A stretch of DNA of 64,000 nucleotides from Candidatus Campbellbacteria bacterium. GTDB lineage: Bacteria > Patescibacteriota > Minisyncoccia > Phycocordibacterales > EsbW-18. The stretch spans positions 478,503-542,502 of the forward strand of contig CP064977.1 in the NCBI GenBank assembly GCA_016699465.1. The letters are read 5' to 3'. The notes beneath the pieces were generated by a model. The model was not told the origin of the DNA, did no database searches, and saw nothing but the letters and a program-made list of their open reading frames with translations. Made by a program: the position numbers and the translations under genes. Below are positions 1 through 64,000 of this stretch, piece by piece (positions within the stretch are counted from its first letter, which is position 1; every line of letters begins with the position of its first letter).

Positions 1-135
1 GAGTGCCAGTGAGATTAACACCGCCAATCCAAGAACGCCGAACTCTTCCACTGGCATCATTGTTTGCATGTAAGCCATCACCGCAAAGACACTCCACAAT
101 CTCCAGAACAACACCCGACTCGTCGTAGTTTTCAT
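1..135 (-). CDS. Partial hydrophobic membrane protein. Only the N-terminal about 45 aa are present and the gene continues beyond the left window edge.
   Basis: Reverse-complement reading from ATG at about 133-135 gives MKTTTSRVLFWRLWSVFAVMAYMQTMMPVEEFGVLGLAVLISLAL. It is not in the ORF track because it is truncated by the window edge. Confidence 0.3.
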   Translation of the reverse strand, partial: MKTTTSRVLFWRLWSVFAVMAYMQTMMPVEEFGVLGLAVLISLAL

Positions 136-290
136 GGCTTTCCTTTCCCCGTTCACAGACGGGCGTTATGTTCTGGTTGTTTTATACAGCAAAGAGTGTT
201 GGGTGTCAATGACACCCAACACTCTTCCAAAATATGCTTCCTACTTTCTACATACTACCTCCTACTTCCTACATACTACTTTCTACCCTC

Positions 291-608
291 CTACTCTTCC
301 TTCTTCGCATCAAACCGATCAATCTTCAATCCTTTAAACACAAAATACACCACAGCGGCGATGATGCCGAAATCGATGAGCGCCGAAATGAAACTTCCCA
401 ACTTCACGACCCCAATGGACATATCGGCAAGTCCTGCGACATTTCCGAATATCAATCCAATAAGTGGGTTCACTACGTCTGTCACTAGTGATGTAACTAC
501 TTTTCCAACAGCTCCCCCAAGAATAAACCCGATAGCCAAACCAATAACTCCTTGCTCTCGAATGAATGTAATAAATCCAGTCATAGTATGCATAAGCTCA
601 AAATCCAA
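291..608 (-). CDS. mscL: Large-conductance mechanosensitive channel MscL
   Basis: The GFITFIREQGVIGLAIGFILGGAVGKVV...DFGIIAAVVYFVFKGL region has an MscL-like N-terminal helix and TM pattern. The true start is probably the internal Met at MTGF; the MDFEL extension is translated from an intergenic repeat. Confidence 0.85.
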   Translation of the reverse strand: MDFELMHTMTGFITFIREQGVIGLAIGFILGGAVGKVVTSLVTDVVNPLIGLIFGNVAGLADMSIGVVKLGSFISALIDFGIIAAVVYFVFKGLKIDRFDAKKEE

Positions 609-680
609 AGTACAAAATCCAAAAAATTTCTTTCTTTTTTGAGCTTTGTGCTTTGAGCTTCTAATTTAAATTTTTAATAA

Positions 681-1103
681 TTATTTAAAATTTTTATTAT
701 CCATCGCTTCATTTGCAAGTGCATCGGCTTCAGCATTCTGCGCACGTGGAATATGTTTGAATGTAACATTTGGAAACGGCAAAATAAGCGCGCCGACTTT
801 TGCAAATTGGAGCTTGAGACCCGCATCTTTCACTTTGTATTCGCGGCGAAGCTGTTTGATAACGAGTTCGCTGTCCATGCGAACCTCAACATGCACGTCT
901 CCCCGCTTCTGCTGTGGAACAATACATTCAAGCTCTTGAAACGCGCGAATGAGCGCCTCGTATTCAGCCTGATTGTTTGTTGTTTCTCCAATATACGCGT
1001 GGCCACGCTTTATTGTTTTTCCGTCCTCAACAATAACAAAACCGATTCCCGCAGGTCCTGGGTTGCCTCGCGCTCCGCCGTCTGTGTATACGATGTATTT
1101 CAT
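681..1103 (-). CDS. rnhA: Ribonuclease HI
   Basis: The YTDGGARGNPGPAGIGFVI motif and the type 1 RNase H catalytic residue pattern are present. Confidence 0.85.
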   Translation of the reverse strand: MKYIVYTDGGARGNPGPAGIGFVIVEDGKTIKRGHAYIGETTNNQAEYEALIRAFQELECIVPQQKRGDVHVEVRMDSELVIKQLRREYKVKDAGLKLQFAKVGALILPFPNVTFKHIPRAQNAEADALANEAMDNKNFK

Positions 1104-1211
1104 TTTTCTATTTTAGCATGCCCAAAAACGTGAAACCGCCCTGTACAGCGATGCGCAGGGCGGGAGGACTATGTCCTAAGATTTTGAGGCCCAGGACTTA
1201 GTGATTGAGTA

Positions 1212-1817
1212 CTACTTGCGATATCGAAGGACCCACTCGTCGTCGAGGTTGAGCTCTTTGCTCGGGCTGTACCAGGAGTCGACGTGCCCGAGCCCGTCCC
1301 CGACGAGCTCGACGATGTGCACGAACGAAGCGCCCATCGAGATAATAATGCTCTTCGTCGCGACTCGAATCGACTCGCCCTTGGGCTGATCGTCGTAGGC
1401 CAGACGAAGTGCCGAACCGACTTCGGTCGGACAAGGCTCTAATCCGAGCTTCAGGATACGCACGATGAACATGTCGAAGCGTGGCGACTTGGTAAAGCCG
1501 ACACTCCGCGGAGTAACCCTTACGAGGTGGATGTCCTCCGCTCCATCATAGACACTCCGATCAGCAACACCGAGTGCATCGAGGTATCCCTTCACACCTA
1601 AGTGGTCGCCGATCCGGATGGTCTTCCAGACGGTAAAAACCTTCACCGCCTTCACCCCACACAGTTCACCGCGGTTGAACTTCTTGAGCTCCTCTATGAC
1701 GCGCACTCCTTCGGAGCCCGCAAGTTTCTCCGCGAGAGTCATGAGCGTGCCGAGGTACTCCTTCGGGACTCTCATGATCCATTCGATGAGACGGCCGAGC
1801 ATGTCATGATACGACAC
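1212..1817 (-). CDS. Hypothetical protein, GC-rich, compositionally atypical
   Basis: A 201 aa ORF with a GTG start preceded by AAAAGGAG at 6 nt spacing. Local GC is clearly above that of its neighbours. Confidence 0.5.
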   Translation of the reverse strand: MSYHDMLGRLIEWIMRVPKEYLGTLMTLAEKLAGSEGVRVIEELKKFNRGELCGVKAVKVFTVWKTIRIGDHLGVKGYLDALGVADRSVYDGAEDIHLVRVTPRSVGFTKSPRFDMFIVRILKLGLEPCPTEVGSALRLAYDDQPKGESIRVATKSIIISMGASFVHIVELVGDGLGHVDSWYSPSKELNLDDEWVLRYRK

Positions 1818-1882
1818 GGTCTGCTCCTTTTCTCTATCCCGAGAGCGGAACGCCGTCGGGTACTTCTGCAGAAAATCTACAT

Positions 1883-3664
1883 TTATTCTTTGTGGATGTC
1901 AACAATCCTCAATCGGATGCCGTTCGTGTATCCAAATGTTTCTTTTTCCATAGAAGCAAGAAGTGTAATGGACTGCCCTGCCGACACACGTTCCAAGGTT
2001 TCGTTTCCCTTTGCAAAAAACTTCACAGCAGAAATCATTTTTCCTCCCGAGGTCTTAAAGAGTAATTTGAGATGTTGTTTTTCTTTTCCAAACATTTCAA
2101 TCCTATCAACAAGTATGTTTTCAAATGCAAACACAGGCTTTGGATTACCTGCCCCAAATGGCGCAAGGTGAGAAATACTTTCGTATACTTCTCGTGTCAC
2201 ATCATCGAGAGAAAGCACTGCATCAACGGTCATTTTTTCCTCAGATACTTCCTTAGACGCCAATTTTGTATGTGCATCTGAAAGTGCGGCCTCCAGAAGC
2301 ATAAGATTTTCAACTGTAATAGAAAACCCGCCCGAGTATTTGTGTCCTCCAAATTCAAGAAACAAGTGTCGCACCTCACTCATTAATTCCATCGCACCAA
2401 CACGACCATCAGATCGTACTGAACCTTTAATCACTGACGCATCGCCTCGCCCCCACACAAAGGCACTTTTTCCATACGCTTCCACTACGTGTGTTGCAGC
2501 AAGCCCAAGCAATCCCGGACGCCAGTGTGTATTCCCCACGACAATAACCGGAAGTTCATGCGGTGTTTCTTCAAACTTTTGTTTTATCTCTTTACTCATC
2601 TGCGCCACCGCGCCCTTTCGTTCGTTGTTAATAGAATCCAAGTGGCGCACGAGATTTTCTGCCTCAGTGAGGTTCGTTGTTGAGAGAAGTTGAAAGGCCG
2701 CCTCAGGTTCGTCCATACGCGATGCAGCGTTAATACGCGGGGTAATCATAAATACAACGTCATCCTCAGTCAGTGAATACTGTTTCATTCGGAGGTGCGA
2801 CAACAGTGTGCGAATACCAAGGCGTGGTGATTTTTTTAGCACTAAAAGTCCGTAGTGCGCAAAGACACGATTTTCTCCTGTCAGTGACACCATGTCAGAG
2901 AGCGTTGCAATACCCACCATGTCGAGTAACCATTTCTCCCAACCAATAGGAATGTCTTTTTTTGCCTTCAATAAGAGCGCTTGCGCAATTTTGAAAGCAA
3001 CACCTGCTCCACAAAGGTTTTTGTTTGGATACTCGTCTCCCTCTTGGTTTGGATTTACAATCGCATACGCTTTTGGCACGTCGTGATTTTGCATGTGGTG
3101 ATCGGTAATGATGACATCAATACCCGCATCCATCGCCCGAGCAACGTGCACCACATCTCCCATTCCACAATCAAGTGTGATAACGAGCCCAACCTTCTTG
3201 TCAATGAATGTTGAAATAGCATCTTCATTGAGTCCAAACCCTTCTGTGTTGCGGTGTGGGATGGTGACAGAGAAATTTTCATATCCTATTTTCTTCAAGA
3301 GGTCATGCATCACCACAGCAGACGGAATACCGTCGGCATCAAAATCAGAAAAGAGAGCGATATGTTCGTTACGCTCTACAGCCGACAGAATACGCTCAAT
3401 CGCTTTTTTCATGTCTCGCAACAAAAATGGATCATGCCCATCGTGGTCATATCGCGGTGAAAGAAAAGCATGGGCACCCTCTTTTGTCCTAATACCACGG
3501 TGAAATAGGAGTTTTTGAATAAGCTCGGAATACTCAGCAAGTTGCCCCCGTGTCTCCTTGTCTGGATTTTCAGCAACTATATACTTCTGTACCTGTTGGT
3601 TATTCATGGAATTGTTAGTATACCACCCCACCACTCTAGACTTTGTACCGATATATCGGTACAA
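1883..3664 (-). CDS. recJ: Single-stranded-DNA-specific exonuclease RecJ
   Basis: The DHH/DHHA1 pattern DFDADGIPSAVVMHDLL...ITDHHM is present. The likely real start is the internal Met (MNNQQVQK) near 3607, because the first 19 codons are translated from the upstream palindrome. Confidence 0.9.
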   Translation of the reverse strand: MYRYIGTKSRVVGWYTNNSMNNQQVQKYIVAENPDKETRGQLAEYSELIQKLLFHRGIRTKEGAHAFLSPRYDHDGHDPFLLRDMKKAIERILSAVERNEHIALFSDFDADGIPSAVVMHDLLKKIGYENFSVTIPHRNTEGFGLNEDAISTFIDKKVGLVITLDCGMGDVVHVARAMDAGIDVIITDHHMQNHDVPKAYAIVNPNQEGDEYPNKNLCGAGVAFKIAQALLLKAKKDIPIGWEKWLLDMVGIATLSDMVSLTGENRVFAHYGLLVLKKSPRLGIRTLLSHLRMKQYSLTEDDVVFMITPRINAASRMDEPEAAFQLLSTTNLTEAENLVRHLDSINNERKGAVAQMSKEIKQKFEETPHELPVIVVGNTHWRPGLLGLAATHVVEAYGKSAFVWGRGDASVIKGSVRSDGRVGAMELMSEVRHLFLEFGGHKYSGGFSITVENLMLLEAALSDAHTKLASKEVSEEKMTVDAVLSLDDVTREVYESISHLAPFGAGNPKPVFAFENILVDRIEMFGKEKQHLKLLFKTSGGKMISAVKFFAKGNETLERVSAGQSITLLASMEKETFGYTNGIRLRIVDIHKE

Positions 3665-3666
3665 AG
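3639..3666. promoter_or_regulatory. 28 bp perfect palindrome ACTTTGTACCGATATATCGGTACAAAGT, a candidate operator
   Basis: A perfect inverted repeat sits between the TrpR-like gene stop and the recJ start. Its 20 bp core TGTACCGATATATCGGTACA is repeated exactly at 4081-4100 and 49141-49160. Confidence 0.55.
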
Positions 3667-4074
3667 TTATTTTTCAGTTAACCGGTATATTCTATGCCAT
3701 CGACCCCGACCTTGCGGTGGAAGACCTGCACGTAACATATATTCAATATCTTTCCAAAAATGCAAATTTCTCTTTTCAAGAAAGCAAACAAGTTGAGCGA
3801 TTCTTTTAAATTCCGTTGCTGCAGAAAACCGTTGGGCCGTTGAAATACTCAGACCAAGAATCTCACTCACCCTTCTCACCGGAACACCTTTTGATAACAA
3901 GTGAATTGCGGCAAGACGTTTTGCAAGCATAATTCGTTCGGTTTTTGTAAGCAGTCCGTGCACTAATAAAAGCGCATCCTTTGTTTCATTGGCACGAGAT
4001 ACGTTATGCACCAAATCACGAAAAATCGTTTGAAGAACTTTCTCGGAAATCTTTTTTCTTGAAACGTGCGGCAT
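3667..4074 (-). CDS. TrpR/YerC-family helix-turn-helix regulator
   Basis: The C-terminal part of the 218 aa track ORF starts at MPHVSRKK. It contains LLTKTERIMLAKRLAAIHLLSKGVPVRRVSEILGLSISTAQRFS, which fits the Trp-repressor/YerC HTH pattern. The upstream part of the ORF is low-complexity read-through. Confidence 0.6.
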   Translation of the reverse strand: MPHVSRKKISEKVLQTIFRDLVHNVSRANETKDALLLVHGLLTKTERIMLAKRLAAIHLLSKGVPVRRVSEILGLSISTAQRFSAATEFKRIAQLVCFLEKRNLHFWKDIEYMLRAGLPPQGRGRWHRIYRLTEK

Positions 4075-4080
4075 ACATAA

Positions 4081-4100
4081 TGTACCGATATATCGGTACA
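4081..4100. promoter_or_regulatory. 20 bp perfect palindrome TGTACCGATATATCGGTACA, a candidate autoregulatory operator
   Basis: It begins 7 bp upstream of the ATG of the TrpR/YerC-like gene, in the region divergent from the HIT gene. Confidence 0.55.
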
Positions 4101-4185
4101 GACTAATATAAAGTAGTAAACTAAAGGAAATATAAAGAACGTGGTCTTGTATTGAACCATATAAAAAGACTATACTAATCGGTAT

Positions 4186-4590
4186 ATGACAGACTGTATT
4201 TTTTGCAAAATCGTTTCGGGAGAGATTCCTGCAGAAAAAGTGTATGAGGACGAACACACTCTCGCCTTTTTGGACCTTCACCCGAGCAATCCAGGTCACA
4301 CACTTGTTGTACCAAAAGAACATTCACGCAACGTGTTGGATAGTCACCCAGATACCCTTACACACATGATTCATACTGCACAAAAAATTGCCGTGGTCTT
4401 AAAAAATATTGGAGCTGAAGGAGTCAATATCATTTCAAATAATGAAACCGCTGCAGGCCAGGTAATCTTTCACACACACCTGCATATCATTCCCCGCTAC
4501 ACAGATGACGGACTCGCACTATGGCATGGAAAACCATATCCTGAAGGTGAAATAGAAAAGATGGGAGAAAAAATACGGAATGCTCTCTAG
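4186..4590 (+). CDS. HIT-family (histidine triad) nucleotide hydrolase
   Basis: CIFCKI...FHTHLHIIP carries the HxHxHxx histidine triad. Confidence 0.85.
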   Translation: MTDCIFCKIVSGEIPAEKVYEDEHTLAFLDLHPSNPGHTLVVPKEHSRNVLDSHPDTLTHMIHTAQKIAVVLKNIGAEGVNIISNNETAAGQVIFHTHLHIIPRYTDDGLALWHGKPYPEGEIEKMGEKIRNAL

Positions 4591-4603
4591 GTAGGTACAA
4601 ACA

Positions 4604-4642
4604 AGCCCCGTTCCGCACGAATGCGGAACGGGGCTTTGTATT
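4604..4642. terminator. Bidirectional intrinsic terminator
   Basis: AGCCCCGTTCCGCA-cgaa-TGCGGAACGGGGCT is a 14 bp perfect stem followed by TTTGTATT. It lies between convergent genes. Confidence 0.6.
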
Positions 4643-4683
4643 CAACAGGTCTGGAATCTCGAAGGCAGGTCACCCAGAACCAC

Positions 4684-4968
4684 CTAAGGTTCCTTGGACA
4701 ACTCCCTGTTCGGCGAACCCCCATCGGAAAAAATGGGAGACCTCTCCGGAACCTCGACGCCGCAAATGGTATCGAGAACACTCTCGCCTGTCACCGGCTG
4801 CTCAACCTTCCGAAGCAGTCCCGGCGCATCGGCAAGAAGGACGCCGAGCTCCTCGCGACTCAGGCGGACAGTTCCACCATTGTCGTCCGCGATCACGAAG
4901 AAGCCTTCGTCATACGCGAGTGTCGGACAACAATCCGACGAATGACACAGGGTAATCGCGAATTTCAT
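4684..4968 (-). CDS. Hypothetical small protein, GC-rich, with a strong RBS
   Basis: A 94 aa ORF starting MKFAITL, preceded by AGAAAGGGGGTGGA before the ATG. GC is high and the gene is not conserved-looking. Confidence 0.45.
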   Translation of the reverse strand: MKFAITLCHSSDCCPTLAYDEGFFVIADDNGGTVRLSREELGVLLADAPGLLRKVEQPVTGESVLDTICGVEVPERSPIFSDGGSPNRELSKEP

Positions 4969-5177
4969 TCCACCCCCTTTCTGCACACCGCACTGGTGTG
5001 CGCTGTTGTATACGACTCTTCTGTTGCGGAGAATACCTGAAAAATAAAATCCTGTCAAAGCGAAAGGCCCCGAAGGGCCTTGAAACGGACATCTTCACGG
5101 GGCATAGCATGCTCCTTTCGTCGTACTCCACACCTGCCCTTCTTCCATAAAAGATACTACGCTCTCCTTTTTGTAAG

Positions 5178-6302
5178 TCAATCTTTGAGTGCGTCAATTC
5201 CGGGAAGTGTTCCTTGTGCCAAGAATTCCAACATGGCCCCACCCGCAGATGATGTAAATGTAAACGTTCCCGAAATATGCCCCTCAGCAAGTACTGCATC
5301 TGTGTCGCCACCACCAACAATACTTTCGGCGCGCGATGACGCAATAGCACGAGCACACTCTTGTGTTCCAACAGAAAATCCTTTTTCATACAATCCAAGT
5401 GGGCCATTCCACAATACAAATGCAGCACTAGAAACCACCTGTGCGAGGTGTGCGAGTGTTTCTGGGCCAGCATCCACAATGGTGTCATCTGGGCCAAGTG
5501 CTTCCGGCGTAAGCACGTGCTCTTTCCCATCTACACCAAGTGTGAGGACATCTGTGTACGTCGACACGTGCGGCATTGCCACAATAGTTCGAAGTACTTC
5601 CTCATTCACGGACGCAACTCGAGATGTTCCCACAGAAAATCCTTTTGTTTTAAGTAGCGAGTTTCCCGACACACCAAACACAAAAACACTATCCATATGT
5701 GGAGCAAGAGCGGTAATAATCGGAAGTTTTGTTTCAGGTTTTGCACCTCCCACAATAAGAACAGCTGGGTGCTGTGGATGAAATGCTTCAGAGAGGTGCT
5801 CATACTCTTCTGCAAAACGTATACCCATATAGCTTGGAATGTAGTGTGGAACGCCAACGATTGATGCGTGCACGCGATGCGCAGAGGTAAAATCATCATT
5901 TACAAATATATCAGCAAGCCCAGCAAGTTTTTGTGCAAACGCTTCATCATTTTTTTCTTCTTCTGGAAATTGACGAATATTTTCAAGACACACAATATCT
6001 CCATCCTGCATATGCTCCAGCTTCTCTTTTCCCACCTCATCAAATGGCGATTCCAGAAACGAGACCGGCACGTGTTGTGCAAGAATATCTGCGACTGGTT
6101 TTAATGATTCACCTTCTACAGACACGTGTCCTACGAGAATTGTTTTAGCACCCTTTCCTTTTAAAAAACGGAGTGTTGGAAGATTTCCTAAAGCTCGCGA
6201 CGTGTCAGCAACACTTCCCCGCTCCATGGGAACATTTAAATTTGCACGAACCAACACACGCGTGCCCGGTAAAATTGTTGCTTCGGTAATAGATTTCAAC
6301 AT
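5178..6302 (-). CDS. pgk: Phosphoglycerate kinase
   Basis: Full-length PGK signature, including the RANLNVP N-terminal region and the GGGDT..A..EG C-terminal motifs. Confidence 0.95.
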   Translation of the reverse strand: MLKSITEATILPGTRVLVRANLNVPMERGSVADTSRALGNLPTLRFLKGKGAKTILVGHVSVEGESLKPVADILAQHVPVSFLESPFDEVGKEKLEHMQDGDIVCLENIRQFPEEEKNDEAFAQKLAGLADIFVNDDFTSAHRVHASIVGVPHYIPSYMGIRFAEEYEHLSEAFHPQHPAVLIVGGAKPETKLPIITALAPHMDSVFVFGVSGNSLLKTKGFSVGTSRVASVNEEVLRTIVAMPHVSTYTDVLTLGVDGKEHVLTPEALGPDDTIVDAGPETLAHLAQVVSSAAFVLWNGPLGLYEKGFSVGTQECARAIASSRAESIVGGGDTDAVLAEGHISGTFTFTSSAGGAMLEFLAQGTLPGIDALKD

Positions 6303-6311
6303 ATGAATACT

Positions 6312-7073
6312 CTACAGTTCTAACGCGGCAAGCATATCCGCAACATTACGTGCAACAAGACTTGCTCGCCCAACAAGAACACCTTGTACCGTTCCCTCAT
6401 GAACAATACGTGCAATATTATGTGGCTCAACTGAACCGCCATACAAAATGGGAACCGTCATCCCAGTCGCACGACCATACATGCGTGAAAGTATTTTTCG
6501 TATAAACAGTGTTGATTCATGCACATCACTTGGATTCATGGCATACAATGAAGCCTTACCAATTGCCCATACTGGCTCGTACGCAATAATCACTTTTGCT
6601 ATTTTTGCCTTTGAAATACCTTTCAAGGATTCTCGGAGTTGCTCTTCAATAACGGCAAGATGCTCTCCATGTTCTCCGCGCTCATGTTCTCCAACGCACA
6701 CAATAGGCGTCAGTCCCGCAGCAAGTACTTCACGCGTCTTATGAGCAACCTGTGTGGGTGTCTCACCACCCGCGCGTCGTTCTGAATGCCCTACAATGAC
6801 GTATCGCACACCAACACTCTTCAGCATTGCCGTTGAAACTTCTCCTGTGTGTGCCCCATCAGAAAAAACAGAAACATCTTGTGCTCCAAGAAAAACAAAA
6901 CCGTCACTTTTATTCGAGCAACTCACACAAAACGGTGTTGGTGGACAGACAACAACACTTGTCTTTTTTATTTTTCGAGCATATTTTTTTGTTGCACTCC
7001 ATAGTGCAACTGCCTCACGCGCTGACGAAGGATTCATCTTCCAATTTGCTACAAAAAGTAATTTCATAGGCAC
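6312..7073 (-). CDS. tpiA: Triosephosphate isomerase
   Basis: FVANWKMN, the catalytic region VIVGHSERR and the AYEPVWAIG motifs are present. Confidence 0.95.
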   Translation of the reverse strand: MPMKLLFVANWKMNPSSAREAVALWSATKKYARKIKKTSVVVCPPTPFCVSCSNKSDGFVFLGAQDVSVFSDGAHTGEVSTAMLKSVGVRYVIVGHSERRAGGETPTQVAHKTREVLAAGLTPIVCVGEHERGEHGEHLAVIEEQLRESLKGISKAKIAKVIIAYEPVWAIGKASLYAMNPSDVHESTLFIRKILSRMYGRATGMTVPILYGGSVEPHNIARIVHEGTVQGVLVGRASLVARNVADMLAALEL

Positions 7074-7097
7074 TTATTGTACCACGAAGCCCACATC

Positions 7098-8498
7098 CTA
7101 CTCGATTTCCTCCCACGAAATAGTCACATATTGGTCGGCCGTCAATGGGAACGATGGTGGTGGTGCATAGAGAAGGTTTGCATCATAAATATAATTACGA
7201 GTCGCATACCCGTCAGGGTCATACCAAAAGCCCGAACGTTGGTTTGTTCCCAACATACCATACGTGGTAAGAAGTGTACGCGCGTGGTTTGGAGAACACC
7301 CTGTAGAATAACTATATCTACCAATTCTCCCGTTTTGAGCAATAATCGCAGCATCTATACGCAAATCATCTTCACTTACCAAACCAACATTGAAGTCTCC
7401 TTGTGCAATCAAACCAATGACATCAGATCCATCATAGCGAGTATACCGAATATCATTGGTAACATTAATATTTTTTCTTGTTGACGGATTATCTGGAAAA
7501 CGAGCAGCGCCAATAGTTAAACGCGCGCCATCAATTGTTCCATTTATCCACACATGATCTTCAACAAAAATGAGACCATTCGTTGGAAATGCATAATTGG
7601 CGACAAAGGTTTCTCCACCACTCTTAATACTCAATGTTCCACACCCTGTCCCCGTACACGAACAACCATTCTTTGAGTACATGGTATTTACCTTATACAA
7701 ATCAAACGTGTCATTTGTCTTGAGAACAATGTGATATCCCAACACCCCCGATGCTGCAAAATATCGTCCCGCTGATTGCGCTGCACTTTTTATTAGAGAC
7801 AAATCAGAAACAATTCCCGTAAAATCAACTGCAGGTACCGGAAACTGTCGTCCCGCCTTAAATACATCTGAACGATTTGGAACCGCCGACGGAGGAAGTG
7901 GGTCTACAGGCGTACTGTGGGTATGTACCCCAAACTCTTTTGCTCCCGTATGATCAGGGTCATCAAACGTCGACGTCGCACTCGTTACTAAGTTGTACGC
8001 GACACCGTCAAAACGAAGTCCTGTGTTTGAATGAATCGGGCCGTACACATTTGCCGTTGATCCAAAGTTTACAAAGCTATTCAGCACCCACGCGTACTTT
8101 GCAAATGATGGAATTGCAAAAAGAACTTCAACAGTTCGAGAAATTGTTGGTTCTGCAAGTGTAGACCCTGTCGAGCGCACCCGCACAATCGTCGAACCAA
8201 CTGTCGGCGGTGTAATGGTAAGTGAAAAATGCCCAATAACATCACCTTCTTTGTTACGAAATTCGTGTATGTACGGTCCTGATGTTGCCGTTCCGTCTCG
8301 ATAATCAGTAGGCGCATGTGCTAAATGCCAACGATAATAATCAATACCAGCTTCCGCAATATGAAAAGAAAGTTCTCGAGACGTTGCCGTTCGCAATACA
8401 CGCGCATTTGTTCCAGCCCACGAAACAAGTCCTGTGAGCATTACAATACCAAGAGACGCAAGAACCAAAACAGTCACCAGCATTTCTCCTTTTGACAT
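7098..8498 (-). CDS. Secreted or membrane-anchored protein in the pilus cluster, possibly a pilus-associated adhesin or minor pilin
   Basis: A large protein with an N-terminal TM/signal segment (MSKGEMLVTVLVLASLGIV). It sits in an operon with the prepilin genes. There is no clear GFxxxE prepilin motif, so the role is inferred from context. Confidence 0.45.
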   Translation of the reverse strand: MSKGEMLVTVLVLASLGIVMLTGLVSWAGTNARVLRTATSRELSFHIAEAGIDYYRWHLAHAPTDYRDGTATSGPYIHEFRNKEGDVIGHFSLTITPPTVGSTIVRVRSTGSTLAEPTISRTVEVLFAIPSFAKYAWVLNSFVNFGSTANVYGPIHSNTGLRFDGVAYNLVTSATSTFDDPDHTGAKEFGVHTHSTPVDPLPPSAVPNRSDVFKAGRQFPVPAVDFTGIVSDLSLIKSAAQSAGRYFAASGVLGYHIVLKTNDTFDLYKVNTMYSKNGCSCTGTGCGTLSIKSGGETFVANYAFPTNGLIFVEDHVWINGTIDGARLTIGAARFPDNPSTRKNINVTNDIRYTRYDGSDVIGLIAQGDFNVGLVSEDDLRIDAAIIAQNGRIGRYSYSTGCSPNHARTLLTTYGMLGTNQRSGFWYDPDGYATRNYIYDANLLYAPPPSFPLTADQYVTISWEEIE

Positions 8499-8547
8499 GT
8501 GGTGTAGAGCGCGACCTTTGTGCTGTGTAGAAAAAAAGTGCATCGTA

Positions 8548-9189
8548 TTATAAGTTATCTTTAATGGTCCGAACAGAAACCTGTGTGGTACCAACAAGTG
8601 GTGGCAACGCATCGTTGATATCATCATCCACCACAACAGTTATCTTTACAAGACGAATACTTGAAGCAGATACTGGTTGTGTAAGTGGTGTTGTTGTTCC
8701 CGCATAGTTTGTATCATAGTACGAAAAGATCGGTGTGCTTGTCGCTCGTACATTTTTGACCATAGTCCGCACCGTTTCACTACCCGTATATCCAAGCGGG
8801 GTCCCCGACGGCTTGAGTATTCCCTTCTTTAAATCTGTTCCCTGAAGAAAGTATCGTATTTGCTCTTTGAGCCCGTCGTTATCTCTATCAACATAAAACG
8901 ACAATGTAGAATCAGTCGTTGTAGCAAGCACGTATGATCCAACACTACTTGCTGACGCAGAACGAAGCTCCGCACTCACGCGTCTCAGTATCACCTGCAA
9001 CTCTTGCTGAATTTGTAACCGACCCTGTGCCGTTCGTGACGAAGAAAAAATATCAATAAACAGCGTCCACACTGAAATACCAATCACCACGCTAATAGCA
9101 ATAACCACGAGTATCTCAGGAAGACTGAATCCGGTACTAAACGATCGTCTTTTTCTGTAATATTTTTTTATAATGAAAGAAAGTACCAT
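8548..9189 (-). CDS. Prepilin-type N-terminal cleavage/methylation domain protein (type IV pilin or pseudopilin)
   Basis: The FSTGFSLPEILVVIAISVVIG class III signal is present. Confidence 0.75.
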   Translation of the reverse strand: MVLSFIIKKYYRKRRSFSTGFSLPEILVVIAISVVIGISVWTLFIDIFSSSRTAQGRLQIQQELQVILRRVSAELRSASASSVGSYVLATTTDSTLSFYVDRDNDGLKEQIRYFLQGTDLKKGILKPSGTPLGYTGSETVRTMVKNVRATSTPIFSYYDTNYAGTTTPLTQPVSASSIRLVKITVVVDDDINDALPPLVGTTQVSVRTIKDNL

Positions 9190-9248
9190 AGAAACATATT
9201 GCTTAATGCTGGATAACTTCTTTTGCAGTACGTGTGCTCATAGTCATA

Positions 9249-11096
9249 TCATTCTGGAGTAAGTGTTGCTTCATACGATACAAAATCACTAGTTACTGAA
9301 AGTGGTGCACTCGTGTACGGCTGATATCCCGATTTTGAAACAGATACGGTGTACACGCCGTCTGAAAGACCAGAAAATGTCACCTGACCAGGAGGAACGC
9401 ACTCTGAAGTAAACGTGAACGAGATATCAGAAATAGTCGGCGTAACCGAAACATCATCGGTTGCCAAAAAAACTTTATACCTAAAATACCTGTTCATGTT
9501 GTGTATTGGATTAATATTCTGATCCGCAAGCGTGTAGTACGTACCTGTTGTTCCGTCGGGACCCAAAAAATTCCACGTTGTCGTCGCCGCATCATTACTA
9601 GTGGCAACTTGTAACCGAACAGCATTTTGCCCTGCAAGAGGCGGCTGATCTTCGGACTGCCATGCAATTCGATAAAAATTACTTGGTGAAGCAACGTCAA
9701 AAATTGATGATGTTAAGTTTCCTGACGGTGTATATGTTCCCGCAAAACGTACGAGCGTTAACACGCCCGCGGGCGCACTTGTTTCTATACCAGCGTCATG
9801 TGAACTATAATTTGAACCCCCGGACCACAACTCTTCACCAGAACCACCCGACCAATCCGTCTGTCGCAAAAATCCACGACCAGTTGTCTGTGTTTCTCCT
9901 CCAGAAATTTCAACATCAGCTTCAGAAATTGGTAATCCCGTACCGCTATCTTTTACTGTCACCAACAACGCATTGGGGTCAGCTGGACCAACAACAACAC
10001 GAACGTCAAGATTTGAATTTGGGGCAATAATAGGAGGAAGAAGCGGGATAAGTCCGAGAAGTTGGTGAGTCCCATCATTAACCGAGAGTGTGTACGTGTC
10101 CCACTCAAGATCATTAATAACTTTTTCCCCAACATAATTTGTTGTGTGTGTCTGGTAGTATTTGTTCACGTCTGGACTTGTTCCTATTAATTTACTTCCC
10201 CGCACACCAACACTCACACTTGGAACAACCGTGCATGTTTGCGTAACACTTTGTATACTCAGCGAACTCAAAAGATCGATTGAAAAACTAATCTGCGTTA
10301 CCTGCTGTTGTGCAACTGTTGCAAAAGGTTTTGTTGGGTTTGGATTACCTGTTGTTCCTTCGTACGTTTGGTCCGAAGAGTACCCTTCTTTGCTCACAAA
10401 CACCTGGTATGCACCCGCACCAGGAGGAATATCCACAAGTTGGAGCACCCCATTGGCGTCCGTCACATCATCAATACGAATGTGTGGAGTTACTTGATTA
10501 TTTTCAACGCGCACATCAGCAGCTTGTACGGGTACCCCGTTGGCATCAAATACTCGAATAAAGAGCGCCCCGTTTGTTGACGCCATCTCAAGATTTTTTG
10601 GACTCACACGAGTCGTAAATATTGCTGAAGAAAAATTTCTACATGCCGCACACGTGATCTTTGCTTCAACGAGCTTATAGTCTGCAGGAGAAATATCATT
10701 GGGAGTTCCGCCGAGCACTCCATCAAACGGATCGTCAATGTTTCGAACTGTTGTCGTCACGGTAAACGTAATACCGTCACGCACAAGTGTTTGTATGTGT
10801 GGAACCAATCCTGAGGGAATACTGTTCACCACACCGACTTTTGCATATGGCATATTTCGAATAATTTCAAACTGCTCAGTTGCAAGTGACGACGCAACGA
10901 GGTTGACCCGCGATGAATCAATAACATTAAACAGTGTTATGTATGCTTGGTATAACCCAACTGCAATAATCAAAAAAAGTGCCGACGCAATGAGCGTTTC
11001 AACAAGTGTAAATCCTTTTTTTGTGTACCCCACAACACGTAACACGCAATATGTATTCGTACCTTTTTTTATTTTGTTACATGCTTCAAGTTTCAT
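9249..11096 (-). CDS. Large prepilin-type protein (pseudopilin or pilus tip protein)
   Basis: KKGFTLVETLIASALFLIIAVGL is a prepilin N-terminus, followed by a long beta-rich extracellular region. Confidence 0.7.
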   Translation of the reverse strand: MKLEACNKIKKGTNTYCVLRVVGYTKKGFTLVETLIASALFLIIAVGLYQAYITLFNVIDSSRVNLVASSLATEQFEIIRNMPYAKVGVVNSIPSGLVPHIQTLVRDGITFTVTTTVRNIDDPFDGVLGGTPNDISPADYKLVEAKITCAACRNFSSAIFTTRVSPKNLEMASTNGALFIRVFDANGVPVQAADVRVENNQVTPHIRIDDVTDANGVLQLVDIPPGAGAYQVFVSKEGYSSDQTYEGTTGNPNPTKPFATVAQQQVTQISFSIDLLSSLSIQSVTQTCTVVPSVSVGVRGSKLIGTSPDVNKYYQTHTTNYVGEKVINDLEWDTYTLSVNDGTHQLLGLIPLLPPIIAPNSNLDVRVVVGPADPNALLVTVKDSGTGLPISEADVEISGGETQTTGRGFLRQTDWSGGSGEELWSGGSNYSSHDAGIETSAPAGVLTLVRFAGTYTPSGNLTSSIFDVASPSNFYRIAWQSEDQPPLAGQNAVRLQVATSNDAATTTWNFLGPDGTTGTYYTLADQNINPIHNMNRYFRYKVFLATDDVSVTPTISDISFTFTSECVPPGQVTFSGLSDGVYTVSVSKSGYQPYTSAPLSVTSDFVSYEATLTPE

Positions 11097-11106
11097 GTAC
11101 TATTCT

Positions 11107-12315
11107 TTAAATTCCTGATGAAAGTGAGTAGATTGGTGAAATCATTGATATTGCAAAAAATCCAACCGCCGCACCAATGATAACCATCAGCACCGGTTCG
11201 ATAATTGTGGACATATCTTTTGTTCGCTGGTCCACTTCTGTTTCAAAAAAGGTGGCAATCTGCAAAAACATGTCTGGCACCTTTCCTGTTTCTTCTCCAA
11301 CCGCAACCATTTCAGTCACCATAGGTGGATACAGGTGTGGGTAGCGTGCAAAAACAGCAGAAAGCTGGGTTCCTTTTTGAATTTCTGTTTCCGCTTCCAA
11401 AAGCACCGCTTTGTAATAGGAATTTTGAAGCACTTCAGTTGTGATAGTAATTGCAGACACAACATCCACACCAGAAGAAAGGAGTGATGCAAATGTTCGC
11501 GACATACGCGCAGAGTTTGTTTGTTGAACAAGTCCCTTAATCACCGGCATGTGCATAATGGCGGTTTCAAATAGTCGTTTCCCTTTTTTCGTACGAAATA
11601 CTTGCACACACACAAGAACAAACCCAATCATTCCACCTATGTACAGAAGTGGGTGCGCAGCGAGCCCGTCTGAAACAGTAACGATAAATTGCGTTGTCAT
11701 TGGCAAATCAACATTCATTTCTTTAAATGTTGAGGTAAGTGTCGGCACAACGTACATGAGCATGAGAATACCGATGATTACCATGAGCGTCATGATAATC
11801 GTTGGGTACATCATTGCCCCACGAATACGTCGACGCAGAGCAAAACTTCTATCCATCTGTTCTGCAGTAATGCGCAACGACTCTCCGAGTTTTCCCGATT
11901 CTTCTCCTGCGCGAACCATTGCAATAAAGAGTGTTGAAAACACATCTGGAAATTTTTCAAAGGCTGCAGAAAGAGGTGTTCCTTTCTGAACTTCCGAGCT
12001 AATAACTGAGAGTGTCTCGCGAAACTTACGACTCTCTGATTGCTTCTCCATAATTGAAATGCCACGCGACACAGTGAGACCTGCATCAACCATTGTTGCA
12101 AGATTTTTTGCAAAGGTAATCTTTTCAGTAAGCTTGATACGACTAAAATCCAAATTGAATTTTTGAAGCCACGACTTCTCTTTTATTTCATTTGCAGAAA
12201 TAAGTGTTTCTCCCTCACTAGAAAGTTGTTTGGCAAGTGCAAATGAATCTTCCGCTTCTCCGGTTTTTTCGTACACTTCACCTGTTGTAGAAACCGCCTT
12301 GTACTTTAAATGCAT
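11107..12315 (-). CDS. pilC: Type IV pilus assembly platform protein PilC (GspF family)
   Basis: Two GspF-type repeats and a polytopic membrane topology. The likely start is the internal Met (MHLKYKAV). Confidence 0.85.
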   Translation of the reverse strand: MHLKYKAVSTTGEVYEKTGEAEDSFALAKQLSSEGETLISANEIKEKSWLQKFNLDFSRIKLTEKITFAKNLATMVDAGLTVSRGISIMEKQSESRKFRETLSVISSEVQKGTPLSAAFEKFPDVFSTLFIAMVRAGEESGKLGESLRITAEQMDRSFALRRRIRGAMMYPTIIMTLMVIIGILMLMYVVPTLTSTFKEMNVDLPMTTQFIVTVSDGLAAHPLLYIGGMIGFVLVCVQVFRTKKGKRLFETAIMHMPVIKGLVQQTNSARMSRTFASLLSSGVDVVSAITITTEVLQNSYYKAVLLEAETEIQKGTQLSAVFARYPHLYPPMVTEMVAVGEETGKVPDMFLQIATFFETEVDQRTKDMSTIIEPVLMVIIGAAVGFFAISMISPIYSLSSGI

Positions 12316-12381
12316 GTTTCTATTATCGCACACGTTTGCATAAAAAAATTCCACATGAAGTGGATTTGTGTGCATTTTAGA

Positions 12382-12405
12382 GAATTTTTGTAACAACAAA
12401 AATTC
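12382..12405. promoter_or_regulatory. Palindromic operator GAATTTTTGT-aaca-ACAAAAATTC upstream of pilC
   Basis: 10 bp perfect inverted arms. A second copy with one mismatch lies upstream of pilB at 14401-14424, with about 35 nt of conserved context. Confidence 0.5.
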
Positions 12406-12466
12406 GTGATACAGAGCGAGTCTCTATTTTGTAGAAGCTCCTGCAGGCACGACGGTGCCGGAAGAA

Positions 12467-12492
12467 GAAAACCGCCAACGGGCGGTTTTTGT
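12467..12492 (-). terminator. Intrinsic terminator after pilB, nested inside a 17 bp long-range inverted repeat
   Basis: AAACCGCC-aacg-GGCGGTTTTT. The outer arms CTCTATTTTGTAGAAGC (12422-12438) and GCTTCTACAAAATAGAG (12493-12509) enclose it. Confidence 0.55.
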
Positions 12493-12521
12493 GCTTCTAC
12501 AAAATAGAGGCGAGCGTAGAG

Positions 12522-14270
12522 CTACTCCGTGACCACACGCAACACCTCCTCAAGGGTTGTAAGTCCTTGCACGGCCTTGTACACACCGTCTTCAATCATC
12601 GTCATCATCCCCTCTTTCTTTGCTTGCTCTTCCATTTCTTCCATCGACGCACGCTTAATCATGAGTTCGCGTAGTGCGCTTGAAACCTTGAGTACTTCAT
12701 GAATACCGATACGCCCCTTATACCCATCATCTGTGTCTGTAACATCTTTTGGTCTATAAAACGGGACATCTTTCCATGTCGCATTCTTTGCAACCAATCC
12801 TTCTGTCTTCAAAAAGCCCATCATTCGATCAAGATCAACCGATCTTCCTAGTGCTTTCAACTCATCAGCCGAAAGTGTGTACTTCTCTTTTCGTGCAAGC
12901 ACTCGCACCAAACGCTGTCCAACAATAACCTTGAGTGTTGATGCAATGAGAAATGGCTCTGCACCCATGTCCAACATTCGTGGCACGGCACCCGCAGCCG
13001 AGTTGGTGTGAATTGTTGAGAGCACAAGGTGACCAGTAAGCGCCGCGTTAATCGCGAGCCCAATTGTTTCACCGTCACGAATTTCTCCAACCATAATAAT
13101 GTCAGGATCTTGTCGAACAAGCGCACGTAGTCCATTACCAAACGTCATACCTATTTCTGGTTTTACCTGCGTCTGATTTATTCGTGGCATCTGATACTCA
13201 ATCGGATCTTCAATAGTAGAAATATTGACATCGGGCGTATTCAAAATATCGAGAACAGTATACAGCGTCGTGGTCTTTCCTGAACCCGTTGGACCAGTTG
13301 CGAGAATTAATCCTGTTGCTTGCTTTGTTGCCCAGTGGAGTGCCTCAAGTCCTCCTCCATGAAATCCGAGCGTCTCCAACGTAAAGCCTGATGCTCCTTC
13401 ATGCAAAATACGCATCACAATTTTTTCACCGTAGTAAATTGGAAGGGTTGAAACACGAAAACTCACACGCTCGCTCTCAATATTCATTTTGAATCGCCCA
13501 TCTTGCGGAAGTCGTTTTTCGTCCAGTTTCAAATTTGAAAGCACTTTAATACGCGCAACGATTCCGGCCGTTACTTGTTTCGGAAGCGTCATCGCATCAT
13601 GTAGTAAGCCGTCAATGCGATACCGAATCAACAAATCTTTTTCCATTGGTTCAATGTGAATATCTGAAGCGTTTTCAACAACGGCGTGACGAATAAGTGT
13701 TTCAACAATACGAATCACCGGAAGATCTTCGGCCAATTTTTTGAGTGCTTCTCCAGACGCGTTCTCTCCCACATTTTCAGATGATACGGAAAGCGCAGTG
13801 GCTTCATTTTTGAGAATATCGCCAAATTCCAACTTCAAACTTCGCTGGTATTGAATGAGCGCATGCTTAATCGAGTCAACATCCGTTAATCGTGGAAGAA
13901 TGGTTAGCCCTGTTTTCTTTTTGACAAAATCAATTGCCTTCAAGTCCTGCACGTCAAGCATGGCAACTTCCAGATCTTTTTCTGTTACCCGAAACGCAAT
14001 AATATTATTTGAACGAGCAATCGGTTCGGGAATAAGTGAGAGTGTTTTAAAATCTATCGTTTCATTTTTTAAATCAATAAACGGAATGCCAATAACGTGC
14101 GCCTTCGCACGACGCAAATCGTCTTCGGGAATAATTCCTTCTGACACAATCAAATCCTCAAACGAGATTTTTTTCTTTGTCGCCTCAGCTTCAAGCTCTT
14201 GGGCTTTTCCAAGAGAGAGCATTTTGGTATCAACCAGAAACTGAATGAGTTGTTGTATGTCAAATTGCAT
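12522..14270 (-). CDS. pilB: Type IV pilus assembly ATPase PilB (GspE family)
   Basis: Walker A GPTGSGKTTTLY, the Asp box and the His box of GspE/PilB ATPases are present. Confidence 0.9.
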   Translation of the reverse strand: MQFDIQQLIQFLVDTKMLSLGKAQELEAEATKKKISFEDLIVSEGIIPEDDLRRAKAHVIGIPFIDLKNETIDFKTLSLIPEPIARSNNIIAFRVTEKDLEVAMLDVQDLKAIDFVKKKTGLTILPRLTDVDSIKHALIQYQRSLKLEFGDILKNEATALSVSSENVGENASGEALKKLAEDLPVIRIVETLIRHAVVENASDIHIEPMEKDLLIRYRIDGLLHDAMTLPKQVTAGIVARIKVLSNLKLDEKRLPQDGRFKMNIESERVSFRVSTLPIYYGEKIVMRILHEGASGFTLETLGFHGGGLEALHWATKQATGLILATGPTGSGKTTTLYTVLDILNTPDVNISTIEDPIEYQMPRINQTQVKPEIGMTFGNGLRALVRQDPDIIMVGEIRDGETIGLAINAALTGHLVLSTIHTNSAAGAVPRMLDMGAEPFLIASTLKVIVGQRLVRVLARKEKYTLSADELKALGRSVDLDRMMGFLKTEGLVAKNATWKDVPFYRPKDVTDTDDGYKGRIGIHEVLKVSSALRELMIKRASMEEMEEQAKKEGMMTMIEDGVYKAVQGLTTLEEVLRVVTE

Positions 14271-14400
14271 GTAACGTGGGAATTTGAAATTAGAAGTGAG
14301 ATGTTGGAAACGTGAGGAGTTGGTGATTAGAAAAGATGCAATACTTTAGATTCTATTGTAGCATTTTTTGTTCGCAAAAAAGTCATTTCTATATTTTACA

Positions 14401-14424
14401 GAATTTTTGTAACAACAAAAGTTC
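14401..14424. promoter_or_regulatory. Second copy of the pilus operator (GAATTTTTGTAACAACAAAAGTTC) upstream of pilB
   Basis: 23 of 24 nt match the 12382-12405 site, and the flanks are also conserved. Confidence 0.5.
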
Positions 14425-14451
14425 GGGTACGAAGCACACATACATACAAAA

Positions 14452-14484
14452 ACACCCAGCATGTTTGCTGGGTGTTTTCTTTTC
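14452..14484. terminator. Bidirectional hairpin ACACCCAGCA-tgtt-TGCTGGGTGT plus T tract
   Basis: Stem-loop followed by TTTCTTTTCC, downstream of the SIMPL gene and upstream of pilB. A related ACCCAGCA-armed hairpin lies upstream of the second pilB at 54155-54192. Confidence 0.5.
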
Positions 14485-14520
14485 CGCATAATTTTGCGTA
14501 TAGCCTGCGTCTGTCCGCGT

Positions 14521-15375
14521 CTAGCGAATTTCGTACGTAATAGACACATTCGCCGTAATAGTATTTTGTCCGACAGGGATTTGTGGAGAAACTGATGCGC
14601 TATCACTTGAAACAGTTGCTTCCATACCCTTGTACATGACCGGATAGTACCCACCACCATTTTCTGAGAAGCTCACAATGCGTACCAACTTCACGCCGAG
14701 ATCTTTTGCAAGTTGTTGTGCTTTTGTTTTTGCATCATCAATTGCTTTCTGTCGTGCCTCTCGTTGGAGTGCGACTTCGTCATCAATAGTAAACGTTGGC
14801 CCGTACATGTTTGTTGCACCCTTTGCGCCAATACCTGTAACCAATGCGCCTACTTTTTCTGTATCACGAACTTTTACCGTAATGGTCTGACTTACTTCAT
14901 ACCCAACAAGTACTTGATTCTGTGGAGGATAGTACACAGGCATCATTTCAATACCAGCAGAAGAACCCGCCGACATTCCTGAGGCTGCTGCTGGGACCGA
15001 TGTACCAGACGCGCGATATTCGTATTTTGGATTTGCACTGTAGTTTGCCGTTTGAATATCCTTCTCAGCAACCCCCTGTTCTTTGAGGTATGTCATGATT
15101 GCATTAATTTTTTCTGCCGATGCTGTTTGTGCTTCAGTCAATGTTTTTTTCTCAGCAACAACTGAAAAACCAATTTCCGCAATATCGGGAACAGCAAATA
15201 CTTTTCCTTCTCCGCTCACCGCGATAACGTTCGAGGCAGAAACACCGCCACCAATATATCGATTTTCTTTTAATGCATTAATCGCCAAAACAGCGACAAA
15301 AAGTATGAGAACGATGCAGAGCCATCCTACATACTGTATTGTTTTTTGTGTTACGTTTGTTTCCATAGAGTACAA
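14521..15375 (-). CDS. SIMPL-domain (DUF541 / YggE-like) periplasmic protein
   Basis: N-terminal TM segment plus the SIMPL-type repeat architecture (QQLAKDLGVKLVRIVSFSE). Confidence 0.7.
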   Translation of the reverse strand: MYSMETNVTQKTIQYVGWLCIVLILFVAVLAINALKENRYIGGGVSASNVIAVSGEGKVFAVPDIAEIGFSVVAEKKTLTEAQTASAEKINAIMTYLKEQGVAEKDIQTANYSANPKYEYRASGTSVPAAASGMSAGSSAGIEMMPVYYPPQNQVLVGYEVSQTITVKVRDTEKVGALVTGIGAKGATNMYGPTFTIDDEVALQREARQKAIDDAKTKAQQLAKDLGVKLVRIVSFSENGGGYYPVMYKGMEATVSSDSASVSPQIPVGQNTITANVSITYEIR

Positions 15376-15451
15376 TTATATTTGTAATACGAGGTACTAC
15401 TCCAGTATACGCCACCTACTAGAAAACGTTACACCGCAGCGAGTCAACGCA

Positions 15452-16048
15452 CTATGCTACGAACACTGACATGTTAGATACTTTTTTTGACCACGCCACT
15501 ATAAGGAGGAACACGAGCAGAGTTACTGACATAACAGGGATTGTTATGTACCCGAGCCCTTCAACATACTTTTCTAAACACGACGAAGCCGCACTACCCG
15601 GTTCACAAAATGCTGATGCTGTATTGAATGTTTGAATAAAGACGTTATACAGCGCAACGCTGAGTCCGAAAAAAGAAAGTGTACTTGTGTACAAAAATAC
15701 ATCACGACGATCATACCACCGTGCAAGGCCAAATATAATCACCTGAGGATAAATGAACACTCGCTGAACCCAACACAGCGAACACGCTGCAAACCCGGCA
15801 ACTTCAGAGTAATAGAGACTCCCCACAACTGACGCGAACAACACCAGAAAAGATATCGGAATCGCTTGACGACCAACAAATGGAATAAGTTTTGAAAAGG
15901 GAGAAACACGCACTATACCAAGAAGGAGTACCACACACGCAATCTGCAAGGCAAGAACGCTCCATATAATAAGCGGATTCATGAGCCAATAGAGTGGGAT
16001 TGTTTCCATAGGTAGGGAGAGTATATCACCAACACTCACCATCGTCAC
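15452..16048 (-). CDS. Disulfide bond formation protein (DsbB/BdbC family)
   Basis: Four TM segments with a CSLC redox pair in the first periplasmic loop and a second Cys pair (C..C) later. Confidence 0.65.
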   Translation of the reverse strand: MTMVSVGDILSLPMETIPLYWLMNPLIIWSVLALQIACVVLLLGIVRVSPFSKLIPFVGRQAIPISFLVLFASVVGSLYYSEVAGFAACSLCWVQRVFIYPQVIIFGLARWYDRRDVFLYTSTLSFFGLSVALYNVFIQTFNTASAFCEPGSAASSCLEKYVEGLGYITIPVMSVTLLVFLLIVAWSKKVSNMSVFVA

Positions 16049-16117
16049 TTACAAACGTAAAACACCCGACACACTGTCGGATGTTTTATTTTTACATAAT
16101 TAATTCTGCACGTTGCA

Positions 16118-16630
16118 CTACATTCCCATTTCCTGTTGTAATGGCTGCCCCTCAACAGGTGCTTGATACCCAAGAATTGTCGGATTTAGCATACCAAAGA
16201 TCATCGCGATGTGTGCAACAATCAAAAATACCCCAACCCACAGTGCGTGCCACTTCATTCTCGTTTCTTCATCATACTTCGCACCAACAACCCCAAGTTC
16301 AAGAAGTGTAATTGCTCCAAGAGGTACGACACCAAGAAGGTACGAACCTACCGCCACAACATCTGCAATTCCCCGCCATCCTCTAGATGTAGTGAGTGGA
16401 ATTACTGCGACCTGTAACAGATAGAGAGTTACCCCAAGAAAGTAAACACCAGCAATACCACCTGCGATGCGAGACAGTGTTTTTACCCACGTGTGCACAT
16501 TTCTAGTAAATAAGAGATACAGCTCAGTAATTGCAATTGTTTCCGCTAAGATAACCGGAACGGCCATAAAGATAAGAAGGTTCCATGGCTGATTAGTAGC
16601 CAGAAGTTCCATGTAATGAGTCATCAACAT
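16118..16630 (-). CDS. Polytopic membrane protein of unknown function
   Basis: A 170 aa ORF with 5-6 hydrophobic helices. Confidence 0.5.
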   Translation of the reverse strand: MLMTHYMELLATNQPWNLLIFMAVPVILAETIAITELYLLFTRNVHTWVKTLSRIAGGIAGVYFLGVTLYLLQVAVIPLTTSRGWRGIADVVAVGSYLLGVVPLGAITLLELGVVGAKYDEETRMKWHALWVGVFLIVAHIAMIFGMLNPTILGYQAPVEGQPLQQEMGM

Positions 16631-16658
16631 ATCAATAGTTTTTTAGTTACGAATAAAA

Positions 16659-17015
16659 CTAATGACGTTGATATGGAGGAGCGTGAAAAATATGCGACAA
16701 CCACACAAGTACAAAAGGCGGCGGCTGATCAAATACTTCTTCTAGAATTTGATAACTTAGTTTTTTCTGCAAAAGAAATACTCCGTGATACGCCCAAAGA
16801 AAAAAGAGTGCAACGAAGGTGTACACCAAAAAGAAAAAAATGGCCGAAGACAATTCAAAAACATTTTGTGTATGCAATGCAGCAGCGTCAAAACGATCGT
16901 GCATATGTTCCGTGTGAATCATCACCACAGGACACAAGAGAAGCACAAAAAGAAAAATACCTAGAAGAAACGGGGCTATTTTTTGCATACATTTGAAGTA
17001 TACCCCGAGCACCAT
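16659..17015 (-). CDS. Small membrane protein of unknown function
   Basis: A 118 aa hydrophobic ORF. Confidence 0.4.
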   Translation of the reverse strand: MVLGVYFKCMQKIAPFLLGIFLFVLLLCPVVMIHTEHMHDRFDAAALHTQNVFELSSAIFFFLVYTFVALFFLWAYHGVFLLQKKLSYQILEEVFDQPPPFVLVWLSHIFHAPPYQRH

Positions 17016-17094
17016 TTTTTCAAAAGCGTACTCACGTCATACTACAAACCCACCTCGTACGAAGTGGGCTTGTAGTGCCATACAATGAATGAAT

Positions 17095-17631
17095 TTATTG
17101 TACGTTTGTGGTGGCGTCTTTAAATACAACGAGCTTGAGGACGTCATCGTACGACAATGTGGTATCAATATTTTTCTTAACGTACATCAACACAGGGGTG
17201 ATGTTTGAACGTTCCTGAAGAACAACTGAAAAGTTTCGTAGTGTTGTTGCTCCGGCGAGTACTTCTACATCAGTTGTTAGATCTGGGTGTCGAGAAACAA
17301 CAATCTTTGTAATTCCTTGAGAAACTCCTGTGATCGTGCCAGTTACCACTTCAGCAGGTGATGTTTCTATATCCGCGCCAATTTTTTCTGTTGTCTCAAC
17401 GGTTGTCGTTGCTTCCGCACCGGTAGAGGATGGTGTGCTTCTACTGCGTTGAACAAACACAACAAGAGCAAGTACCACAACAATAACGACGGCCCATAGC
17501 ACAATATTCTTTTTATCCCCCTGATTTGCCGGAGATGCGCCAAACGGAGGAGTTGTTCCACCAAAATTCTGTGTGCCTGTTGAAGGATTGTTAGTAAAAC
17601 CCTTTTGGTTGTTTGCGTAAAAAGTATTCAT
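17095..17631 (-). CDS. Single-pass membrane protein with a Thr-rich extracellular domain
   Basis: A 178 aa ORF with one TM segment (IVLWAVVIVVVLALVVFV). Confidence 0.45.
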   Translation of the reverse strand: MNTFYANNQKGFTNNPSTGTQNFGGTTPPFGASPANQGDKKNIVLWAVVIVVVLALVVFVQRSRSTPSSTGAEATTTVETTEKIGADIETSPAEVVTGTITGVSQGITKIVVSRHPDLTTDVEVLAGATTLRNFSVVLQERSNITPVLMYVKKNIDTTLSYDDVLKLVVFKDATTNVQ

Positions 17632-17721
17632 AAAAACGAGCTACTATTAAATAACAATATCAAGAGTATATCACACTCAAAATACTGTAAAATGTCTCAA
17701 AAAAAGGGGCACAAAAGAGCC

Positions 17722-18294
17722 CTATTGTGCGTATCGCCGAATAACCGAACGAACAACTGCACCAATAGAAAGGTCTTCTTGAGGATAAATATTTTGATAT
17801 TTCTTATTTCCCGGCTGGAGGTAATATCCTTGTGCATTTTGACGAAGATATTTGAGCGTCCAGAGTCCATCGACATCGGCAACAACAATGTCCCCCGCCT
17901 TCCATTTGTTGGTACGTTCAACAAGTACAAAATCGCCTTCAAAAATTCCAGCATCAACCATAGAGTCGCCCTTCACCTTGAGAATAAATGTTGCATTGTG
18001 ATCGTTAATGAGCCACTCATCGAGAGTTAGTGAATCAAACTCGTGTTCTTCTGTTGGTGATGGGATACCCGCTTCAATAAACCCGAGCATCTTTACTTCA
18101 CCAAAGAGCGTTGTGGGGGTGAGGCGCCCGAGATGATCTTTTGTAATAGTACCCGCTTCAACAAGTTTTTCGACAACCTTAAATACTGCATTTTTTGATT
18201 TAAACCCAAAGAGTCCGGCCATCTCCGCGTATGTTGGCATGCGGTGATGACGTTCGTAAAACGTGTGCAGTTTTTGTGTGTAGGAAGTCAACAT
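17722..18294 (-). CDS. lexA: LexA repressor (S24 peptidase)
   Basis: Winged HTH (PTYAEMAGLFGFKSKNAVFKVVEKL) plus the S24 catalytic region VKGDSMVDAGIFEGDFVLV...K. The start could alternatively be the upstream Met at 18360. Confidence 0.85.
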   Translation of the reverse strand: MLTSYTQKLHTFYERHHRMPTYAEMAGLFGFKSKNAVFKVVEKLVEAGTITKDHLGRLTPTTLFGEVKMLGFIEAGIPSPTEEHEFDSLTLDEWLINDHNATFILKVKGDSMVDAGIFEGDFVLVERTNKWKAGDIVVADVDGLWTLKYLRQNAQGYYLQPGNKKYQNIYPQEDLSIGAVVRSVIRRYAQ

Positions 18295-18488
18295 TAGAAG
18301 AGTGCCATAACCGACCCCAACCTTTTGAAAAGTGACGGTCGTCGATTCCGTCGTGCCCATTGTATCAGCTCTTTGTGTCGCTTTGCTTCAGCGCGATATG
18401 AAATTCCTTGCATTATTTTTTCATCAATAACCCAGTTGAGATGATCAATCTCCTTGTCGATGTATTGTATGTACTCTTGGTACTTCAT
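18294..18488 (-). CDS. Possible small ORF (64 aa) forming the first gene of the lexA transcription unit
   Basis: The ORF ends where lexA begins. The LexA box lies 50 bp upstream of its ATG. There is no homology support. Confidence 0.25.
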   Translation of the reverse strand: MKYQEYIQYIDKEIDHLNWVIDEKIMQGISYRAEAKRHKELIQWARRNRRPSLFKRLGSVMALF

Positions 18489-18537
18489 ATAAATAGTTGT
18501 TAAAACGTATAACCCTTTTGATGGATATAAGTATAAG

Positions 18538-18551
18538 TGAACGACCGTTCA
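18538..18551. promoter_or_regulatory. LexA box (Cheo-type GAAC-N4-GTTC): TGAACGACCGTTCA
   Basis: A perfect GAAC/GTTC palindrome in the divergent region between the lexA unit and a DUF457-like membrane hydrolase gene. Confidence 0.5.
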
Positions 18552-18602
18552 CCTGTCAAACTATGTATGTGGAAAACTCACTTTTTGCTATACTCTACCT
18601 CA

Positions 18603-19085
18603 ATGAAAAGTCTCTTTGGACCATATAATCCGTACATAGATCTTGTGGGGCATCTCACAACAACAGCACTTCTCCTCTCCCCTATTATCTCAAAACTCAA
18701 CCTCACGGAAATTTTTTTGTGTGTCGTTATAACATACGCAGTTGACGTTGATCACCTACTCAACACATTTATCTGCAAGAGGATTCTAAAAGTGCCTGGA
18801 TACAACGGGACTATCACGAGAGCTGATAAAGGATACACACCAAAAATTCTCCACGGAATTGATGTTGCACTGCTCGTGGGTATTCTTGTAGCACTCTACA
18901 GCACCAACACAGTAGGACTTGCACTTGCTCTGACACTCATCGGACACACCTTGTGGGATTTCATTGTGTATCCACACAATGCATCCGAAATGTTTTTGGT
19001 AACACGTGTTTGGAAACGATTTAAGCCCGGAGAGCGGACGTACCTCACTGGACTTATTTTTGATACAAAGACACTGAAATATTAA
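18603..19085 (+). CDS. Membrane-bound metal-dependent hydrolase-like protein (YdjM/DUF457-like), probably SOS-regulated
   Basis: Polytopic membrane protein with conserved His/Asp residues (YAVDVDH, GHTLWD). It is divergent from lexA and shares the LexA box. The start was chosen at MKSLFGPY. Confidence 0.5.
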   Translation: MKSLFGPYNPYIDLVGHLTTTALLLSPIISKLNLTEIFLCVVITYAVDVDHLLNTFICKRILKVPGYNGTITRADKGYTPKILHGIDVALLVGILVALYSTNTVGLALALTLIGHTLWDFIVYPHNASEMFLVTRVWKRFKPGERTYLTGLIFDTKTLKY

Positions 19086-19144
19086 GTGAGTTTTAAGTAT
19101 ACACTCACTCTCTCGTTAAGCTTTTGTAGAAAAAATTTTGTGTT

Positions 19145-19492
19145 TTACAAAAAAAGAGTGCGAACAAAAAGACCAAGTCGTGTGATGACTACAAAACCAA
19201 TTCCCCACGCAAACGGCAACCAATATGGAATGCCTAGTAGAGATGCGCGTGACCATTTCTGTTGAGATCCAAGTTTTCGTAATCCAATTTCAATAATAAG
19301 ACCAAACGCAAGACCGAGTAGAAAAAGTGCCGTCTCCCCAGCGTTGTAATGCAATACAAAAATACCTCCACTGAGAAGTAGTATGGTAAGCGTCAGTGCT
19401 TTTTCACTTGTGCGGCCAGTCGCTTGTACAATAAAGAAGAGAACAAACCCAATAAAGGGCACCACAATATCTGAAGAAATAATTGTATTCAT
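19145..19492 (-). CDS. Small polytopic membrane protein of unknown function
   Basis: A 115 aa ORF with three hydrophobic helices. Confidence 0.45.
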   Translation of the reverse strand: MNTIISSDIVVPFIGFVLFFIVQATGRTSEKALTLTILLLSGGIFVLHYNAGETALFLLGLAFGLIIEIGLRKLGSQQKWSRASLLGIPYWLPFAWGIGFVVITRLGLFVRTLFL

Positions 19493-19521
19493 ACCTATAA
19501 TGAGTTTTTAAAAAATAATCC

Positions 19522-20193
19522 CTACCAAGGAAGTTGTTCCCCTTTAAACCAAAATTGCCCGGTCTCAGGCCGAGAGAGAGTAAAAGTATAAATTCCTTCC
19601 GCCGCTTGTTCTGGAGTAAGATCCGCCTCTTGTCCGCCCATGTCTGTTTTGACCCACCCAGGATGAACCGACGACACAACCACACTTCCCTCCAATCTTC
19701 GTGCAAGCGTTCGTGTGTACATATTGAGGGCAGCTTTTGAAATTTTGTATGCCGGATACTTTCCTGGAAAATGATCCCCATGGGCCGTCCCCTGAATAGA
19801 TCCAGCGGTTGAAGAAATATTGATGATATGTCCTCGGGTATTCACCAATGAAATCATGTGTTCTGTAAAATTGGCCGTTCCAATAAGATTAACCTCCAGA
19901 GTGTCTCGCAACTTACGCGGCACAACAACGCTTTCGTCTTCATCAAGAAGCACTCCGGCATTGTTGATGAGAATATCAATGGTATTTTCTGTTTTTTTAA
20001 TTTCTTCAACGCAGTGTTCAATGCTGTCTGCATCACGGAGATCGAGTTTGAACACAAAAAGATTTTGATGAGAAAAATCAACATTACCTGTAGTCGATGT
20101 GCCTATGACACGAAACCCCTCCGCAAGAAACTTCTGTGCGAGCGCCTTACCAATTCCTTTTCCTATTCCTGTAATGAGGGTCGTCTTTGACAT
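19522..20193 (-). CDS. Short-chain dehydrogenase/reductase (SDR) family oxidoreductase
   Basis: TGIGKGIG Rossmann motif, NNAG, and the catalytic Y..xK (YKISK). Confidence 0.85.
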   Translation of the reverse strand: MSKTTLITGIGKGIGKALAQKFLAEGFRVIGTSTTGNVDFSHQNLFVFKLDLRDADSIEHCVEEIKKTENTIDILINNAGVLLDEDESVVVPRKLRDTLEVNLIGTANFTEHMISLVNTRGHIINISSTAGSIQGTAHGDHFPGKYPAYKISKAALNMYTRTLARRLEGSVVVSSVHPGWVKTDMGGQEADLTPEQAAEGIYTFTLSRPETGQFWFKGEQLPW

Positions 20194-20194
20194 A

Positions 20195-20611
20195 TCAATA
20201 GATAAAAGATGTTTTATTCAAAAAAGCAGGAATGACCCGCCTGTGTCCAATAAAAATATTCTCCGGTAATACATCGAGTAAAAACCATTTCCATTCGTAG
20301 CATTTCTCAGGTTCCCTGACTTCCGGCTCACCCGATACATCGTGTGCCAAAAAATTTATGTGAACATAGTGTGTTCCATCTCCCACAGAATAGTCGTTTA
20401 CCATGTTTTCAAACATCGCCCGCGCCGTTAGTCCAGTTTCTTCCTCAAGCTCTCTCTTCGCCCCAACTACCAAAGACTCACCAAATTCCAAATGGCCCCC
20501 TAGCAGAGCCCAGAAACCATTTCCGGCTCCTTTCTTCCTTTTTCCAAGAAGGAGCATGCCATCTTTTATGACAAATACATTAACTGCGACTTTCGGCATT
20601 TGTTTTTCCAT
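20195..20611 (-). CDS. NUDIX hydrolase
   Basis: Nudix box GHLEFGESLVVGAKRELEEETG. Confidence 0.8.
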   Translation of the reverse strand: MEKQMPKVAVNVFVIKDGMLLLGKRKKGAGNGFWALLGGHLEFGESLVVGAKRELEEETGLTARAMFENMVNDYSVGDGTHYVHINFLAHDVSGEPEVREPEKCYEWKWFLLDVLPENIFIGHRRVIPAFLNKTSFIY

Positions 20612-20875
20612 ACCAAAAGTATACATGACTAAAACTATTTTTATAATCAACAAAAGAACGCTACCTGGCGTATGTTTTGTATATTCAATATACAAACTAC
20701 ACTCCAGAAAAAACATTTCTCTATCTTTTTTGAACAAAAATTCAGATATGTGATAAATGGTGTACGTGATGAGAAATACCACAAACCTTTATTTAAAAAC
20801 AATAGTAACTAGTCGCTATGCGCACTTTTAAATATGCTCTAACGTGTCGAACCTTGTCCACACAAACCTCCGCAC

Positions 20876-21397
20876 TTACAAATGAATTCCAAAAAGATTG
20901 AGGAGGATGAGTGCAAATGGGTCTTTTGATGTTCCATAAACAAGTACACCACCTAAAATGCCCGTCACTGAAATCGCAATGAGCCCTACGCCGGAAAGTA
21001 TGAACGCAACGCCACGCCTTTCGAGAAGCGCACCAATACGAAACAAGACTCGCTTGAGCGGATTCCAGCGGATATACCGTTCAATATATCTACGTCCAAC
21101 AGCAATACACTCGCCCAACAGCAACACTCCGTATATCCATGTTGCAGCACCGGCAAAGAGTGAATGCATTTCAACAAGTGCATGATTTGGTCGCATCAGG
21201 TGTTCAGCAGTTTCTCCTGTTCCACTCGCAACAACTGCACCAGCAAACCCAACAAGGAGCAGTGCTCGTTCAATATGTTTCCACGAAATATTTGGCATCC
21301 ACTTTTGAAACGGGAGTAGTGTCATGAGCGAATACAAAATAAGCATCGCTATAGGAAAGTGCACAACAATGGGATGAATGTCGTATGTCATATACAA
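20876..21397 (-). CDS. DUF2231-like membrane protein
   Basis: N-terminal HPIVVHFPIA motif and four TM segments. Confidence 0.45.
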   Translation of the reverse strand: MYMTYDIHPIVVHFPIAMLILYSLMTLLPFQKWMPNISWKHIERALLLVGFAGAVVASGTGETAEHLMRPNHALVEMHSLFAGAATWIYGVLLLGECIAVGRRYIERYIRWNPLKRVLFRIGALLERRGVAFILSGVGLIAISVTGILGGVLVYGTSKDPFALILLNLFGIHL

Positions 21398-21430
21398 ATA
21401 TATTTTCTAATACCAAGCCACCTTATTCTA

Positions 21431-23347
21431 CTATACAACCTTCCCTCGTCGATGACGCATAAACAACCCCGCAACTCGTGATGCGTTTCCAAGAGGAAGG
21501 AAGTCTGTCAAAAAGTTATACGCCGCTGCGCCGGTCGGAGCAAGTATGCCACCAAACACAAGTACAAGACCGATACAATTTACTATTCCCCATATCACAA
21601 AATTTTGGCGTGAGATTTTATTCACGTATCGCGCAATACGAATAAGTTCAGGAATTTTACTAAAATCATCTTTCATAAGCACCACATCCGCGGCCTCAAT
21701 TGCCGCATCATACCCAATTGCACCCATCGCAATTCCAACATCTGCAAGAGACAACGCCGCGGCGTCATTCACACCATCCCCCACCATAATTGTTTTGTAC
21801 TTTGGAGAAAGATACGCACGAAGTCGATCTAGTTTTTGTTCCGGCAACAGGTTGGCGTGAAATTCATCAACTCCCGTCATACGGGCAATACGACGCGCGA
21901 CGCGTTCATTATCTCCCGTAAGCATAACTACTTTTGTAATACCGAGTGATTTCAATTCAGCAATATCTTCTGCAATGTGTGACTTCAGCGCATCAGCAAG
22001 ACTAAAAATACCTTGCACTGTGCCACCAACGGCAATAACGTTATTACTCATTCCCTCGTCTTCTTCATGTACAATTCGTGCCATTATTTCTGTATCAATA
22101 GGAATCTGTAATTCATGGAAAAATGCCACCTTCCCCATAACAACTTCTACTCCGTTGTGCTGAGCGGTAACACCCTTTCCACTCCACGCCCTAAAGTTTT
22201 CAACTTGAACATGTGGTGCTTTTTTTTCTTCGGCATACGCCACAATTGCTTTTGACACAGGATGGTCTGACAGTGCTGATGTTGCCGCCGCAAGAGATAT
22301 GAGTTCTGTTTCGCGCATATCACCAAACAACGCAACATGCTCAATACGCAAATGTCCTTTTGTAAGCGTTCCCGTCTTATCAACAAGAACAATCTTTACG
22401 TGTTCCATCGCTTCTAAAAAATCGGCACCCTTAACGATAATACCTCGCTTCGCAGCATACCCAACACCTGTGATAAACGTAAGTGGTATCGCGATGGCAA
22501 TGTCATCAGCACACACGACAAGCGTTACCGCAAGAACGAGCGCCACGTCTCTTGAAAACCAATACACAAGTGCAACCCCGACAAACATGAGAATGATGTA
22601 CCACTGTGCAAATCGTTGAGCTGTTGTATTTATTTCTGCTTTATTAAGCTGTGCGTCTTCAACGAGTGCAATAATTTTTTCAAGTGTTGTCTCAGTACCG
22701 ATTCTCTCTGTTCGTATAACCACACCACCTGAAACAACGACGGTTGAGCAAAACGCCTGATCGCCACTCTTTTTTTCTACAGGGAGCGACTCACCGGTAA
22801 GCGACGACTGATCCAGACTACCCTCTCCTTCAACAATCATTCCATCTACGGGCACCATTTGTCCAAGCTCTACCACAACGAGATCTCCTCGCGCCACTTC
22901 GGAGAGTGGCACTTGCACAATATCGCTCCCACGACGCACGTGCGCATGCATTGGGCGCATTTTGAGTAAACTTGTAATGTTTCGTCGCGCTCGCGCATCA
23001 GCATGTGCAGAAATAATACGCGCAGAGGTGAGCATGAGATTGATAAAAAGTGCAGACGCCCACTGTCCACTTAGTAAAGAAAATACGAGCGCAAAACTTG
23101 CCAACAAATCAACAGATGCTTCTTTGTGTAGTAGTGCGTGCACCGCACTCACTACAACGGGAATCGTTGCGAGAATAGAAATAATCACCGAAAACGCAAT
23201 ACCTGCTTCTGATGAAAGGAGTCCTACGTAATACAATACGAGTGAAATAACCAAAACAGTAAGAAACCCGTAATCCATGTAGGGTAGCACGTTCGTCTTC
23301 ATTGCTTTAACCATCGATGATACGCCTATTGTTTTCATTACACACAA
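21431..23347 (-). CDS. P-type cation-transporting ATPase (P1B-like, no N-terminal metal-binding domain)
   Basis: DKTGTLT phosphorylation site, TGDN, and the GDGVNDAAAL hinge. The TM6 motif reads VVCADDIAI instead of the canonical CPC. Confidence 0.8.
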   Translation of the reverse strand: MCVMKTIGVSSMVKAMKTNVLPYMDYGFLTVLVISLVLYYVGLLSSEAGIAFSVIISILATIPVVVSAVHALLHKEASVDLLASFALVFSLLSGQWASALFINLMLTSARIISAHADARARRNITSLLKMRPMHAHVRRGSDIVQVPLSEVARGDLVVVELGQMVPVDGMIVEGEGSLDQSSLTGESLPVEKKSGDQAFCSTVVVSGGVVIRTERIGTETTLEKIIALVEDAQLNKAEINTTAQRFAQWYIILMFVGVALVYWFSRDVALVLAVTLVVCADDIAIAIPLTFITGVGYAAKRGIIVKGADFLEAMEHVKIVLVDKTGTLTKGHLRIEHVALFGDMRETELISLAAATSALSDHPVSKAIVAYAEEKKAPHVQVENFRAWSGKGVTAQHNGVEVVMGKVAFFHELQIPIDTEIMARIVHEEDEGMSNNVIAVGGTVQGIFSLADALKSHIAEDIAELKSLGITKVVMLTGDNERVARRIARMTGVDEFHANLLPEQKLDRLRAYLSPKYKTIMVGDGVNDAAALSLADVGIAMGAIGYDAAIEAADVVLMKDDFSKIPELIRIARYVNKISRQNFVIWGIVNCIGLVLVFGGILAPTGAAAYNFLTDFLPLGNASRVAGLFMRHRRGKVV

Positions 23348-23417
23348 TATACCCTATCTTCTAGAAATTTCGCTTGTCGGTACCTTAATATTTCACCCAC
23401 AACAGACACAATTTTTA

Positions 23418-24494
23418 TTATAAAGAGCCTGTAAAAAATTGCTTGATGAGTGCCGCGTGCGTTTTGTAATCAGGCGAACAGTGCATCTCACCATTGGTAT
23501 CATGGAAGTAGTAGTAACAATCTGTTTTTACAGGATTAAGGGCAGCGATCACTGCTGCAACAGACGGATTTGCAATTGGTGTTGGTGGCAACCCTTGGTA
23601 CTTGTATGTGTTGTACGGAGATTCGATAAATTTATCTTTTGAAAGAACTTTTGGCCACCACTGACCGTTCTGTACCTTTGATGCCTTGGCATATTGTAAT
23701 GTCGCATCCAGTTGTAATTTCTGTCCCGCAAAAATACGATTCCAAATGATACCTGACACAAGTCGCATATCCCGAGTGCCCACCGTCTCTTTCTGAATAA
23801 GTGACGCGATCGTGAGGGCGGTCGTGAGCGGTACAATCTCTTCAATTGTTGTACTGTACCGAGATGCAATATTTTCATTAAATTTTGTATCTACCACACC
23901 TCTCACCTCACTCGGTGACGCGTTTGCATTCACAATATACATTCCTGGAAATAAAAACCCTTCGTCTGCATTCAAAAATTCTTTTTTTTCTTCAGCACTC
24001 CACGAAAGCACTCGCGCAAAGGCGGCAGCAATTTCTTCCTTTCGAGCGCCGGGGGCAACCGTTATAATTTTTTCCTGCCCCGCAAGTGCCAAACTGTGCT
24101 CCATCGCAAAATTTGAGAATGATGCAACCGTCGAGGCGCCCAGTTCGCTCAATTTTGAAAACGCCACAAGAACACTCGCCTGCAGTGGTGATGTCTTACT
24201 TCGCAGATATGCCTCTACCCTCTTGTCATCAATGATTGTCTTCGTGCGCGGATTAACGGTCACCGGAAATTCTACAGCAAACGCAGGTCTGTGAGTTTGC
24301 TGAAATCGCACGTACCCCACAAACACGTACGGCATAATGAGTACGACTAGCGCACAGGAAAGAACTATTGTCCGCACCTGCCGATATGTGTTGTTACGTT
24401 CTGTGAGCGCCATTACTAGATAGTATATCGGAAATAGACTGTATGGCCAAAAAAGGCACATCACACTCATACTTCTTCCCTTTCTCATTACCAC
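23418..24494 (-). CDS. mltG: Endolytic murein transglycosylase MltG (YceG family)
   Basis: N-terminal TM segment and the YceG-like domain with the LQLDATLQY...YNTYKYQGLPPTPIANP signature. Confidence 0.8.
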   Translation of the reverse strand: MVMRKGRSMSVMCLFWPYSLFPIYYLVMALTERNNTYRQVRTIVLSCALVVLIMPYVFVGYVRFQQTHRPAFAVEFPVTVNPRTKTIIDDKRVEAYLRSKTSPLQASVLVAFSKLSELGASTVASFSNFAMEHSLALAGQEKIITVAPGARKEEIAAAFARVLSWSAEEKKEFLNADEGFLFPGMYIVNANASPSEVRGVVDTKFNENIASRYSTTIEEIVPLTTALTIASLIQKETVGTRDMRLVSGIIWNRIFAGQKLQLDATLQYAKASKVQNGQWWPKVLSKDKFIESPYNTYKYQGLPPTPIANPSVAAVIAALNPVKTDCYYYFHDTNGEMHCSPDYKTHAALIKQFFTGSL

Positions 24495-25019
24495 TCAAGA
24501 TATTCTTTGTATTAAAGCATTTATATACTCATCTTTGTATTTTCTATACGATGCATAATCATCAACATACTTTACATATAGCTCATTTTTTATAGCCGAA
24601 TATTTATGTACTTCATCAGGGTGGGACCGCAAGTAATCTCTCATGCGAATCATTTCCCTACCGTGTGAGTGTTCCTTAGGGAAAAAATGTATGTTAGCTA
24701 ACAGTGTATTATCTTTTACAACCCGAAAAAGTCGCGAATCATCCATAACAAATTGACCAGCATATTCAAAACCAACGTCCAACATTTCACGCATGTGGTC
24801 TTCAACAGTTTTTAAGCTGTCAACAAGAACGAGTATGTCTATGCAAGATTTGCCCGACATTCCAGGCACCGCGGTACTGCCTATGTGTTCTATTTGTACA
24901 CCCTCTCCGAATATTTTTCTTACCCTACCAGCGTATATCTCAAACTGAGTTGGCCATTTTGGGTCATATGAAACTACATCATATTTTCTATCTTTATACG
25001 GATATTTGTTTTCACTCAT
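24495..25019 (-). CDS. GrpB-family protein (UPF0157)
   Basis: IEHIGSTAVPGMSGKSCIDILV nucleotidyltransferase-like motif. The start was chosen at MSENKYPY. Confidence 0.65.
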   Translation of the reverse strand: MSENKYPYKDRKYDVVSYDPKWPTQFEIYAGRVRKIFGEGVQIEHIGSTAVPGMSGKSCIDILVLVDSLKTVEDHMREMLDVGFEYAGQFVMDDSRLFRVVKDNTLLANIHFFPKEHSHGREMIRMRDYLRSHPDEVHKYSAIKNELYVKYVDDYASYRKYKDEYINALIQRIS

Positions 25020-25292
25020 ACAAAAAGTATACCAGTTTAATAAAGCCGTGTCTGATTCCAAACAACGTACCTATATACATATTATTGACAAAATCCAGGT
25101 CTGATATATTGTGGGGATATGCAAAAACAGCATGCCACAACCGCAAACTATTATCGCTACAACACCTCTTTTTTCGTGGGGCTTGTTTAAGGCGCTGAAT
25201 CTTTTCTTCAACTTCTCAAAACCGACCCCATACAGGTCGGTTTTGTTCTTTACAACTACATCTACAACCTCTTACCAGAAAGGAGCTGTCTC

Positions 25293-25841
25293 ATGCAAAA
25301 ACAGTTAATACTCTTCTGTGGTCTGCCTGGAAGTGGAAAGACTACAATCTCGAGGGAGCTTTGTAGAATCACAGGGGGAAAACTCATCGATCTAGACGAG
25401 TTCAAGAAAACGGACGTGGACCCACTACTCGTGAAAAGCGAGATAGATCCGCCGGAGGTTCGATGGACCTACTACCAGAAGGGTCTGCGTGCGGCTCTTG
25501 CATTGTTTGCCACCGGCACACACACCATCATCATTGATGAAGTATTTCATCTGGCGGAACTACGGCGGAAGATAGCCAACTTCTGTCGCGAACAACACAT
25601 CACAATCACTTGGGTTGAAGTACGCTGCCCGTACGATGTTGTTGCACAGCGGTTGTCATCCAAGCCTCGTATCGGGCACATCCTGTCGACCGAAGAAGCA
25701 CTCGCGATGAATCGTCTGTTTGAAAACATCTTCGAACCATTTCCAACGCTCAGCGACGGACATATAGTGGTTGAGAACACAGGGTCTGGGAGGATTGAAG
25801 AAGTAGTTGTTTGTATCTTGGAAAAGATGCATCGGGGGTAA
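25293..25841 (+). CDS. P-loop NTPase / AAA-domain kinase-like protein
   Basis: Walker A GLPGSGKTT and a DEVF Walker B-like segment. Confidence 0.6.
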   Translation: MQKQLILFCGLPGSGKTTISRELCRITGGKLIDLDEFKKTDVDPLLVKSEIDPPEVRWTYYQKGLRAALALFATGTHTIIIDEVFHLAELRRKIANFCREQHITITWVEVRCPYDVVAQRLSSKPRIGHILSTEEALAMNRLFENIFEPFPTLSDGHIVVENTGSGRIEEVVVCILEKMHRG

Positions 25842-25846
25842 CTCTC

Positions 25847-25888
25847 CAAAAACTTCGGTGCCGGGCGGCACCGAAGTTTCCTTATTAT
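25847..25888 (+). terminator. Intrinsic terminator
   Basis: AAAAACTTCGGTGCC-gggc-GGCACCGAAGTTT followed by CCTTATTATC. Confidence 0.55.
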
Positions 25889-25906
25889 CGGTATAATTAT
25901 ATACAT

Positions 25907-26329
25907 ATGAGAATTTTATTTATCTGCAAAAACAACCAATTTCGAAGCCAGATGGCTGCGGCTCTTTACAACATACTGACCAACACCAACGATGCATCAT
26001 CTGCAGGTACCTACGTTGGTGCCCCTGACGCGCTTGAAAATGTTCCTATTGAAAAGTTTTTTCAAAGCGCAGACTTCTTTGAATTGATGGAGCACCACGG
26101 CATGTACATACGCGACATGCGCACAAAAAAACTCTTACCAGAAATGCTCAGTAAGGCAGACATTGCTGTCTCCATGGCCGAAGAACCATTTGTCCCCGAA
26201 TTCCTACGTACTGCAAAAAATGTTATTTGGTGGACAGTAGAAAATCCCCCAGTCGCGACAAAAGAAGTTTCGCAAAAAACATTCGACCAGATACTTCCTC
26301 TCATCCAAAATCTTATTGTTTCGTTATAA
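25907..26329 (+). CDS. Low-molecular-weight protein tyrosine phosphatase / ArsC-like
   Basis: CX5R P-loop ICKNNQFRS. A TATAAT sits about 10 nt upstream of the ATG. Confidence 0.75.
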   Translation: MRILFICKNNQFRSQMAAALYNILTNTNDASSAGTYVGAPDALENVPIEKFFQSADFFELMEHHGMYIRDMRTKKLLPEMLSKADIAVSMAEEPFVPEFLRTAKNVIWWTVENPPVATKEVSQKTFDQILPLIQNLIVSL

Positions 26330-26372
26330 GTGACAAGAAGGTATCTGGCTTTGTTTTTCTACACATCTACTT

Positions 26373-26693
26373 TCACGACGCCTCTATCTCATTCATCTTC
26401 CTCACAATCTGATCATAGAGATCGAGGAAATTCTCTTGTTGAGCTTGTAGCCGAGCATCGTCAAGACATTCAAGAGCTCCTTCAATGTCACTAATCGCAA
26501 CATATAAATCAGCACGTTCTATTTCAAAAAGTATGTGCCCTCTACTTGTTCCATCTTGTACAGCAAGTGCCTCCTGTTGTTGTGTCCATTGAAAAACGGC
26601 TTCCATTGTTTCAGAATCTTGAGGTCCTCTATCACGGAGCATTTCGAGAACCTTCTTCTTTTCTACCTTTTCGTTTTTTGGAGGTCCTTCCAT
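26373..26693 (-). CDS. Hypothetical protein
   Basis: A 106 aa acidic ORF. It shares a conserved 22 nt 5' motif with the GrpB gene. Confidence 0.4.
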   Translation of the reverse strand: MEGPPKNEKVEKKKVLEMLRDRGPQDSETMEAVFQWTQQQEALAVQDGTSRGHILFEIERADLYVAISDIEGALECLDDARLQAQQENFLDLYDQIVRKMNEIEAS

Positions 26694-26741
26694 GTCAAAA
26701 GTATGCCAGTTTAATAAAAAGGTATCTGACCTTGCTTTCTC

Positions 26742-27140
26742 TTAACGAAATCTAACAGGAATCTCTATTGTTTGGGTGGTTTCTCCATTTTTTGCACCCT
26801 TACTTGTGATTCGTATCACTCCTGTATCAGTTTGTATGTACGACATCATTTGTCTATCTCCCACAACAGCACTGAATTGTGTTGGTAATACAAGCCAATC
26901 AGTTGTTGCCTTAAGAATCTCTTTATTACTTAGTGATTTTCCATTTGCATCAGACACCTCAACAATTCCCGCCTCACTTTCATTTGCAAACCATCCATTT
27001 CCACTTCCAAGCTCAAGAACCTTTTTGCCCTTCACGGTCCCCAACAACTTCAAAAAGGCCGGCTCACCAACATATTTCTTCCCGTAGTTGATGACACTCG
27101 CGCTCTGTGTTTGTTTCTTTGTCCAGGTATGTTTTTTCAT
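26742..27140 (-). CDS. Hypothetical protein
   Basis: A 132 aa ORF with no clear family assignment. Confidence 0.4.
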   Translation of the reverse strand: MKKHTWTKKQTQSASVINYGKKYVGEPAFLKLLGTVKGKKVLELGSGNGWFANESEAGIVEVSDANGKSLSNKEILKATTDWLVLPTQFSAVVGDRQMMSYIQTDTGVIRITSKGAKNGETTQTIEIPVRFR

Positions 27141-27170
27141 TTTACTTCCTCCATTTACGCTTCCTGCTTT

Positions 27171-27962
27171 TTAAGATTTATTAATGATCGACAGCAATTC
27201 CTTGTGTAATTTTTCCGTAGTCACAAGAATCTTTTTTGAATCAAGTGTCCAGGGTTCCCCTTTTTCATTTGTAACTACACCACCAGCCTCACGCACAATA
27301 CACACCCCCGCCACCACGTCGTGCGGAACATTATCCAAAAAATAGATTTCAGCATCCCCCATGGCAATTTGCGCCAATTCATAGCTACTCGCGTCAATAA
27401 TTTTTATGATTCCAGATGTAGCAGCAAGGCCTGAGTGTATCTGATTAAAATGGTCCGATTTATATTTTCCACCCGAATAATAAAGGGCCTGTGAGAGACT
27501 CCTCTCCGAAACTGTAATCTGCTTGTTGTTTGCATATGCACCCTCCCCCAAAGACGCCTCGACGAGTAAATTGAGAGCAGGAAAATAGAGCACCCCACAC
27601 ACTGGGCTACCATCTTTTGTCACACCAATCGACACACCAAAAAGGGGAATGTTTCTGAGAAAATTAGAAGTACCATCGAGTGGGTCTATGTACCACACAT
27701 ACTCAGCAGACATATTCTCGTTGGTCCCTTCCTCTCCAAAAATTCCATGACCAGGAAAATTGGCATTGATGATTTTTACAATCACATCTTCGGATTCCCG
27801 GTCTGCCCTACTCACCATTGAAGCAGCGTCAAACCCTTGACCTTTAAATTCTGTGTCTACATTCCCGTAATAACGCATCAAAACATCACCTCCTGCTTTT
27901 ACTGCCATACTGGCGATATTCTTTATTTCTTTTTGCATCTCATTTTTCATTATCAAACACAT
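27171..27962 (-). CDS. Inositol monophosphatase family protein
   Basis: WYIDPLDGTSNF and the downstream GEEG/metal-binding motifs. Confidence 0.85.
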   Translation of the reverse strand: MCLIMKNEMQKEIKNIASMAVKAGGDVLMRYYGNVDTEFKGQGFDAASMVSRADRESEDVIVKIINANFPGHGIFGEEGTNENMSAEYVWYIDPLDGTSNFLRNIPLFGVSIGVTKDGSPVCGVLYFPALNLLVEASLGEGAYANNKQITVSERSLSQALYYSGGKYKSDHFNQIHSGLAATSGIIKIIDASSYELAQIAMGDAEIYFLDNVPHDVVAGVCIVREAGGVVTNEKGEPWTLDSKKILVTTEKLHKELLSIINKS

Positions 27963-28075
27963 GTTCCGACCCTTCTCGCGCTAAAACCTATCTCTCATTA
28001 GGGTGACGTAGTAAAGGATGTTAGAACTGTCTTCCAACACCTGAACGATACAAGCATCCATATTCCGACATTCTA

Positions 28076-28525
28076 CTAGCGATTTTCAACTAGCTTCCTC
28101 AATTCATCTACAACTGCCTTTTCCCAGAATTTCATTGAATACCATTTAATCAACGGTGTTGCAACAATACGCAACCACTTTTTATGAATTGTGACTTGGT
28201 ACGTGTAATCAATCAAAGTCCCCTCGGAATGTTCAGACAACATTAGTTCCTCGTGCCCAGAAGTTCCAAATTGATAGCTATCATTATCAGAAATAAATCC
28301 TTTTCCAGGCAATATCTGAGTTTTCATACGAACCTGGAAATTTCTACCGAAAGATTTTACCGTTGCTTCCATTTCCAAATTATTTCCATCCCGTTTATTA
28401 ACCACTACTTTTTCAGCAACCTTTGGAAAATACTTTGGTAACTTTTCAAAATCAGTCATTATTTCAGCAACATCCTTAACAGGTGCTTTAATGAGCCAGC
28501 TATTGTGAAGTGTGATTTCTTTCAT
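28076..28525 (-). CDS. SRPBCC (START/Bet v1-like) superfamily protein
   Basis: 149 aa with a polyketide-cyclase-like fold pattern. This is a weak call. Confidence 0.5.
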   Translation of the reverse strand: MKEITLHNSWLIKAPVKDVAEIMTDFEKLPKYFPKVAEKVVVNKRDGNNLEMEATVKSFGRNFQVRMKTQILPGKGFISDNDSYQFGTSGHEELMLSEHSEGTLIDYTYQVTIHKKWLRIVATPLIKWYSMKFWEKAVVDELRKLVENR

Positions 28526-28613
28526 ACAGCAAGTATATCAGTTCCAAATTCTCACTAGGGTACCACCTGGCTAGAACCAAAACATCGCCTGTTTAGAGGA
28601 TGTTTTGGTTCTT

Positions 28614-28685
28614 TTCTCGTTTGGGTGCCCATCGGGGATCGAACCCGAGATGACAGCTCCACAAGCTGCAGTGTTACCGCTACAC
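28614..28685 (-). tRNA. tRNA-His (GTG) with encoded G-1
   Basis: A cloverleaf was built by hand. The anticodon loop is TTGTGGA, with an extra 5' G that pairs with C73. Confidence 0.8.
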
Positions 28686-28743
28686 CATGGGCACCATGCG
28701 GAGATACTGTACCAAAAAAGTCCGAGTAAAGCGACAGAAGCAC

Positions 28744-29826
28744 TTACTTTTCAATAAGCGTCTGTGCTTCGGTTGTTCCAACATCAACAATATCAAAACG
28801 TACACGACCAATGACTTGGCCACGTGCAGTTTCAACCGACACACGCCAACTACCCGCTTGAAGATTTTCCTTCATGGAATATCCTCGATAGCCACCATCA
28901 CTTCCACCAGTAATCGGGAACGAGACACTGCTCATTGTTTTCCACGTGTTTCCTTCTTTGTATTGCCAGTTGTGAACGATTGCCGTGGAAAGCTTTGTGG
29001 GAGCAAATACCGACGTCCATACATACACAGGTTCTGCAGGTGTACGGTGGTATATTTCAGATAATCGAATGTAGTCAGAAAGAGTGTGTGGTTCAACGGA
29101 AAGTCTGTACCCGTCGTCAACACGAACCACACTATGTGCTACGGAAAAATCTTTCAATGCGAGTGGTACGGGAGGAATGATATTAGTAGCGTATGCAATC
29201 ATATACACAATCGTGACCATACCAATGCTCTGCATGAGCACATGGCGAACTTCATACACATGTTCTCGTGAAAAAAACGTGAGTAGTATGATGAAACAGT
29301 AGACAAGAATAATACTGATACACACACTCACCAAAAATTGAAACACTCCAATTGAGTGCAGAATAACAGGCACAAGAAGCACACTAAACGAAAGGAGTGC
29401 AATGAAGAAGATACTCACACGAAACACCATCCGCTCATATCGTGCGCGGAATGTTTCATTTCCGATAAGCATTCCTACAAGAAATAACATGAATGGCCAA
29501 CTTGCAGAAAACGAGGCACTGCGGAAGTAGAACACGACCAGTGCGCTAAACAAACCACCGAATACCACCTGCATTGTGAGCGGTGCAACTGTAACGGCCC
29601 ACTGCAATACCTTGTGCTGAGCAACCCGTGCTTCTTGTAGTGCGAGAACGATGATACAAAAACCAACAATACAGAGATACACAAAGAGAACAAGTTGGTT
29701 TGATAAGAGATCTATACGACTGAGCGTGAGTGAGTCCATAATAAAACCAAACACAAGCGCAACGGCCGACAGAGGTCGCTCATGCTGTTCAAGGTAGTTT
29801 TTTACTTTATGAAACGTTTCGCGCAT
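28744..29826 (-). CDS. Polytopic membrane protein with a C-terminal extracytoplasmic beta-rich domain
   Basis: 360 aa, about 8 TM segments, then a soluble domain. Confidence 0.5.
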   Translation of the reverse strand: MRETFHKVKNYLEQHERPLSAVALVFGFIMDSLTLSRIDLLSNQLVLFVYLCIVGFCIIVLALQEARVAQHKVLQWAVTVAPLTMQVVFGGLFSALVVFYFRSASFSASWPFMLFLVGMLIGNETFRARYERMVFRVSIFFIALLSFSVLLVPVILHSIGVFQFLVSVCISIILVYCFIILLTFFSREHVYEVRHVLMQSIGMVTIVYMIAYATNIIPPVPLALKDFSVAHSVVRVDDGYRLSVEPHTLSDYIRLSEIYHRTPAEPVYVWTSVFAPTKLSTAIVHNWQYKEGNTWKTMSSVSFPITGGSDGGYRGYSMKENLQAGSWRVSVETARGQVIGRVRFDIVDVGTTEAQTLIEK

Positions 29827-29917
29827 ATATGTAGAATAACACCAGAACTATGAACTACGCGACTTCGTTGCATTGTGTAAACGTAAGGTATAGAGTTGCC
29901 TTAGAAAGGAGGCGGCC

Positions 29918-30106
29918 ATGAAGCGCAAACTCTGTTGGGCAATCCTCAAGAACTTTGGACGCCTCCTCTCCTGGGATTTCTGGGAGAAGACTGTTCGAAA
30001 CCCGGACTTTCCGGCTTGGCTATTCGTCAAAATGACCGTGCTGTCGGCTCTCTACGACATCGTGCTCATGGCCACCAAGCCCGGGTACCCGTCTTCGACG
30101 GATTAG
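29918..30106 (+). CDS. Hypothetical small protein, GC-rich micro-gene
   Basis: 62 aa. AGAAAGGAGG precedes the ATG, and a TTGCAT-17-TAGAGT promoter-like sequence lies upstream. A GGTCCTA...TAGGACC hairpin follows at 30106-30132. Confidence 0.4.
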   Translation: MKRKLCWAILKNFGRLLSWDFWEKTVRNPDFPAWLFVKMTVLSALYDIVLMATKPGYPSSTD

Positions 30107-30232
30107 GTCCTATGCCGCAGTGGTGTAGGACCTTCTTCTTGTCTAACTTTACTCAGTAAGAGAGGATTTGGTCACGTGTAATTTTCTGCTGAAAATTCAC
30201 GCGACCCCGGCTCGGCCCGTCGGCCTCCGCCT

Positions 30233-30249
30233 TTCAAATCCTCTCCTGC
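30233..30249. repeat. 17 nt inverted copy of the tRNA-Leu 3' end (TTCAAATCCTCTCCTGC)
   Basis: It is the exact reverse complement of the T-loop-to-acceptor segment of the tRNA-Leu gene 56 bp away. Confidence 0.7.
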
Positions 30250-30304
30250 TCGTTACATACTGAATACAAAAAAGAATGGCATAGGCCATTCTTTTTTGAT
30301 TCTG

Positions 30305-30388
30305 TGCGCAGGAGAGGATTTGAACCTCCAAGCCCTTGCGGGCGCTACCACCTCAAGGTAGTGCGTCTACCAATTTCGCCACCTGCGC
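30305..30388 (-). tRNA. tRNA-Leu (GAG)
   Basis: Cloverleaf built by hand with a long variable arm. Anticodon loop CTTGAGGT/ TTGAGGT, with GAG in the centre. Confidence 0.85.
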
Positions 30389-30478
30389 GTGAGGGCAGTA
30401 TAAACCAAAGTTGTCATATAGAAAAGAGAATGGCACCCCCGCTTGCGCAGGAGTGCCATCGCACCGTGGGCGACGCCG

Positions 30479-30718
30479 TTAGAAGACGTTGCGGAGGCTC
30501 CACGAAGCGTTGTCGGCGCAGTCCAGACGAATGCCGACAGTAAAGGGGGTACCGGGACTGAGTCCCCTCTTGTTCCACTTCGCCTGGATAATCGGAGAGA
30601 GGTCATAGAAGACCATCCCACCGTGCTCCCTGCGGTCGATCACGACGCAGACGGCTTCGGTCCCAACCTCCTCGAAGATGGCCCAATCACCCCGTATGAA
30701 TCCGATTCCAACTTTCAT
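30479..30718 (-). CDS. Hypothetical small protein, GC-rich micro-gene
   Basis: 79 aa. CAGAAAGGAGCTGTAC precedes the ATG. GC is high. Confidence 0.4.
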   Translation of the reverse strand: MKVGIGFIRGDWAIFEEVGTEAVCVVIDRREHGGMVFYDLSPIIQAKWNKRGLSPGTPFTVGIRLDCADNASWSLRNVF

Positions 30719-30938
30719 GTACAGCTCCTTTCTGAACGGTTGGGTGGGTCGCGTTGTTTGCTACTCTGGGGTCATATTGCTCCAAAAAACATCTGTGGTC
30801 AACCACGTTAGAGAATCAGATTTTATCTGCCACAAAAGTGTATATCTTGAGATTAAATTATAAAAACATAACTATTTTGCAAAAACACACCATCTCTAAC
30901 GTGGTCAATGACTTCCCTAGCGAACGAAAAACAGCGGC

Positions 30939-31382
30939 TTATGCCGCTGTTTCTTGAGTTGTTGTTTCTTCTGCAACCACTTCGTCTGCGATTTCTTCCT
31001 TTGCATTTCCTGTTGAAATATTGACGGTGTGCATTTTACGCATCTGTCGGCGAATCTCACGTGCTGCCTTGTCACGGATGTGATAGAGCTTTGCACGACG
31101 TGTTTTTACACGACGAGTAATCTCAATTTTATCAATTGCAGGAGAGTAAAGTGGAAAAATTTTCTCAACACCGTATCCGCCAGATACTCGGCGAACAGTA
31201 AATGTTGCTCCTGGTGTTGTGCCACCTTTTCGGCCAAGAATAGTACCCTCAAATGCCTGAAGACGTACTTTTCCCTTTTCCTCAACCTTAACCCACACAC
31301 GAACAGTATCACCCGCCCGGAGAGGGAGTGCCTTTCGTTCGTCCATGTTTACCGGTGATATTTTTGTTGCTTTTTGTGCCAT
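30939..31382 (-). CDS. rplS: 50S ribosomal protein L19
   Basis: [26 protein letters not shown]19 signature. The start is at MAQKATK; the ORF may extend 6 codons further. Confidence 0.9.
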
Positions 31383-31471
31383 ATTTTGTGAAGAGACCAT
31401 ACTCTAGCACGATAAAATCGTATACGCAAACGGCCCGTCGGAGTGCCACCACTCCGACGGGCCTTGTTGTT

Positions 31472-31924
31472 CTACTGAGGAGAAACCCACTCCACAGACA
31501 GTTCCTTCTCGCCCACCTGAAACGAGATGAGTGTCGAGTGAGGATGTGGACCAATGCCCGTCTCGAAGATCTTGATCCCCTCTATGGTCGCAACTTCATG
31601 AACGTAGCGCCAAAAGCCTGGCCCGCCGATATGCGGCGAAAACATACCCGCCGCCTCGTCTAGAATCCTACAGACAAGTTTCTGCTCAGGTTCCATCGGT
31701 ATCTTCTCCTTTTTTTGGTTACCCGCATGAGACACCGCGTAGAGATACGCTTCCTCGAATGCGTCACCCTTTGGAGTCCGGTTTTTGTACCCGAGCTCCT
31801 TAGCCCGCTCACGAAGTGAAAGTCCGAGCGCGCCGGCAATAGCACCATTGAGCGCAGCATTCCAAATGCGAATATTTTCTGGATCTGCATCAAGCCACTC
31901 GAGTACTTGATCCGGAAGCGGCAT
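31472..31924 (-). CDS. Hypothetical protein, GC-rich, with a strong RBS
   Basis: 150 aa. TTAAGGAGGTCGTTT precedes the ATG. Confidence 0.45.
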   Translation of the reverse strand: MPLPDQVLEWLDADPENIRIWNAALNGAIAGALGLSLRERAKELGYKNRTPKGDAFEEAYLYAVSHAGNQKKEKIPMEPEQKLVCRILDEAAGMFSPHIGGPGFWRYVHEVATIEGIKIFETGIGPHPHSTLISFQVGEKELSVEWVSPQ

Positions 31925-32057
31925 AAACGACCTCCTTAAGAACTACCCCTGGTGCGAAAGATACCAAGCTCCTAAAACTTTGCAAGTATTTTAAAAGACA
32001 GGCCCCAATGTGACAGTCAACAATTGTCACACTGGGGCCTGTTACGTCGCTGAGTCT

Positions 32058-32192
32058 TCACTTGCCGCGCTGGAGAAAGTTGCCCTTGACCCAGGGCTTG
32101 ACCACAGTTTCGCCCGCGCACCTCATGAACACCCAGAGCGCAATGATGAGAAGAACGACAACTAACGCGAGACCGGCGATTACCCATTTCAC
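32058..32192 (-). CDS. Possible 44 aa membrane micro-protein (GTG start)
   Basis: AGGGAGAAACCTAAA precedes a GTG start. The product is VKWVIAGLALVVVLLIIALWVFMRC.... GC-rich, and below the ORF-track length cutoff. Confidence 0.3.
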   Translation of the reverse strand: MKWVIAGLALVVVLLIIALWVFMRCAGETVVKPWVKGNFLQRGK

Positions 32193-32278
32193 TTTAGGTT
32201 TCTCCCTTGTGGTTGGTCCGCGAAATTGCAACTACCAACGAGAATATTAAAGTAATACTTTGTATTTATCAATACCTC

Positions 32279-33004
32279 CTACTTTTCCTCTTTTTTGAGA
32301 AGTTTCTCCGCTTGGACAAAATCAGGTGGCAACGGAGCCTCCACAGTTATCTGTTTACCTGAAGGAAGGATGAGTGAGAGCGAACATGCGTGCAGCGCAA
32401 GACGCTCAAAGCCGAGTGCCCTTTCTTGTTTTGGTGCATAGAGACGATCACAGAGCACGGGATGATTAATTGCCTTGAGGTGTACACGAATTTGGTGTGT
32501 ACGTCCTGTTTTTGGACGTAATTCAAGATAGGTATGTTGCGCCCCACGTTCCAGTACGTTGTATTGTGTTATTGCGTCACGCATAACACCGCGCGCACCT
32601 CGTTGTGCAGACCACAAACGTGGATCAGTTCTACTTTTTCCAATCGGACGATTAATGACATCTGTTTCTTTTTTTACAATACCGTACACAAACGCACGGT
32701 AGATTTTTGTTGCCTCTCGTTCTTGAAAAACACACTTAAGATGCACGAATGCATCCTCTGTTTTTGCAATCACAAGTACACCAGATGTATCGGTATCAAG
32801 ACGGTGCACAATACCAGGTCTATCCACCATCATGCCGTTTGAAAGCATTTGTGGTTCACCTACCGTTGCACTTTCTGGATACTGTTCAATCACCCAATCG
32901 GTAAGTGTTTGCCCTTTTGTATACCCATCTTCATGCACCATGACACCACTCGGTTTGTTGACGAATACAACATCGTCGTCTTCGTATAGAATTTTTATGT
33001 TCAT
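32279..33004 (-). CDS. RluA-family pseudouridine synthase
   Basis: HRLDTDTSGVLVIAKT catalytic Asp motif. The start was chosen at MNIKILYEDDD, because the MDFELYTIIV extension is repeat-derived. Confidence 0.85.
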   Translation of the reverse strand: MNIKILYEDDDVVFVNKPSGVMVHEDGYTKGQTLTDWVIEQYPESATVGEPQMLSNGMMVDRPGIVHRLDTDTSGVLVIAKTEDAFVHLKCVFQEREATKIYRAFVYGIVKKETDVINRPIGKSRTDPRLWSAQRGARGVMRDAITQYNVLERGAQHTYLELRPKTGRTHQIRVHLKAINHPVLCDRLYAPKQERALGFERLALHACSLSLILPSGKQITVEAPLPPDFVQAEKLLKKEEK

Positions 33005-33108
33005 AACAATGATAGTGTAAAGCTCAAAGTCCAAAGCTTAAAAAATAAACTGGGTGTTCTGACTTTTTTGGATTTTGTGCTTTAGATTTTGGATTTTTTA
33101 CAGAGTTT

Positions 33109-33378
33109 TTACTGTATAGAAAACTCTGTAAGTTTTTCTGTTGCTTCTCTCCATTCTACCTGTACATCTCGAACATGCGCAAGAAATGGACCTTTGTGCA
33201 GGTGCTCAACGAGTCGTTTGAGCTTGTCTTCTGGTCCCTGTGCCACAACCTTTAATTCTCCAACACCTTGATTCTGTACAAAGCCTTGAAGCCAGAGGGC
33301 ACTTGCGTGCCTTTTAACAAATTCTCGGAATCCAACATTCTGGACCTTCCCTAACACCAATACCTCTATTTCATGCAT
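33109..33378 (-). CDS. acyP: Acylphosphatase
   Basis: VQNVGFREFV and GFVQNQGVGELKVVAQG acylphosphatase signatures. Start at MHEIEVLV. Confidence 0.8.
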   Translation of the reverse strand: MHEIEVLVLGKVQNVGFREFVKRHASALWLQGFVQNQGVGELKVVAQGPEDKLKRLVEHLHKGPFLAHVRDVQVEWREATEKLTEFSIQ

Positions 33379-33519
33379 ACCTCTATTGTGACTGTTGAAT
33401 ATGAAATGTAAATAAGGTATCGTGTACGGACACAGCAAGCATGTTGTGTCGTTGGACGCTTGGCCCCGCTTGCGCTAAAGCTTCGGCTGGGCACGTCAGT
33501 TGATAGAACAAGTATATTT

Positions 33520-33592
33520 GGGCGCTTAGCTCAGTTGGTAGAGCAACTCTTTTACACAGAGAAGGTCGGGGGTTCGAATCCCTCAGCGCCCA
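33520..33592 (+). tRNA. tRNA-Val (TAC)
   Basis: Cloverleaf built by hand. Anticodon loop TTTACAC. One A-A mismatch at the base of the anticodon stem. Confidence 0.7.
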
Positions 33593-33596
33593 CAGT

Positions 33597-33640
33597 GATA
33601 AAATCTGGTCGAGTTTACTCGGCCAGATTTTATTATTTTC
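33597..33640 (+). terminator. Intrinsic terminator after tRNA-Val
   Basis: AAAATCTGGTCGAG-tttact-CGGCCAGATTTT followed by ATTATTTT. Confidence 0.55.
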
Positions 33641-33898
33641 GTGCTAAGGGATTCAAAAGGCGCAGACACACCTCCTGTGAAAGATGAAATGCCGAGCCAT
33701 GGTCGCGAACACTTTACATTTTGGCGCGCATGCGACAAAAAGCTTAGTGATTCATAACCGAATCCCCCACACAAACAAAGAAACGAGGCATGCAGTGTTC
33801 TGCAACTATTGGTTTGTGTAGCGCTGAGGGATTCGACAAAGAAAATTTCTTTGAAACGAACAAAAAATATTGACCAGAAGCAGGTTTTTTGTTTTTTG

Positions 33899-33970
33899 TC
33901 CTCCCGGCAGGAATCGAACCTACATCAAGAGCTTAGAAGTCTCCTGTTTTATCCATTAAACTACGGGAGG
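33899..33970 (-). tRNA. tRNA-Arg (TCT)
   Basis: Cloverleaf built by hand. Anticodon loop CTTCTAA. Confidence 0.7.
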
Positions 33971-34273
33971 AATGCTTTTGCCAAAAAATTTAAACTCTTT
34001 GTACGTTTTTCTTCGATGACAATTTGCACAACGCACAGTGCACTTCTTTATTTCTTTCAAAACCGACTCCCAAGAATAGTGTCCTGAAAGCATTTTTGAT
34101 ACCGATTTAAACTTCTCTGCACGGTTTTTATGATCAAAATCCAATACTATAGGATCTTGTTCACCGCAGTCAACACACGACTTTGTAGACAAAAACTCAA
34201 ATAATTTTCTTCGCACACCAATTCGGTGACGTTTTTGTGCTTTATAGAGGTCTTCTCGATGCTTGTAAGGCAT
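33956..34273 (-). CDS. HNH endonuclease
   Basis: CVDCGEQDPIVLDFDHK...N...CANCHRRKT beta-beta-alpha-Me/zinc motif. The last 5 codons overlap the 5' end of tRNA-Arg. Confidence 0.65.
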   Translation of the reverse strand: MPYKHREDLYKAQKRHRIGVRRKLFEFLSTKSCVDCGEQDPIVLDFDHKNRAEKFKSVSKMLSGHYSWESVLKEIKKCTVRCANCHRRKTYKEFKFFGKSIPPVV

Positions 34274-34315
34274 ATGGAGGATTATACTACAAAGTTCTAA
34301 CCCTACCACTAGCGT

Positions 34316-34633
34316 CTATCTTGGTTCTGGAATGGCGACGCCATGTATTTTTCTGTATTCAAATTCAACCGCTCGACGAGAAAATACTTCGAGTGTTGTT
34401 CGAATGTTTGTTCTATCAACTTCTTCTGTCCTTGGAACATCCACGGGAGGTGTAATCGTTTTGTTCATATTTTTTACTTGGAGAAAAAATACTAACGAGA
34501 GTGCAATTCCTACGCTATCAACAAGTATCACACAACACAGAACACGCACCCACACGCTATCTGATGATTGCGTTGTAAAAAAGGTACGCGCCTTTTTTTC
34601 TATATGTTGTTCTAAGTCGTGAAGAGATGCCAT
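34316..34633 (-). CDS. Small membrane protein in the pilMNO cluster (possibly a PilP-like component)
   Basis: One TM segment plus a short periplasmic tail. The role is inferred from operon context only. Confidence 0.35.
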   Translation of the reverse strand: MASLHDLEQHIEKKARTFFTTQSSDSVWVRVLCCVILVDSVGIALSLVFFLQVKNMNKTITPPVDVPRTEEVDRTNIRTTLEVFSRRAVEFEYRKIHGVAIPEPR

Positions 34634-34635
34634 GA

Positions 34636-35190
34636 TTATTTCTTTAATGCTATTGAGAGTGCTGCACGCACAACCCACAACGGAGCACCTTTCGCTCCAT
34701 CTACACGCTCCACTGTTTCAAGTGTTGCCTGAGTCACCCGTGCATGAAACGGAAGCGAATCAAGAAGTCCAAGAAGTTGTGTCATTTGTTTCCACGATCC
34801 CTCAGAAAGAATGCTTGCCACAAACGTCCCCTCACGTGTGAGCGGGTCTTCCCCTTCTACTTGAACTTGTAGCACGGAAACGGGAGTTCCAACCACACGA
34901 CGAAGTCCTTCAATATCTTCAATAATTGAAATGATATCATTCGGCGTTTTAAAAAATGTATTTACCAACGCCCGCTCTTCTTTTAAACTCGAAAGAACTC
35001 CTGCGGTATCTCGTACGTTTCGTTCGCGCTCAACTTGCACTAACAGTTCTTCTTGGGTGAGAAGAATTTCAGCATGATACTGATTCGTACGAATAAGTAC
35101 CCACACGTACATACCGACACACACAACCGCCACAAGAGCTGCTGCATACACCGCGTAGTATCGTTTTATTTTTTGAACTACTGTTGTCAT
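34636..35190 (-). CDS. pilO: Type IV pilus assembly protein PilO-like
   Basis: N-terminal TM segment, a coiled-coil and a C-terminal domain, in the operon position after pilN. Confidence 0.55.
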   Translation of the reverse strand: MTTVVQKIKRYYAVYAAALVAVVCVGMYVWVLIRTNQYHAEILLTQEELLVQVERERNVRDTAGVLSSLKEERALVNTFFKTPNDIISIIEDIEGLRRVVGTPVSVLQVQVEGEDPLTREGTFVASILSEGSWKQMTQLLGLLDSLPFHARVTQATLETVERVDGAKGAPLWVVRAALSIALKK

Positions 35191-35885
35191 GGTGTTATAC
35201 GCTGCACCTCAGGGGACGTCGTACCACCCAGAGTCCCTTGTGTTGTCGACGACGTAAGAGTGCTCACTGTGCGCACCGACGAGGATGTTGCCGTTGTTGT
35301 AGATGATTCAAGATATTCAATAGGATTTCCTATTGCAGTAAGTACAAGTGTTATCACAAAATCAATATCTGCACTTCGTGCCAAACTTGAAACCGGAACA
35401 TCTACTCGAGAAAAAAGTGGTGATGAGCGAAGTGAATCACCAAGCGCAATGAGCGCCGTGCGAGTTTGGGCACGCCCCGTAAGTGTTACTGCGACTTCTG
35501 CCCCCTTGGCACCATACGATATATTGTGCACAGAAACGCCTGTAGGAATACGGGGCATAACATCTTGTAAAATAGATGTGAGAGACCTCTGAGAAAGCAC
35601 GCCTTGCAATAAGTCGGAGCGATCCTGTAAATCAGTAAGTACCTCTGTGCCACTCTGCTTACGCTGTAAATCAACAAGTGTTTTTGTCGCAGCAAGCTGG
35701 TCTTTTAAACCACCAATAGCTGATGTGGTGACTATCCACGAAGGAACCAAAAAAAGACCCAGAAGCACAAGTGAACAAATACCAAACACTAACACCACCA
35801 AAAGAATTCTTCTCCGGTGTTCCCATGCAACAGTGCGTTGATTTTTTATTGGGAGCAAATTAATCACATGTGTATTGTAACGCAT
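35187..35885 (-). CDS. pilN: Type IV pilus assembly protein PilN-like
   Basis: INLLP motif at the N-terminus, a TM segment, and a periplasmic domain with a Ser/Thr-rich tail. Confidence 0.6.
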   Translation of the reverse strand: MRYNTHVINLLPIKNQRTVAWEHRRRILLVVLVFGICSLVLLGLFLVPSWIVTTSAIGGLKDQLAATKTLVDLQRKQSGTEVLTDLQDRSDLLQGVLSQRSLTSILQDVMPRIPTGVSVHNISYGAKGAEVAVTLTGRAQTRTALIALGDSLRSSPLFSRVDVPVSSLARSADIDFVITLVLTAIGNPIEYLESSTTTATSSSVRTVSTLTSSTTQGTLGGTTSPEVQRITP

Positions 35886-35938
35886 CGCACACTTTCTGAA
35901 ATACCCCGCGCACGTGGAATACTTTTTTGTAACAAACG

Positions 35939-37033
35939 CTATTCGTGAAGTGCGAGACCTATTGCGGACGCATATCCCAACGATTCAGCAAACGACATTT
36001 CCGGAACATACCCCTCCAAAGAAAAAGCATTCACCCACACATTTCCAACTTCAACAGGAATGTGCAACTGAGCAGAGAGATAATCCGCAAGACCGTGCAT
36101 ATTTGCATTCCCCCCAGAAAGAAATACTCGCTCAATAGGAATACGCGGGGCACTGGCATCTTTACTATCTTTGTGCGTCTGCCAATAGACGATGTACCGA
36201 TCTAATTCCGTGGTTATATTTTTTACGAACGTATCAAGTCCTCCACGAATGGCCGCATCTCCTGCAAAACGCATTCCTTCTTCATTTTTTATTCGCACTA
36301 TTTCTTCTTCTGTCATTTCTGGACGCGCCATACGCATCGCATCATCAACACTGTCTCCTCCAATTGCAACGGTCGCGGTAAAACGCACAGATTGTCCACG
36401 AACAACCGAGATACCAGAACGCGTTTTACCAATATCAACAACCATACATGCTCCCATAAAAGATTTTGGGACAATGGCACGTGCAATTGCTTGTGCCTCT
36501 ATTTCAAGGGACAGTGGTTCAAGACCTGCTGACATAAGAAGATCTGTGTACTCCTGTGAAGCGGTTTGTGGATACGCAGATACAGATACCAAACGCTGAT
36601 CTCCAACAGGTGGCGTATTTTGCACTACATCAAAATCAAATACCGCCTCTGCTGGAGCGAGTGGCACATTTTCTGCCAACTTAAACTCGAGAACATCTCG
36701 CACCTCTTTGTCGGAAATGTTTGCCGGAACGTACGCAGGAAAAATGTACCCCTCTTCCTCAGGAAGTGATGCTCGCACAAAGTGAAGCACGTGCTCTTCT
36801 CGAAAACGTGATAATACCTCAATGAGTTTTAGTGCATCAACCACCCTTCCATTAACAACAACTCCCTTTGGAATAGTTGCCGCTCCATAGCCACTCACTC
36901 GTCTGCCGTGCGTATGACTTTTTGAAAATGTTAAAAATTTTACAGAGTGATCAGATACATCAATACCAGCAGCTGGCGTTGTGAGATACGCTGGTGTTGG
37001 AAAAAGAGAAAGAACTCGTGACGAAAAGGTCAT
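35939..37033 (-). CDS. pilM: Type IV pilus assembly ATPase-like protein PilM (actin-like fold)
   Basis: FtsA/PilM-like architecture with ATP-binding motifs (GIDVSDHSVKF, DIGKTRSGISV). Confidence 0.75.
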   Translation of the reverse strand: MTFSSRVLSLFPTPAYLTTPAAGIDVSDHSVKFLTFSKSHTHGRRVSGYGAATIPKGVVVNGRVVDALKLIEVLSRFREEHVLHFVRASLPEEEGYIFPAYVPANISDKEVRDVLEFKLAENVPLAPAEAVFDFDVVQNTPPVGDQRLVSVSAYPQTASQEYTDLLMSAGLEPLSLEIEAQAIARAIVPKSFMGACMVVDIGKTRSGISVVRGQSVRFTATVAIGGDSVDDAMRMARPEMTEEEIVRIKNEEGMRFAGDAAIRGGLDTFVKNITTELDRYIVYWQTHKDSKDASAPRIPIERVFLSGGNANMHGLADYLSAQLHIPVEVGNVWVNAFSLEGYVPEMSFAESLGYASAIGLALHE

Positions 37034-37119
37034 GCCTCTATTCTACTCACGACAGAGAACAAGCGCAATAAAAAATGTGTTATTGTCGAACAAAAAGAGA
37101 AAGGTTTCGAAACACAGAC

Positions 37120-37458
37120 TTATCCTAAACGGGCTCCTGGCGGTATGTCTGTATCAGGAATAATGAAAGAAAACTTTCGTTCTTCACCCTCGCCCATAGA
37201 CGCGGCAAATAACATACCATTACTCTCAAGTCCTTTAATGATGCGCGGTTCAAGGTTTACTACAAACGCCGTTTTCTTTCCGACGAGTGTCTGAATATCA
37301 GAAACGTACTGTTTAATTCCAGAAACAATTTGTCGTGGTGAACCCTCTCCAAAATCAACAGACAATTTTAGAAGCTTGTCTGTTTCAGGAACTTCCTCAA
37401 CAGAAAGAATCTGCCCGATACGAATGTCTGCTTCGTGTAGTTGGTCGATAGTAATCAT
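37120..37458 (-). CDS. tRNA-binding domain protein (CsaA/Trbp111-like)
   Basis: LDIRIGQILSVEEVP..DKLLKLSVDFG OB-fold tRNA-binding signature. The MDFELILIY extension is repeat-derived. Confidence 0.75.
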   Translation of the reverse strand: MITIDQLHEADIRIGQILSVEEVPETDKLLKLSVDFGEGSPRQIVSGIKQYVSDIQTLVGKKTAFVVNLEPRIIKGLESNGMLFAASMGEGEERKFSFIIPDTDIPPGARLG

Positions 37459-37522
37459 ATATATAAGTATAAGTTCAAAATCCAAATATCAAAATCCAAA
37501 AAATTATTTTTCTTTCTACTTT

Positions 37523-37909
37523 CTACTTGCTCGCTCGTTTTCTATCTAAAAATCTCTGTAAAATAATTGCAGCTGCAGATGCGTCTATCATACTATTTGC
37601 TCCCGTAAATCGTGTTGCTTCCTGTGAGGAAAACCACTCGTGTTCAAACACCACTGGCACAGTAGTTTCTTTTTCAAGATTTTTTTTAAAATTCTGAATT
37701 TCAGGCATAATCACATTATCGTTTCCTTTCGTATCTGCTGAATATCCAAGCACAATAATATTCACATGCTCTTTTTGCGCAATCGCAACAATATCCGACA
37801 CAAGCGTGTGTGTGTTTTGCAAAACCTCCCGTGGAAACGCGAGCGTTTCACTGGTGTCCGACAGCGCGATACCTACGCGTTTTGTTCCATAATCAATGCC
37901 GAGGATCAT
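37523..37909 (-). CDS. ruvX: Putative pre-16S rRNA nuclease / Holliday junction resolvase-like RuvX (YqgF)
   Basis: MILGIDYGTKRVGIALSD N-terminal motif. Confidence 0.85.
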   Translation of the reverse strand: MILGIDYGTKRVGIALSDTSETLAFPREVLQNTHTLVSDIVAIAQKEHVNIIVLGYSADTKGNDNVIMPEIQNFKKNLEKETTVPVVFEHEWFSSQEATRFTGANSMIDASAAAIILQRFLDRKRASK

Positions 37910-38010
37910 GACAATATAACTATAATATACGACCACACATTCTAATAATTCACCTTTATAAAAACTTAGAGGGGTCGCGCATAGCGACCCCTTTCAAAAC
38001 CCATCTCTCA

Positions 38011-38532
38011 CTAATAACACTGAACGACAAAACCGACGATTTCGTAGTTCGAATCACCATCCACATCGTCTGTGAGCCAACGTGTTTGTGGTCCAACATA
38101 GTTGCACTTCAGACCAGGAGGACTCTTGGAAAGAAATGCGACCAACGAATCTCGATACCTGCAACCCGCCACACCGTCATACCAAGTGCATTCCTCTTTC
38201 GGGAGATAGTTCGGAACTGCTTGGATTCCACGGTCCTCACACTGGAGTGTATTTCCTTCAATGTCTCGTGGCGGAACCCCATCACTCTCTATCCATTCAC
38301 TACCAAGATTGATGAAGTTGCACAGCAGCTTGGGATTCTGTCTGCTGAAGGCAACAAACGAGGAGAAGAAGTCCCCATCAGCTGTTGGAAAAAAGTACAG
38401 ACTGTTTCCGTAGCTGATTGGAGCCTTCTCCTGTCGTACCAAATGGTTTCTGTGAATACTCTTCCCTTGTAATCCAACAAGAAGCATTAGAGCCATAAGG
38501 ATACTGGCAGCTAGAGCTGTTTTTTTTAACAC
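38011..38532 (-). CDS. Secreted cysteine-rich protein of unknown function
   Basis: Signal peptide MLKKTALAASILMALMLLVGLQG plus at least 8 Cys. It lies inside a segment flanked by a 96 bp duplication of the ruvX 5' end. Confidence 0.45.
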   Translation of the reverse strand: MLKKTALAASILMALMLLVGLQGKSIHRNHLVRQEKAPISYGNSLYFFPTADGDFFSSFVAFSRQNPKLLCNFINLGSEWIESDGVPPRDIEGNTLQCEDRGIQAVPNYLPKEECTWYDGVAGCRYRDSLVAFLSKSPPGLKCNYVGPQTRWLTDDVDGDSNYEIVGFVVQCY

Positions 38533-38573
38533 GACCTATTCCCCCTTGAGGTTTATGAAACGATCCAAAAGAA

Positions 38574-38729
38574 CTATACAATAAAAAAATACTGTTGCAA
38601 GTTAACCACCGGACCAAAAACACACCGGCCAATGTTTTGCAAAACCTCCCGTGGAAACGCGAGCGTTTCACTGGTGTCCGACAGCGCGATACCTACGCGT
38701 TTTGTTCCATAATCAATACCAAGAATCAT
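38574..38729 (-). pseudogene. Duplicated 5' fragment of ruvX, a truncated 51-codon reading frame
   Basis: 38634-38729 matches 37814-37909 at 92 of 96 nt and encodes MILGIDYGTKRVGIALSDTSETLAFPREVLQN before diverging. Its ATG overlaps the stop of the upstream gene as ATGA. Confidence 0.6.
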
Positions 38730-39034
38730 GTACGTGGAGGTTCCTCAACAGGTATATGGAGTAGTGCAATGACTTCAGCGGCAACTTCTTCGTAGTCACC
38801 TTTTCGGGCGCGTTCACGAATATCTTCACGTTCGGGAGAGTCGAGGGCTTCACTTATACGCCCTAAGTAATTTTGTCCCCATTCGTAGACAGCATTTGAG
38901 TTTGATGCAGCTGCACCAAGCGAGCGTTGAATGATACACCGCCGAAGCATGTTGCGATGAACAAGCTCGAGACGTCTCTCGGGTAATTCTGGTGTCACTG
39001 GCACCTCTGATGCATGATGTTCAAAACCTTCCAT
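38726..39034 (-). CDS. Hypothetical protein, GC-rich
   Basis: 102 aa. Translationally coupled (ATGA) to the ruvX 5' fragment. No RBS. Confidence 0.4.
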   Translation of the reverse strand: MEGFEHHASEVPVTPELPERRLELVHRNMLRRCIIQRSLGAAASNSNAVYEWGQNYLGRISEALDSPEREDIRERARKGDYEEVAAEVIALLHIPVEEPPRT

Positions 39035-39040
39035 ATATAT

Positions 39041-39502
39041 TTAGAGTGAAAAAGACTTATACATACCTAACCCAACTCCTATCGAACCAAACTTTTGATC
39101 CTCTGAAACTTTCCAATGTTGAAGTTCTCCATCAACACTTACAAATACATCGTATCCAGGATATACCCCACCCACACACGAAGACGGCATTGTTTCCGTC
39201 CAAAAAGTGAGGCAGTCGTTCGGCCATACAATTTTTTCCGAGCTTACAAGCTGAACACTTCTAATATATGAACCTGGACCAATTCTTCCTTCGTTTTCAT
39301 TATCTTTACGAACGGTTTCTTGAATACCTTTCACAGCATCGGGTTCATTTTCAAAACCAGAAAAAAGTATTTCTCCTGGTTCGTTAGTATCCACAGAAGA
39401 AGAGATTTCTTCGTTTTTTACTAAACCACCCAACACATAATAACCAAAAACCCCAATGAGTATTCCAACAACCAAACCTATACTAAGAGACTTTGTATCC
39501 AT
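39041..39502 (-). CDS. Membrane-anchored hypothetical protein
   Basis: N-terminal TM segment (LSIGLVVGILIGVFGYYVLGG) and a 130 aa extracytoplasmic domain. Confidence 0.45.
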   Translation of the reverse strand: MDTKSLSIGLVVGILIGVFGYYVLGGLVKNEEISSSVDTNEPGEILFSGFENEPDAVKGIQETVRKDNENEGRIGPGSYIRSVQLVSSEKIVWPNDCLTFWTETMPSSCVGGVYPGYDVFVSVDGELQHWKVSEDQKFGSIGVGLGMYKSFSL

Positions 39503-39508
39503 ACAGTG

Positions 39509-39580
39509 TGCCCTCGGTAGGAATCGAACCTACATCAGCAGCTCCGCAAGCTGCCGTCCTATCCGTTGAACGACGAGAGC
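39509..39580 (-). tRNA. tRNA-Arg (GCG)
   Basis: Cloverleaf built by hand. Anticodon loop TTGCGGA. The GCG anticodon is uncommon in bacteria. Confidence 0.65.
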
Positions 39581-39722
39581 ATAAAAAGGGTTGTACGCGG
39601 GCGCGAGAATGAAGTCGTTGAGACGGAAATTCGAGCGGCCATGTTCCCCGACTGAGCTTTTATATGATACCCCATACGAAACTCAACAGGCACACTCTAG
39701 CAAACTTGCGTGTTCTGCGCCA

Positions 39723-40181
39723 CTAAAAACCAGCAAGTTCTACAATTCGATCAGAGAATGTTTCGTGCACCTCCTCTTCATCAAGGTAGTCCAACAAAAT
39801 ATCACGAACATCGTCTGCCGAGACATCGGCAAGAGGCACAATAATGTGCGGCATAAACATCTTTTGTGATTTAAGAAGAAGTCGATTTGGCAACACGCGT
39901 TCATCTACCCAAAAAGATTCCAAGGTACGATAGGGAAAAAGAGTATCATCAATACGCACTCCCCTTTCTTGAATTTCATACTGAATTATTTTTGGATGAC
40001 GTAGGGCATGAAGACCAAGTGCCACAGCACCAATACCAATCACAAGCCCGAACAAAAAATTTCCTAGAAACGTCGCAAGAATAACTCCAGCGATTGCAAT
40101 AATACCAAGCCCCCAAAACCAATCGGAGCTTCGTGCTTTGTGTTCGTATTCGTACGTCTCCCACGTAAGGTGTGTTTGCAT
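39723..40181 (-). CDS. Membrane protein of unknown function
   Basis: 152 aa with two TM helices near the N-terminus. Confidence 0.5.
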   Translation of the reverse strand: MQTHLTWETYEYEHKARSSDWFWGLGIIAIAGVILATFLGNFLFGLVIGIGAVALGLHALRHPKIIQYEIQERGVRIDDTLFPYRTLESFWVDERVLPNRLLLKSQKMFMPHIIVPLADVSADDVRDILLDYLDEEEVHETFSDRIVELAGF

Positions 40182-40361
40182 AGTAATAGAAGTTGGAAGT
40201 TAGTGGTGAAAGTTAGAGATTAGTTTGGAACTTGGTCAGGGGAAATACAAAAAGTGTACACATATACGATAGCACATTTACTCCTTGCTCAAAGTCCACT
40301 TTGTTAGTATCTTCTTGGTACCAGTGGAGCAAAAGACCCATTATTGCTACACTAGGTTTAC

Positions 40362-40447
40362 GGAGGAGTCGGATAGTGGTTTATTCCAGCGCACTTGAAA
40401 TGCGCCGTGCCCACAAGGCACCGTGAGTTCGAATCTCACCTCCTCCG
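40362..40447 (+). tRNA. tRNA-Ser (TGA)
   Basis: Cloverleaf built by hand. Anticodon loop CTTGAAA and a long variable arm. Confidence 0.85.
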
Positions 40448-40449
40448 CA

Positions 40450-40491
40450 ACGATTCACAAGAAGTGCCCTTCGGCACTTCTTGTGAATCGT
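40450..40491. repeat. Perfect 19 bp stem hairpin with a CTTC loop immediately 3' of tRNA-Ser
   Basis: ACGATTCACAAGAAGTGCC-cttc-GGCACTTCTTGTGAATCGT. No U tract follows. Confidence 0.7.
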
Positions 40492-40502
40492 CTACTAGGG
40501 CG

Positions 40503-40518
40503 AGGTGAGATTCGAACG
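40503..40518. repeat. Inverted copy of the tRNA-Ser T-arm/acceptor segment (GAGGTGAGATTCGAAC)
   Basis: It is the exact reverse complement of GTTCGAATCTCACCTC from the tRNA-Ser gene. Confidence 0.65.
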
Positions 40519-40617
40519 ACGGAGCGATATTTTGTCAGTAGACAAAATCGCGAGTCGGTGCCCAGACAAATTTTTTTGACGACAAAATTTAGTCGCGGGA
40601 GAAAAACGTACTCGTGG

Positions 40618-40633
40618 TCTCACCTCCTCCGCA
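40618..40633 (+). repeat. Direct 16 nt copy of the tRNA-Ser 3' end (TCTCACCTCCTCCGCA), a candidate att-site scar
   Basis: It is identical to the last 16 nt of tRNA-Ser, 171 bp downstream. An intrinsic terminator follows at 40648-40668. Confidence 0.65.
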
Positions 40634-40765
40634 CCTGATGCAAAAATGCCCCGCAAGGGGTATTTTTTGTGTCAGGAGGACGAGATTCGAAAGTCGGACC
40701 GAGCAAAGCGAGGGAGACGGGGTCGAGAACACTTAGGATTTTTGATTCCAATGGAAGCAAAAATA

Positions 40766-40802
40766 CTTAGTGATTCGTGACCGAATCTCACCCCTACCGC
40801 CA
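40766..40802 (+). repeat. Degenerate second copy of the tRNA-Ser 3' end with a conserved CTTAGTGATTC arm
   Basis: CTTAGTGATTCGTGACCGAATCTCACCCCTACCGCCA. A homologous unit follows tRNA-Val at 33746-33775 (CTTAGTGATTCATAACCGAATCCCCCAC). Confidence 0.5.
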
Positions 40803-40807
40803 AAATT

Positions 40808-41125
40808 ATGAAGTGGCTCATACCCATCAGTATCCTCGTATTGTTTGAACTCATTGCAGATGTTCTTGCAAAAAACTGGTCCCTACGAGGAGGTTGGCTA
40901 CTTGCCGGAGGAGCGCTAATCGCATATTTTCTTGCAAACACCTTTTGGCTTTTTGCCCTTCAGAACGGCGCCGGTCTTGCTCGGGGTGCCGTAATTTTTT
41001 CTGTAGCTTCTGCCATTCTTGCCGTCGCACTCGGACTTTTTGTATATCACGAACCACTTACGTACTACGAGATAGCCGGCGTCCTGCTTGGTCTCCTTGC
41101 CATAACCCTCATTTTTTGGAAATGA
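40808..41125 (+). CDS. Small 4-TM transporter of the DMT/SMR superfamily (EamA-like half)
   Basis: 105 aa with four hydrophobic helices. Confidence 0.55.
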   Translation: MKWLIPISILVLFELIADVLAKNWSLRGGWLLAGGALIAYFLANTFWLFALQNGAGLARGAVIFSVASAILAVALGLFVYHEPLTYYEIAGVLLGLLAITLIFWK

Positions 41126-41155
41126 GCTTATAATAAAAAGGCCTGAACACTTACC

Positions 41156-41731
41156 ATGCACGCTTTATTTTTTCAGTATCTTGAAACCTACCGCCTATTT
41201 GCGTACGCAGTTATTTTTATTGGTCTTCTTCTCGAGGGAGAAGTCACCCTCTTTCTTGCGGCGTTGTTGGTGCACCAAGGTTTTTTAAATTTATATGACA
41301 CCCTTGCTCTGACATTGCTTGGGGTTTTTCTCGGGGATCTTCTGTGGTTTACCTTGGGAGAGCACCTCTCGTTATATAAAAAAATCAGTGCATGGGTTGA
41401 AAGAGAGGCGGGACGATTTGATCACATCTTCCAAGCACACACATTCAAATCACTTTTGGTTACGCGTTTTTTGTACGGGCTCAGTCGACCAACACTCATT
41501 CGTATGGGCATGCTTCGCATCCCAATTAAAAAATTTCTTGAAGCAAATATAGTCACAACGCTCGTATGGTCCTCTCTTGTGTGGATTATTGCCTACGCAT
41601 TGAGCGCCTCTATCCTTTCAACACGACATTTCATACCACGCCTCGAAGCAGGTATTGCGCTCATCATTATTGCCATCATTGTTCTCAACAAACTCGCCCG
41701 ACGGTTTATTGAAAAAGGACTTCTTGAATAA
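41156..41731 (+). CDS. DedA-family (SNARE-associated / TVP38) membrane protein
   Basis: YAVIFIGLLLEGEVTLFLAALLV DedA signature. Confidence 0.8.
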   Translation: MHALFFQYLETYRLFAYAVIFIGLLLEGEVTLFLAALLVHQGFLNLYDTLALTLLGVFLGDLLWFTLGEHLSLYKKISAWVEREAGRFDHIFQAHTFKSLLVTRFLYGLSRPTLIRMGMLRIPIKKFLEANIVTTLVWSSLVWIIAYALSASILSTRHFIPRLEAGIALIIIAIIVLNKLARRFIEKGLLE

Positions 41732-41742
41732 GAAGCGACCGC

Positions 41743-42069
41743 TCATTTCTGAGCGGCCTTGCGCGCCTTCTGCTTGGCGAGCCACGTACGTGCCTGAGCC
41801 TTGGGGAGCTCGGATCCGGCGAACACCTTTCGCGGATTGAAAGGGGTTGGGAGACTGGTTCCACGCTGTCTCCAGACATCGAAGTGAAGATGGATGTTCT
41901 CTGCCGAACCCATGGCGGTCTCGAGAACCCCCCACACACAGCGGTAGAGGTTCCTTCTCTTCCCGTCCGAGCACTTCACTTCGTAACACAGATCCTCGTC
42001 GGCGGTCACCCTCCCGATCACTTCCGAAGTGTGTCCGGGCTTCGCTCTGATGTACCACACAGTACTCAT
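41743..42069 (-). CDS. Hypothetical basic protein, GC-rich micro-gene
   Basis: 108 aa. GAAAGGAGGAAGGAC precedes the ATG. Lys/Arg-rich C-terminus. Confidence 0.45.
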   Translation of the reverse strand: MSTVWYIRAKPGHTSEVIGRVTADEDLCYEVKCSDGKRRNLYRCVWGVLETAMGSAENIHLHFDVWRQRGTSLPTPFNPRKVFAGSELPKAQARTWLAKQKARKAAQK

Positions 42070-42152
42070 GTCCTTCCTCCTTTCACGATCGAATCTGGCG
42101 AGACAATACCACCGCACAAACAAAAACACCAGCGTGACGCTGGTGCCTTTTG

Positions 42153-42419
42153 TTATTTTGCTGTTTTTTTAAGAAGTTGCGCGAGACGTGACTTCTTTCG
42201 GGAAGCGGCATTTTTTTTGATAATACCGAGCTTTGCAGCCTTGTCGATAGCCTGGTAGGCATTCGCAAGTTTTGCTTGTGCATCCTTGGCACTACCTTTT
42301 CCTGTAAGATCTCGAATATCCTTAACCACTTCTTTCATTGCACGTGTGCGGCGCAAGTTAACCACACGTTTTCGTGCTGAACTGCGAAGTGCTTTTTTTG
42401 CTGCTTTAATTATTGGCAT
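42153..42419 (-). CDS. rpsT: 30S ribosomal protein S20
   Basis: MPIIKAAKKALRSSARKRVVNLRRTRAMK S20 N-terminus. Confidence 0.85.
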   Translation of the reverse strand: MPIIKAAKKALRSSARKRVVNLRRTRAMKEVVKDIRDLTGKGSAKDAQAKLANAYQAIDKAAKLGIIKKNAASRKKSRLAQLLKKTAK

Positions 42420-42476
42420 ATGTGAGGACAGAATAGCAGATTTTTTATGCACGTCAACGTGCGGTATACTGACACC

Positions 42477-43049
42477 ATGATTTCACAGCTCACAGGAACT
42501 ATCAGCTATACAGAACCTGGACTCATTATTCTACAGGTTGGCGGTGTCGGATACGCAGTAAATATAGCGAAAGATACGGGTGCAGGGCTCCATACAAGCG
42601 ATACACTCACCCTCTGGACACACTTAGCGGTCCGAGAAACGTCTATGGAACTTTTTGGATTCACCACCAAAGATGAACTTTCTCTTTTTGAAATGCTTTT
42701 AGCGGTTCCTGGAATTGGCCCTCGGTCAGCACTCGCTGTGCTTTCTCTTGCAAGTGCCGATACACTTAGAAAAGCAATCTCTGAAGAAAATATCACATAT
42801 CTTACGAAAGTCTCCGGGATTGGAAAGAAAACCGCAGAGCGCATTGTTATTACACTCAAAGATAAACTTGGAAGTAAGGGTGAACTTAGTGGAGAACTTA
42901 AAGAAGACGCTGATGTTGTTGAAGTACTTGTCTCACTTGGATATTCACAAACAGAGGCGCGAGATACCGTCAAAAAAATTGACCCAACAAAAAACGGCAC
43001 CAACGAACGCACCAAAGAAGCATTGAAAATTCTTGGATCCCGATTGTAG
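42477..43049 (+). CDS. ruvA: Holliday junction DNA helicase RuvA
   Basis: MISQLTGTI...VPGIGPRSALAVL HhH motifs and the C-terminal domain III. Confidence 0.9.
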   Translation: MISQLTGTISYTEPGLIILQVGGVGYAVNIAKDTGAGLHTSDTLTLWTHLAVRETSMELFGFTTKDELSLFEMLLAVPGIGPRSALAVLSLASADTLRKAISEENITYLTKVSGIGKKTAERIVITLKDKLGSKGELSGELKEDADVVEVLVSLGYSQTEARDTVKKIDPTKNGTNERTKEALKILGSRL

Positions 43050-43058
43050 ATACAATAA

Positions 43059-43086
43059 GGCCCGCGCGAAGTACTTCGCGCGGGCC
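43059..43086. terminator. GC-rich palindromic hairpin GGCCCGCGCGAAGTACTTCGCGCGGGCC
   Basis: A 13-14 bp perfect stem between convergent ruvA and the GC-rich ORF. A T-rich flank is present on the minus strand. Confidence 0.5.
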
Positions 43087-43092
43087 AAAATC

Positions 43093-43416
43093 TCAGGCCA
43101 GCCACTGCTTGTGGCGACGAGTGTGGAGTTCCCACTCCCTGTAAATTCCGGGGAGTTTTTCTTTCACCGTTGCAACGAACGCTCCCCGCAGAAAAATTCG
43201 CGGATAGCGCTCCACCACCTTTTTCCACAGACCGTTCGCGCCGTCGAGGGGGTCGAGAAACTGCGCTTCCGACGCGCCTGAAATCGCCCCTTCTTCAAGA
43301 GAGAGGACCACACTCCCCCAAATCTCTTGGAAAATTTTCATTCCCTCCTTTGCGATTGCCACTTCATCCGGCCCAACACGTTCGAGCCGGTCCAAACACT
43401 CTTTAGGTGTCAGCAC
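43093..43416 (-). CDS. Hypothetical protein, GC-rich micro-gene
   Basis: 107 aa with a GTG start. CAAAGGAGGAACATC precedes it, and a TTGACT-16-TACAAT promoter lies at 43458-43485 on the minus strand. Confidence 0.45.
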   Translation of the reverse strand: MLTPKECLDRLERVGPDEVAIAKEGMKIFQEIWGSVVLSLEEGAISGASEAQFLDPLDGANGLWKKVVERYPRIFLRGAFVATVKEKLPGIYREWELHTRRHKQWLA

Positions 43417-43528
43417 GATGTTCCTCCTTTGGCTTTACTGAGATTATTCTGAGAGAAATTGTACCAATAAAAAATAAGAAGTCAATATGACCGTTTTTCT
43501 TGGATTGTGCCTCTAAACGAAGGAGATA

Positions 43529-44401
43529 TTACCAGCTTCCAGATGAACCTCCCCCACCAGAACTTCCTCCACCAAATCCTCCGAAGCCCCCTCCACTACT
43601 CCCACCACTTCCAGAACCGCCAATCCACCACGGAATAGTAGAACCTGTTGCTTTATGTTGTGTGTATTTTTTTGATACAAGAAAATCAAACAGGAGACCG
43701 AACGGTACTAAGAGTACGAAGGCGATGAGACCTGCAAACATAAAACCAAAGAAAAGCCAGATAATGCTTGCGATAACCCCGCCGATGATTCCACCCGCCC
43801 ACCACGACTTTGAGCGCGCGAGAACACTCGCAATATACACAAGGATAAAATAAAAAAAGAAAGACAAATCAACTGAAAACCCACCATTTGTTTCAGGGGA
43901 AGCTTCAGGTAGTGCCTCTCCTCCGGAAAGTGCTCCTATAATTGCATCCACCGCACCGTTAATACCACCAGCATAGTCGCCGTTCTTGAATGCAGGCGTC
44001 ATCACGTCATTAATAATCCAAGAACTTTGCGCATCGGTAATGTCTCCCTCAAGCCCATACCCAACCTCAATCCGCATTTTTCGTTCTGTTGGTGCAACAA
44101 GAATAAGGAGTCCGTTGTCTTTTCCCTTCTTTCCGATTCCCCACTCAGCAAAAAGTTCTACAGCATAGTTTTCAATAGTATCTTCTCCAAGTGAGGAAAT
44201 GGTAACAACCGCAATTTCATTTGTTGTTGCTTTTTGGAATGCATCGAGTTTTGTTTCGAGTTCCGTCTTTTGATCCACGGTAAGAATCCCTGCAAAATCA
44301 TTTACAAATCCTGACGGAGCGCCTGGACTTGTATATGCATACGCACATATAGCGCTCGTTAGAAACAAGACACTAAAACAAAATGAGGCAAATCGACGCA
44401 T
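43529..44401 (-). CDS. TPM-domain protein (TLP18.3/Psb32/MOLO-1 family) with a Gly/Ser-rich C-terminal tail
   Basis: Signal peptide, the GFVNDFAGILTVDQKTELETKLDAFQKATTNEIAVVTI TPM motif, a TM region and a GS-rich tail. Confidence 0.7.
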   Translation of the reverse strand: MRRFASFCFSVLFLTSAICAYAYTSPGAPSGFVNDFAGILTVDQKTELETKLDAFQKATTNEIAVVTISSLGEDTIENYAVELFAEWGIGKKGKDNGLLILVAPTERKMRIEVGYGLEGDITDAQSSWIINDVMTPAFKNGDYAGGINGAVDAIIGALSGGEALPEASPETNGGFSVDLSFFFYFILVYIASVLARSKSWWAGGIIGGVIASIIWLFFGFMFAGLIAFVLLVPFGLLFDFLVSKKYTQHKATGSTIPWWIGGSGSGGSSGGGFGGFGGGSSGGGGSSGSW

Positions 44402-44404
44402 GGA

Positions 44405-44959
44405 TTAAAGTTGTACTTCTGGTGCTTGTGCCGCTGCATCTACCGACTCAAAGTACGCTCGTTCAGAAAATCCAAACAAGCCAGCAATGAAGTTTCCTGG
44501 AAAACGTTTTACACGGAGATTAAATTCTTTGAGAATATCGTTAAACCTCTTTCGCTCAACACTAATTCTATTTTCAGATCCCTCTAATTGAGACATGAGT
44601 GTTTGTACCGTATCTGCAGATTTAAGTTGTGGGTAGTTCTCCATAACAACAAGGAGGCGTCCGAGCGCGCCTTCAACCTGTGTTGCTGCGGCTGCTTTTT
44701 CATCAGGTGTTAGCGCACCAGAATACTTTGTACGCGCATCCGCAAGATCACCGAACACTTTTTGCTCTTGTGCCATAACCCCCTTCACTGAATTAACAAG
44801 GTTTGGAATAAGATCAAAACGACGTTGGTATTGTGTTTCAACTTGCGCCCATTGGCCATCCGCCTGCTCATTGAGTGTTACAAGTGAGTTGTATGTTGAC
44901 CACAAAAAACCGCCGAGAATAACGACAACCGCAAGAATAATAAGCCATGTTTTTTTCAT
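44405..44959 (-). CDS. LemA-family protein
   Basis: N-terminal TM segment plus the LemA signature LVTLNEQADGQWAQVETQYQRRFDLIPNLV. Confidence 0.8.
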   Translation of the reverse strand: MKKTWLIILAVVVILGGFLWSTYNSLVTLNEQADGQWAQVETQYQRRFDLIPNLVNSVKGVMAQEQKVFGDLADARTKYSGALTPDEKAAAATQVEGALGRLLVVMENYPQLKSADTVQTLMSQLEGSENRISVERKRFNDILKEFNLRVKRFPGNFIAGLFGFSERAYFESVDAAAQAPEVQL

Positions 44960-45054
44960 ATGTGTAGTACCTAAGAGGTTTGTAATACCTTGTAGTATAT
45001 CGCCGACACCTCACAAAATCAAAATAATGTTTTTTAACACAAATACGGTATGAT

Positions 45055-46374
45055 TTGGGTATGCTCAATACAATACTTCGTTTCATTAAGCAATTCATCC
45101 CTTCTCAGCTCTTCCAGAAGCTTCAACCTACGTACCACTACCTTCTCTCACTTGTAGGGGCTGTTATATATCGATTTCCTTCACGCCACATACACGTCGT
45201 GGGCATTACCGGCACGAAAGGTAAATCATCAACCGCAGAACTTGTAAACGCGGTTCTCGAAGCAAGCGGACACAAAACCGCCGTACTCGGCACCATTCGA
45301 TTTAAAATTGCCGACACCGAAACACGCAACCTCTACAAAATGACCATGCCCGGACGATTCTTTGTTCAAAAATTTCTCCGAGATGCCGTCAACGCACAGT
45401 GTGATTGGGCAATTATAGAAATGACCAGTGAGGGCGCAAAACAATTTCGCCAAAAGTGGATCGACATGGACGCTCTCATTTTTACCAATCTTGCACCAGA
45501 ACACCTTGAATCACACGGTTCATTTGAAAAATATAAAGACGCAAAACTTTCTATTGCGCGCCAACTTGCACGGTCACACAAAAAAAATACTGCGATTATC
45601 GCTAATGCAGACGACCTTGAGGGGCACCTCTTTTTGGAATGTGGTGCTGACCGCGCAATTCCGTTTCGACTTACTGACGCAAAACCATACACCCAAACAA
45701 CCAGCGGATACGAGTTTGGGTTCGAGGGCACGCGTATTCACCTTTCTATACCAGGACTTTTTAATGTATACAATGCACTCGCAGCTGCCGCATTTGCGCG
45801 TAGTCAAAACATTCTAGCTCGACACATCAAAGAAGGACTCGAGCACGTAACGCGCATTCCCGGACGTGCAGAATTTATTCGCGAAGGTCAAGCGTTTGAT
45901 GTTGTCGTCGATTACGCCCACACACCTGATTCACTCAAGAGTGTGTACGAAGCATTTTCTCTTGCACGAGTTATTGGCGTTCTTGGAAACACCGGTGGTG
46001 GACGTGATACATGGAAACGTCCCGAGATGGCACGTATAGCCGAACGTTCCTGTGAACATATCATTCTCACCAATGAAGATCCGTATGACGAGGATCCTGA
46101 AAAAATTCTTGAAGAAATGTCGGCAGGTATTCAAGACAAAACAAAACTCTCTATAATTCTTGATAGACGACAGGCGCTCCGCGAGGCACTCAACATGGCT
46201 CAAACAATGTCATCTGCAAACACCCGCCAACGCGTTGTTGTTCTTATTACCGGAAAAGGCACCGACCCATTTATTATGGGACCAAACGGAAGTAAGCAGG
46301 CTTGGGACGATGCCACAGTTGTCCGCGAAGAATTACAAAACTCACTAAACCAACCACCAAACTCCAACCCCTAA
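45055..46374 (+). CDS. Mur ligase family protein (MurE/MurF-like UDP-N-acetylmuramoyl-peptide ligase)
   Basis: VVGITGTKGKSST P-loop and Mur ligase middle and C-terminal domains. The C-terminal 11 codons are encoded by a low-complexity repeat inserted before a duplicated, displaced original 3' end. Confidence 0.75.
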   Translation: MGMLNTILRFIKQFIPSQLFQKLQPTYHYLLSLVGAVIYRFPSRHIHVVGITGTKGKSSTAELVNAVLEASGHKTAVLGTIRFKIADTETRNLYKMTMPGRFFVQKFLRDAVNAQCDWAIIEMTSEGAKQFRQKWIDMDALIFTNLAPEHLESHGSFEKYKDAKLSIARQLARSHKKNTAIIANADDLEGHLFLECGADRAIPFRLTDAKPYTQTTSGYEFGFEGTRIHLSIPGLFNVYNALAAAAFARSQNILARHIKEGLEHVTRIPGRAEFIREGQAFDVVVDYAHTPDSLKSVYEAFSLARVIGVLGNTGGGRDTWKRPEMARIAERSCEHIILTNEDPYDEDPEKILEEMSAGIQDKTKLSIILDRRQALREALNMAQTMSSANTRQRVVVLITGKGTDPFIMGPNGSKQAWDDATVVREELQNSLNQPPNSNP

Positions 46375-46639
46375 CCCTATTACTTTGGGATGATGCCACT
46401 ATTGTGAGAGAGGAACTGAAGAATATGCTGAAATAGGCATATTAAAAAATCCGAATATCGAAACCCGAAACAATATCAAATAGCCAAACCAAAACTAATC
46501 ACTAACTCCCAACTTCCAACCTCCAACCCTCCATTATTTATGAATCCCGTTAGAGATTCTTCGATTATGCGTTCCACTTCTTTTTTGGGTAAAAAGAGCT
46601 ACTATACATGTATTATTTCAATAGCAATGAAAACACGTT

Positions 46640-47629
46640 GTGTTTTCTATCTCTAACGGGATGAACGACTTCATTAAATTTATTTTCTTCATCGTCGCGG
46701 CAATCTTTTTTGTTTCCTATGTTCAAGACAGTGGCCCTCTCCTTGGAAACCCTGGATCATTTAGTCTTCTCGGCGGCACAAATCAAGGTCCTGCAGCATA
46801 CACACGATCATACGATAGCAATAATGACGGCACTATTAGCGACGCCGAATACAAACAAGGTGAACTCGATCGCATTGCGCAAGAACTCTTAAGTATTTCA
46901 CAAGCCACACAAAAAGCACTCGACGAAAAAAATCGTTCACCTTATTACGGCATGGTGAATCTTGAGTACGGCAACACCTATACCGACAGTTCGCGCGAAG
47001 AATACGTCGTTGTCGCAGCATCGAGCAACAACCCAGCGCCTATTGTTATTTCTGGATGGAAACTTGAAAGTATCATTTCAGGAACACGTGTTTCAATTCC
47101 ACAAGGTGTTGCCCTTCTTGAGGGTGCCTATCCACAGCGACACGAACAAAATGTATTTCTTGCGCCAGGAGAGCGCGCCATCATCAACTCACGATACGCC
47201 GTTGGTATCAACACAGGATTTTTGGAAAATAAATGCACGGGCTACATTGATCCGAGATACACCATTTCACCACCACTTACCCGCTCATGCCCCTCTCTTA
47301 AAAACGAGAATCTTTCCACTTTTGGTATTACGCCGAGTGCCTTTCACAATACCGATGCGTACGACACATGTATGGACGGAATAGAAAGCGCTCGCTCATG
47401 TGAACGTGGATCATACGCAAGTACAACACCAAGTATCTGTAAAGCATTCATAAAAAAATATTCCACATACGACGGATGTCTCGAACTCCATAAAACAGAT
47501 AGTGATTTTTTTGGAGACACGTGGCGTTTGTTCTTAGGATCAAATAAAGACGTGTGGAGAAATGAGCGCGAAGCAATTGCCCTCATCGATGACTCCGGAA
47601 AAGTGGTAGACATACTCAAACTCTACTAA
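46640..47629 (+). CDS. Secreted lamin-tail-domain (LTD) protein
   Basis: N-terminal TM/signal segment. The EYVVVAASSNNPAPIVISGWKLES...SGTRVSIPQGVALLEG region is LTD-like. The probable start is at MNDFIKF (46661). Confidence 0.55.
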   Translation: MFSISNGMNDFIKFIFFIVAAIFFVSYVQDSGPLLGNPGSFSLLGGTNQGPAAYTRSYDSNNDGTISDAEYKQGELDRIAQELLSISQATQKALDEKNRSPYYGMVNLEYGNTYTDSSREEYVVVAASSNNPAPIVISGWKLESIISGTRVSIPQGVALLEGAYPQRHEQNVFLAPGERAIINSRYAVGINTGFLENKCTGYIDPRYTISPPLTRSCPSLKNENLSTFGITPSAFHNTDAYDTCMDGIESARSCERGSYASTTPSICKAFIKKYSTYDGCLELHKTDSDFFGDTWRLFLGSNKDVWRNEREAIALIDDSGKVVDILKLY

Positions 47630-47713
47630 TCTTCCCCCAAAAGCTATCTACTGACAAAACTATATTTGCGTGGTATCGTGCCACCAGACACACCCAAACA
47701 ACAGGAGGGGCTC

Positions 47714-48112
47714 ATGCCCACCACGTCTGAAAAGTGCTTTGATGGACAGTTTATCGGAGAAATCCGCAGTGGAAGTTCGCTACTGATAACTGTCAATAGG
47801 AACCCGGCCTTTTACGGTGTGATCAAGAGTGTCACTCCGGGGACGCGGGTCACAGGACTACCCTCTCATGCGACCTTTGAATTTTTCTGGGGAGCACGCA
47901 TGGGAAACGGAACCAACTCTGAATCATGGCGATCGGTTGGTAAGATCGTTCGCCAAAAAGCGATCCGCTTTGAACTCCCGATGAAGCACGGGAGGAGTCA
48001 TCTCGGGGCATACGTTATAATCGAGGACGGAAACACTACATATACAGTGTTCCTTGGCTACAGCCACCTCAACCCACGAGACGTGCTTGGGCTCCCCGAA
48101 TGGTTCATGTAG
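47714..48112 (+). CDS. Hypothetical protein, GC-rich micro-gene
   Basis: 133 aa. ACAGGAGGGGCTC precedes the ATG. A terminator follows at 48128-48158. Confidence 0.45.
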   Translation: MPTTSEKCFDGQFIGEIRSGSSLLITVNRNPAFYGVIKSVTPGTRVTGLPSHATFEFFWGARMGNGTNSESWRSVGKIVRQKAIRFELPMKHGRSHLGAYVIIEDGNTTYTVFLGYSHLNPRDVLGLPEWFM

Positions 48113-48159
48113 GACGCAGCATTGCACAAGAAGAGGGTCCGCCCTCTTCTTTTCTATTA

Positions 48160-48188
48160 TTGACAAGAGCGCCACTTTCAAGTATTAA
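48160..48188 (+). promoter_or_regulatory. Sigma70-type promoter TTGACA-17-TATTAA
   Basis: Near-consensus hexamers with 17 nt spacing, 40 nt upstream of the 48228 ORF. Confidence 0.45.
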
Positions 48189-48227
48189 TGACGTCGGACG
48201 TGCAACAAACCAACCAAAGGAGGCACC

Positions 48228-48506
48228 ATGAAAATCGAAGCGCTCAAGGGACTGCCACTGAAACTCAAACTGGTTTCCTACGAAGTTCTGACGGACATGC
48301 TTGAGGGAGAGGTCGCCACCCTCAAAGCAAATCTGGAAGAGGCCCACAGAGAGCTGGTTCGACTCAAAGAAGCCAGCAATAACTCTGAGTCAGCCCTCAA
48401 GATGCAACACGACACGGCACTGGAGCAAGCCCGAACGGCAGAGGCGCGACTCGAAGAATCGCGTCGGTCGTTTGACACACTCATCGGCAAGATGTTCTCA
48501 GAATGA
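48228..48506 (+). CDS. Hypothetical coiled-coil protein, GC-rich micro-gene
   Basis: 92 aa with a heptad-rich sequence. CAAAGGAGGCACC precedes the ATG. A terminator follows at 48513-48545. Confidence 0.5.
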   Translation: MKIEALKGLPLKLKLVSYEVLTDMLEGEVATLKANLEEAHRELVRLKEASNNSESALKMQHDTALEQARTAEARLEESRRSFDTLIGKMFSE

Positions 48507-48512
48507 CATCCC

Positions 48513-48545
48513 AGGCCGCCCCACAAAGGCGGCCTTTTCTTTATA
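48513..48545 (+). terminator. Intrinsic terminator
   Basis: AGGCCGCC-ccacaaa-GGCGGCCT followed by TTTCTTTAT. Confidence 0.6.
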
Positions 48546-48619
48546 AAAATTGACGATGGAAAAATAACGTTCTACATGATACGCTCGTTCCAGATGCACT
48601 ATCACCAAAAGGAGTTCGT

Positions 48620-48877
48620 ATGAAAATACCACGTGTCTCTTTGGAAAATGGTGACTTAGGGAGAATCATGACTGCCGAAGAAATCCTAGCGCTCCAGACA
48701 GATCTTCCCGCCCTCCACCTCAACGAAGGAGGTAACCGGCCACCGAGGGGAGAAGGCTACGCCGATCTACGCTTGAGGTTAAAGCCTCACAACCAACTCG
48801 TTCCTCCACCTGCCCTGACGCCGGAAGAGGAGGTTGCGCTGGAGAAGCAGATCGGCGAACTCTTCGGAGGCGAATAG
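48620..48877 (+). CDS. Hypothetical protein, GC-rich micro-gene
   Basis: 85 aa. CAAAAGGAGTTCGT precedes the ATG. The CGGCCCGC-acgcaac-GCGGGCCG terminator lies at 48902-48932. Confidence 0.5.
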   Translation: MKIPRVSLENGDLGRIMTAEEILALQTDLPALHLNEGGNRPPRGEGYADLRLRLKPHNQLVPPPALTPEEEVALEKQIGELFGGE

Positions 48878-48989
48878 AAAGATTCGTCCAACAAGCCACA
48901 AGCGGCCCGCACGCAACGCGGGCCGTATTCTTACCTGACAAAAAATAAGCACCGCACACGATACTCACGATCGTAAGTATCGTGGACAG

Positions 48990-49445
48990 TTACCGAAACA
49001 AAATAATTCCCACGGCTACCGATACATTGAGTGATTCCTTTTTTCCTTTCATTGGAATTTCAATCACTTCGTCACATTCTGCAAGAACGTCATGGGATAC
49101 TCCGCCAACCTCATTACCAAACACAAACGCAACAGGCCCTTGTACCGATATATCGGTACAAGGTTTTGAACGCGGGTCTTGCTCAACGGCAATAACCCGC
49201 ACACCGTCTTTTGTAAGTTTTTGTATGACGTCATTTGTTTCCTCGGCATATTCCCACGCTACACAATCTTGCGCACCAAGAGCAACTTTTGCTAGGTCTT
49301 TTCGATTGCGCCCGAAACGGTCAACGGGTGTTGGTGTCACGCCACACAGATACAACTTTGAAACACCCGCAGCGTCACACGTACGAAAAATAGATCCCAC
49401 ATTGTGCACGCTTCGGATGTTATCGAGAATGACGTACGTATTCAT
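48990..49445 (-). CDS. TrmH/SpoU-family tRNA/rRNA 2'-O-methyltransferase
   Basis: SpoU motifs NVGSIFRTCDAAG and VAFVFGNEVGGVS...IPMKG...SLNVSVAVGI. It contains the 20-26 bp perfect palindrome at 49135-49166 in frame (KPCTDISVQG). Confidence 0.8.
   Translation of the reverse strand: MNTYVILDNIRSVHNVGSIFRTCDAAGVSKLYLCGVTPTPVDRFGRNRKDLAKVALGAQDCVAWEYAEETNDVIQKLTKDGVRVIAVEQDPRSKPCTDISVQGPVAFVFGNEVGGVSHDVLAECDEVIEIPMKGKKESLNVSVAVGIILFR
49141..49160. promoter_or_regulatory. Third copy of the palindrome TGTACCGATATATCGGTACA, extended to 26 bp (CCTTGTACC...GGTACAAGG), inside the trmH CDS
   Basis: An exact match to the operator-like sites at 3639-3666 and 4081-4100. Confidence 0.45.
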
Positions 49446-49574
49446 GTAGCGTGTAGCATACAACACGAAACACAAAACATGTAGGATGTAGCAAAAAACA
49501 TGCGGCAATAAAACATATCCTACTATTGATACAGAAACCGTTCCCTAATTAATGACAGTGATCTACCGCATAGC

Positions 49575-49603
49575 TTGACTATTTATATTATATCTTATAT
49601 AAT
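49575..49603 (+). promoter_or_regulatory. Consensus sigma70 promoter TTGACT-17-TATAAT
   Basis: A perfect -10 and a 5 of 6 -35 with 17 nt spacing, 30 nt upstream of the 49633 ORF. Confidence 0.5.
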
Positions 49604-49632
49604 GTAAAATAGAAAACAACAAAGGGGGTCCT

Positions 49633-49863
49633 ATGGACCATAGAATTACCGCCGACGATGGACAGGGTGGCGTCACTCACGTCATCATGTCGCGAGAACT
49701 GCTTTCCAAGATGGTTGGAAACGCCATTCTTGAATCTGTTCTTGCGTCAATGCAGATCGAGGGTGAAGAATTTCCCCCAGGAGTTCACGTCGAACTCCAA
49801 GAACCCGTCATCCTGCCGGAAGCGCTACTGAACACCGACAAGTCAGCTCCGCGGAAGCGTTAG
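49633..49863 (+). CDS. Hypothetical protein, GC-rich micro-gene
   Basis: 76 aa. ACAAAGGGGGTCCT precedes the ATG. A hairpin terminator with a T tract lies at about 49880-49915. Confidence 0.5.
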   Translation: MDHRITADDGQGGVTHVIMSRELLSKMVGNAILESVLASMQIEGEEFPPGVHVELQEPVILPEALLNTDKSAPRKR

Positions 49864-50005
49864 CAACACCGCGGTTCACGTATTATCCACCCCGTCACTC
49901 GAAAGTGTGATGGGGTGTTATCTTTTTACCCAAACAGTAAAAAACGTTTGTCTGAAAACGCATTTTGTTGTACAGTGTCTCTGTTTCCACTAGTAATAGA
50001 TATAT

Positions 50006-50082
50006 CCGCCCGTAGCTCAGCCTGGTAGAGCACCTCCCTTTTAAGGAGTGGGTCGTTGGTCCGAATCCAACCGGGCGGACCA
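50006..50082 (+). tRNA. tRNA-Lys (TTT), CCA encoded
   Basis: Cloverleaf built by hand. Anticodon loop CTTTTAA. Followed by the bidirectional terminator AAAAACAGCAC-acag-GTGCTGTTTTT. Confidence 0.85.
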
Positions 50083-50111
50083 TTCGTAAAAACAGCACAC
50101 AGGTGCTGTTT

Positions 50112-50816
50112 TTACAAAGCTAAAATCCATTTCTCCAGAGCAATTTCAAGTGGGGGGCCGTCACGTCGTGCCTCGTGGTAGAGTGTCACAAGTTCGTGTG
50201 TAAGCTTATGCAATTCTTCGTGAGAAAAACGAGTAAGCGCACTTCGTGCCTTGGTAATTGAAAATGATTTCATTCCTTCAGTGTCCCCCATTTCCACAAG
50301 AGCAAGTGTTTTGAATTGCCACCATATAATTCCGTGAATTTCTTCAGAGGCCTTGCCTTCACGAAATGCCTGCTGTAATAGCACCCACGCATTTTTTTTA
50401 TCACGACGCGCACATGCATCTGCTATAGCAAATGCATTAAACTTTTTTTCTTCTTCTTTTGGCACATCAAATACCTGTACTTTTGTTGCGTGCTCCTCAA
50501 GTGCTTTGCGAAGTGGTGTAGAAAGTTTTTCCTCGAGAATAACAAATATGTGCTCAGATTCTGCGAGTGCTTGCGCTAGTTTTACAACAGCGTCGCTAAA
50601 CGCCTCGATGCCGAGAGCAAACTCTACAATGACAATATATTTTTCTTCAAAAAGCCCTTTACTTTCTACAAGCTCCCGGAGGCGATCTGGTGTTGCTCCT
50701 TCATCCACAAGCCGAAACACCTGCGCGTGTGGGCGCTTAAGAGCAAGAGCGCTGAGAATCTCATGCGACCTCTCTCTCACTTTTTTTCTATCTGTTCCGT
50801 GAAGGACGTATAACAT
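50112..50816 (-). CDS. holA: DNA polymerase III delta subunit-like (HolA-like, short form)
   Basis: MLYVLHGTD N-terminus and the clamp-loader delta architecture. This is a weak, length-atypical call. Confidence 0.45.
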   Translation of the reverse strand: MLYVLHGTDRKKVRERSHEILSALALKRPHAQVFRLVDEGATPDRLRELVESKGLFEEKYIVIVEFALGIEAFSDAVVKLAQALAESEHIFVILEEKLSTPLRKALEEHATKVQVFDVPKEEEKKFNAFAIADACARRDKKNAWVLLQQAFREGKASEEIHGIIWWQFKTLALVEMGDTEGMKSFSITKARSALTRFSHEELHKLTHELVTLYHEARRDGPPLEIALEKWILAL

Positions 50817-50887
50817 AAATAATAGGTGTTGGAAGTTAGGAGTGAGAAGTTGGTGATTGGTTTGGAACGTTGGTTATTTTTTGAGCT

Positions 50888-53293
50888 TTATACTTTGAGC
50901 TTTGTGCTTACTCTCTTCATCTCACTCCAACGTTTTCCTGACGATGCTTCTGTGAGAACAGGAACGCCTCCTGCCTTCTCTGGTGAAAGTGCCGTCTCCA
51001 TAATCTCTTTCATCACAGGAACAATTGTTGAGACACTGTCTTCACGTACTTCAAAAATAAGTTCATCATGAATTTGCAACACTAACCGCACATCTGGTGA
51101 GAGATTATTTTTTGTAATGTACTCGTCTGCGCGAATCATCGCAACTTTAATAATATCTGCGGACGTTCCCTGAATTGGTGCGTTCACCGCCTGACGCTCT
51201 GCTTCGGCCTGCATAAATGGCAACGGTGAACGAATGGCGGAGAGTTGCCGTCGGCGCCCAAAAAGTGTTTCTGTATAACCTTTTTTACGCACCTCGCCCT
51301 TTGCTCGAGAAATGTATTCCCGCAACCCAACAAATGTTTTTTCATATTCCGCGAGATATTTTTGTGCGTCACTGCGCGACATCTTTGCTGTGGCGGCGAG
51401 TGCGTTTGCACCCATGCCATAAATAATACCGAAGTTAATCACCTTTGCTGTCCGTCGCATATCCACGGTGACATCTTCTGGGGCAACACCAAAAATTTCT
51501 GCCGCAACCGTTGTGTGAATGTCTCCACCTTCGTGAAACGTCTTCACCAATTTTTCATCGCGCGACATGATTGCGGCAATGCGCAATTCAATCTGCGAGT
51601 AATCAAATGCCACGAGTGCATATCCTTTTTCAGCGACAAATGCTCCACGCACTGCGCGACCGAGTTCTGTTCGTATTGGAATATTTTGTAAATTTGGATT
51701 TTGCGAAGAGAGTCGTCCTGTTGTTGTTCCCATCTGCATGAACGTTGTATGTAAGCGCCCATCTTCACCAATTAGAGACGGGAACGCATCAATGTATGTT
51801 GAAAGTAGTTTTTGCAATTCTCGATACTCTAAAATTTCGTTGATAATCGGATGTGCATCAACAAGCTTCTGTAACTCCGACTCTCGCGTAGAGCGTTGTC
51901 CTGTTGATGTTTTTTTGCCACCCTTCAATCCCATTTTTTCAAACAAGACATCCCCGAGTTGTCGAGGTGAGTTTATGTTAAATTCACCCCCCGCATGCTG
52001 GTAAATTCTACGAGCAAGCGCGTCCAATTCACTGTGATAATCTCGCGACAACTCCTTGAGATACTCAACGTCGAGACGAATACCCACATCGGTCATTTTT
52101 GTGAGTACGGGCGTCAGCGGTTTTTCAATTGTTTCCAAAAGGGGTGTGAGTCCCTCCTTGTGAAGATCTGCGACAATTTTTGTGTGTGCAACCTTAAGTG
52201 ATTCTGTTTTTGCATACGCGAGAATATCTTCTTCAGAGGGCGATGTCATATCTGAATTGAGCAACCACAACCCGAGGCGTGCTTCTTCAAGATCGCGTGC
52301 TGAAATTATTTCTTTTACTGGCTCTGGTGCATCTTCAAAAAGTTTTTCACTACGACCAAAATGCTCCTTGAGACGCGCTGTGAGCGACCGAAACCCGAGT
52401 TCGGTAAAAAGTGTCGTAACCACAGATGTGTCCACACTCTCGCTCCATGTTTTTTCTGGCAACACAAACGAAATCGGCACATCACGACGAATCGTTGCAA
52501 GCATTTTTGAAAATTCAGCATCTTCTTTCCCTTCTTGTAGGAGTTTTACTGTGCGTGCAGTAACTCCAGATGCAATAACTTTTTGCTCATCTTTTTTGAG
52601 TGCGGTGTATATATCCTTAAGCGAACCGAATGTGGTGACAAGTGTTGTTGCTGTTTTTTCACCAATACCTGCAATGCCTGGAATATTATCGGATGGATCC
52701 CCGCGAAGACCTTTGTAATCTGGGAGCAATTTTGGACCAAATCCAAAACGAGCCTGCACATCTTTTTCTCCGTATAAAATAGTGTCATGCATTCCTTTGC
52801 GAAGCGTAAACACACGAACCCGATTTCCATCCACGAGCTGAAGCGTATCCATATCACCCGAGGTGATAACAATTTCAATATCATCCCGTTTTTTCATTTG
52901 CTCAACAATCGTGCCCAACACATCGTCCGCCTCAAATCCTTCACACTCATACAGTGGTATTGAAAGTGCCTTGAGCACATCACGGCTACGTTCAATTTGT
53001 CGTACCAAATCATCTTCAATTTTTGCGCGCGTTCCTTTGTATCCAACAAACGCTTCGTGCCGATACGTTGGTTTTGGTAAATCGTACGCAGCAACAATGT
53101 AATCCGGCTTGAGTTCTGCCACCATTTTTAACAACATTGCCGAGAGACCATAGAGCGCACCTGTTGGCTCTCCTGTAGGAGATGCAAAATCAGGAAGTGC
53201 GTGATATGCACGGTGAATAATGGCATGCGTATCAAGAAGCACAAGACGTTTTGTTTCTTTTTTTACAGTTTTTTTTGTTGGAACTTTTGCCAT
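50888..53293 (-). CDS. polA: DNA polymerase I
   Basis: N-terminal 5'-3' exonuclease (LLDTHAIIHRAYHA) and C-terminal family A polymerase motifs (DYSQIELR, QIHDELIFE). 801 aa. Confidence 0.9.
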   Translation of the reverse strand: MAKVPTKKTVKKETKRLVLLDTHAIIHRAYHALPDFASPTGEPTGALYGLSAMLLKMVAELKPDYIVAAYDLPKPTYRHEAFVGYKGTRAKIEDDLVRQIERSRDVLKALSIPLYECEGFEADDVLGTIVEQMKKRDDIEIVITSGDMDTLQLVDGNRVRVFTLRKGMHDTILYGEKDVQARFGFGPKLLPDYKGLRGDPSDNIPGIAGIGEKTATTLVTTFGSLKDIYTALKKDEQKVIASGVTARTVKLLQEGKEDAEFSKMLATIRRDVPISFVLPEKTWSESVDTSVVTTLFTELGFRSLTARLKEHFGRSEKLFEDAPEPVKEIISARDLEEARLGLWLLNSDMTSPSEEDILAYAKTESLKVAHTKIVADLHKEGLTPLLETIEKPLTPVLTKMTDVGIRLDVEYLKELSRDYHSELDALARRIYQHAGGEFNINSPRQLGDVLFEKMGLKGGKKTSTGQRSTRESELQKLVDAHPIINEILEYRELQKLLSTYIDAFPSLIGEDGRLHTTFMQMGTTTGRLSSQNPNLQNIPIRTELGRAVRGAFVAEKGYALVAFDYSQIELRIAAIMSRDEKLVKTFHEGGDIHTTVAAEIFGVAPEDVTVDMRRTAKVINFGIIYGMGANALAATAKMSRSDAQKYLAEYEKTFVGLREYISRAKGEVRKKGYTETLFGRRRQLSAIRSPLPFMQAEAERQAVNAPIQGTSADIIKVAMIRADEYITKNNLSPDVRLVLQIHDELIFEVREDSVSTIVPVMKEIMETALSPEKAGGVPVLTEASSGKRWSEMKRVSTKLKV

Positions 53294-53295
53294 AC

Positions 53296-53748
53296 TTACA
53301 GTGTAAACGCGCGCGTTGTTTCATCTACAAACTCGCACACAACAACGCGCGCTCCCTCAGGAATACTTTCTGCAACTCGTTCAGGCCACTCGACCATCAC
53401 TAATGTTTTTCCTTCACGAAGGAGCTCCTGCCACCCCAACACTTCAAGCTCATGTGCGCTTTCCATTCTATACGCATCAATGTGAACGAGCGATTTGAAA
53501 TTTGATATTTGATATTGGTCATTGGAATTAAGTCCATATCGTTTTTCAATGACAAACGTTGGACTCGTTACGTGTTCAGTTACACCAAGCACCCGCGCGA
53601 CCTCTTTTACAAATGCCGTCTTCCCTGCGCCAAGATCACCCTTCAAAACAACGAGTGTCGCACCACCGTCCAGACATTCGAGCGTCTCTACAAAAGCCCG
53701 CGCAAGCGTACTCACCTCTTCAAGTGACCGACATTCTACCCTTTTCAT
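53296..53748 (-). CDS. tsaE: tRNA threonylcarbamoyladenosine biosynthesis ATPase TsaE
   Basis: VLKGDLGAGKTAFVKEVAR...SPTF motif. Start at MKRVECRSL. The upstream part of the track ORF is read-through. Confidence 0.75.
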   Translation of the reverse strand: MKRVECRSLEEVSTLARAFVETLECLDGGATLVVLKGDLGAGKTAFVKEVARVLGVTEHVTSPTFVIEKRYGLNSNDQYQISNFKSLVHIDAYRMESAHELEVLGWQELLREGKTLVMVEWPERVAESIPEGARVVVCEFVDETTRAFTL

Positions 53749-53773
53749 ATGGACATTGTAGCACCTCATTGGT

Positions 53774-54118
53774 GTGTCGTTTATTGATGAAATGGTGGCA
53801 TGTGGTATGCTCACACGTAGACAAGAACTAATCTGGAGGAACCTACTTGTGGAACGGATACCCGGCGACAAAGACCCCATCCACGTCGCGTTTGGACTAC
53901 GCACCCTTGGGTGGAACCGCGAGATTCTCATCTGCATGTCCCAGAAAGAGCCTGTGTTCGAGAAACTCATGCTCCTCAAAGAGGTTGCCGTAGCCGGTCG
54001 ATGGAAGTCCGCTATCGCCAAGATGCGCAGTGCAGCACTTCGAGGCAAGCGGCCTCCGTCGCACACACACGTTGCCCTCGAGATTTTTTCGAGGATTTCT
54101 CACAAGGTCGCCCCGTAG
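53774..54118 (+). CDS. Hypothetical protein, GC-rich
   Basis: About 100-114 aa. No RBS. The GGTCGCC-ccgta-GGCGACC terminator with a T tract lies at 54106-54137. Confidence 0.35.
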   Translation: MSFIDEMVACGMLTRRQELIWRNLLVERIPGDKDPIHVAFGLRTLGWNREILICMSQKEPVFEKLMLLKEVAVAGRWKSAIAKMRSAALRGKRPPSHTHVALEIFSRISHKVAP

Positions 54119-54203
54119 GCGACCTTCTTCTTTTTTCTTCACTTTATTTGCTACACCCAGCACGTAGCTTTCAAAAAAGCTAAGTGCTGGGTACACTATA
54201 GGT

Positions 54204-55928
54204 ATGGTTATTTTTGACGAAGACAAACAAAATAAAAAATTTCAACAACTACGCGAACAAGAAGAAGAGGAGTTAATGCAGGTGCTTTCGCAAAAATATA
54301 CTCTTCCCTACGTTGACCTCTCGGCAACCCCCATTAACCCAGACGCACTCATTCTTGTTCCTGAAGCATTAGCTCGTGAGGGCATGCTTGCTGCTTTTGG
54401 AATAACTGGAAAAGTTGTCTCTGTTGCTGTACACGCACCAGAAAATACAGCCACAAAGTCCGCTCTTGCCGAGCTGGAAAATCGCGGATACAAAACAACT
54501 CTCTTTCTCACTTCAACAAAAAGTTTGGAATTTATTTGGGATAGATACAAAGACCTCTCCTACAGTGCCGGAAGCAAAAAAGGAATGCTTGATGTGGGTA
54601 GCGAAGACATGACTGAGCTCGTTTCCAAAGTTCGCCACCTTGAAGATATTAAAAAACTCTTTGAAGAGGCGCTTGGCATGCAAAAAACGCACCGCATTTC
54701 TCGTATCATTGAGGTGCTCCTTTCCAGTGCCCTTGCCACCAAAGCATCCGACATTCACATAGAACCCGAAGAAACCAGCGTGCGTATTCGTATGCGTCTG
54801 GACGGTGTGCTTGCTGACGTTGCAAATATTGACGCAGAAACATATCATCTCGTACTCTCTCGTTTCAAATTACTTTCTGCACTTAAACTCAACGTACAAA
54901 GTGAGGCGCAGGACGGACGATTCAGTATCAACTTCAAAGATGTCAGCATTGAAATTCGTACCTCTATTCTCCCAGGACAGTACGGCGAGTCTATTGTGAT
55001 GCGTATTCTCAACCCTGATTCTATTTCTGTGTCCATCGAAAAACTCGGCATGCGCGATGATTTGTTTGCGGTAGTAAATCAAGCGATTGCAAAACCAAAC
55101 GGACTCATTCTCACCACGGGTCCAACCGGTTCAGGAAAAACGACGACACTCTACGCGTTTCTCAAAAAAGTGCACACGCCCGACATTAAAATCATCACCA
55201 TCGAAGATCCAATTGAGTACCACTTGAAAGGTGTCGTACAAACACAAGTGGACAGCAATCACGACTACACATTCCAAAGCGGATTGCGCGCCGCACTTCG
55301 ACAAGACCCTGACATCATCATGGTGGGTGAAATTCGAGACAATGAAACGGCCGAAATTGCGATTCACGCCGCACTCACTGGTCACCTTGTGTTCTCAACA
55401 CTCCACACCAACTCCGCAGCGGGTGCATTCACTCGACTCATCGACGTTGGTATTAATCCCCGCATCCTTGGCTCTGCGCTCTCACTCGCACTTGCACAAC
55501 GACTTGTACGAAAACTATGCGAAACCTGCAAACAAGAAGTACCACTTGAGGGCGATGAGAAAGAAAAAATCGAACGCGTACTTGGTACGGTTGTGGATAC
55601 AACAAAAATTGCAGGACTTCAGCGAGAACGGGTGTGGCACGCAAGCGAAAAAGGATGTGAAGCCTGCAATGGTCTTGGCTACAAGGGACGCATGGGGTTG
55701 TATGAAGGAATTGTGGTGAACTCAGCAATCGAAGAAATTGTTGAATCATCACCGAGCGAGCGCGAGATTAGAAAAGTTGCCGACGCACAGGGATTGCTCA
55801 CTATGACCCAAGACGCAGTGATCAAAGTACTCGAAGGAAAAACAACCACGGACGAAATTATGCGCGTGGTTGATTTGAGCGTTGAAACAACAACCCCAGA
55901 AACTCCAACACCACTTCCTGAAATCTAA
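54204..55928 (+). CDS. Second type IV pilus / type II secretion ATPase paralog (GspE/PilB family)
   Basis: Walker A GPTGSGKTTTLY and GspE Asp/His boxes. The C-terminal zinc-finger-like CETC...CEAC motif is present. Confidence 0.85.
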   Translation: MVIFDEDKQNKKFQQLREQEEEELMQVLSQKYTLPYVDLSATPINPDALILVPEALAREGMLAAFGITGKVVSVAVHAPENTATKSALAELENRGYKTTLFLTSTKSLEFIWDRYKDLSYSAGSKKGMLDVGSEDMTELVSKVRHLEDIKKLFEEALGMQKTHRISRIIEVLLSSALATKASDIHIEPEETSVRIRMRLDGVLADVANIDAETYHLVLSRFKLLSALKLNVQSEAQDGRFSINFKDVSIEIRTSILPGQYGESIVMRILNPDSISVSIEKLGMRDDLFAVVNQAIAKPNGLILTTGPTGSGKTTTLYAFLKKVHTPDIKIITIEDPIEYHLKGVVQTQVDSNHDYTFQSGLRAALRQDPDIIMVGEIRDNETAEIAIHAALTGHLVFSTLHTNSAAGAFTRLIDVGINPRILGSALSLALAQRLVRKLCETCKQEVPLEGDEKEKIERVLGTVVDTTKIAGLQRERVWHASEKGCEACNGLGYKGRMGLYEGIVVNSAIEEIVESSPSEREIRKVADAQGLLTMTQDAVIKVLEGKTTTDEIMRVVDLSVETTTPETPTPLPEI

Positions 55929-56021
55929 AATACGTAGACAAAACGCAAAAGAAGCGTTCTAACGTACTAGAAGTTAGTGGTTAGTAGTTAAAAATTGGAA
56001 GTTAAAAAAACAAAAACTTTA

Positions 56022-56058
56022 CAAAACAAGAAAGCCACACTCCAGTGCATAGTGTGGC
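56022..56058 (+). terminator. Intrinsic terminator after the pilB paralog
   Basis: AAAGCCACAC-tccagtgcatag-TGTGGCTTT followed by CTTTATT. Confidence 0.55.
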
Positions 56059-56374
56059 TTTCTTTATTCATTAAAACGGGTACTATTGAGTGTAGGTAAA
56101 TTCAACAGAAGAGAAATCTCTAAGCAAAACCACATTGTTTGTTAAGGAGACTGTTCGCTATCTCGATGCGAGATCGAGACAACCAACGGATCCTCACCCA
56201 CTATGTGCATGTGACCATGACGTTTGCTTAGAGGTTTCTCGCCTGTTTGCTGTGTTAGCAAACAAAATTCTTTCAGCGAAACAAAAATCCCTCGTACGAG
56301 GACTTTTTGTGCGCCTACCCCTACCACATCTATTTCTTAAAAGAACAACAGTATCCTAGCATACCCACTCTGAT

Positions 56375-57400
56375 ATGTCAAGCCCCTCTCAAAAACCCGC
56401 CCGAGAGACTACGCCAGAGGTTCATGATGTCTTTTTGGATGCGTCATTACGCCCAACTCGTTGGGATGATTACGTGGGACAGGCGCAAACAAAAAATAAT
56501 TTGCATATTTTACTTTCAGCGGCAAAAGAGCGCGGACACGCACCTGAACACATCCTTTTTTATGGCCCCGCAGGTCTTGGAAAGACAACATTGGCACACC
56601 TTATTTCACACGAACTCGATGCTGCAATAAAAATTACGTCAGGACCTGCAATTGAACGCGTTGGTGACCTTGCTTCCCTACTCACCAACCTCTCCGCAAA
56701 TGATATTTTATTTATTGATGAAATTCACCGGCTCAATCCTGCAATTGAAGAAGTGCTATACCCTGCGATGGAGTCCGGACGTCTTGATATCATCATTGGA
56801 AAAGGTCCTTCCGCGCGCACAGTGCAACTAGATCTTCCTCCGTTCACACTTATTGCAGCAACGACACGCATTGCGCTTCTTTCCGCGCCGCTTCGTTCAC
56901 GTTTTTCTGGCGGGATGTTTCGACTCGAGTTTTATACTGACGAAGAAATTTTTACTATCCTCACACGTTCAGCACACTTACTTGGCGTTGAGGCTGATGC
57001 CGATGCACTCCATGAAATTGCACAACGAAGTCGCAGTACACCACGCACAGCAAACTATTTACTCAAACGTGCTCGTGATTATGCTCAGGTACACAAGAAA
57101 AAACTGTCCCTCCCCATTGTGCACGACGCACTCACACTCCTCGGCATCGATGATAAGGGACTGACACCCACTGATCAAAAACTCTTAGAACTCATTGTGA
57201 CGACGTTCAATGGTGGACCAGTTGGACTCTCAACACTCGCTGCTTCCCTTTCAGAAGACCCTGCAACCATTGAAGAGGTGTACGAACCCTACCTCATGCA
57301 ACTTGGCTTTATTGAACGCTCACCTCGCGGACGACTCATTACAAGCAAAGGTCGTGCCCACATTGATAAAGACAATTCATCTCAAGATTCGTTACTGTAA
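56375..57400 (+). CDS. ruvB: Holliday junction DNA helicase RuvB
   Basis: AAA+ motifs GPAGLGKTTLA and DEIHRL plus the RuvB C-terminal winged helix. Confidence 0.95.
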   Translation: MSSPSQKPARETTPEVHDVFLDASLRPTRWDDYVGQAQTKNNLHILLSAAKERGHAPEHILFYGPAGLGKTTLAHLISHELDAAIKITSGPAIERVGDLASLLTNLSANDILFIDEIHRLNPAIEEVLYPAMESGRLDIIIGKGPSARTVQLDLPPFTLIAATTRIALLSAPLRSRFSGGMFRLEFYTDEEIFTILTRSAHLLGVEADADALHEIAQRSRSTPRTANYLLKRARDYAQVHKKKLSLPIVHDALTLLGIDDKGLTPTDQKLLELIVTTFNGGPVGLSTLAASLSEDPATIEEVYEPYLMQLGFIERSPRGRLITSKGRAHIDKDNSSQDSLL

Positions 57401-57633
57401 CAGTGTGGGCGAGGTTAAATCTCGCCGCTACAGTTATCCACCGTAGAGATTGACCTAAAGAAACATCGCCTTTATCATAACCAATGGAAGTTCTTTGGGG
57501 AATGCCATCCTTAATTCCTAGGGGGATATGAAGCGTGCGCGAACGCAAGTTTGCGGTCATTGACCTGTTCGATGACACACAGGAAACACGCGGAAGCTGT
57601 CCCATGCGCCCGACGGACCAAAGGATTTCCACC

Positions 57634-57660
57634 AGCCGGACCACGTCCGGCTTTTTCTTA
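57634..57660 (+). terminator. Intrinsic terminator
   Basis: AGCCGGAC-cac-GTCCGGCT followed by TTTTCTTATC. Confidence 0.6.
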
Positions 57661-57674
57661 TCTAGCGATAACTA

Positions 57675-57703
57675 TTGACATACTCAAAAAAGTTAAGTAT
57701 TAT
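57675..57703 (+). promoter_or_regulatory. Consensus sigma70 promoter TTGACA-17-TATTAT
   Basis: A perfect -35 and a 5 of 6 -10 with 17 nt spacing, about 95 nt upstream of the 57800 ORF. Confidence 0.5.
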
Positions 57704-57799
57704 CCTACCAGAAGCTCTTCAGTGGACGCAATCTGTTTCTGTCATCACCCCTCGCGTCGTTCTAGTCAAAATGCAGGTCTACCGAGCAAGGAGCCCGCC

Positions 57800-58030
57800 A
57801 TGACCGCACCACCCAGCGCATCTGCTTCCGTCAACCACGCAGTCAACTGCACACTCACCGTGCTCCGTGGCAACATGAACCCAATCGCCACTTCGAACGT
57901 TGTCATCACACTCACGATGTACATGCGCGACCGAACAATGACGCCGTCTGAACAGCAAGAAGCATGGGGTCTCCTCCTCGCCCGCGTCCAGGAGGAAGGA
58001 CGGGAATACGAGAAGCAGCTCCATCCGTAA
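57800..58030 (+). CDS. Hypothetical protein, GC-rich micro-gene
   Basis: 76 aa. GAGCAAGGAGCCCGCC precedes the ATG. The CCCCGCC...GGCGGGG terminator with T7 lies at 58053-58088. Confidence 0.5.
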   Translation: MTAPPSASASVNHAVNCTLTVLRGNMNPIATSNVVITLTMYMRDRTMTPSEQQEAWGLLLARVQEEGREYEKQLHP

Positions 58031-58137
58031 AAATAGTCGCCTCTTCCCCAGGCCCCGCCCGGCTTACGCCGCGGCGGGGATTTTTTTGGTATACTCTCTA
58101 TGTCCCAACCACATTCTATATTCAATATTCTATTCAT

Positions 58138-58662
58138 ATGTCCGGCCACAATAAATGGAGTCAAATAAAAGAAAAAAAAGGAGCTACTGACGCAAAGCGC
58201 GGTAAGTTGTTTACCAAATTAGTAAAATTAATTAAGACTGAGGCCCGCATCACAAAGGGTGACCTCAATGCGCCAACGCTTAAAGCGGCAATAGAAAAAG
58301 CACGTACGGCGAATATGCCAAAAGATAACATCGACCGCGCAATACAAAGTGCGCAAAATACAGCCGCTGATGAAAAAGTTGTGTACGAAGCATTTGGTCC
58401 AGGTGGATGTGCGCTCATTATTGAAGGACTTACCGATAGTAAAAACCGGACTTCCCAGGAAATGAAACATCTTCTTTCAGAACACGATCTTGCACTCGCA
58501 GCCCCAGGTTCTGCAAGTTGGGCATTTACAAAAACACATGAGGGTTGGACACCAACAACCACCGTTCCCCTTTCAGAAGAAGATGGCGCAAAACTTTCTG
58601 CACTTATTGAAGAACTTGAAAACAACGACGATGTGCAGGAGGTGTATACAAATGCAGAATGA
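58138..58662 (+). CDS. yebC: YebC/PmpR-family transcriptional regulatory protein
   Basis: MSGHNKWSQIKEKKGATDAKRGKLFTKL N-terminus with full-length conservation. Confidence 0.9.
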   Translation: MSGHNKWSQIKEKKGATDAKRGKLFTKLVKLIKTEARITKGDLNAPTLKAAIEKARTANMPKDNIDRAIQSAQNTAADEKVVYEAFGPGGCALIIEGLTDSKNRTSQEMKHLLSEHDLALAAPGSASWAFTKTHEGWTPTTTVPLSEEDGAKLSALIEELENNDDVQEVYTNAE

Positions 58663-58761
58663 TGCAAAAACTCAAAATCCAAAATTTAAAGCTCAAAAAA
58701 TTATGAAATTATTACACTTTGAAACATTTTTTGGATTTTGTGCTTTGAACTTTGTGCTTTT

Positions 58762-59232
58762 ATGATTACTCTTGGTATTGATCCCGGCTACGACCGACTT
58801 GGTATTGCACTCCTTGAAGGCGACCGACAAAAACAAGTGATTATTTTTTCTGAGTGTTTTGAAACATGTTCAGCAGACGATTTTGAAACTCGCCTCCACG
58901 CCGCCGTGTCTCATGTGCGAGATATTTTACACACCTATACACCTGACAACGTTGCACTTGAAACACTTTTTTTTAGTAACAATCAAAAAACAGCTATGCA
59001 CGTGGCCGAAACACGTGGAGCACTTTTGTTTGCGATAACCGATGCTCACATTTCCGCCCATCAGTATGCACCACAGGCAATAAAGGTTGCTGTTGCAGGA
59101 AGCGGTCGTGGAAGTAAAGATGATATTGCCCGTATGCTCCACAAACTTCTTTCAATTCCAAATAAAAAAATACGCGATGATGAATACGATGCTATTGCTG
59201 TAGCCCTTACACACATGGTGAGTTGCAAGTAG
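58762..59232 (+). CDS. ruvC: Crossover junction endodeoxyribonuclease RuvC
   Basis: MITLGIDPGYDRLGIALLEG and the downstream acidic catalytic residues. The MCFELCAF extension is repeat-derived. Confidence 0.85.
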   Translation: MITLGIDPGYDRLGIALLEGDRQKQVIIFSECFETCSADDFETRLHAAVSHVRDILHTYTPDNVALETLFFSNNQKTAMHVAETRGALLFAITDAHISAHQYAPQAIKVAVAGSGRGSKDDIARMLHKLLSIPNKKIRDDEYDAIAVALTHMVSCK

Positions 59233-59270
59233 TATGTGGTAGCTAGTATGTGGTATGTGGTGTGTGGGTT
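59222..59270. repeat. Left flank: GTAGTATGTGG-unit low-complexity repeat, the inverted partner of 59683-59760
   Basis: (GTATGTGGT)n-like units, with the reverse complement present downstream of the four-helix-bundle gene. Confidence 0.6.
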
Positions 59271-59307
59271 TAGAAAAATTTTATGTACATGATGTATAGC
59301 GTTTGTT

Positions 59308-59682
59308 ATGAACACCATAAAAGATTTTACCGATCTCCGTGTCTGGCAATCGGCACACCAACTTGCCATTTTGTTATATAAAACAAGAGCACCTTTTCCA
59401 AAAGAAGAGGTGTTTGGTTTGGCCGGTCAACTACGACGAGCAGGAGTTTCTGTTTCATCAAATATTACTGAAGGTTTCGGGAGAAATTTTTCAAAAGAAA
59501 AGGTCCTGTTTTACCACATTGCACAATCTTCATTACGTGAAGTTTATTCACAAGTGTTGCTCGCAAAAGATATTGGATATGTACCCGAGCAAAATACCCA
59601 GCTCATTTTTGAACAAATTGTTTCAATAGGAAAAATGCTAACGGCACTCATCAAAACCGTTTCTTCCCGTCCGATTTCATAA
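59308..59682 (+). CDS. Four-helix-bundle protein (23S rRNA intervening-sequence protein family, TIGR02436-like)
   Basis: FDLRVWQSAHQLAILLYKTRAPFPKEEVFGLAGQLRRAGVSVSSNITEG signature. Flanked by imperfect inverted repeats of about 45-75 bp. Confidence 0.8.
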   Translation: MNTIKDFTDLRVWQSAHQLAILLYKTRAPFPKEEVFGLAGQLRRAGVSVSSNITEGFGRNFSKEKVLFYHIAQSSLREVYSQVLLAKDIGYVPEQNTQLIFEQIVSIGKMLTALIKTVSSRPIS

Positions 59683-59760
59683 CCCACATGCCACCCCCAC
59701 ATACCAACTACCACATACCACCCCTTGCATACCAACTACTACATACTTCCCCATATCGTT
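59683..59760. repeat. Right flank: CCACATACC-unit repeat, the inverted partner of 59222-59270
   Basis: Reverse complement of the GTATGTGG units. Related units occur at 240-300. Confidence 0.6.
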
Positions 59761-59882
59761 GTCCCCATATTATCCACGGTGGCCACATTGACCACTTGAA
59801 CTCTTGCGCATGATTTGATACAACAGTACTCACTTCTGCACTCACACTATTTTTGCAGGAGATTATCACATAACAGCAACCT

Positions 59883-60110
59883 ATGTTTGATGCAGACACA
59901 ACCTTGTCACCAACCATTACGGATGATGACGACCTGCTCTCTCCGTGGGACGACACCGACGATACCGCTCTTCCTGTAGAACCAGACGAAGAGGGGGGCG
60001 ACCTTGTCCCACCAAAACCACTCGATCCACTCAGTGAAGAGGACGAGGATGATGAGGAGGCCGATGAATTTGGCCTTTCTTCAGATGATTTTGGGGACGA
60101 AGAACTATAG
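59883..60110 (+). CDS. Possible highly acidic small protein (Asp/Glu about 40%)
   Basis: 75 aa. No RBS. GC-rich. It shares the bidirectional terminator AAAAACCACCC-ctca-GGGTGGTTTTT (60122-60150) with tyrS. The antisense strand has a Ser-rich ORF, so the coding strand is uncertain. Confidence 0.3.
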   Translation: MFDADTTLSPTITDDDDLLSPWDDTDDTALPVEPDEEGGDLVPPKPLDPLSEEDEDDEEADEFGLSSDDFGDEEL

Positions 60111-60148
60111 CGTTCTCTACCAAAAACCACCCCTCAGGGTGGTTTTTG

Positions 60149-61402
60149 TTATTCCTTCTTTTTTAGAACGCGTTTGACAGTAATTTTGAGAAATTTTTTC
60201 TTTCCTATACGAAGAATGACTGACTTAGCTATCGGCATTTTTACTTCCTGAATTTTTTCTCCCGTTTCTGCATCACGCAACCCTCCCCCTTCAACAAGGC
60301 GTCGTATTTCTGACTTTGAAGGAACAACACCTTCTTGTACAAGAACATCTTCTAGTGATGTTGAATCGCCAACAGATGCTTCTGGTATTGTTGTAGGAAG
60401 TTCTCTATTACTAAACACCTTTACAAACTCCTCTTCGGCTTTCTGTGCAGCATCAGGAGAGTGGTACATCGTTACAATTTCTCGAGCAAGACGCATTTTT
60501 AATTCTCGTGGACGAGATACGAATTCCTTTTGGAGGCATGCAACATCTTCTCCTGGTACGCGAGTACAAATTTCAAAATACTTCATCATCAAATCATCGT
60601 GCACACGCATTGTGTTCGCATACATGGTATTTGGTGTATCAAAAATATTGATAGTATTTCCCAAACTTTTACTCATTTTTCGCCCGTCTGTTCCAGGGAG
60701 AAGCTCCATAATCATGATGTCTTGTGGTTCTTGTTTGTAGTGTTGTTGTAACACTCGTCCTGAAAGCATATTAAACCGCTGGTCGGTCCCTCCAAGTTCT
60801 ACGTCGGCCTTAATTGCGACACTATCGTATCCTTGCATTAGTGGGTAGAGTGTTTCGCGTAGTGAAACGCGTCTTCCTGCAACTAATCGACGCTTAATAA
60901 TGTCTCGGGCAATAAAATCAGAAATTGAAAACTGGTCTGCTTGTTCACCAATCTCTGCAAACGATAATGTATTAAGCCATTTTGAGTTGTGATGCACTTC
61001 TGCTCGCGAGAGATCAATAATTTTTCCAATTTGCTTAAGATATGTTTTTTCATTTGCCTTCACTTCTTTTTGGGAAAGCATGGGGCGCTCCGACTCTTTA
61101 TCTGACGTGTCACCAATAACACCCGTCGCGTCCCCAATAATAAGTACTGGAATATGTCCAAGTTGTTGAAAATCACGTAATTTTAAGAGATTGTTAGCAT
61201 GACCAATGTGGAGATTTGAGCCTGTGGGATCAATACCGAGCTTTATACGAAGACGTTTCCCCGATTCGAGCTTCTTTTTAAGATTGTCTGCTGAAATTAT
61301 TTCAACAACACCTCGCAACAACACCTCTTGAATTCGTTGAGGGTCAGTTATAACAGCCGTGTGTGCTTTTTTTACTGCCATACATGTAGTAGTGTACCCC
61401 AA
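60149..61402 (-). CDS. tyrS: Tyrosine--tRNA ligase with a C-terminal S4 domain
   Basis: HIGH-like HIGHANN and KMSKS motifs. The start may be the internal Met (MAVKK, about 61381). Confidence 0.9.
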   Translation of the reverse strand: MGYTTTCMAVKKAHTAVITDPQRIQEVLLRGVVEIISADNLKKKLESGKRLRIKLGIDPTGSNLHIGHANNLLKLRDFQQLGHIPVLIIGDATGVIGDTSDKESERPMLSQKEVKANEKTYLKQIGKIIDLSRAEVHHNSKWLNTLSFAEIGEQADQFSISDFIARDIIKRRLVAGRRVSLRETLYPLMQGYDSVAIKADVELGGTDQRFNMLSGRVLQQHYKQEPQDIMIMELLPGTDGRKMSKSLGNTINIFDTPNTMYANTMRVHDDLMMKYFEICTRVPGEDVACLQKEFVSRPRELKMRLAREIVTMYHSPDAAQKAEEEFVKVFSNRELPTTIPEASVGDSTSLEDVLVQEGVVPSKSEIRRLVEGGGLRDAETGEKIQEVKMPIAKSVILRIGKKKFLKITVKRVLKKKE

Positions 61403-61513
61403 ATACTGGCGGGTTGGAAGTTTAGAGGTAAGAAACTTGAGGTAAGAAGCTATTGAACAAATTATAATGACTCCCTATACAAATAGAGCTATACTTGGTG
61501 TTATACATCACAT

Positions 61514-63994
61514 ATGAAACATACAAAACATAACCCTTATTACACAGCAACACTTTTTATTCTTGGCCTTGGTGCGTTTATCGGCGGAATTGTATTACTA
61601 TGGGCAGCAACACTCCGTCTTCCCAATTTTGATGTGTTTGAGGAACGAAAAGTAGAACAATCAACAAAGATTTACGACCGAACAGGTGAAGTGCTCCTCT
61701 ACGACTTGCATGAAAACGCACAACGAACAGTGATTCCCTTTGATTCAATTTCTCGACATATAAAAAATGCGACAGTTGCTATTGAAGACGCCGAATTCTA
61801 TCAGCACCACGGTATTAAATGGAGTTCGTTTTTCCGAGCAGTTCTCGTTAACATTCTTTCATTGCAATACAGTCAAGGTGGTTCAACTATCACCCAACAA
61901 GTGGTAAAAAACTCTCTTCTTACTCAGGAAAAAACAATCTCGCGAAAAATAAAAGAGTGGGTACTCGCACTTAAGCTAGAAAAAAATCTTTCGAAAGATG
62001 AAATTCTTAACCTATATCTCAATGAAGCGCCCTACGGAGGAAGTTTGTACGGTGTTGAAGAAGCAAGTCAGGGCTTTTTTCATAAAAGTGCCAAGGATGT
62101 GACTCTCGCTGAAGCTGCCTATATTGCTGCACTACCACAAGCGCCGACATTCTATTCTCCATACGGCAACAATGTAGACAAACTCGAGAGCCGAAAAAAT
62201 CTTGTGTTGAGTCGTATGCTCGAAGACAAATTTATTACTCAAGAAGAGTACGACGCGGCAAAAAAAGAGGTTGTTGCGTTCAAACCTCGACCAGAAAAAG
62301 GACTTCTTGCTCCTCACTTTGTATTTTATGTTCGCCAATACTTGGAACAAAAATATGGACAGACTGCACTTGAAGAAGATGGTCTACGTGTCATCACAAC
62401 TCTTGATTACGAACTACAAGAACAAGCTGAAAAAATTGTAAAGGAAGGCGCGTTTGAAAACGAAGCAAAATTTAAAGCAGAAAATGCTGGACTTGTAGCA
62501 ACTGACCCAAAAACAGGACAAATTCTTGTAATGGTTGGTTCGCGTGATTACTTTGACACAAAAATTGACGGTAATGTAAATATTGCAACCGCAAAACGAC
62601 AGCCTGGTTCTGCGTTTAAACCGTTTGTGTATGCAACCGCATTTAAAAAGGGACTTACACCCGCAACGGTTCTCTTTGATCTTCCTACACAATTCTCAAC
62701 ATCGTGTTCTGTACAAAGCACTCAAAGTGCCTCTCCGTGTTATTACCCAGAAAACTACGATGGAAAGTATCGTGGACCAATGAGTATTCGTGACGCACTC
62801 GCACAATCGGTAAACATTCCAGCAGTTAAAGCTCTCTATATTGCCGGAATTTCTAATTCTATTAAAACCGCGCGCGATATGGGTATTTCAACTCTTACAG
62901 ATGCATCGCGTTATGGACTTACCCTCGTTCTTGGAGGAGGAGAAGTTACACTCCTCGATCTCACAAGTGCCTACGGTGTTTTTGCAAACGAAGGCGTGCG
63001 CAACGAAACAACGGCTATTCTTAAAGTAGAAAAATCTGATGGAACTATCTTGGAAGAATTTACCGCACACCCTTCTCGTGTCCTTGATCAAAATATTGCA
63101 CTGCAACTATCAGATGTCTTGTCTGACAACGTTGCTCGTACTCCCGCATTTGGTTCTGCGTCTGGGTTATATTTTCCAAGTACTGATGTTGCGGTAAAAA
63201 CAGGAACAACGAACGATTATCGCGACGTGTGGATTATTGGATATACACCCAATATCTCTGTTGGTGCGTGGGGAGGAAATAATGACAACACCTCTATCGA
63301 CAAAAAAGTTGCTGGTTTTGTTATTGCGCCACTCTGGCATCGTTTTATGGAAGTTGCTCTACAAAAATATCCTGATACCTCATTCCCTACTCCTACAGTA
63401 TCAAAAACAACAAAACCAATTCTCAATGGAATTTGGCAAGGGGGTGTCGCTCATGAAATTGATTCACGAACCGGTGCAACCGCAACACAAAGCACACCTG
63501 ACGTATTTCGTAAAACAGAAGTAGTACAAAATGTTCACTCTATTTTGTATTGGATAGACAAAGATGATCCAACAGGTCCTGTTCCAAGTAACCCTGGTTC
63601 TGACCCTCAATACGCATACTGGGAATATCCCATTCGATCATGGGCCGCACAACATGGATATGTATCTGGCGCAAAAACTATTGTTACTAGCCCCCTATCT
63701 TCTTCACAAACAAGCACTAATTCAACCTCTATAGGTATTTCAGGGCTCGCATCGTCGTATGAAAAAAATGACACTATTTCTCTTAAACTTACACTACCCG
63801 CTGACTACACAAATACAACCACCGACGTATTTATAGATTCTACTCAGTTGTCTGATGTTACTCGAGGGTCATATTCTCTTTCATTTCCTATTCAATTTCT
63901 TTCACCATCTGAAACAGTACACGCACTATATCTCGTCTTCTACAAAAAAGACGGTTCAAAAGTAGGTATCTCAAAAACATTTACCGTTAAGTAG
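61514..63994 (+). CDS. Penicillin-binding protein 1A (bifunctional glycosyltransferase/transpeptidase)
   Basis: N-terminal TM segment, GT51 motifs (EDAEFYQHHG, GGSTITQQ) and the transpeptidase SxxK/SxN/KTG pattern. Confidence 0.9.
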   Translation: MKHTKHNPYYTATLFILGLGAFIGGIVLLWAATLRLPNFDVFEERKVEQSTKIYDRTGEVLLYDLHENAQRTVIPFDSISRHIKNATVAIEDAEFYQHHGIKWSSFFRAVLVNILSLQYSQGGSTITQQVVKNSLLTQEKTISRKIKEWVLALKLEKNLSKDEILNLYLNEAPYGGSLYGVEEASQGFFHKSAKDVTLAEAAYIAALPQAPTFYSPYGNNVDKLESRKNLVLSRMLEDKFITQEEYDAAKKEVVAFKPRPEKGLLAPHFVFYVRQYLEQKYGQTALEEDGLRVITTLDYELQEQAEKIVKEGAFENEAKFKAENAGLVATDPKTGQILVMVGSRDYFDTKIDGNVNIATAKRQPGSAFKPFVYATAFKKGLTPATVLFDLPTQFSTSCSVQSTQSASPCYYPENYDGKYRGPMSIRDALAQSVNIPAVKALYIAGISNSIKTARDMGISTLTDASRYGLTLVLGGGEVTLLDLTSAYGVFANEGVRNETTAILKVEKSDGTILEEFTAHPSRVLDQNIALQLSDVLSDNVARTPAFGSASGLYFPSTDVAVKTGTTNDYRDVWIIGYTPNISVGAWGGNNDNTSIDKKVAGFVIAPLWHRFMEVALQKYPDTSFPTPTVSKTTKPILNGIWQGGVAHEIDSRTGATATQSTPDVFRKTEVVQNVHSILYWIDKDDPTGPVPSNPGSDPQYAYWEYPIRSWAAQHGYVSGAKTIVTSPLSSSQTSTNSTSIGISGLASSYEKNDTISLKLTLPADYTNTTTDVFIDSTQLSDVTRGSYSLSFPIQFLSPSETVHALYLVFYKKDGSKVGISKTFTVK

Positions 63995-64000
63995 TACTAT

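Follow-up and report, generated by a model that had tools for sequence, protein, structure and literature searches.

Small structured cassettes bearing sense and antisense copies of tRNA tails form one family behind tRNA and tmRNA genes of Paceibacteria

Why should the DNA behind a tRNA-Val gene hold several degenerate copies of that gene's own 3' end, and why should one of its motifs return beside a tRNA-Ser gene in the same window (the whole 64-kb stretch of DNA that was analyzed, to which all positions refer)? The first-pass annotation had read the motif as an integrase arm-type site and the tRNA-like segments as core-type sites of integrative elements. Our analysis shows that the segments belong to non-coding cassettes of ~100 to 190 bases that make up one widespread family in Paceibacteria, which are candidate-phyla-radiation bacteria. 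The layout consists of a tRNA or tmRNA gene with its own tail (T1), a hairpin that is often terminator-like (hp1), an antisense copy of the tail (T'), a core (X), and a sense copy of the tail (T2). At tRNA-Val the features are as follows.

33520 to 33593, + strand: tRNA-Val(tac) (ARAGORN; 70.8 bits with the Rfam tRNA model)
33575 to 33593, + strand: tail T1 of tRNA-Val, the last 19 nt from T-loop C56 to the end, the source copied by the unit
33597 to 33640, + strand: hp1, a long terminator-like hairpin with an A-run on its 5' side and a T-run on its 3' side
33636 to 33772, + strand: unit V1 entire (T', X core, and T2), type 1 (covariance model R1, 89.4 bits, E = 3e-23)
33641 to 33656, + strand: T' of V1, the antisense tRNA-Val tail (GTGCTAAGGGATTCAA), 5' strand of the closing helix P1
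33707 to 33759, + strand: helix P3 of V1 (predicted fold; base pairs conserved and compensated across units)
33707 to 33717, + strand: 5' strand of P3 (GAACACTTTAC)
33742 to 33759, + strand: 3' strand of P3 (GCTTAGTGATTCATAACC), including CTTAGTGATTC at 33743 to 33753
33759 to 33772, + strand: T2 of V1, a degenerate sense copy of the tRNA-Val tail (CGAATCCC-CCACAC)
33815 to 33836, + strand: orphan antisense copy of the tRNA-Val tail (TGTGTAGCGCTGAGGGATTCGA; 22 nt with a 16-nt exact core)

The region behind tRNA-Val thus holds one complete family copy, V1, which starts 43 nt past the gene, and one fragment. T1, hp1, and T' make up a single extended hairpin (33572 to 33660; -21.5 kcal/mol with DNA parameters, z = -6.85), and the miRNA-like Rfam hairpin matches seen at this unit region (E <= 10) come from the same hp1 structure. 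Neither X nor T2 follows the orphan antisense copy, and the fold of 33814 to 33897 is not significant (z = +0.41); the copy may be all that is left of a second unit, or else it arose by a rearrangement. All sequences that the annotation had quoted beside tRNA-Val are present, displaced by about 3 nt. The likeness of 33746 to 33775 to the tRNA-Val tail holds as well, in that 33759 to 33772 (CGAATCCCCCACAC) equals the tail CGAATCCC[TCAGCGC]CCACA minus the seven bracketed internal nucleotides. So does the sharing of CTTAGTGATTC between the tRNA-Val and tRNA-Ser sites: exactly two copies exist in 64 kb (33743 and 40766), and with at most one mismatch there are five matches versus 1.17 expected, a number reached in 0 of 100 shuffles. 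The further "GCTNAGGGATTCRA" motifs exist at 33641 to 33656 and 33815 to 33836, but both represent the 3' end of tRNA-Val in reverse complement, not core sites.

Within the 64 kb, tRNA-Val, tRNA-Ser, and tRNA-Leu each precede the common layout of T1, hp1, T', X, and T2; the tRNA-Leu locus, with its sense and antisense tail copies, was absent from the annotation's list.

40362 to 40448, + strand: tRNA-Ser(tga) (ARAGORN)
40430 to 40449, + strand: tail T1 of tRNA-Ser
40450 to 40491, + strand: hp1 behind tRNA-Ser
40498 to 40634, + strand: unit S1, core type 3 (GAACGACGGA..GAGTCGGTGCC) (fold z = -3.84; weak R1 match, 30.8 bits)
40498 to 40517, + strand: T' of S1, the antisense tRNA-Ser tail
40618 to 40633, + strand: sense copy of the tRNA-Ser tail in S1, exact over 16 nt
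40648 to 40669, + strand: strong terminator 3' of S1
40670 to 40802, + strand: unit S2, type 1 (R1, 100 bits; fold z = -4.65)
40675 to 40693, + strand: T' of S2
40727 to 40737 and 40765 to 40782, + strand: P3 strands of S2, with the second CTTAGTGATTC at 40766 to 40776
40782 to 40802, + strand: T2 of S2, a sense copy of the tRNA-Ser tail
30304 to 30388, - strand: tRNA-Leu(gag) (ARAGORN)
30152 to 30388, - strand: whole region of tRNA-Leu and unit L
30262 to 30303, - strand: hp1 behind tRNA-Leu
30152 to 30254, - strand: unit L, type 1 with a short P3 (R1, 87.3 bits; fold z = -6.68)
30231 to 30249, - strand: T' of unit L, the antisense tRNA-Leu tail
30152 to 30170, - strand: T2 of unit L, a sense copy of the tRNA-Leu tail

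The extended T1-hp1-T' hairpins of tRNA-Ser (40427 to 40520; -40.3 kcal/mol, z = -11.8) and tRNA-Leu (z = -12.1) fold strongly. The type 3 core of S1 was also found at the tRNA-Leu of another locus (L003), and S2 comes straight after the strong terminator. In units L, V1, and S2 the outer T2 has decayed, yet X is intact, which could mean a host function for X.

With the covariance model R1 we recovered 37 units from genomes of related Paceibacteria and a further 143 from 100 metagenome loci. Almost every one lies 20 to 90 nt downstream of a tRNA (~39 anticodons) or tmRNA gene on the same strand; in the relatives, about 31 of the 37 model matches lie 39 to 54 nt behind a same-strand tRNA. Linkage of this kind also emerged when 120 metagenome units were found by a pattern internal to X alone: 97 lie 21 to 91 nt behind a same-strand tRNA, again with ~39 anticodons. 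Five of the 14 units without an upstream same-strand tRNA in their locus follow tmRNA genes. Among 166 tRNAs of the related genomes, antisense tail copies of at least 11 nt were found 22 times downstream versus never upstream, and sense copies of that length 34 times downstream versus 5 times upstream. A unit is always oriented like its tRNA, and the matched stretches of more than 180 units span ~60 to 220 nt, mostly 100 to 155. At one locus (L182), nearly every tRNA in a same-strand cluster has a unit behind it; in an unbiased, L19-anchored genome set, about 1 in 5 tRNAs does, in streamlined genomes of <1 Mb, and orthologous tRNAs have units patchily. There were no R1 matches in loci L041 to L074, and the family is confined to one bacterial class. 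A replication-strand test for single-stranded DNA showed no orientation bias of units relative to the local gene strand (25% versus 22%). We rejected a viral origin: of 65 pattern matches on viral contigs, convincing model matches occur only at L081 (64.4 bits, with a weaker tandem match), and L103 and L110 are marginal. When the whole window was searched with Rfam 15 at the gathering threshold, seven tRNAs passed and no unit was matched; at E <= 10, both unit regions gave only hairpin-type chance matches and tRNA tails. Our literature searches found no description of these cassettes, and we regard the family behind Paceibacteria tRNA and tmRNA genes as previously undescribed.

Both arms of a unit are specific for the neighboring tRNA. 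T2 has on average 15.1 matches to the tail of its own tRNA versus 5.3 to that of another unit's tRNA, and T', which ranges from ~10 to 22 nt, has 10.7 versus 5.8. The left edge of the repeat is fixed, T2 beginning at T-loop C56 and always after GTTC, and the right edge coincides with the gene end (18 to 19 nt, or 21 to 22 nt where CCA is encoded); in most units with an intact repeat, T2 is exact over 18 to 22 nt. The tRNA genes ahead of units are intact, i.e., the gene is regenerated. The edges would suit insertion right after GTTC without a fixed-length duplication, but the repeat might equally be borne by the element. That T' copies the tail itself in inverted form is shown by tRNA-Ala units, where it has A opposite U70, not the tRNA's own G3, and by the continuous palindrome that it forms with hp1 across the tRNA/flank boundary. 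Several other origins were rejected. T' does not represent the 5' acceptor and T-stem strands of a deleted tRNA copy, since it is antisense to non-palindromic T-loops (ATTTGAA for TTCAAAT) and has A opposite U70/U64 where the tRNA has G. An inverted tRNA pseudogene is out because the antisense match ends in the T-loop every time and never enters the remaining tRNA. A tmRNA or two-piece tmRNA was suggested by the 5' segment GGATTCGA, which resembles a tmRNA 5' end because TTCGAA is palindromic and the segment is an antisense T-loop; ARAGORN found no tmRNA in the window.

The core X is a three-way junction of helices P2 and P3, closed by P1, in which T' pairs with T2. Its consensus reads GAAAG-GNC-GGAG...CGAG-GN'C-GGGGTCGCG...GTGACC; it includes a putative tandem G-A motif (GGAG/CGAG). 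All 21 pairs of the covariance model show double, compensatory changes, paired cells reach 92.7% versus 72.6% in shuffles, and the middle pair at the base of P2 occurs as CG, GC, AU, and UA. The sense strand folds better than the antisense strand by 9.2 kcal/mol and is favored in 139 of 143 units; C-GNA-G hairpin tips (GCGNAGC) number 64 on the sense strand versus 1 on the antisense strand. Loops of the C-GNA-G class are especially stable in DNA. One G:U pair has been kept by 125 of 143 units, 7.3% of all pairs are G:U, and a variant carries an additional hairpin, P0, exactly at the acceptor/T-stem boundary, which gives it a tRNA-like look; the G:U share and the P0 variant suit RNA at least as well as single-stranded DNA. 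Mapping the three-way junction onto a hammerhead failed on our reading of the consensus, in which the junction strands misfit, and the consensus has neither an R-box (RYYYAAC...GTTRRRY) nor a dif-like core. The motif CTTAGTGATTC forms the 3' side of P3 opposite GAACACTT(A/T), its partner in the predicted fold being GAACACTTAG; the P3 pairs covary, and CTTAGTGATTC occurs only in the long-P3 variant of X, being absent from short-P3 units such as unit L. As CTTAGTGATTC is part of a conserved structured element, its reading as an arm-type site fails by the annotation's own standard of what would count against it.

Evidence for mobility comes from X cores that are 93 to 96% identical, from GAAAG to GTGACC, behind Ser/Leu, Arg/Trp, and Ser/Ala tRNAs; the arms of these units are unrelated to one another, each pair matching its own tRNA. 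Some sites hold a unit in one genome while their orthologues elsewhere have none, and identical tandem repeats of [T-spacer-T'-X] were found. We strongly infer that X, often with hp1, is a mobile, non-autonomous module whose two arms are re-matched to the local tRNA. The notion of a tRNA-targeting family is therefore upheld insofar as the units recur, are tied to tRNA 3' ends, and behave like mobile DNA, but the reading of their parts as integrase sites is unsupported. The units are not MITE-like in either of two features: shared terminal inverted repeats are missing, the arms differing among the near-identical cores, and there is no fixed-length duplication, the repeat being as long as the tRNA end dictates, CCA included. 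Target duplication of a set length, in the manner of casposons or CRISPR, was rejected because repeat length tracks the gene end and the element ends share no terminal inverted repeats; a retron or other reverse-transcriptase element copying mature tRNAs was rejected because no reverse transcriptase turned up and CCA is present in T2 only where the gene encodes it.

We prefer, at an even chance of being right, the explanation that the units are non-autonomous elements of small size. They would insert just 3' of the GTTC shared by all T-loops, bring a tRNA tail with them, and probably act as a folded single strand. The element would enter the tRNA gene on the sense strand immediately 3' of the universal G53-T54-T55-C56 and would supply a replacement tail and terminator (T1 and hp1), so that the tRNA would stay intact; the original tail, displaced, would become T2. 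T' could pair with the tail in the free form, the target, and the inserted form, presenting the junction as a duplex beside the three-way junction, as in the folded single-strand recombination substrates of integron attC, CTX-phi attP(+), and IS200/IS605 ends. Hairpin-templated correction across hp1 and X might then keep T' complementary to the local tail. The enzyme would act in trans and might be an HUH single-strand DNA transposase or a recombinase of the tyrosine or serine type. The mobile-element reading does not account for how T1 and T' could be changed to suit a new tRNA with no lethal chimera arising on the way.

Neither a recombinase nor a transposase was found among the window ORFs scanned, neither recurs among the neighbor ORF clusters of 120 units, and both sets are free of Y1/Y2 HUH transposases. 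The neighbors of these 120 units belong only to syntenic housekeeping families (UPF0102, L19, SmpB, RluA, RbfA, MiaA, and ParB); the units are not accompanied by any protein, be it an integrase, an HNH protein, or another, and no free or circular form was observed. The HNH gene, once proposed as residual cargo, is rejected in that role, its sole homologue within ~2 Mb of unit-bearing loci being at L031, and the GC-rich micro-genes put forward alongside it (e.g., ORFs 33460 to 33687 and 40423 to 40638) merely overlap the GC-rich structured units.

A bolder form of the preferred explanation, to which we give tentative credence, somewhat against the balance of probability, is that trans-mobilized, enzyme-less elements targeting the GT-psi-C of every tRNA and tmRNA gene make up a new class, with an RNA version as the alternative. 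A self-carried complementary arm of 10 to 22 nt would find the target, a built-in tail would heal the gene, the folded single strand would be the acting form, and the guide arm would be re-templated to every new tRNA. In the RNA version, a tail-mimicking RNA would compete with, or supply, the 3' half of the neighboring tRNA.

The alternative that survives best is that T'-X-T2 is a structured non-coding RNA with a cellular role, transcribed with the tRNA or just behind it; we consider this doubtful, at roughly one chance in several. The fold would be a mimic of the tRNA top half, with P1 as acceptor and T-stem, bearing a three-way-junction domain. It might control tRNA maturation, as T' can pair with the tRNA's tail or with T2, or be processed by RNase P/RNase Z as a tRNA-like RNA, its spread among tRNAs being secondary. 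Strong covariation, sense-strand specificity, and G:U pairing are what such an RNA would show; a point against it is that no Rfam model matches even at E <= 10. Its orientation is constant relative to the tRNA, and the same-strand cluster at L182 would suit it, but the units of Val, Leu, and S2 come directly after a terminator-like hp1 with a T-run or after the strong terminator, and the sense strand shows no promoter-like site in between. The T-run hairpin that separates tRNA from T' at Val and Leu, the strong terminator ahead of S2, and the sense-strand bias of the C-GNA-G tips all speak against a simple cotranscribed RNA gene. In a read-through transcript, T' could tie up the 3' half of the tRNA itself in a hairpin of ~35 to 40 bp. 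The cloverleaf-like place of P0, exactly between the acceptor complement and the T-stem complement, is in its favor; the T' of tRNA-Ala, giving A-U instead of the G3:U70 identity pair, is not. Persistence of X where the outer T2 has decayed supports an RNA role, while the patchy presence of units at orthologous tRNAs and the nearly identical X cores at unrelated tRNAs weigh against it.

Direct repeats from T-loop to gene end, together with a regenerated gene, are hallmarks of islands that integrate into tRNA and tmRNA genes. Both are seen here. On the model that follows from the annotation, the repeats would be attL/attR scars and arm-type sites of classical integrase islands whose integrase and cargo were lost. 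This model is largely refuted, and we judge it very improbable: more than 180 copies are uniformly small, with none enclosing an integrase and no intermediate sizes that include one; what they contain is not cargo in decay but a three-way junction kept up by compensatory changes; the supposed arm is one strand of a helix; and classical att sites have no antisense tail copy. A 5.3-kb island with a large serine recombinase does lie between tRNA-Tyr and a unit at L205, but this insert and that at L179 look like separate elements that landed at the same tRNA and pushed the unit away. Least credible of all is a passive by-product of replication, with template switching at terminator hairpins extending palindromes outward and neither element nor function involved, which agrees with the continuous T1-hp1-T' palindrome and the variable length of T' and may explain the upkeep of the T' match to the local tail, but leaves unexplained the invariant nucleotides and covariation of X, its near-identity at different tRNAs, the sharp C56 boundary, and the restriction to one bacterial class.

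On the mobile-element explanation, the tRNA gene, the classic landing site of islands and prophages, also serves a very small, highly structured cassette that encodes no protein and is found behind almost all tRNA species and behind tmRNA. The family would show in nature, and clearly, how the target can program both arms of an element, and, if the arm is truly a guide, would be a compact, re-targetable insertion device. For structural biologists working on RNA or single-stranded DNA, X is a new structure with strong covariation, and the units are a marker of tRNA-locus rearrangement in candidate-phyla-radiation genomes. Annotators should be aware that they yield spurious small ORFs and tRNA-fragment matches.

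Williams reportedly set out, in 2002, sublocation classes of integration into tRNA and tmRNA genes, a T-loop crossover among them. The cassettes resemble such islands in that the target is the 3' part of the gene, the gene is regenerated, the displaced tail persists as a direct repeat from T-loop to gene end, and insertions accumulate in tandem at one gene. The ssrA islands of Dehalococcoides are islands of this kind that integrate into the tmRNA gene (PMC3146451). Unlike islands, the cassettes are inserts of only ~100 to 190 bp that encode no integrase, have an inverted tail copy and a conserved single-strand structure, and as one family serve nearly all tRNA species rather than one.

Integron attC and CTX-phi attP(+), sites that exist only as a folded single strand, are similar in that paired inverted segments hold the junction, the structure is kept while helix sequences vary, one strand is favored, and short units form arrays; the order of target core, inverse core, structured spacer, and core is the expected outcome of a single-strand crossover. 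In contrast to these sites, the cassettes have no RYYYAAC/GTTRRRY box, their arms are tRNA-specific, and their junction lies at the inner helix end beside the three-way junction. IS200/IS605 ends, their PATE derivatives, and the IS91 family (HUH) share strand-specific hairpins and an internal segment that pairs with the flank of the cleavage site; insertion directly 3' of a short fixed motif without fixed-length target duplication may be a further likeness. The motif GTTC, the same as G53-C56 of every T-loop, is the known target of the IS91 family. The cassettes differ in having a pairing segment of 10 to 22 nt, not 4 to 5, in carrying a copy of the downstream target, in showing no Y1/Y2 transposase, and in a core without recognizable similarity to known ends.

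Fujishima and colleagues reportedly described, in 2010, transposing tRNA introns in the archaeal Thermoproteales. There, too, short, similar inserts occur at many tRNA genes, including the T-loop, and carry a segment complementary to the flanking exon. Those introns, however, interrupt the tRNA and need splicing, whereas the cassettes leave the bacterial tRNA intact and lie behind a duplicated tail.

The same arrangement was found behind three tRNA genes of the window, tRNA-Val, tRNA-Ser and tRNA-Leu: after the tRNA, whose own tail (T1) spans C56 of the T-loop to the gene end, come a long hairpin (hp1), the tail in antisense (T'), a core of ~65-115 nt (X) and the tail once more in sense orientation (T2); it is absent behind tRNA-His, both tRNA-Arg genes and tRNA-Lys of the window. 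T1, hp1 and T' form one extended hairpin (z = -6.9 for Val, -11.8 for Ser, -12.1 for Leu), which explains spurious miRNA-like hits in Rfam, and T'-X-T2 folds into a closing helix (P1) and a three-way junction with helices P2 and P3 (z = -6.7 for the Leu unit, L; -4.65 and -3.8 for the tandem Ser units S2 and S1; -1.2 for the Val unit, V1). V1, S2 and L are of type 1; the core of S1 belongs to another type, and a strong terminator lies between S1 and S2. V1 and S2 share a long-P3 variant, with CTTAGTGATTC as the 3' strand and GAACACTT(A/T) as its partner, while the P3 of unit L is short and lacks CTTAGTGATTC.

These results revise the first-pass annotation, which had proposed integrase arm and core sites of tRNA-targeting elements with lost cargo and had not listed the tRNA-Leu locus (minus strand). 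Its quoted sequences are real, offset by ~3 nt (GCTTAGTGATTCATAACC at 33742-33759, CGAATCCCCCACAC at 33759-33772); the 11-mer CTTAGTGATTC does recur, in exactly two window copies (33743 and 40766; five matches with at most one mismatch, 1.17 expected), and the segment following it at Val is a tRNA-Val tail copy with a 7-nt internal deletion. The supposed arm-type site is, however, the 3' strand of P3, and the further 'GCTNAGGGATTCRA' motifs (33641-33656, 33815-33836), though present, represent the tRNA-Val 3' end in reverse complement; in the second, 16 nt form an exact core. Insertion of elements at tRNAs stands; arm-type sites, lost cargo and the HNH protein as cargo do not. That protein has a single homologue (L031, one of the fetched loci of other genomes and metagenomes). 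The GC-rich "micro-genes" (33460-33687, 33684-33821, 40423-40638, 40646-40780) are mechanical ORFs of 44-75 aa wholly over GC-rich structured units and most likely not genes.

The linkage to tRNA 3' ends extends well beyond the window. Ribosomal protein L19-anchored loci of 74 genomes contain 166 tRNAs; 22 of these have an antisense tail copy of 11 nt or more on the downstream side and none has one upstream. For sense copies of the same minimum length, the corresponding numbers are 34 downstream and 5 upstream. A covariance model of the unit (R1) found 37 units in the window and relatives, ~31 of which begin 39-54 nt behind a same-strand tRNA, the others being the second of a tandem pair or at a locus edge; it found none in the non-Paceibacteria loci L041-L074. 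A metagenome scan with a pattern covering only the interior of X (GAAAGNCGSAS..RAGNCGGGGTCG..GTGACC) matched at least 120 loci. Among the matches listed, a same-strand tRNA ends 21-91 nt upstream of 97 units, with ~39 anticodons and all amino acids but Lys represented, and tmRNA genes precede 5 of the 14 units that have no upstream same-strand tRNA in the locus; R1 recovered 143 units in 100 of the listed loci. In L182, nearly every tRNA of a same-strand cluster is followed by a unit. Pattern hits on viral contigs (n = 65) gave convincing model matches in L081 only (64.4 bits and a weaker tandem one), L103 and L110 being marginal. In L140, L181, L215, L224 and L229, tmRNA genes are followed by type 1 units as tRNAs are, and SmpB is a frequent neighbour. 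No Rfam family matches the units, and the literature searches turned up no account of the family.

RNAalifold predicted 21 pairs from an alignment of 19 units (A2), 14 of them with compensatory changes. In the 143-unit alignment, 92.7% of cells are paired (shuffles, 72.6%), each of the 21 pairs varies on both sides, and sliding the partner columns by 1-3 destroys the signal; the middle pair of the P2 base, for instance, is CG in 52 units, GC in 39, AU in 34 and UA in 9. The consensus is gGAnTnGAAaG-nCGgAG-[P2]-cGAG-nCGGGGTCGcg-[P3]-GTGACC-gAnTCc, in which the GGAG/CGAG motif, a potential tandem G-A, recurs in hp1. G:U makes up 7.3% of pairs, and one such pair in the P3 base is retained in 125 of 143 units. 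The sense strand folds better than the antisense strand by a mean of 9.2 kcal/mol (139 of 143 units); selection for folding therefore acts on a single strand, that of the tRNA sense. The dominant hairpin tips are C-GNA-G triloops, C-GACG-G and C-AGCA-G, and the counts of GCGNAGC are 64 for the sense strand and 1 for the antisense strand.

Both arms follow the adjoining tRNA. T2 has a mean of 15.1 matches to its own tRNA tail versus 5.3 to that of another unit, and T' 10.7 versus 5.8. T' is a true inverted copy, antisense to non-palindromic T-loops and, in tRNA-Ala units, with A opposite U70 rather than the tRNA's G3; with hp1 it forms an unbroken palindrome across the tRNA/flank boundary. In the P0 subfamily, a small conserved hairpin (..GCAAACTGCTTTGC..) is inserted precisely where the complements of the acceptor and the T-stem meet, giving a tRNA-like outline. 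On the left the T1/T2 repeat has an invariant edge (...GGTT-C in the tRNA, ...GTGAC-C in the unit), and on the right it stops at the tRNA gene end (18-19 nt, or 21-22 nt with encoded CCA, sometimes a few nt more). Because the right edge follows the gene end, with CCA only where encoded, the repeat derives from the gene and not from mature tRNA, and does not appear to be a fixed-length target duplication. The unit is a conserved, strand-specifically structured module, strictly linked to tRNA/tmRNA 3' ends and carrying target-matched forward and inverted arms.

We strongly infer that the units are mobile and non-autonomous. At orthologous tRNAs, some genomes have an occupied site and others an empty one, what follows T2 corresponds to the original flank with its terminator, and T-spacer-T'-X occurs as identical tandem repeats in L142, L144, L160, L009 and L081. 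X cores 93-96% identical stand behind different tRNAs (Ser-gct/Leu-cag, Arg-tct/Trp-cca, Ser-gct/Ala-ggc); their similarity runs from GAAAG to GTGACC, with T', T2 and often the spacer unrelated. Because near-identical X cores have arms that each fit their own tRNA, sequence comparison argues strongly that X, often with hp1, would be the moving module and that the arms would be re-templated; the Arg-type T' and Val-type T2 of L009 are possibly an uncorrected switch. In L019 (5740-5981), a tRNA-Arg(tct) retains its acceptor, D and anticodon arms (the 5' two-thirds) and then passes into an X core followed by an incomplete tail copy, X taking the T-loop place of the decayed copy ~14 nt before an intact tRNA-Arg(tct); this looks like a tRNA copy disrupted at the T-loop.

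Other core types, type 2 (GTACTG..GTAAG) and type 3 (as S1), use the same position, and the T-loop junction is therefore a target shared between core types. Type 3 cores (window 40498-40634; L003 10504-10634, minus strand) read T'-GAACGACGGA-hairpin-GAGTCGGTGCC..., have their own T-loop junction position, with the sense copy beginning near position 59-60, and at tRNA-Ser form a tandem with a type 1 unit. A third type of small element, GGTGTACTG-NNNN-TGTAAG-NNNN-GAGAGTTC, lies directly before a tRNA tail copy:

L030, ~4150-4235, minus strand: behind tRNA-Val (4300-4373)
L035, 4160-4330: third element type
L208, L256 and L211: upstream or downstream of their type 1 units

A mini-hairpin, GCGTA(A/C)TCGCG, lies between GTGACCGA and the T2 T-stem in type 1 units of L140, L150, L151, L167, L177 and L208. 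Both are nested insertions at the same T-loop position.

An orphan antisense tRNA-Val tail copy (within 33815-33897), followed by neither core nor sense copy, adjoins tRNA-Arg(tct) (33898-33970, minus strand), which is inverted relative to close relatives L001, L003, L004 and L009, where the Val and Arg(tct) genes lie in tandem on one strand with 15-50 nt between them. Relatives differ in how Val/Arg(tct) and tRNA-Leu are ordered and oriented, which suggests frequent rearrangement at these loci.

No protein travels with the units. The window otherwise encodes the housekeeping functions of a genome of Paceibacteria type (L19, pseudouridine synthase, PilMNO, RuvX, RuvB, Pol I, PGK, TIM, Mur ligase) and no recombinase or transposase, and ORFs within 3 kb of 120 units, among the matches listed, cluster only into syntenic housekeeping families. 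The HNH-type protein (33956-34309, minus strand; 117 aa, CxxC...DFDHKN...CANCH) has only a weak zinc-binding hit in Pfam; its stop overlaps the tRNA-Arg(tct) 5' end by 15 nt, and its one homologue among all fetched loci is also near a unit-bearing tRNA. In L205 (483-5902), tRNA-Tyr and its unit are separated by a 5.3-kb island that encodes a large serine recombinase of 509 aa, whose 3' end overlaps the tRNA tail, and a Schlafen AlbA_2/HATPase_c_4 protein; at the far end of the island are TAGGTTCG (the T-arm 5' half), 22 unrelated nt and hp1, in that order. This island and a 1.1-kb insert at the equivalent position in L179 appear to be independent elements that inserted at the same tRNA and thereby displaced the unit downstream. 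The window also encodes type IV pilus machinery (9249-14270, 34636-37033, 54204-55928), with two PilB-like T2SSE ATPases, PilM/N/O and a prepilin-type protein with a CarboxypepD_reg domain; pili of this kind typify candidate-phyla-radiation bacteria and bear on DNA uptake.

In the likeliest mechanism, a unit would enter the sense strand after the universal GTTC (G53-C56) of the T-loop. The tail that it carries in, often along with a terminator, would replace the tRNA's own and leave the tRNA unharmed, with the old tail remaining as T2. T' would pair with T and, by analogy with folded single-strand substrates (attC, CTX-phi attP(+), IS200/IS605 ends), present the junction beside the three-way junction; hairpin-templated correction could keep T' matched. 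The G:U content, the cloverleaf-like form of P0 units and the survival of X in units whose outer T2 has decayed all agree with an RNA gene. A single-strand role at the level of DNA is in our view more likely than a plain RNA gene, because a T-run hairpin or strong terminator separates the tRNA from T'-X (Val, Leu, S2), because in a read-through RNA the tRNA tail would be caught in a ~35-40 bp hairpin, and because the tip loops are of the GNA class, which is especially stable in DNA. No bias of unit orientation relative to the local gene strand was seen.

Among known systems, tRNA/tmRNA-integrating islands share the target and direct repeat with the units, which lack the islands' defining internal integrase and arm sites. 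The attC and CTX-phi sites share folded inverted arms, strand specificity and arrays, but their boxes are absent from the units, and the units do not qualify as MITEs in the TIR/TSD sense. HUH single-strand DNA elements (IS200/IS605 ends) share strand-specific hairpins and pairing of an internal segment with the flank, and may share a fixed short target, GTTC being the target of the IS91 family; no transposase was found in the window or among the gene clusters beside the units. We class the units as tRNA-targeting mobile DNA of a new variety, and suggest only tentatively, as the less probable view, that they are an element of a new kind: one that bears a guide and heals its target, or else a tRNA-tail-mimicking RNA.

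Follow-up and report, generated by a model that had tools for sequence, protein, structure and literature searches.

A duplicated ruvX start flanking a predicted secreted-protein gene in Candidatus Campbellbacteria: a probable recombination scar with gene conversion

Introduction

The DNA analyzed here is a 64-kb stretch of a Candidatus Campbellbacteria genome (the window), and the proteins of the locus discussed are NCBI QQR82204-82208. The beginning of ruvX is present twice at this locus, and a gene for a predicted secreted protein lies between the two copies. How did an essential gene acquire a second start, and is the DNA between the copies a mobile element? An earlier note on the sequence had proposed an integrative element that targets the 5' end of a gene. 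The locus was compared with that of relatives represented by contigs L001, L002, L003-L005, L006 (a JGI contig), and L007.

Results

A repeat search of the window found a direct repeat of 98 nt (37813-37910 and 38633-38730, spacing 820 nt) with 95 of 98 positions identical (97%). It consists of the ruvX ATG and first 32 codons plus one base upstream. Copy A (37813-37910, unstranded), the reference copy, comprises ruvX nt 1-97 and 1 nt upstream and lies within the functional gene. This gene is full-length ruvX (yqgF; 37523-37909, minus strand), which encodes 128 aa (NCBI QQR82204.1), matches Pfam RuvX with an E value of 1.1e-26, and scores above the TIGR00250 cut-off. Copy B (38633-38730, unstranded) is a ruvX 5' stub that forms the first 32 codons of a 51-aa ORF (38574-38729, minus strand). 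The duplication of the ruvX start noted earlier is real, with three mismatches instead of the four originally counted (nt 6, 9, and 12), every one synonymous and in a third codon position. At these codons the stub reads ATT CTT GGT, similar to the outgroups (ATT CTC GGT), and copy A reads ATC CTC GGC, as do both copies in L006. This fits a stub edge that may have kept the allele linked to N, the gene upstream. Apart from the ruvX-start pair the window has no long near-perfect repeat, so no second gene 5' end is duplicated there, and the search for other duplicated gene starts that the earlier note had recommended found none.

The stub matches only profile positions 3-33 of 134 in Pfam RuvX (E 3e-7) and falls short of the complete RNase H-like fold of RuvX/YqgF (about 130 aa). 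Its tail is unrelated to RuvX. A relative with the same arrangement and a conserved function for the fragment had been named as grounds for doubting an insertion; L006 does share the arrangement, but its stub tail differs from that of the window in length (38 against 51 codons) and in sequence, and this lack of conservation speaks against a conserved role of the fragment peptide. GenBank labels the 51-aa stub “Holliday junction resolvase RuvX” (QQR82206.1), and it should be handled as a fragment.

Upstream of the stub is N (38726-39034, minus strand), a 102-aa conserved hypothetical protein that in relatives is translationally coupled to ruvX. Its TGA stop and the stub ATG overlap as ATGA, exactly as first described. 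Contigs L001, L002, L003-L005, and L007 have N and ruvX overlapping by the same 4 nt (ATGA) with nothing between them, including the L001 and L002 orthologues of N. Compared with these uninterrupted relatives, the breaks fall exactly at the ATG and after ruvX nt 97 (blastn and alignment). Judged by these relatives, N-ATGA-ruvX is the ancestral, translationally coupled junction, and the insertion at the ruvX start is real and derived; both points had been anticipated in the earlier note. That note also called the upstream ORF GC-rich, which holds only to a slight degree (G+C 0.45-0.49 vs. about 0.42 in the surroundings). Window N is 81-84% identical (aa) to its L001 and L002 orthologues and 39% identical to the L006 version; going by these identities, N itself has been swapped.

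The insert is 722 nt long (37911-38632, unstranded) and is missing from L001, L002, L003-L005, and L007 (blastn, alignment). A promoter scan predicted a sigma-70-like promoter for the cargo gene (TTGCAA, 16 nt, TATAGT; 38573-38600, minus strand), and L006 has TTGCAA, 16 nt, and TATAAT at the same place. The Shine-Dalgarno sequence AAGGGGGA (38540-38547, minus strand) lies 7 nt 5' of the cargo GTG start, and L006 has AAGGGAGGA ahead of its GTG. The terminator that had been proposed for the insert was located as an intrinsic-terminator-like hairpin of the cargo gene (37970-37992, minus strand) with a 9-bp stem containing seven GC pairs; read from 37992 to 37970 it is AGGGGTCGC-TATGC-GCGACCCCT followed by the T-run CTAAGTTTTT. 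L006 retains the hairpin at 2643-2666 with stem and loop altered. With its predicted promoter, Shine-Dalgarno sequence, ORF, and terminator, the insert is by its sequence signals a self-contained expression cassette. Directly 5' of the ruvX ATG is an AT-rich segment of 40 nt (37910-37949, minus strand) with TATAGT at -15 to -10. It is identical to L006 at 38 of 40 positions, and the other 3' non-coding sequence of the cassette is far less conserved. The consensus promoter scan made no call on this segment; it may serve ruvX and its downstream genes as a replacement promoter or as a near-leaderless start.

The cargo gene (38011-38532, minus strand) encodes a predicted secreted protein of 173 aa with a signal peptide and two tandem repeats of about 45 aa. 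The signal peptide and length reported earlier were recovered (the N-terminus is typical of the Sec type), and the cysteines number six, not at least eight. The internal repeat scored 64 against 22.8 +/- 4.4 for shuffled sequences. NCBI QQR82205.1 is the same protein annotated from a later Met. The L006 orthologue (2105-2629) is 90% identical in amino acids, and the dN/dS between the two genes is 0.08-0.10; a ratio of about 0.1 indicates that purifying selection acts on the cargo gene. The protein had no match in Pfam, NCBIfam, PHROG, or PADLOC. In a PDB profile search the only matches were C-type-lectin-like and non-significant (E 0.09 and 0.95), and a single-sequence AlphaFold model was unusable (pLDDT 39). 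For the effector, toxin, or bacteriocin-like role that the earlier note had thought conceivable, these searches thus gave no match to a family, a defence system, or a structure. Beyond the protein itself and its L006 orthologue, homology searches returned no more than two marginal partial matches: P0124, a lipoprotein of 112 aa whose contig is GC-rich and non-CPR, and P0125, a 775-aa repeat protein. We infer that the cargo is a disulfide-bonded, two-repeat extracellular protein.

L006 is the closest relative found for the window. Three flanking genes are 88.7, 87.6, and 80.4% identical (nt) between the two, compared with 70-83% for the other relatives, and by these genes the window and L006 are mutual closest relatives. 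In ruvX alone the window does not group with L006 (80% nt), L001 and L002 being nearer (82-83%). This misgrouping points to a mosaic history of the locus, which complicates any simple tree. Another close RuvX, P0128, was found on a 16-kb Logan contig. Exact-protein look-ups of window N, the window cargo protein, and RuvX P0128 returned no record.

L006 comes from an independent JGI metagenome assembly and has the identical order of stub, cassette, and ruvX with the identical two junctions, ...AACA|TTGGC[C/G]GGTGT and ...TATAGTTATATTGT[C/T]|ATG. Identity between the two genomes is 83-89% (nt) in the cassette and 79-89% in the flanks. This similar divergence fits vertical descent from one event. 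The cargo dS is 0.46, compared with 0.61-0.83 for neighboring genes; being somewhat below the pooled flanks, it leaves room for later transfer. The repeat copies differ within a genome at three sites in the window and one in L006. At 13 repeat sites the two copies agree within a genome and differ between genomes, and no site groups by orthology. Mismatches within a genome occur only at the repeat edges (nt 6, 9, and 12 in the window; nt 96 in L006). The same 32 codons have a pS of 0.60 between the genomes with no amino-acid change, and across all relatives they are among the most conserved DNA of the locus (81-86% nt identity). Concerted evolution of the two repeat copies is clear from this distribution of sites.

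Features of mobile elements were sought in the insert and its surroundings. No recombinase was found in the 722-nt insert or among the 20 large window ORFs scanned, which are housekeeping or pilus genes, and no reverse transcriptase was found among the scanned ORFs. Between 36500 and 40000 there are no inverted repeats of at least 14 nt except the terminator stem; no terminal inverted repeats and no attC-like structure were found. The cassette was not found elsewhere in protein databases, two metagenome-contig scans (a protein pattern in one, a 22-nt word of conserved DNA in the other, both empty), viral contigs, phages, or plasmids. Only L006 shares the duplication with the window; the 88 other ruvX loci examined all lack a second ruvX 5' copy. 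The arrangement expected of a donor, with the cargo directly upstream of ruvX and no stub, was not found in any collection searched. Direct repeats of target sequence do flank the insert (98 nt, 97%), and plain homologous recombination also yields such repeats. The duplication begins at the ruvX ATG (plus 1 nt), where the N-type and cassette-type upstream sequences cease to align.

Two known kinds of element were considered and rejected. An integron cassette would have attC-type inverted repeats and a promoterless ORF, with intI/attI nearby; here no such repeats were found, the cassette has its own promoter, and no integrase was found among the window ORFs scanned. A transposon, IS, or MITE with a giant target-site duplication does not fit, because there are no terminal inverted repeats and no transposase, and the duplication is 98 nt compared with 2-15 bp.

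The locus lies in a variable islet whose other conserved boundary is tRNA-Arg(GCG) (39508-39580, minus strand; tRNA/Rfam search). An Rfam scan of 37400-39700 found nothing besides this tRNA. Between the 3' end of tRNA-Arg and the start of N is a second single-gene insertion (39038-39497, minus strand), which is flanked by T[G/A]TATGGA and missing from L001, L002, and L006. Its ORF (39041-39502) encodes a membrane-anchored protein of 153 aa. Each relative has different small genes in the interval from tRNA-Arg to ruvX.

Discussion

The locus is probably an old recombination scar, in which a single ancestral insertion that needed no recombinase was followed by gene conversion and by purifying selection on the cargo. 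On the best reading, it is neither an autonomous mobile element nor a new kind of one. The insertion would date to the common ancestor of the window organism and the L006 organism, and its origin is reconstructed from the product alone. The donor may have been a fragment from a related lineage with a complete secreted-protein gene directly upstream of its own ruvX, which would have entered at the N-ruvX junction with ruvX as the sole homology. If the fragment was circularized, a single (Campbell-type) crossover within ruvX nt 1-98 would suffice; if it was linear, homology-facilitated illegitimate recombination (HFIR) could have joined it by homology inside ruvX and illegitimately at nt 97/98. 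Either route would give the order N-ATGA, ruvX 1-97 stub, cassette, intact ruvX. The duplication would start exactly at the ATG because donor and recipient shared no homology upstream of it. Because the homologous stretch is the beginning of an essential gene, such an insertion leaves ruvX intact and gives it a new upstream region. N would retain its original stop and coupling context and now read into a dead 51-codon stub. The cargo terminator would cut off ruvX and the tRNA-binding and pilMN genes downstream from N, and the cassette-borne 40-nt segment presumably drives ruvX and the genes that follow.

Both routes have precedents. In E. coli, circular molecules that integrated by a single crossover left the homologous segment, such as a lacZ end, duplicated over 109-950 bp (PMC3240628). 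As in the present locus, the direct duplication is the shared homologous segment (about 100 bp here), no dedicated recombinase is needed, and recombination between the repeats can reverse the event. That system is experimental, whereas this case is natural and evolutionarily old, lies in a Patescibacteria chromosome, and involves a hypothetical circle. HFIR has been proposed to explain insertions beside a conserved anchor in which pieces of older genes are displaced, and the stubs displaced in this way in T6SS effector-immunity, Rhs, and CDI arrays were attributed to it (PMC5361080). According to work cited within that paper, HFIR occurs during natural transformation in Acinetobacter, S. pneumoniae, and P. 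stutzeri (PMC5361080). Those arrays resemble the ruvX locus in having one conserved anchor, a foreign gene added beside it, an old piece left behind, and a hot spot of strain-variable cargo. With their upstream anchor, what is orphaned is a 3' fragment or an immunity gene; here, with the anchor downstream, it is a 5' stub. Natural competence has been demonstrated in other Patescibacteria (PMC10633639; PMC10187176), and the window encodes type IV pilus components (two PilB proteins, PilC, PilM, PilN, and a pilin); for a link of the event to DNA uptake this evidence is circumstantial.

Since the insertion, as the comparison of the two genomes shows, non-reciprocal recombination (gene conversion) has preserved the near-identity of the 98-nt copies within each lineage as the lineages drew apart, with only the edges escaping. 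Concerted evolution by gene conversion occurs in tuf and rrn paralogues. It is also found in M. tuberculosis repeats (PMC12046097). The ruvX repeats behave like these systems in that paralogues group by genome and divergence survives at the edges of the homologous block. They differ in pairing a single 98-nt non-functional stub with the start of an essential single-copy gene, as direct repeats 820 nt apart. Repeats of this length and spacing should delete easily, so long persistence would require selection for the cargo; purifying selection may have retained it even though a crossover from one copy to the other could remove it cleanly.

The integrative element suggested in the earlier note is not supported: the insert has no recombinase and no terminal inverted repeats, the cassette occurs nowhere else in the collections searched, and none of the 88 other ruvX loci has a duplicated 5' end. 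A rival reading is a site-specific mobilizable cassette, that is, a decayed or non-autonomous integrative element with the ruvX 5' end as its attachment site. It would bring a replacement ruvX start and promoter, use a tyrosine or serine recombinase encoded elsewhere, and possibly have inserted independently in the window and L006, with a fresh duplication each time. We consider this unlikely. A discrete, self-contained cassette between direct repeats, its variable presence in close relatives, the same junction position in two genomes, and a site within an islet adjoining a tRNA gene all agree with it, and near-identical repeats in each genome are expected from fresh insertions too. Against it stand the search results above (no recombinase in the insert or the 20 ORFs, no inverted repeats or att-like substructure, no other context) and a divergence equal to that of the host flanks, non-coding indels included. 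For two independent insertions to leave a cassette as diverged as its hosts, the donors would need to have diverged exactly as the hosts did. With only two carrier genomes, one ancestral event plus conversion and two site-specific insertions cannot be formally separated. Known target-end-regenerating integrative elements share with this locus the direct repeats of target sequence, the intact target, and the variable presence among relatives; here there is no integrase, att substructure, or additional cargo, and the case is a single, lineage-specific one, with an insert of only 0.7 kb and a gene 5' end as its target.

Movement could also have relied on homology. RecA-mediated excision would release an 820-nt circle (one repeat plus the cargo), competent relatives would take it up, and a single crossover would return it to any sufficiently similar ruvX start; the identity of the stub to ruvX would then matter for function. 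The structure is the exact product of such an integration, excision would restore the scar-free N-ATGA-ruvX junction seen in relatives, experiments have yielded duplications of 109-950 bp by this route (PMC3240628), Patescibacteria are known to be competent, and the 32 codons are highly conserved (81-86% nt, all relatives). Reciprocal excision and re-integration does not homogenize the copies, however: if the donor and recipient alleles had diverged, a crossover between them would produce copies that differ at every polymorphic site, unlike those observed. There is also no sign of recent spread, with only two sister lineages carrying the cassette at host-like divergence, and we regard this explanation as improbable. 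The stronger claim, that the stub is the homing arm of a recombinase-free cassette spreading among naturally competent Campbellbacteria and is kept identical to ruvX by selection, is quite doubtful. An assembly or polishing artefact, in which two strains (N-ruvX and cargo-ruvX) were merged through their common ruvX start, is very unlikely. The source is a metagenome-assembled genome and the three mismatches resemble strain-level SNPs, but the independent JGI contig has the same order and the same-base stub-cassette join in a different species-level lineage, and that junction must physically exist to be assembled. The contig from which the window comes, moreover, is 811 kb long, and its proteins were deposited under QQR-series accessions. 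Near-identical repeats of about 100 nt, with the plus-strand mismatches all A in the stub and G in the gene copy, recall the template and variable repeats of a diversity-generating retroelement. Such a pair is scarcely credible here. The scan of window ORFs found no reverse transcriptase, and L006 has none of the three window mismatches. All three changes are synonymous, in third codon positions, and located at the 5' end of a housekeeping nuclease gene, whereas a retroelement of this kind would direct changes at adenines to diversify a ligand-binding C-terminus.

A recombination scar maintained by gene conversion would be a clean natural case of one-sided homologous recombination adding a gene where an essential gene begins, here in an ultra-small bacterium that has not been cultivated, with ruvX left intact and its regulation apparently rewired. 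The 98-nt tract would also be sequence-level evidence of gene conversion in Campbellbacteria, persisting across species-level divergence. The interval between tRNA-Arg and ruvX appears to be a small hot spot for the exchange of genes that encode secreted and membrane proteins, and such proteins are plausibly relevant to a surface-attached lifestyle.

Gene Organization at the ruvX Locus

The locus lies on the minus strand and comprises tRNA-Arg(GCG) (39580-39508), a 153-aa ORF (39502-39041), a 102-aa conserved hypothetical ORF designated N (39034-38726), a 51-aa ORF (38729-38574), a 173-aa ORF (38532-38011), ruvX (37909-37523), a tRNA-binding-domain gene (37458-37120), pilM (37033-35939), and pilN (35885-35187). 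A repeat search identified a 98-nt direct repeat (37813-37910 and 38633-38730; identity 95/98, spacing 820 nt) consisting of ruvX nt 1-97 plus one base. The earlier note gave four mismatches between the copies; we count three, at ruvX nt 6, 9, and 12, each synonymous. The upstream copy retains the ATGA overlap with the N stop and starts the 51-codon ORF (the stub), which is RuvX-like by profile over residues 1-32 (E 3e-7) and unrelated beyond them. GenBank labels the stub (38574-38729, QQR82206.1) "Holliday junction resolvase RuvX," yet it is a fragment. A check for other duplicated gene starts, covering the full 64-kb window, found no second repeat comparable to the 98-nt pair.

The 722 nt separating the two repeats make up a full expression unit, also on the minus strand. 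It contains a promoter (TTGCAA, 16 nt, TATAGT; 38600-38573), a Shine-Dalgarno sequence (AAGGGGGA; 38547-38540), the 173-aa ORF with a GTG start (the cargo gene), a GC-rich 9-bp hairpin with a T-run (37992-37970), and a 40-nt AT-rich segment ending at the ruvX ATG (37949-37910). The cargo protein (NCBI QQR82205.1, Candidatus Campbellbacteria, contig of 811,376 bp) has a Sec-type N-terminus followed by two tandem repeats of ~45 aa (S[FL]VAF..P.L.CN[FY]...W...DG...QC; internal local score 64 vs. 22.8 ± 4.4 for 500 shuffles). It contains six cysteines rather than the reported minimum of eight; the rest of that description of the locus is present in the sequence. Family, phage, defence, and PDB collections gave zero matches, a HMMER search run exhaustively over 1.8 billion representatives yielded two marginal partial matches and no others, and a single-sequence structure model was not usable. 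The sole detectable distant homologue of cargo repeat 1 (P0124; 33% identity, E 7e-6) is a 112-aa lipoprotein encoded at 2876-3214 of contig L090, which is GC-rich and clearly non-Patescibacteria, with unannotated small genes as neighbours.

Comparison With Related Genomes

Contigs of close relatives were found via RuvX homologues. In six of them (L001, L002, L003-L005, and L007), the end of N and the start of ruvX share 4 nt and no DNA intervenes, confirming the proposed ancestral ATGA junction, and blastn and alignment identify window positions 38632-37910 as additional DNA. The JGI contig L006 has the window's order: RuvX stub (38 codons, 1919-2035), the same promoter, a cargo orthologue (174 aa, 90% aa identity), terminator, AT-rich segment, and full ruvX. 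In L006 the directly repeated stretch spans 95 nt, and its copies are 100% identical. JGI labels the 38-aa stub an RNase H-fold protein; it is likewise a fragment. Both junctions fall at identical bases in the two genomes and run on into homologous cassette sequence. An assembly artefact is ruled out by L006, an independent assembly with the same junctions.

The window and L006 are mutually closest for a 152-aa gene, the tRNA-binding gene, and pilM (88.7, 87.6, and 80.4% nt identity; other relatives 70-83% for these genes). Cassette divergence is similar to flank divergence: the cargo CDS is 88.5% identical, non-coding parts contain indels and reach 83-84% identity, and dS is 0.46 for cargo, 0.61, 0.63, and 0.83 for neighbours, and 1.2 for ruvX. 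Because the junctions are identical and cassette divergence is host-like, the arrangement would most simply reflect one insertion event in the ancestor shared by both genomes.

Origin and Maintenance of the Duplication

Within the 97 shared nt, 13 sites are alike between copies inside each genome and different between the window and L006, and at none do the copies group by type (stub or gene) across the genomes. The remaining variable sites (nt 6, 9, and 12 in the window stub, nt 96 in the L006 gene copy) are all at repeat edges. The first 32 ruvX codons carry 14 synonymous differences between the genomes (pS 0.60), so an unconstrained, independent stub would be expected to differ at many positions; each stub differs from its own genome's ruvX start at three positions in the window and one in L006. 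Peptide-level selection on the stub does not explain this concerted pattern, since the stub tail is not conserved (IGRCVFGPVVNLQQYFFIV vs. IGGCSD in L006). Copy agreement within genomes is the signature of ongoing gene conversion, under which the escape seen at the homology borders is expected.

A gene-5'-targeting integrative element had been suggested. Insertion at the ruvX start holds, but a new 5'-targeting class is not supported: the insert contains no recombinase, the repeat search found no terminal inverted repeats or attC-like structures, and none of 88 other ruvX loci examined (80 from Patescibacteria species representatives) has a second ruvX 5' copy, which argues against a recurrent, targeted phenomenon. 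The 20 large window ORFs scanned, all of them housekeeping or type IV pilus genes, included no integrase, transposase, or reverse transcriptase. If a circular molecule with the cassette beside ruvX nt 1-97 recombined with the chromosome by one crossover, exactly the observed architecture would result, and homology-facilitated illegitimate recombination (HFIR) of linear "[cassette]-ruvX" DNA would give an identical product. In E. coli, such single-crossover products had the homologous segment duplicated over 109-950 bp (PMC3240628); HFIR has been proposed for T6SS, Rhs, and CDI loci, where insertions displace older gene pieces beside a conserved anchor (PMC5361080), and natural competence has been described in Patescibacteria (PMC10633639). 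The duplication starts at the ATG because homology of cassette-type and N-type upstream sequence ends there in the alignment. We infer this origin step, as the donor arrangement was not found in the collections searched. The evidence points more to an old recombination scar, formed without a recombinase and kept by gene conversion, than to a new integrative element class; a homology-hitchhiking mobile cassette seems improbable. The locus adds a new example of established processes, from a phylum that has been little studied.

ruvX, once translationally coupled to N, now lies behind the predicted cargo terminator. Directly upstream of its ATG, 38 of 40 nt agree between the window and L006, whereas the remaining spacer is much less conserved; this 40-nt stretch includes TATAGT at -15 to -10. 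We infer that it serves as a substitute promoter yielding a near-leaderless ruvX mRNA; a consensus promoter scan did not call this segment. The cargo dN/dS (0.08-0.10) indicates apparent purifying selection, which would account for the cassette not being lost via its flanking repeats.

Variability of the tRNA-Arg-to-ruvX Interval

Gene content differs between genomes in this small islet: [153 aa][N][stub][cargo] in the window, [N'-229' fusion][stub][cargo] in L006 (N' being N-like), [N] in L001 and L002, [DUF5652][N] in L003, and [229 aa][N'] in L007. The 153-aa gene represents another insertion of a single gene (39038-39497), exactly from the tRNA-Arg 3' end to the N start, bordered by an imperfect 8-nt repeat (T[G/A]TATGGA). 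Its membrane-anchored product has no homologues and is absent from L001, L002, and L006; in L001 and L002 only 8 nt separate the tRNA 3' end from the N ATG. Window N has 81-84% aa identity to N of L001 and L002 vs. 39% to the L006 N-like domain, a difference that shows allele replacement inside the islet. Upstream of the L006 stub (945-1910) is a 321-aa fusion of an N-like domain (68% aa identity to L007 N) and a homologue of the separate 229-aa protein of L007, in the reverse of the L007 order, which indicates rearrangement and allele replacement in the islet.

Other Repeats in the Window

Copies of an intergenic motif family (TTTTTGGATTTTG...TTTG...), in either orientation, lie at 587-638, 33019-33098, 37464-37515, 50870-50909, and 58661-58762; the motif probably represents a conserved promoter or operator. 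One copy, which separates ruvX from the tRNA-binding gene, matches L006 at 50/50 positions, with coding surroundings only 79-88% identical. A 33-nt repeat (94% identity; 12374-12406 and 14393-14425) lies on either side of one pilB (T2SSE) paralogue, and a 155-nt inverted match (12963-13117 and 55297-55451) comes from the two pilB genes themselves. Two copies of a perfect 22-nt palindrome (TTGTACCGATATATCGGTACAA) lie 45 kb from each other (3635-3664 and 49140-49169) and may represent a common operator or terminator.

Follow-up and report, generated by a model that had tools for sequence, protein, structure and literature searches.

A conserved structured RNA element in two tandem units behind tRNA-Ser(TGA) of a Campbellbacteria genome, closed by strands matching tRNA gene 3' ends

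The window (the whole 64-kb stretch of DNA analysed) carries a tRNA-Ser(TGA) gene at 40362-40448 of the forward strand, supported by ARAGORN, by the Rfam tRNA model (53.4 bits) and by alignment with relatives. The gene is of a divergent "type B", with the acceptor GGAGGAG/CTCCTCC, and ends in G73-CA, so that CCA is not encoded. Its 3' part (40427-40449, called D0) is the source of the sequence copied downstream. Behind the gene lies a perfect 19-bp hairpin (40450-40491, forward strand), as had been predicted, with a minimum free energy (MFE) of -32.2 kcal/mol (z = -10.9). Its loop is CUUC, and the UUCG-type loop of the original prediction does not hold, as no C(UUCG)G tetraloop is formed. No second copy of the 19-bp hairpin arm occurs in the whole 64 kb (0.02 expected).

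Two copies of the tRNA 3' part follow on the same strand. The inverted copy at 40502-40517 (I1), foreseen to within 1-2 nt, is complementary to 40427-40442 at 16 of 16 positions, and the exact 16-nt direct repeat at 40618-40633 (D1), also confirmed, reproduces 40434-40449 including G73-CA. I1 and D1 are the 5' and 3' strands of a helix, P1, in which 40502-40510 pairs with 40618-40626 and which closes a fold of 40502-40635. The core inside it (40506-40609), with P2, P3 and degenerate P4 and P5, is a diverged member of the family described below. This is unit 1, and its 5' hairpin (Hp) is an unusually long form of the family hairpin. An alternative pairing of D0, hairpin and I1 (D0-H1-I1) reaches -65.4 kcal/mol and is mutually exclusive with P1 of unit 1; both folds are strong.

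Unit 2 begins with the hairpin and T run expected after the direct repeat, found at ~40634-40676 of the forward strand. This Hp is an imperfect hairpin of ~17-20 bp with a GCAA loop (-21.5 kcal/mol, z = -5.6), and because it carries a T run it also resembles a terminator. The second inverted partial copy is likewise present (I2, 40675-40689, forward strand). Its core GAGATTCG (40682-40689) pairs with 40782-40789 and is preceded by GGAGGAC, an extension that matches the complement of the type B acceptor. The canonical family member spans 40681-40791 on the forward strand and consists of P1, a J1/2 of AAAG, P2/P3, an invariant P4 (GGGGTCGAGAAC...GTGATTCGTGAC) and P5, which forms a hairpin at 40730-40772. 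The 3' strand of its P1, D2 (40782-40802, forward strand), reads CGAATCTCACCCCTACCGCCA and copies the 3' end of a tRNA-Ser of "type A", CCA included. The last direct copy of the original prediction is present, but not as a decayed copy of the window's own tRNA: at 19 of 19 positions D2 agrees with the tRNA-Ser(TGA) 3' end found in a related species, L005. The 12-mer GAATCTCACCYC occurs three times, against 0.47 expected.

D2 ends 5 nt upstream of the ATG at 40808 of a 105-aa EamA-like gene. In relatives, the tRNA-Ser 3' end directly abuts start codons. The view of this 105-aa gene as part of an insertion relative to L002 was dropped: its homologues in other CPR genomes precede a gene of 190 aa, equal in size to the VTT gene found here, so that a loss of the gene from L002 is more likely.

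A 16-nt exact repeat together with a 16-nt perfect inverted repeat inside 200 nt is far beyond chance. The segment 40450-40802 consists of two tandem, conserved structured RNA units of ~150 nt each, the first diverged and the second canonical, and this structure accounts for all direct and inverted copies of the tRNA 3' end as well as for the long hairpin. The repeats pair with one another as the helix strands of two tandem RNA units and are not integrase scars. This identity of the locus is held with high confidence.

A two-block motif derived from unit 2 matches more than 120 metagenome contigs, which is a lower bound, and the blocks 40712-40742 (31 nt, 93.5%) and 40760-40784 (25 nt, 96%) match the copy in L005/L006. 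A covariance model, R1, was built from independent sequences with the window left out. It recovers unit 2 with 92.5 bits (E = 1.8e-23) and unit 1 with 29.5 bits (E = 4e-6 over the whole 64-kb window, 1.5e-8 locally). In unit 1, P2, P3 and P4 are retained through compensatory changes, the bulges of P4 having been read by eye from the alignment. The single-sequence MFE structure of unit 2 is the consensus fold (z = -4.3). Across 45 copies, RNAalifold finds compensatory changes at 22 of 34 pairs. Among the 121 R1 matches listed, 94% of the cells are paired, versus 72.5% in shuffles and 28-36% in slid controls; double changes occur at all 34 modelled pairs, and the covariation score is 0.524 versus 0.158. 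On the tRNA-sense strand, G-U/U-G combinations outnumber A-C/C-A combinations 191 to 45, an excess that places the RNA on the strand of the tRNA. The secondary suggestion of a discrete structured non-coding RNA is borne out by this conserved, covarying fold, and the suggested miniature element also has its counterpart in the unit.

Each unit of the family is laid out as a 5' hairpin (Hp) followed by a three-way junction closed by P1. One arm, P2-P3, is variable; the other, P4-P5, is long, nearly invariant and marked by conserved bulges. In P1, the 3' strand (D) is a DNA-level copy of the adjacent tRNA gene, reaching from C56 in the T-loop to N73-CA, and the 5' strand (I) is the complement. The stem of Hp is exactly 9 bp long in 59 of 111 copies, and its loop is most often CUGC (33 copies). 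From the end of Hp to the end of the P1 5' strand, the distance is 11-12 nt in most copies, ~13 nt in unit 2 and 23 nt in unit 1. In about half of the copies P1 is just 4-6 bp long, of the CACA/UGUG type. Near-identical cores (96%) bear different, locally matched P1 helices, which is compatible with exchange or mobility as much as with function. Tandem pairs and triplets are common, and L029 has five identical units. The hosts are Campbellbacteria, Kaiserbacteria and other Patescibacteria. By eye, a kissing interaction of the CUGC loop of Hp with a GCAG/GGAG internal loop gave nothing convincing, and the junction strands do not fit hammerhead or hairpin-ribozyme cores, for which the Rfam ribozyme models gave no match either.

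Four loci in the window match R1 (92.5, 56.4, 51.4 and 29.5 bits), all of them directly behind tRNA genes, on the same strand as these and with a D that copies the tRNA 3' end. Besides the two units behind tRNA-Ser, a copy lies at 33647-33768 of the forward strand, behind tRNA-Val(TAC) (33520-33593), with 56.4 bits, E = 1.6e-13 and D = CGAATCCCCCACA. The other occupies 30161-30243 of the reverse strand, behind tRNA-Leu(GAG) (30304-30388, reverse strand), with 51.4 bits and E = 3.9e-12. It has a short P5, I = GGAGAGGATTTG, D = CAAATCCTCTC, and GUG/CAC in P4 instead of GAA/UUC. A Rho-independent-type terminator often lies between tRNA and element, for example behind the tRNA-Val and tRNA-Leu of the window. 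The four copies are strongly diverged from each other. The genome is tiny (~0.8 Mb), and its 64-kb window holds at least four family copies.

The link to tRNA genes extends across the family. In a first survey, 71 of the 132 pattern matches listed had a tRNA gene on the same strand within 400 nt upstream, representing 16 amino-acid types, and in 27 of those 71 D shares at least 10 nt with the 3' end of that tRNA. With R1, 83 of the 121 matches listed have a same-strand tRNA within 450 nt upstream. The direct repeat is ~4 to 21 nt long across copies, and D starts exactly at C56 of the T-loop, directly after the invariant GUGAC. The complementarity of I to the tRNA 3' end takes in N73-CA and often spans 12-19 nt; I is closer to the tRNA than to D in 26 cases, the opposite holding in 17. 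The discriminator is followed as well: copies behind tRNA-Trp (G73) carry CGCAG/CUGCG, whereas those behind A73 tRNAs carry CACA/UGUG. D tracks lineage-specific changes of its own tRNA, and in L006 and L012 substitutions of the copy's own tRNA appear in D. In 26 of 29 cases D keeps the N73-CA of the gene, sometimes with the next flanking bases, and CCA is found in two. D was thus copied from DNA, and a retro-origin, with D as the mature CCA end, was rejected.

Comparison among relatives shows both retention and loss or gain. Copies behind tRNA-Arg(GCG) are orthologous in three lineages, in which a flanking 152-aa protein is 65-80% identical to that of the window; in six lineages the copy is absent. 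The copy behind tRNA-Val is common to the window and L002. One copy is polymorphic within a species, where the site is occupied in L006 and empty in L004 and L008, with junctions exactly at the 20-nt direct repeats of the tRNA 3' end (D0/D). This comparison of occupied and empty sites had been proposed together with the original prediction. The difference at this site may stem from an insertion or from a deletion between the 20-nt repeats, and individual copies are dispensable. The prediction had also named, as the finding that would speak against it, a conserved and covarying tRNA-associated RNA without variation in occupancy; conservation and covariation are found, and occupancy does vary. 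Elements derived from tRNA 5' ends upstream of tRNA-Ser in L005 and L009 were rejected as family members, since they give no R1 match and have only an Hp-like hairpin in common.

Searches of known families and collections gave no match to the element. In a cmscan against Rfam 15 (gathering score or E <= 10), the window region, L005, L132 and 14 canonical loci yielded only tRNAs and chance miRNA-like hairpin matches; the T-box, Y RNA, tmRNA, ribozyme, riboswitch and omega/HEARO families of Rfam 15 had no match to the element. ARAGORN found no tmRNA. The element was not found in phage, plasmid and viral collections, and literature searches by topic and by two invariant sequence blocks returned no description. 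A scan of a genome collection with the VTT protein returned only an unrelated Campylobacter locus, and an exact look-up of the window proteins and of P0003 gave no record. Pfam scans of 20 ORFs at ~32-53 kb, a local form of the integrase search called for by the original prediction, identified housekeeping genes only, with no integrase, recombinase or transposase among them. Clustering over 120 loci revealed no recurrent neighbour gene; an HTH protein is present in eight loci and a CCA-adding enzyme in six, the latter looking like local synteny. No transposase, reverse transcriptase, integrase or recurrent gene was found in the flanks of the loci (up to ~5-10 kb per side), nor was a promoter found for the element.

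Several known systems share single features with the element. The attL/attR sites of integrative elements are alike in their direct repeat starting in the T-loop, in the intact tRNA and in the existence of occupied and empty alleles; the element differs in having neither integrase nor cargo, in placing one 130-nt core behind many tRNA species and in its obligatory inverted copy within a covarying helix. Bacterial sRNAs derived from the 3'ETS, such as 3'ETS-leuZ, are non-coding RNAs expressed from tRNA transcripts. Plant dicistronic tRNA-snoRNA genes are processed by RNase Z, according to work cited in PMC12045711. Like the element, both encode a small RNA on the tRNA's strand and directly 3' of it, presumably using the tRNA promoter and processing, but they are not known to consist of copied tRNA ends or to form a multi-helix family behind many tRNAs. 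With tRNA-like mimics and signals (YrlA Y RNA, plant mitochondrial t-elements, mascRNA, the tmRNA domain) it shares a "split" form, in which the acceptor 5' strand, Hp and the T-stem 5' strand paired with D build a stack resembling a collapsed tRNA. It has, however, a core of ~100 nt in place of the T-loop, a helix that runs over N73-CA, no free acceptor tail and no Rfam match to Y RNA, tmRNA or tRNA. T-box riboswitches also have a segment pairing with the tRNA 3' end, in which the base facing the discriminator varies according to the tRNA; the element, in contrast, matches N-CA and not NCCA, has no specifier loop or T-box sequence and lies downstream of tRNAs and not upstream of aminoacyl-tRNA synthetase genes.

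Among repetitive elements, Rickettsia RPE, Correia elements and MITEs are similarly multicopy, ~100-150 nt long, foldable and sometimes polymorphic. Here, however, each copy has its own I and D, matched to the local tRNA, compensatory changes are seen in all helices, and position and strand are fixed relative to the tRNA. A derivative of a MITE or transposon was rejected, as I and D vary and covary between copies instead of forming constant TIRs and the repeat is not of fixed length. The primer-binding sites of LTR retroelements share 12-20 nt of complementarity to a specific tRNA 3' end from the T-loop, but the element matches N-CA instead of CCA, lacks reverse transcriptase and LTRs, and has a D that copies gene and flank. 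Tandem arrays of structured units are shared with the TIGR and CRISPR arrays of CPR bacteria (PMC12045711). TIGR units yield 36-nt guides of the box C/D type beside Tas genes (PMC12045711), and a TIGR array was excluded, the present units being 120-150 nt long, behind tRNAs and without an associated protein gene. The RNA family is absent from Rfam, and no described counterpart was found for a design in which the closing helix is copied from, and co-evolves with, the adjacent tRNA gene.

The reading favoured here is an RNA linked to tRNA genes that imitates the tRNA 3' end or pairs with it. The element would be transcribed through read-through from the tRNA gene or through processing of the tRNA transcript, and would act as RNA. 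Since a terminator often intervenes and no promoter was found, transcription is argued from read-through and from the G-U strand bias. P1, with the outer extension that pairs with the acceptor 3' strand, may constitute a tRNA-specific mimic of the acceptor/T-arm end, or P1 might instead act as an antisense to this end. The conserved P2-P5 core would be the functional part, a protein-binding or catalytic platform, with a putative role in tRNA 3'-end biology, be it processing, decoy or quality control. Short-patch gene conversion, selection or both would keep D and I matched to the tRNA, and the D0/D/I repeats would cause occasional deletion and tandem duplication. The many copies with a P1 of 4-6 bp indicate that mimicry of the tRNA end is not the whole story, and the complementarity of I through N73-CA means that this end is paired instead of forming a free acceptor tail, a point against a simple substrate of RNase P or aminoacylation. 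As a whole, the explanation of the locus as a tRNA-linked structured RNA element is considered somewhat probable, its functional layer being tentative.

The main rival, possible though rather doubtful, is a selfish mobile element, non-autonomous and acting at the RNA or DNA level, that takes up sites behind tRNA genes, with I in the manner of a guide or primer-binding site, D as duplicated target and a core required solely for propagation by machinery encoded elsewhere. It would explain the polymorphism bounded exactly by 20-nt repeats, the patchy occupancy of one tRNA locus across relatives, the multiple copies and tandem arrays (up to the five identical units of L029), the 96%-identical cores on different, locally matched P1 helices, and the better match of I to the tRNA than to D (26 versus 17 cases). 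Elements recognised as folded nucleic acid, such as attC, typically have sites that are conserved in structure and variable in sequence, which fits as well. The empty site, however, is equally explained by deletion between the direct repeats, and the flanks hold none of the mobility genes or recurrent genes searched for. Nor does the element occur in the viral contigs, phages and plasmids searched; the divergence of the four window copies speaks against a recent burst, and orthologous copies persist at 65-80% protein identity with a D that tracks the host tRNA. Against a tRNA-primed retro-origin stands the gene form of D (N-CA and flank, not mature CCA) in 26 of 29 cases. An unlikely further reading is an unprecedented system templated by tRNAs. 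It could be an RNA-guided homing element, in which I programs insertion behind, or recombination with, a matching tRNA gene, or a genetically encoded "spare part" or decoy that serves tRNA 3' ends; in this second form, D would be released by cleavage at C56, through a ribozyme or an enzyme, and would repair or protect tRNAs attacked in their 3' halves.

The two mutually exclusive folds of unit 1 (D0-H1-I1 at -65.4 kcal/mol or P1) would suit a cis-regulatory RNA resembling a riboswitch or attenuator, in which I pairs with either D0 (D0-Hp-I) or D (P1) and so controls read-through into the downstream gene or mRNA processing. The end of D2 just before the EamA-like start codon and the tRNA-Ser 3' ends directly at start codons in relatives agree with such control, and three-way-junction aptamers with variable P1 and tandem arrangements are known among riboswitches. 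We regard this as quite improbable: the downstream genes are unrelated, behind many copies there is a terminator and no ORF, the clustering of 120 loci shows no associated gene family, and formation of D0-Hp-I would unfold the tRNA. Folded single-stranded DNA, a recombination or replication site like attC or the ends of IS200/IS605, would tolerate G-T pairs, and the direct and inverted repeats at tRNA ends, like the deletions and duplications, arise at the DNA level. A ~120-nt multi-helix junction with bulges, internal loops and a fixed 9-bp hairpin is nevertheless typical of RNA, the known DNA sites being simple hairpins; together with a strand bias that always follows the tRNA transcript and the absence of a linked recombinase from the ORFs and flanks searched, this makes a DNA-level site very unlikely. 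The least probable reading is the one at the centre of the original prediction, classical attL/attR scars left by repeated integration and excision of integrase-bearing elements at the tRNA-Ser 3' end. Direct repeats from the T-loop to the end of the tRNA are what it expects, this being a sublocation used by some tyrosine integrases, and one occupied/empty pair (L006 versus L004/L008) exists. Yet no integrase or other recombinase was found in the 20 ORFs at ~32-53 kb, the inserts consist of conserved non-coding sequence, 130-170 nt in length, and one core stands behind tRNAs of 16 amino-acid types, which a tRNA-specific integrase would not produce. The inverted copies, which the att model leaves unexplained, belong to the covarying fold, as does the hairpin, a conserved module.

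CPR bacteria (Patescibacteria) make up a large share of bacterial diversity, and to our knowledge almost nothing is known of their non-coding RNAs. The family explains a recurrent annotation puzzle, in which CPR tRNA genes are followed by pseudo-att sites and tRNA fragments, and the R1 covariance model can enter RNA family databases. If the element is mobile, it would be a parasite that addresses itself by the most conserved sequence of tRNA genes. If the "spare part" or homing reading were true, it would represent a new class of RNA biology, centred on tRNAs and specific to CPR bacteria. If the element acts on tRNA ends, it would add a layer of tRNA maturation or protection that is specific to this lineage, in which most tRNA genes end in N73-CA and not in CCA.

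Behind the tRNA-Ser(TGA) gene of the window (40362-40448), which ends in G73-CA with CCA not encoded, lie two tandem units of a ~150-nt element. The element consists of a 5' hairpin (Hp) and a three-way junction closed by helix P1, with a P2-P3 and a P4-P5 arm. The 3' strand of P1 (D) copies the 3' end of the neighbouring tRNA, whose own 3' part is called D0; the 5' strand (I) is an inverted copy. The hairpin and the inverted and direct tRNA-end copies are present as described in the original prediction. Since matches to R1, a covariance model of the family, and the fold of unit 2 place both units in this family, these features are the Hp and P1 strands of two units. The Hp of unit 1 (H1, 40450-40491) is a perfect 19-bp stem with a CUUC loop (MFE -32.2 kcal/mol, z = -10.9), whose arm has no second occurrence in the window. 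I1 (40502-40517) repeats 40427-40442 in inverted orientation at 16/16 positions, and D1 (40618-40633) is an exact direct 16-nt copy of the tRNA end. Directly 3' of D1, the hairpin with a T run that had been taken for a terminator is the Hp of unit 2, followed by the second inverted copy (I2, 40675-40689) and the third direct copy (D2, 40782-40802), 5 nt ahead of the ATG at 40808. Unit 2 folded by itself reproduces the consensus structure (z = -4.3). An Rfam search of the tRNA-Ser region returned nothing beyond the tRNA.

The family was traced by low-stringency blastn of 40200-40810 against relatives. Two blocks, 40712-40742 (93.5%) and 40760-40784 (96%), align with a stretch 3' of tRNA-Arg(GCG) in the comparison loci L005 and L006. 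Thus, one core stands behind two different tRNAs, and at both sites the tRNA matched by its inverted and direct segments is the local one. The pattern GGGGTCGAGAAC-N(20-50)-GTGATTCGTGAC is matched in at least 120 metagenome contigs; it has no match in viral contigs, nor has a canonical copy in phage and plasmid collections. Gathering the family by this exact pattern of two blocks biases how invariant P4 appears. The sequence CTTAGTGATTC, already noted in the original prediction, is the invariant 3' strand of P4. Among the matches listed, 71 of 132 copies have a same-strand tRNA at most 400 nt upstream, the preceding tRNAs cover 16 amino-acid types, and D is identical over at least 10 nt to the 3' end of the upstream tRNA in 27 copies. 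Given ~45 tRNA genes per 0.8-Mb genome, we estimate that chance alone would place a copy next to a tRNA in no more than a few per cent of cases. The usual distance indicates that the element begins directly after the tRNA.

Tandem pairs and triplets are common across the family. In locus L029 (4042-4701, minus strand), five identical units follow head to tail with a period of 136 nt, D (CAGTTA) passing directly into the next Hp. Contig proteins, from the few contigs sampled, point to Kaiserbacteria and "Patescibacteria group" genomes. Rfam 15 contains no matching family, and literature searches found no description of the element; the TIGR arrays in CPR bacteria are distinct from it. A group I intron is present as well in locus L110 (Rfam, 69.5 bits). 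Eight loci encode, ~450 nt 3' of element copies, a protein of ~225-240 aa whose N-terminal part is an HTH (HTH_23 and others; e.g., L034, 608-1336); its C-terminal part appears LAGLIDADG-like by eye, and in L034 the gene lies between one element copy and the next tRNA with its element.

The consensus structure obtained with RNAalifold from 45 copies comprises P1 and a short J1/2 (consensus (G)AAAG), P2 (GNC/GNC) and a variable hairpin P3 separated by a purine-rich internal loop, and the long P4-P5 arm GUCG-A-GAACACU.../...AGUG-A-UUC-G-UGAC. In this MAFFT-based alignment, compensatory changes occur at 22 of the 34 pairs. The 121 hits then gathered by R1 have 94.0% paired cells, versus 72.5% in shuffles and 28-36% with partners slid, double changes in 34/34 pairs and a covariation score of 0.524 versus 0.158, figures somewhat inflated as this alignment was fitted to R1; the MAFFT-based result, independent of it, is in agreement. 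G-U/U-G exceeds A-C/C-A by 191 to 45 (87 to 42 without the invariant P4 G-U), and therefore the structure is read on the strand of the tRNA. Upstream of P1, the Hp stem measures exactly 9 bp in 59 of 111 copies, CUGC being the commonest loop (33 copies), and 11-12 nt separate the Hp end from the end of the P1 5' strand in most copies.

Built from 40 metagenome copies with the window excluded, R1 scores four loci in the window: unit 2 (40681-40791; 92.5 bits, E = 1.8e-23), a copy behind tRNA-Val (33647-33768; 56.4 bits), one behind tRNA-Leu (30161-30243, minus strand; 51.4 bits) and unit 1 (40506-40609; 29.5 bits, E = 4e-6). Unit 1 keeps P2, P3 and P4 through compensatory substitutions (CCC/GGG for GUCG/UGAC, GAC/GUC for GAA/UUC) and, judged by eye, the P4 bulges A, G and A; the tRNA-Leu copy has GUG/CAC in place of GAA/UUC. 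The tRNA-Val 3' end also has an orphan inverted copy (TGTGTAGCGCTGAGGGATTCGA, 33816-33837, ~20/22 complementary) ~50 nt 3' of the tRNA-Val element, with CAAAG and then a small hairpin behind it; this copy may be what remains of a second unit that has decayed.

The closing helix is copied from the neighbouring tRNA gene and co-evolves with it. The complementarity of I to the tRNA extends from C56 through N73-CA, and in many copies Hp splits I at the acceptor/T-stem boundary, as in TGCGGAGGATG-Hp-TGGGATTCG versus tRNA-Ser ...CGAATCCCACATCCTCCGCA. Split I and D are predicted to form an acceptor-like helix, Hp and an extended T-stem with the core as its "loop". I is closer to the tRNA than to D in 26 cases, closer to D in 17 and equal in 13. 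P1 is short in about half of the copies, mostly UGUG/CACA, or CUGCG/CGCAG behind tRNA-Trp (G73), and likewise mirrors C72-N73-CA. As D keeps the N-CA of the gene (26/29 cases, some with the next flanking bases), it is copied from DNA and not from mature tRNA. The orthologous tRNA-Arg(GCG) locus carries the element in three lineages (L006, L012 and L010). In the first two, D tracks the substitutions that its own tRNA has acquired in the respective lineage (CCTACCGGGGGC versus CCTGCCGAGAGC); in L010, it differs at 2 positions. Cores 96% identical are found with different P1 helices. In the window and L002-L136, 125 of 169 tRNA genes end in N73-CA, one C short of CCA, with the element present or absent; of the seven in the window, only tRNA-Lys encodes CCA. 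This prevalence suggests an unusual 3'-end maturation signal.

The VTT protein encoded in the flank is 100% identical to one from a Candidatus Campbellbacteria genome. Relatives, found via a flanking 152-aa protein, retain the promoter, tRNA-Ser(TGA) and tRNA-Arg(GCG), and the tRNA surroundings vary. L002, L005, L009, L012 and L015 have no window-like repeats after tRNA-Ser. L006, L004 and L008 share an identical 152-aa protein and thus represent one species; L006 differs from the other two by a clean 148-bp block. Its occupied site reads tRNA-Arg ...CGATTCCTACCGGGGGCACA, a 23-nt spacer, CCGGTGGGAATCGAA (an inverted repeat, 14/15, of the T-loop, T-stem and beginning of the acceptor of tRNA-Arg), ~90 nt, GTGAC, a second CGATTCCTACCGGGGGCACA and the flank, and the empty site holds the 20-mer CGATTCCTACCGGGGGCACA once. 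In L005 (GCA_964631485.1), an N run at 4768-4867, exactly between two copies of post-element sequence, is probably a scaffolding artefact of the 20-nt tRNA-end repeat.

The tRNA-Ser(TGA) of the window belongs to a divergent type B (GGAGGAG..., other D-arm and variable arm) common to the window and L010 only, the remaining relatives having type A. D0, I1, D1 and I2 are type B, and D2 matches the end of the type A tRNA-Ser in L005 at 19/19 positions. The simplest reading of these sequences would be that recombination replaced the tRNA-Ser region, one crossover falling within the conserved core of unit 2. In L010 (2335-2892), an HNH endonuclease gene (PF13392/PF01844) lies between the conserved promoter and tRNA-Ser; type B may represent homing-endonuclease-driven tRNA gene replacement. 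A ~105-nt element precedes tRNA-Ser in L005 (3828-3937, minus strand) and L009 (2798-2888, minus strand), starting with a copy of the first 18 nt of the tRNA, then a long hairpin with a family-like AAACUGCUUU tip that covaries between the two, and next a conserved GACCGAAGGGAGGTGGRAGACCCGAC; in L005, the acceptor 3' strand stands at its end. It matches neither R1 nor Rfam. Of this type A-associated element, only a remnant left by deletion persists in the window (~40324-40339) and in L003.

The tRNA-Ser 3' end adjoins the next start codon, 0-5 nt away, in L002 (5999-6003), L005 (3738-3741), L009 (2708-2711) and L010 (2333-2337), as D2 does in the window (40802-40810), a spacing too short for a ribosome-binding site. 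This abutment suggests that tRNA processing generates the mRNA 5' ends (leaderless mRNAs, tRNA punctuation). In the window, the downstream 105-aa EamA/SMR-like gene precedes the VTT/DedA gene (40808-41731); in the CPR genomes L138-L142, with no tRNA ahead, the 105-aa gene recurs as a pair with a ~190-aa gene that may be a homologue of VTT/DedA. L002, whose tRNA-Ser adjoins VTT directly and, alone among those of type A, encodes CCA as D2 does, has probably lost the 105-aa gene, because the pair recurs in other CPR genomes.

The main rival explanation is a selfish element for which I serves as an address. Presence/absence polymorphism, patchy occupancy and exchanged cores favour it, but there is no linked enzyme within the flanks of each locus (up to ~5-10 kb per side) and no recent burst, and orthologous copies are long retained. 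The originally predicted integrase scars at the tRNA end are less likely, as a Pfam search of 20 ORFs (window ~32-53 kb) found no integrase or transposase, only housekeeping genes. Also less likely are an attenuator resembling a riboswitch and a site acting at the DNA level.

The element has a conserved multi-helix structure that covaries and lies on the strand of the tRNA. It is physically linked to tRNA genes, occurs in multiple copies, frequently in tandem, and has long been retained at orthologous loci, single copies being nonetheless dispensable. The D0/D repeats would drive deletion and duplication. The RNA would be produced from tRNA read-through transcripts, with the core as its putative functional part, and P1 and its outer extension may provide each copy with a tRNA-specific end mimic or antisense.
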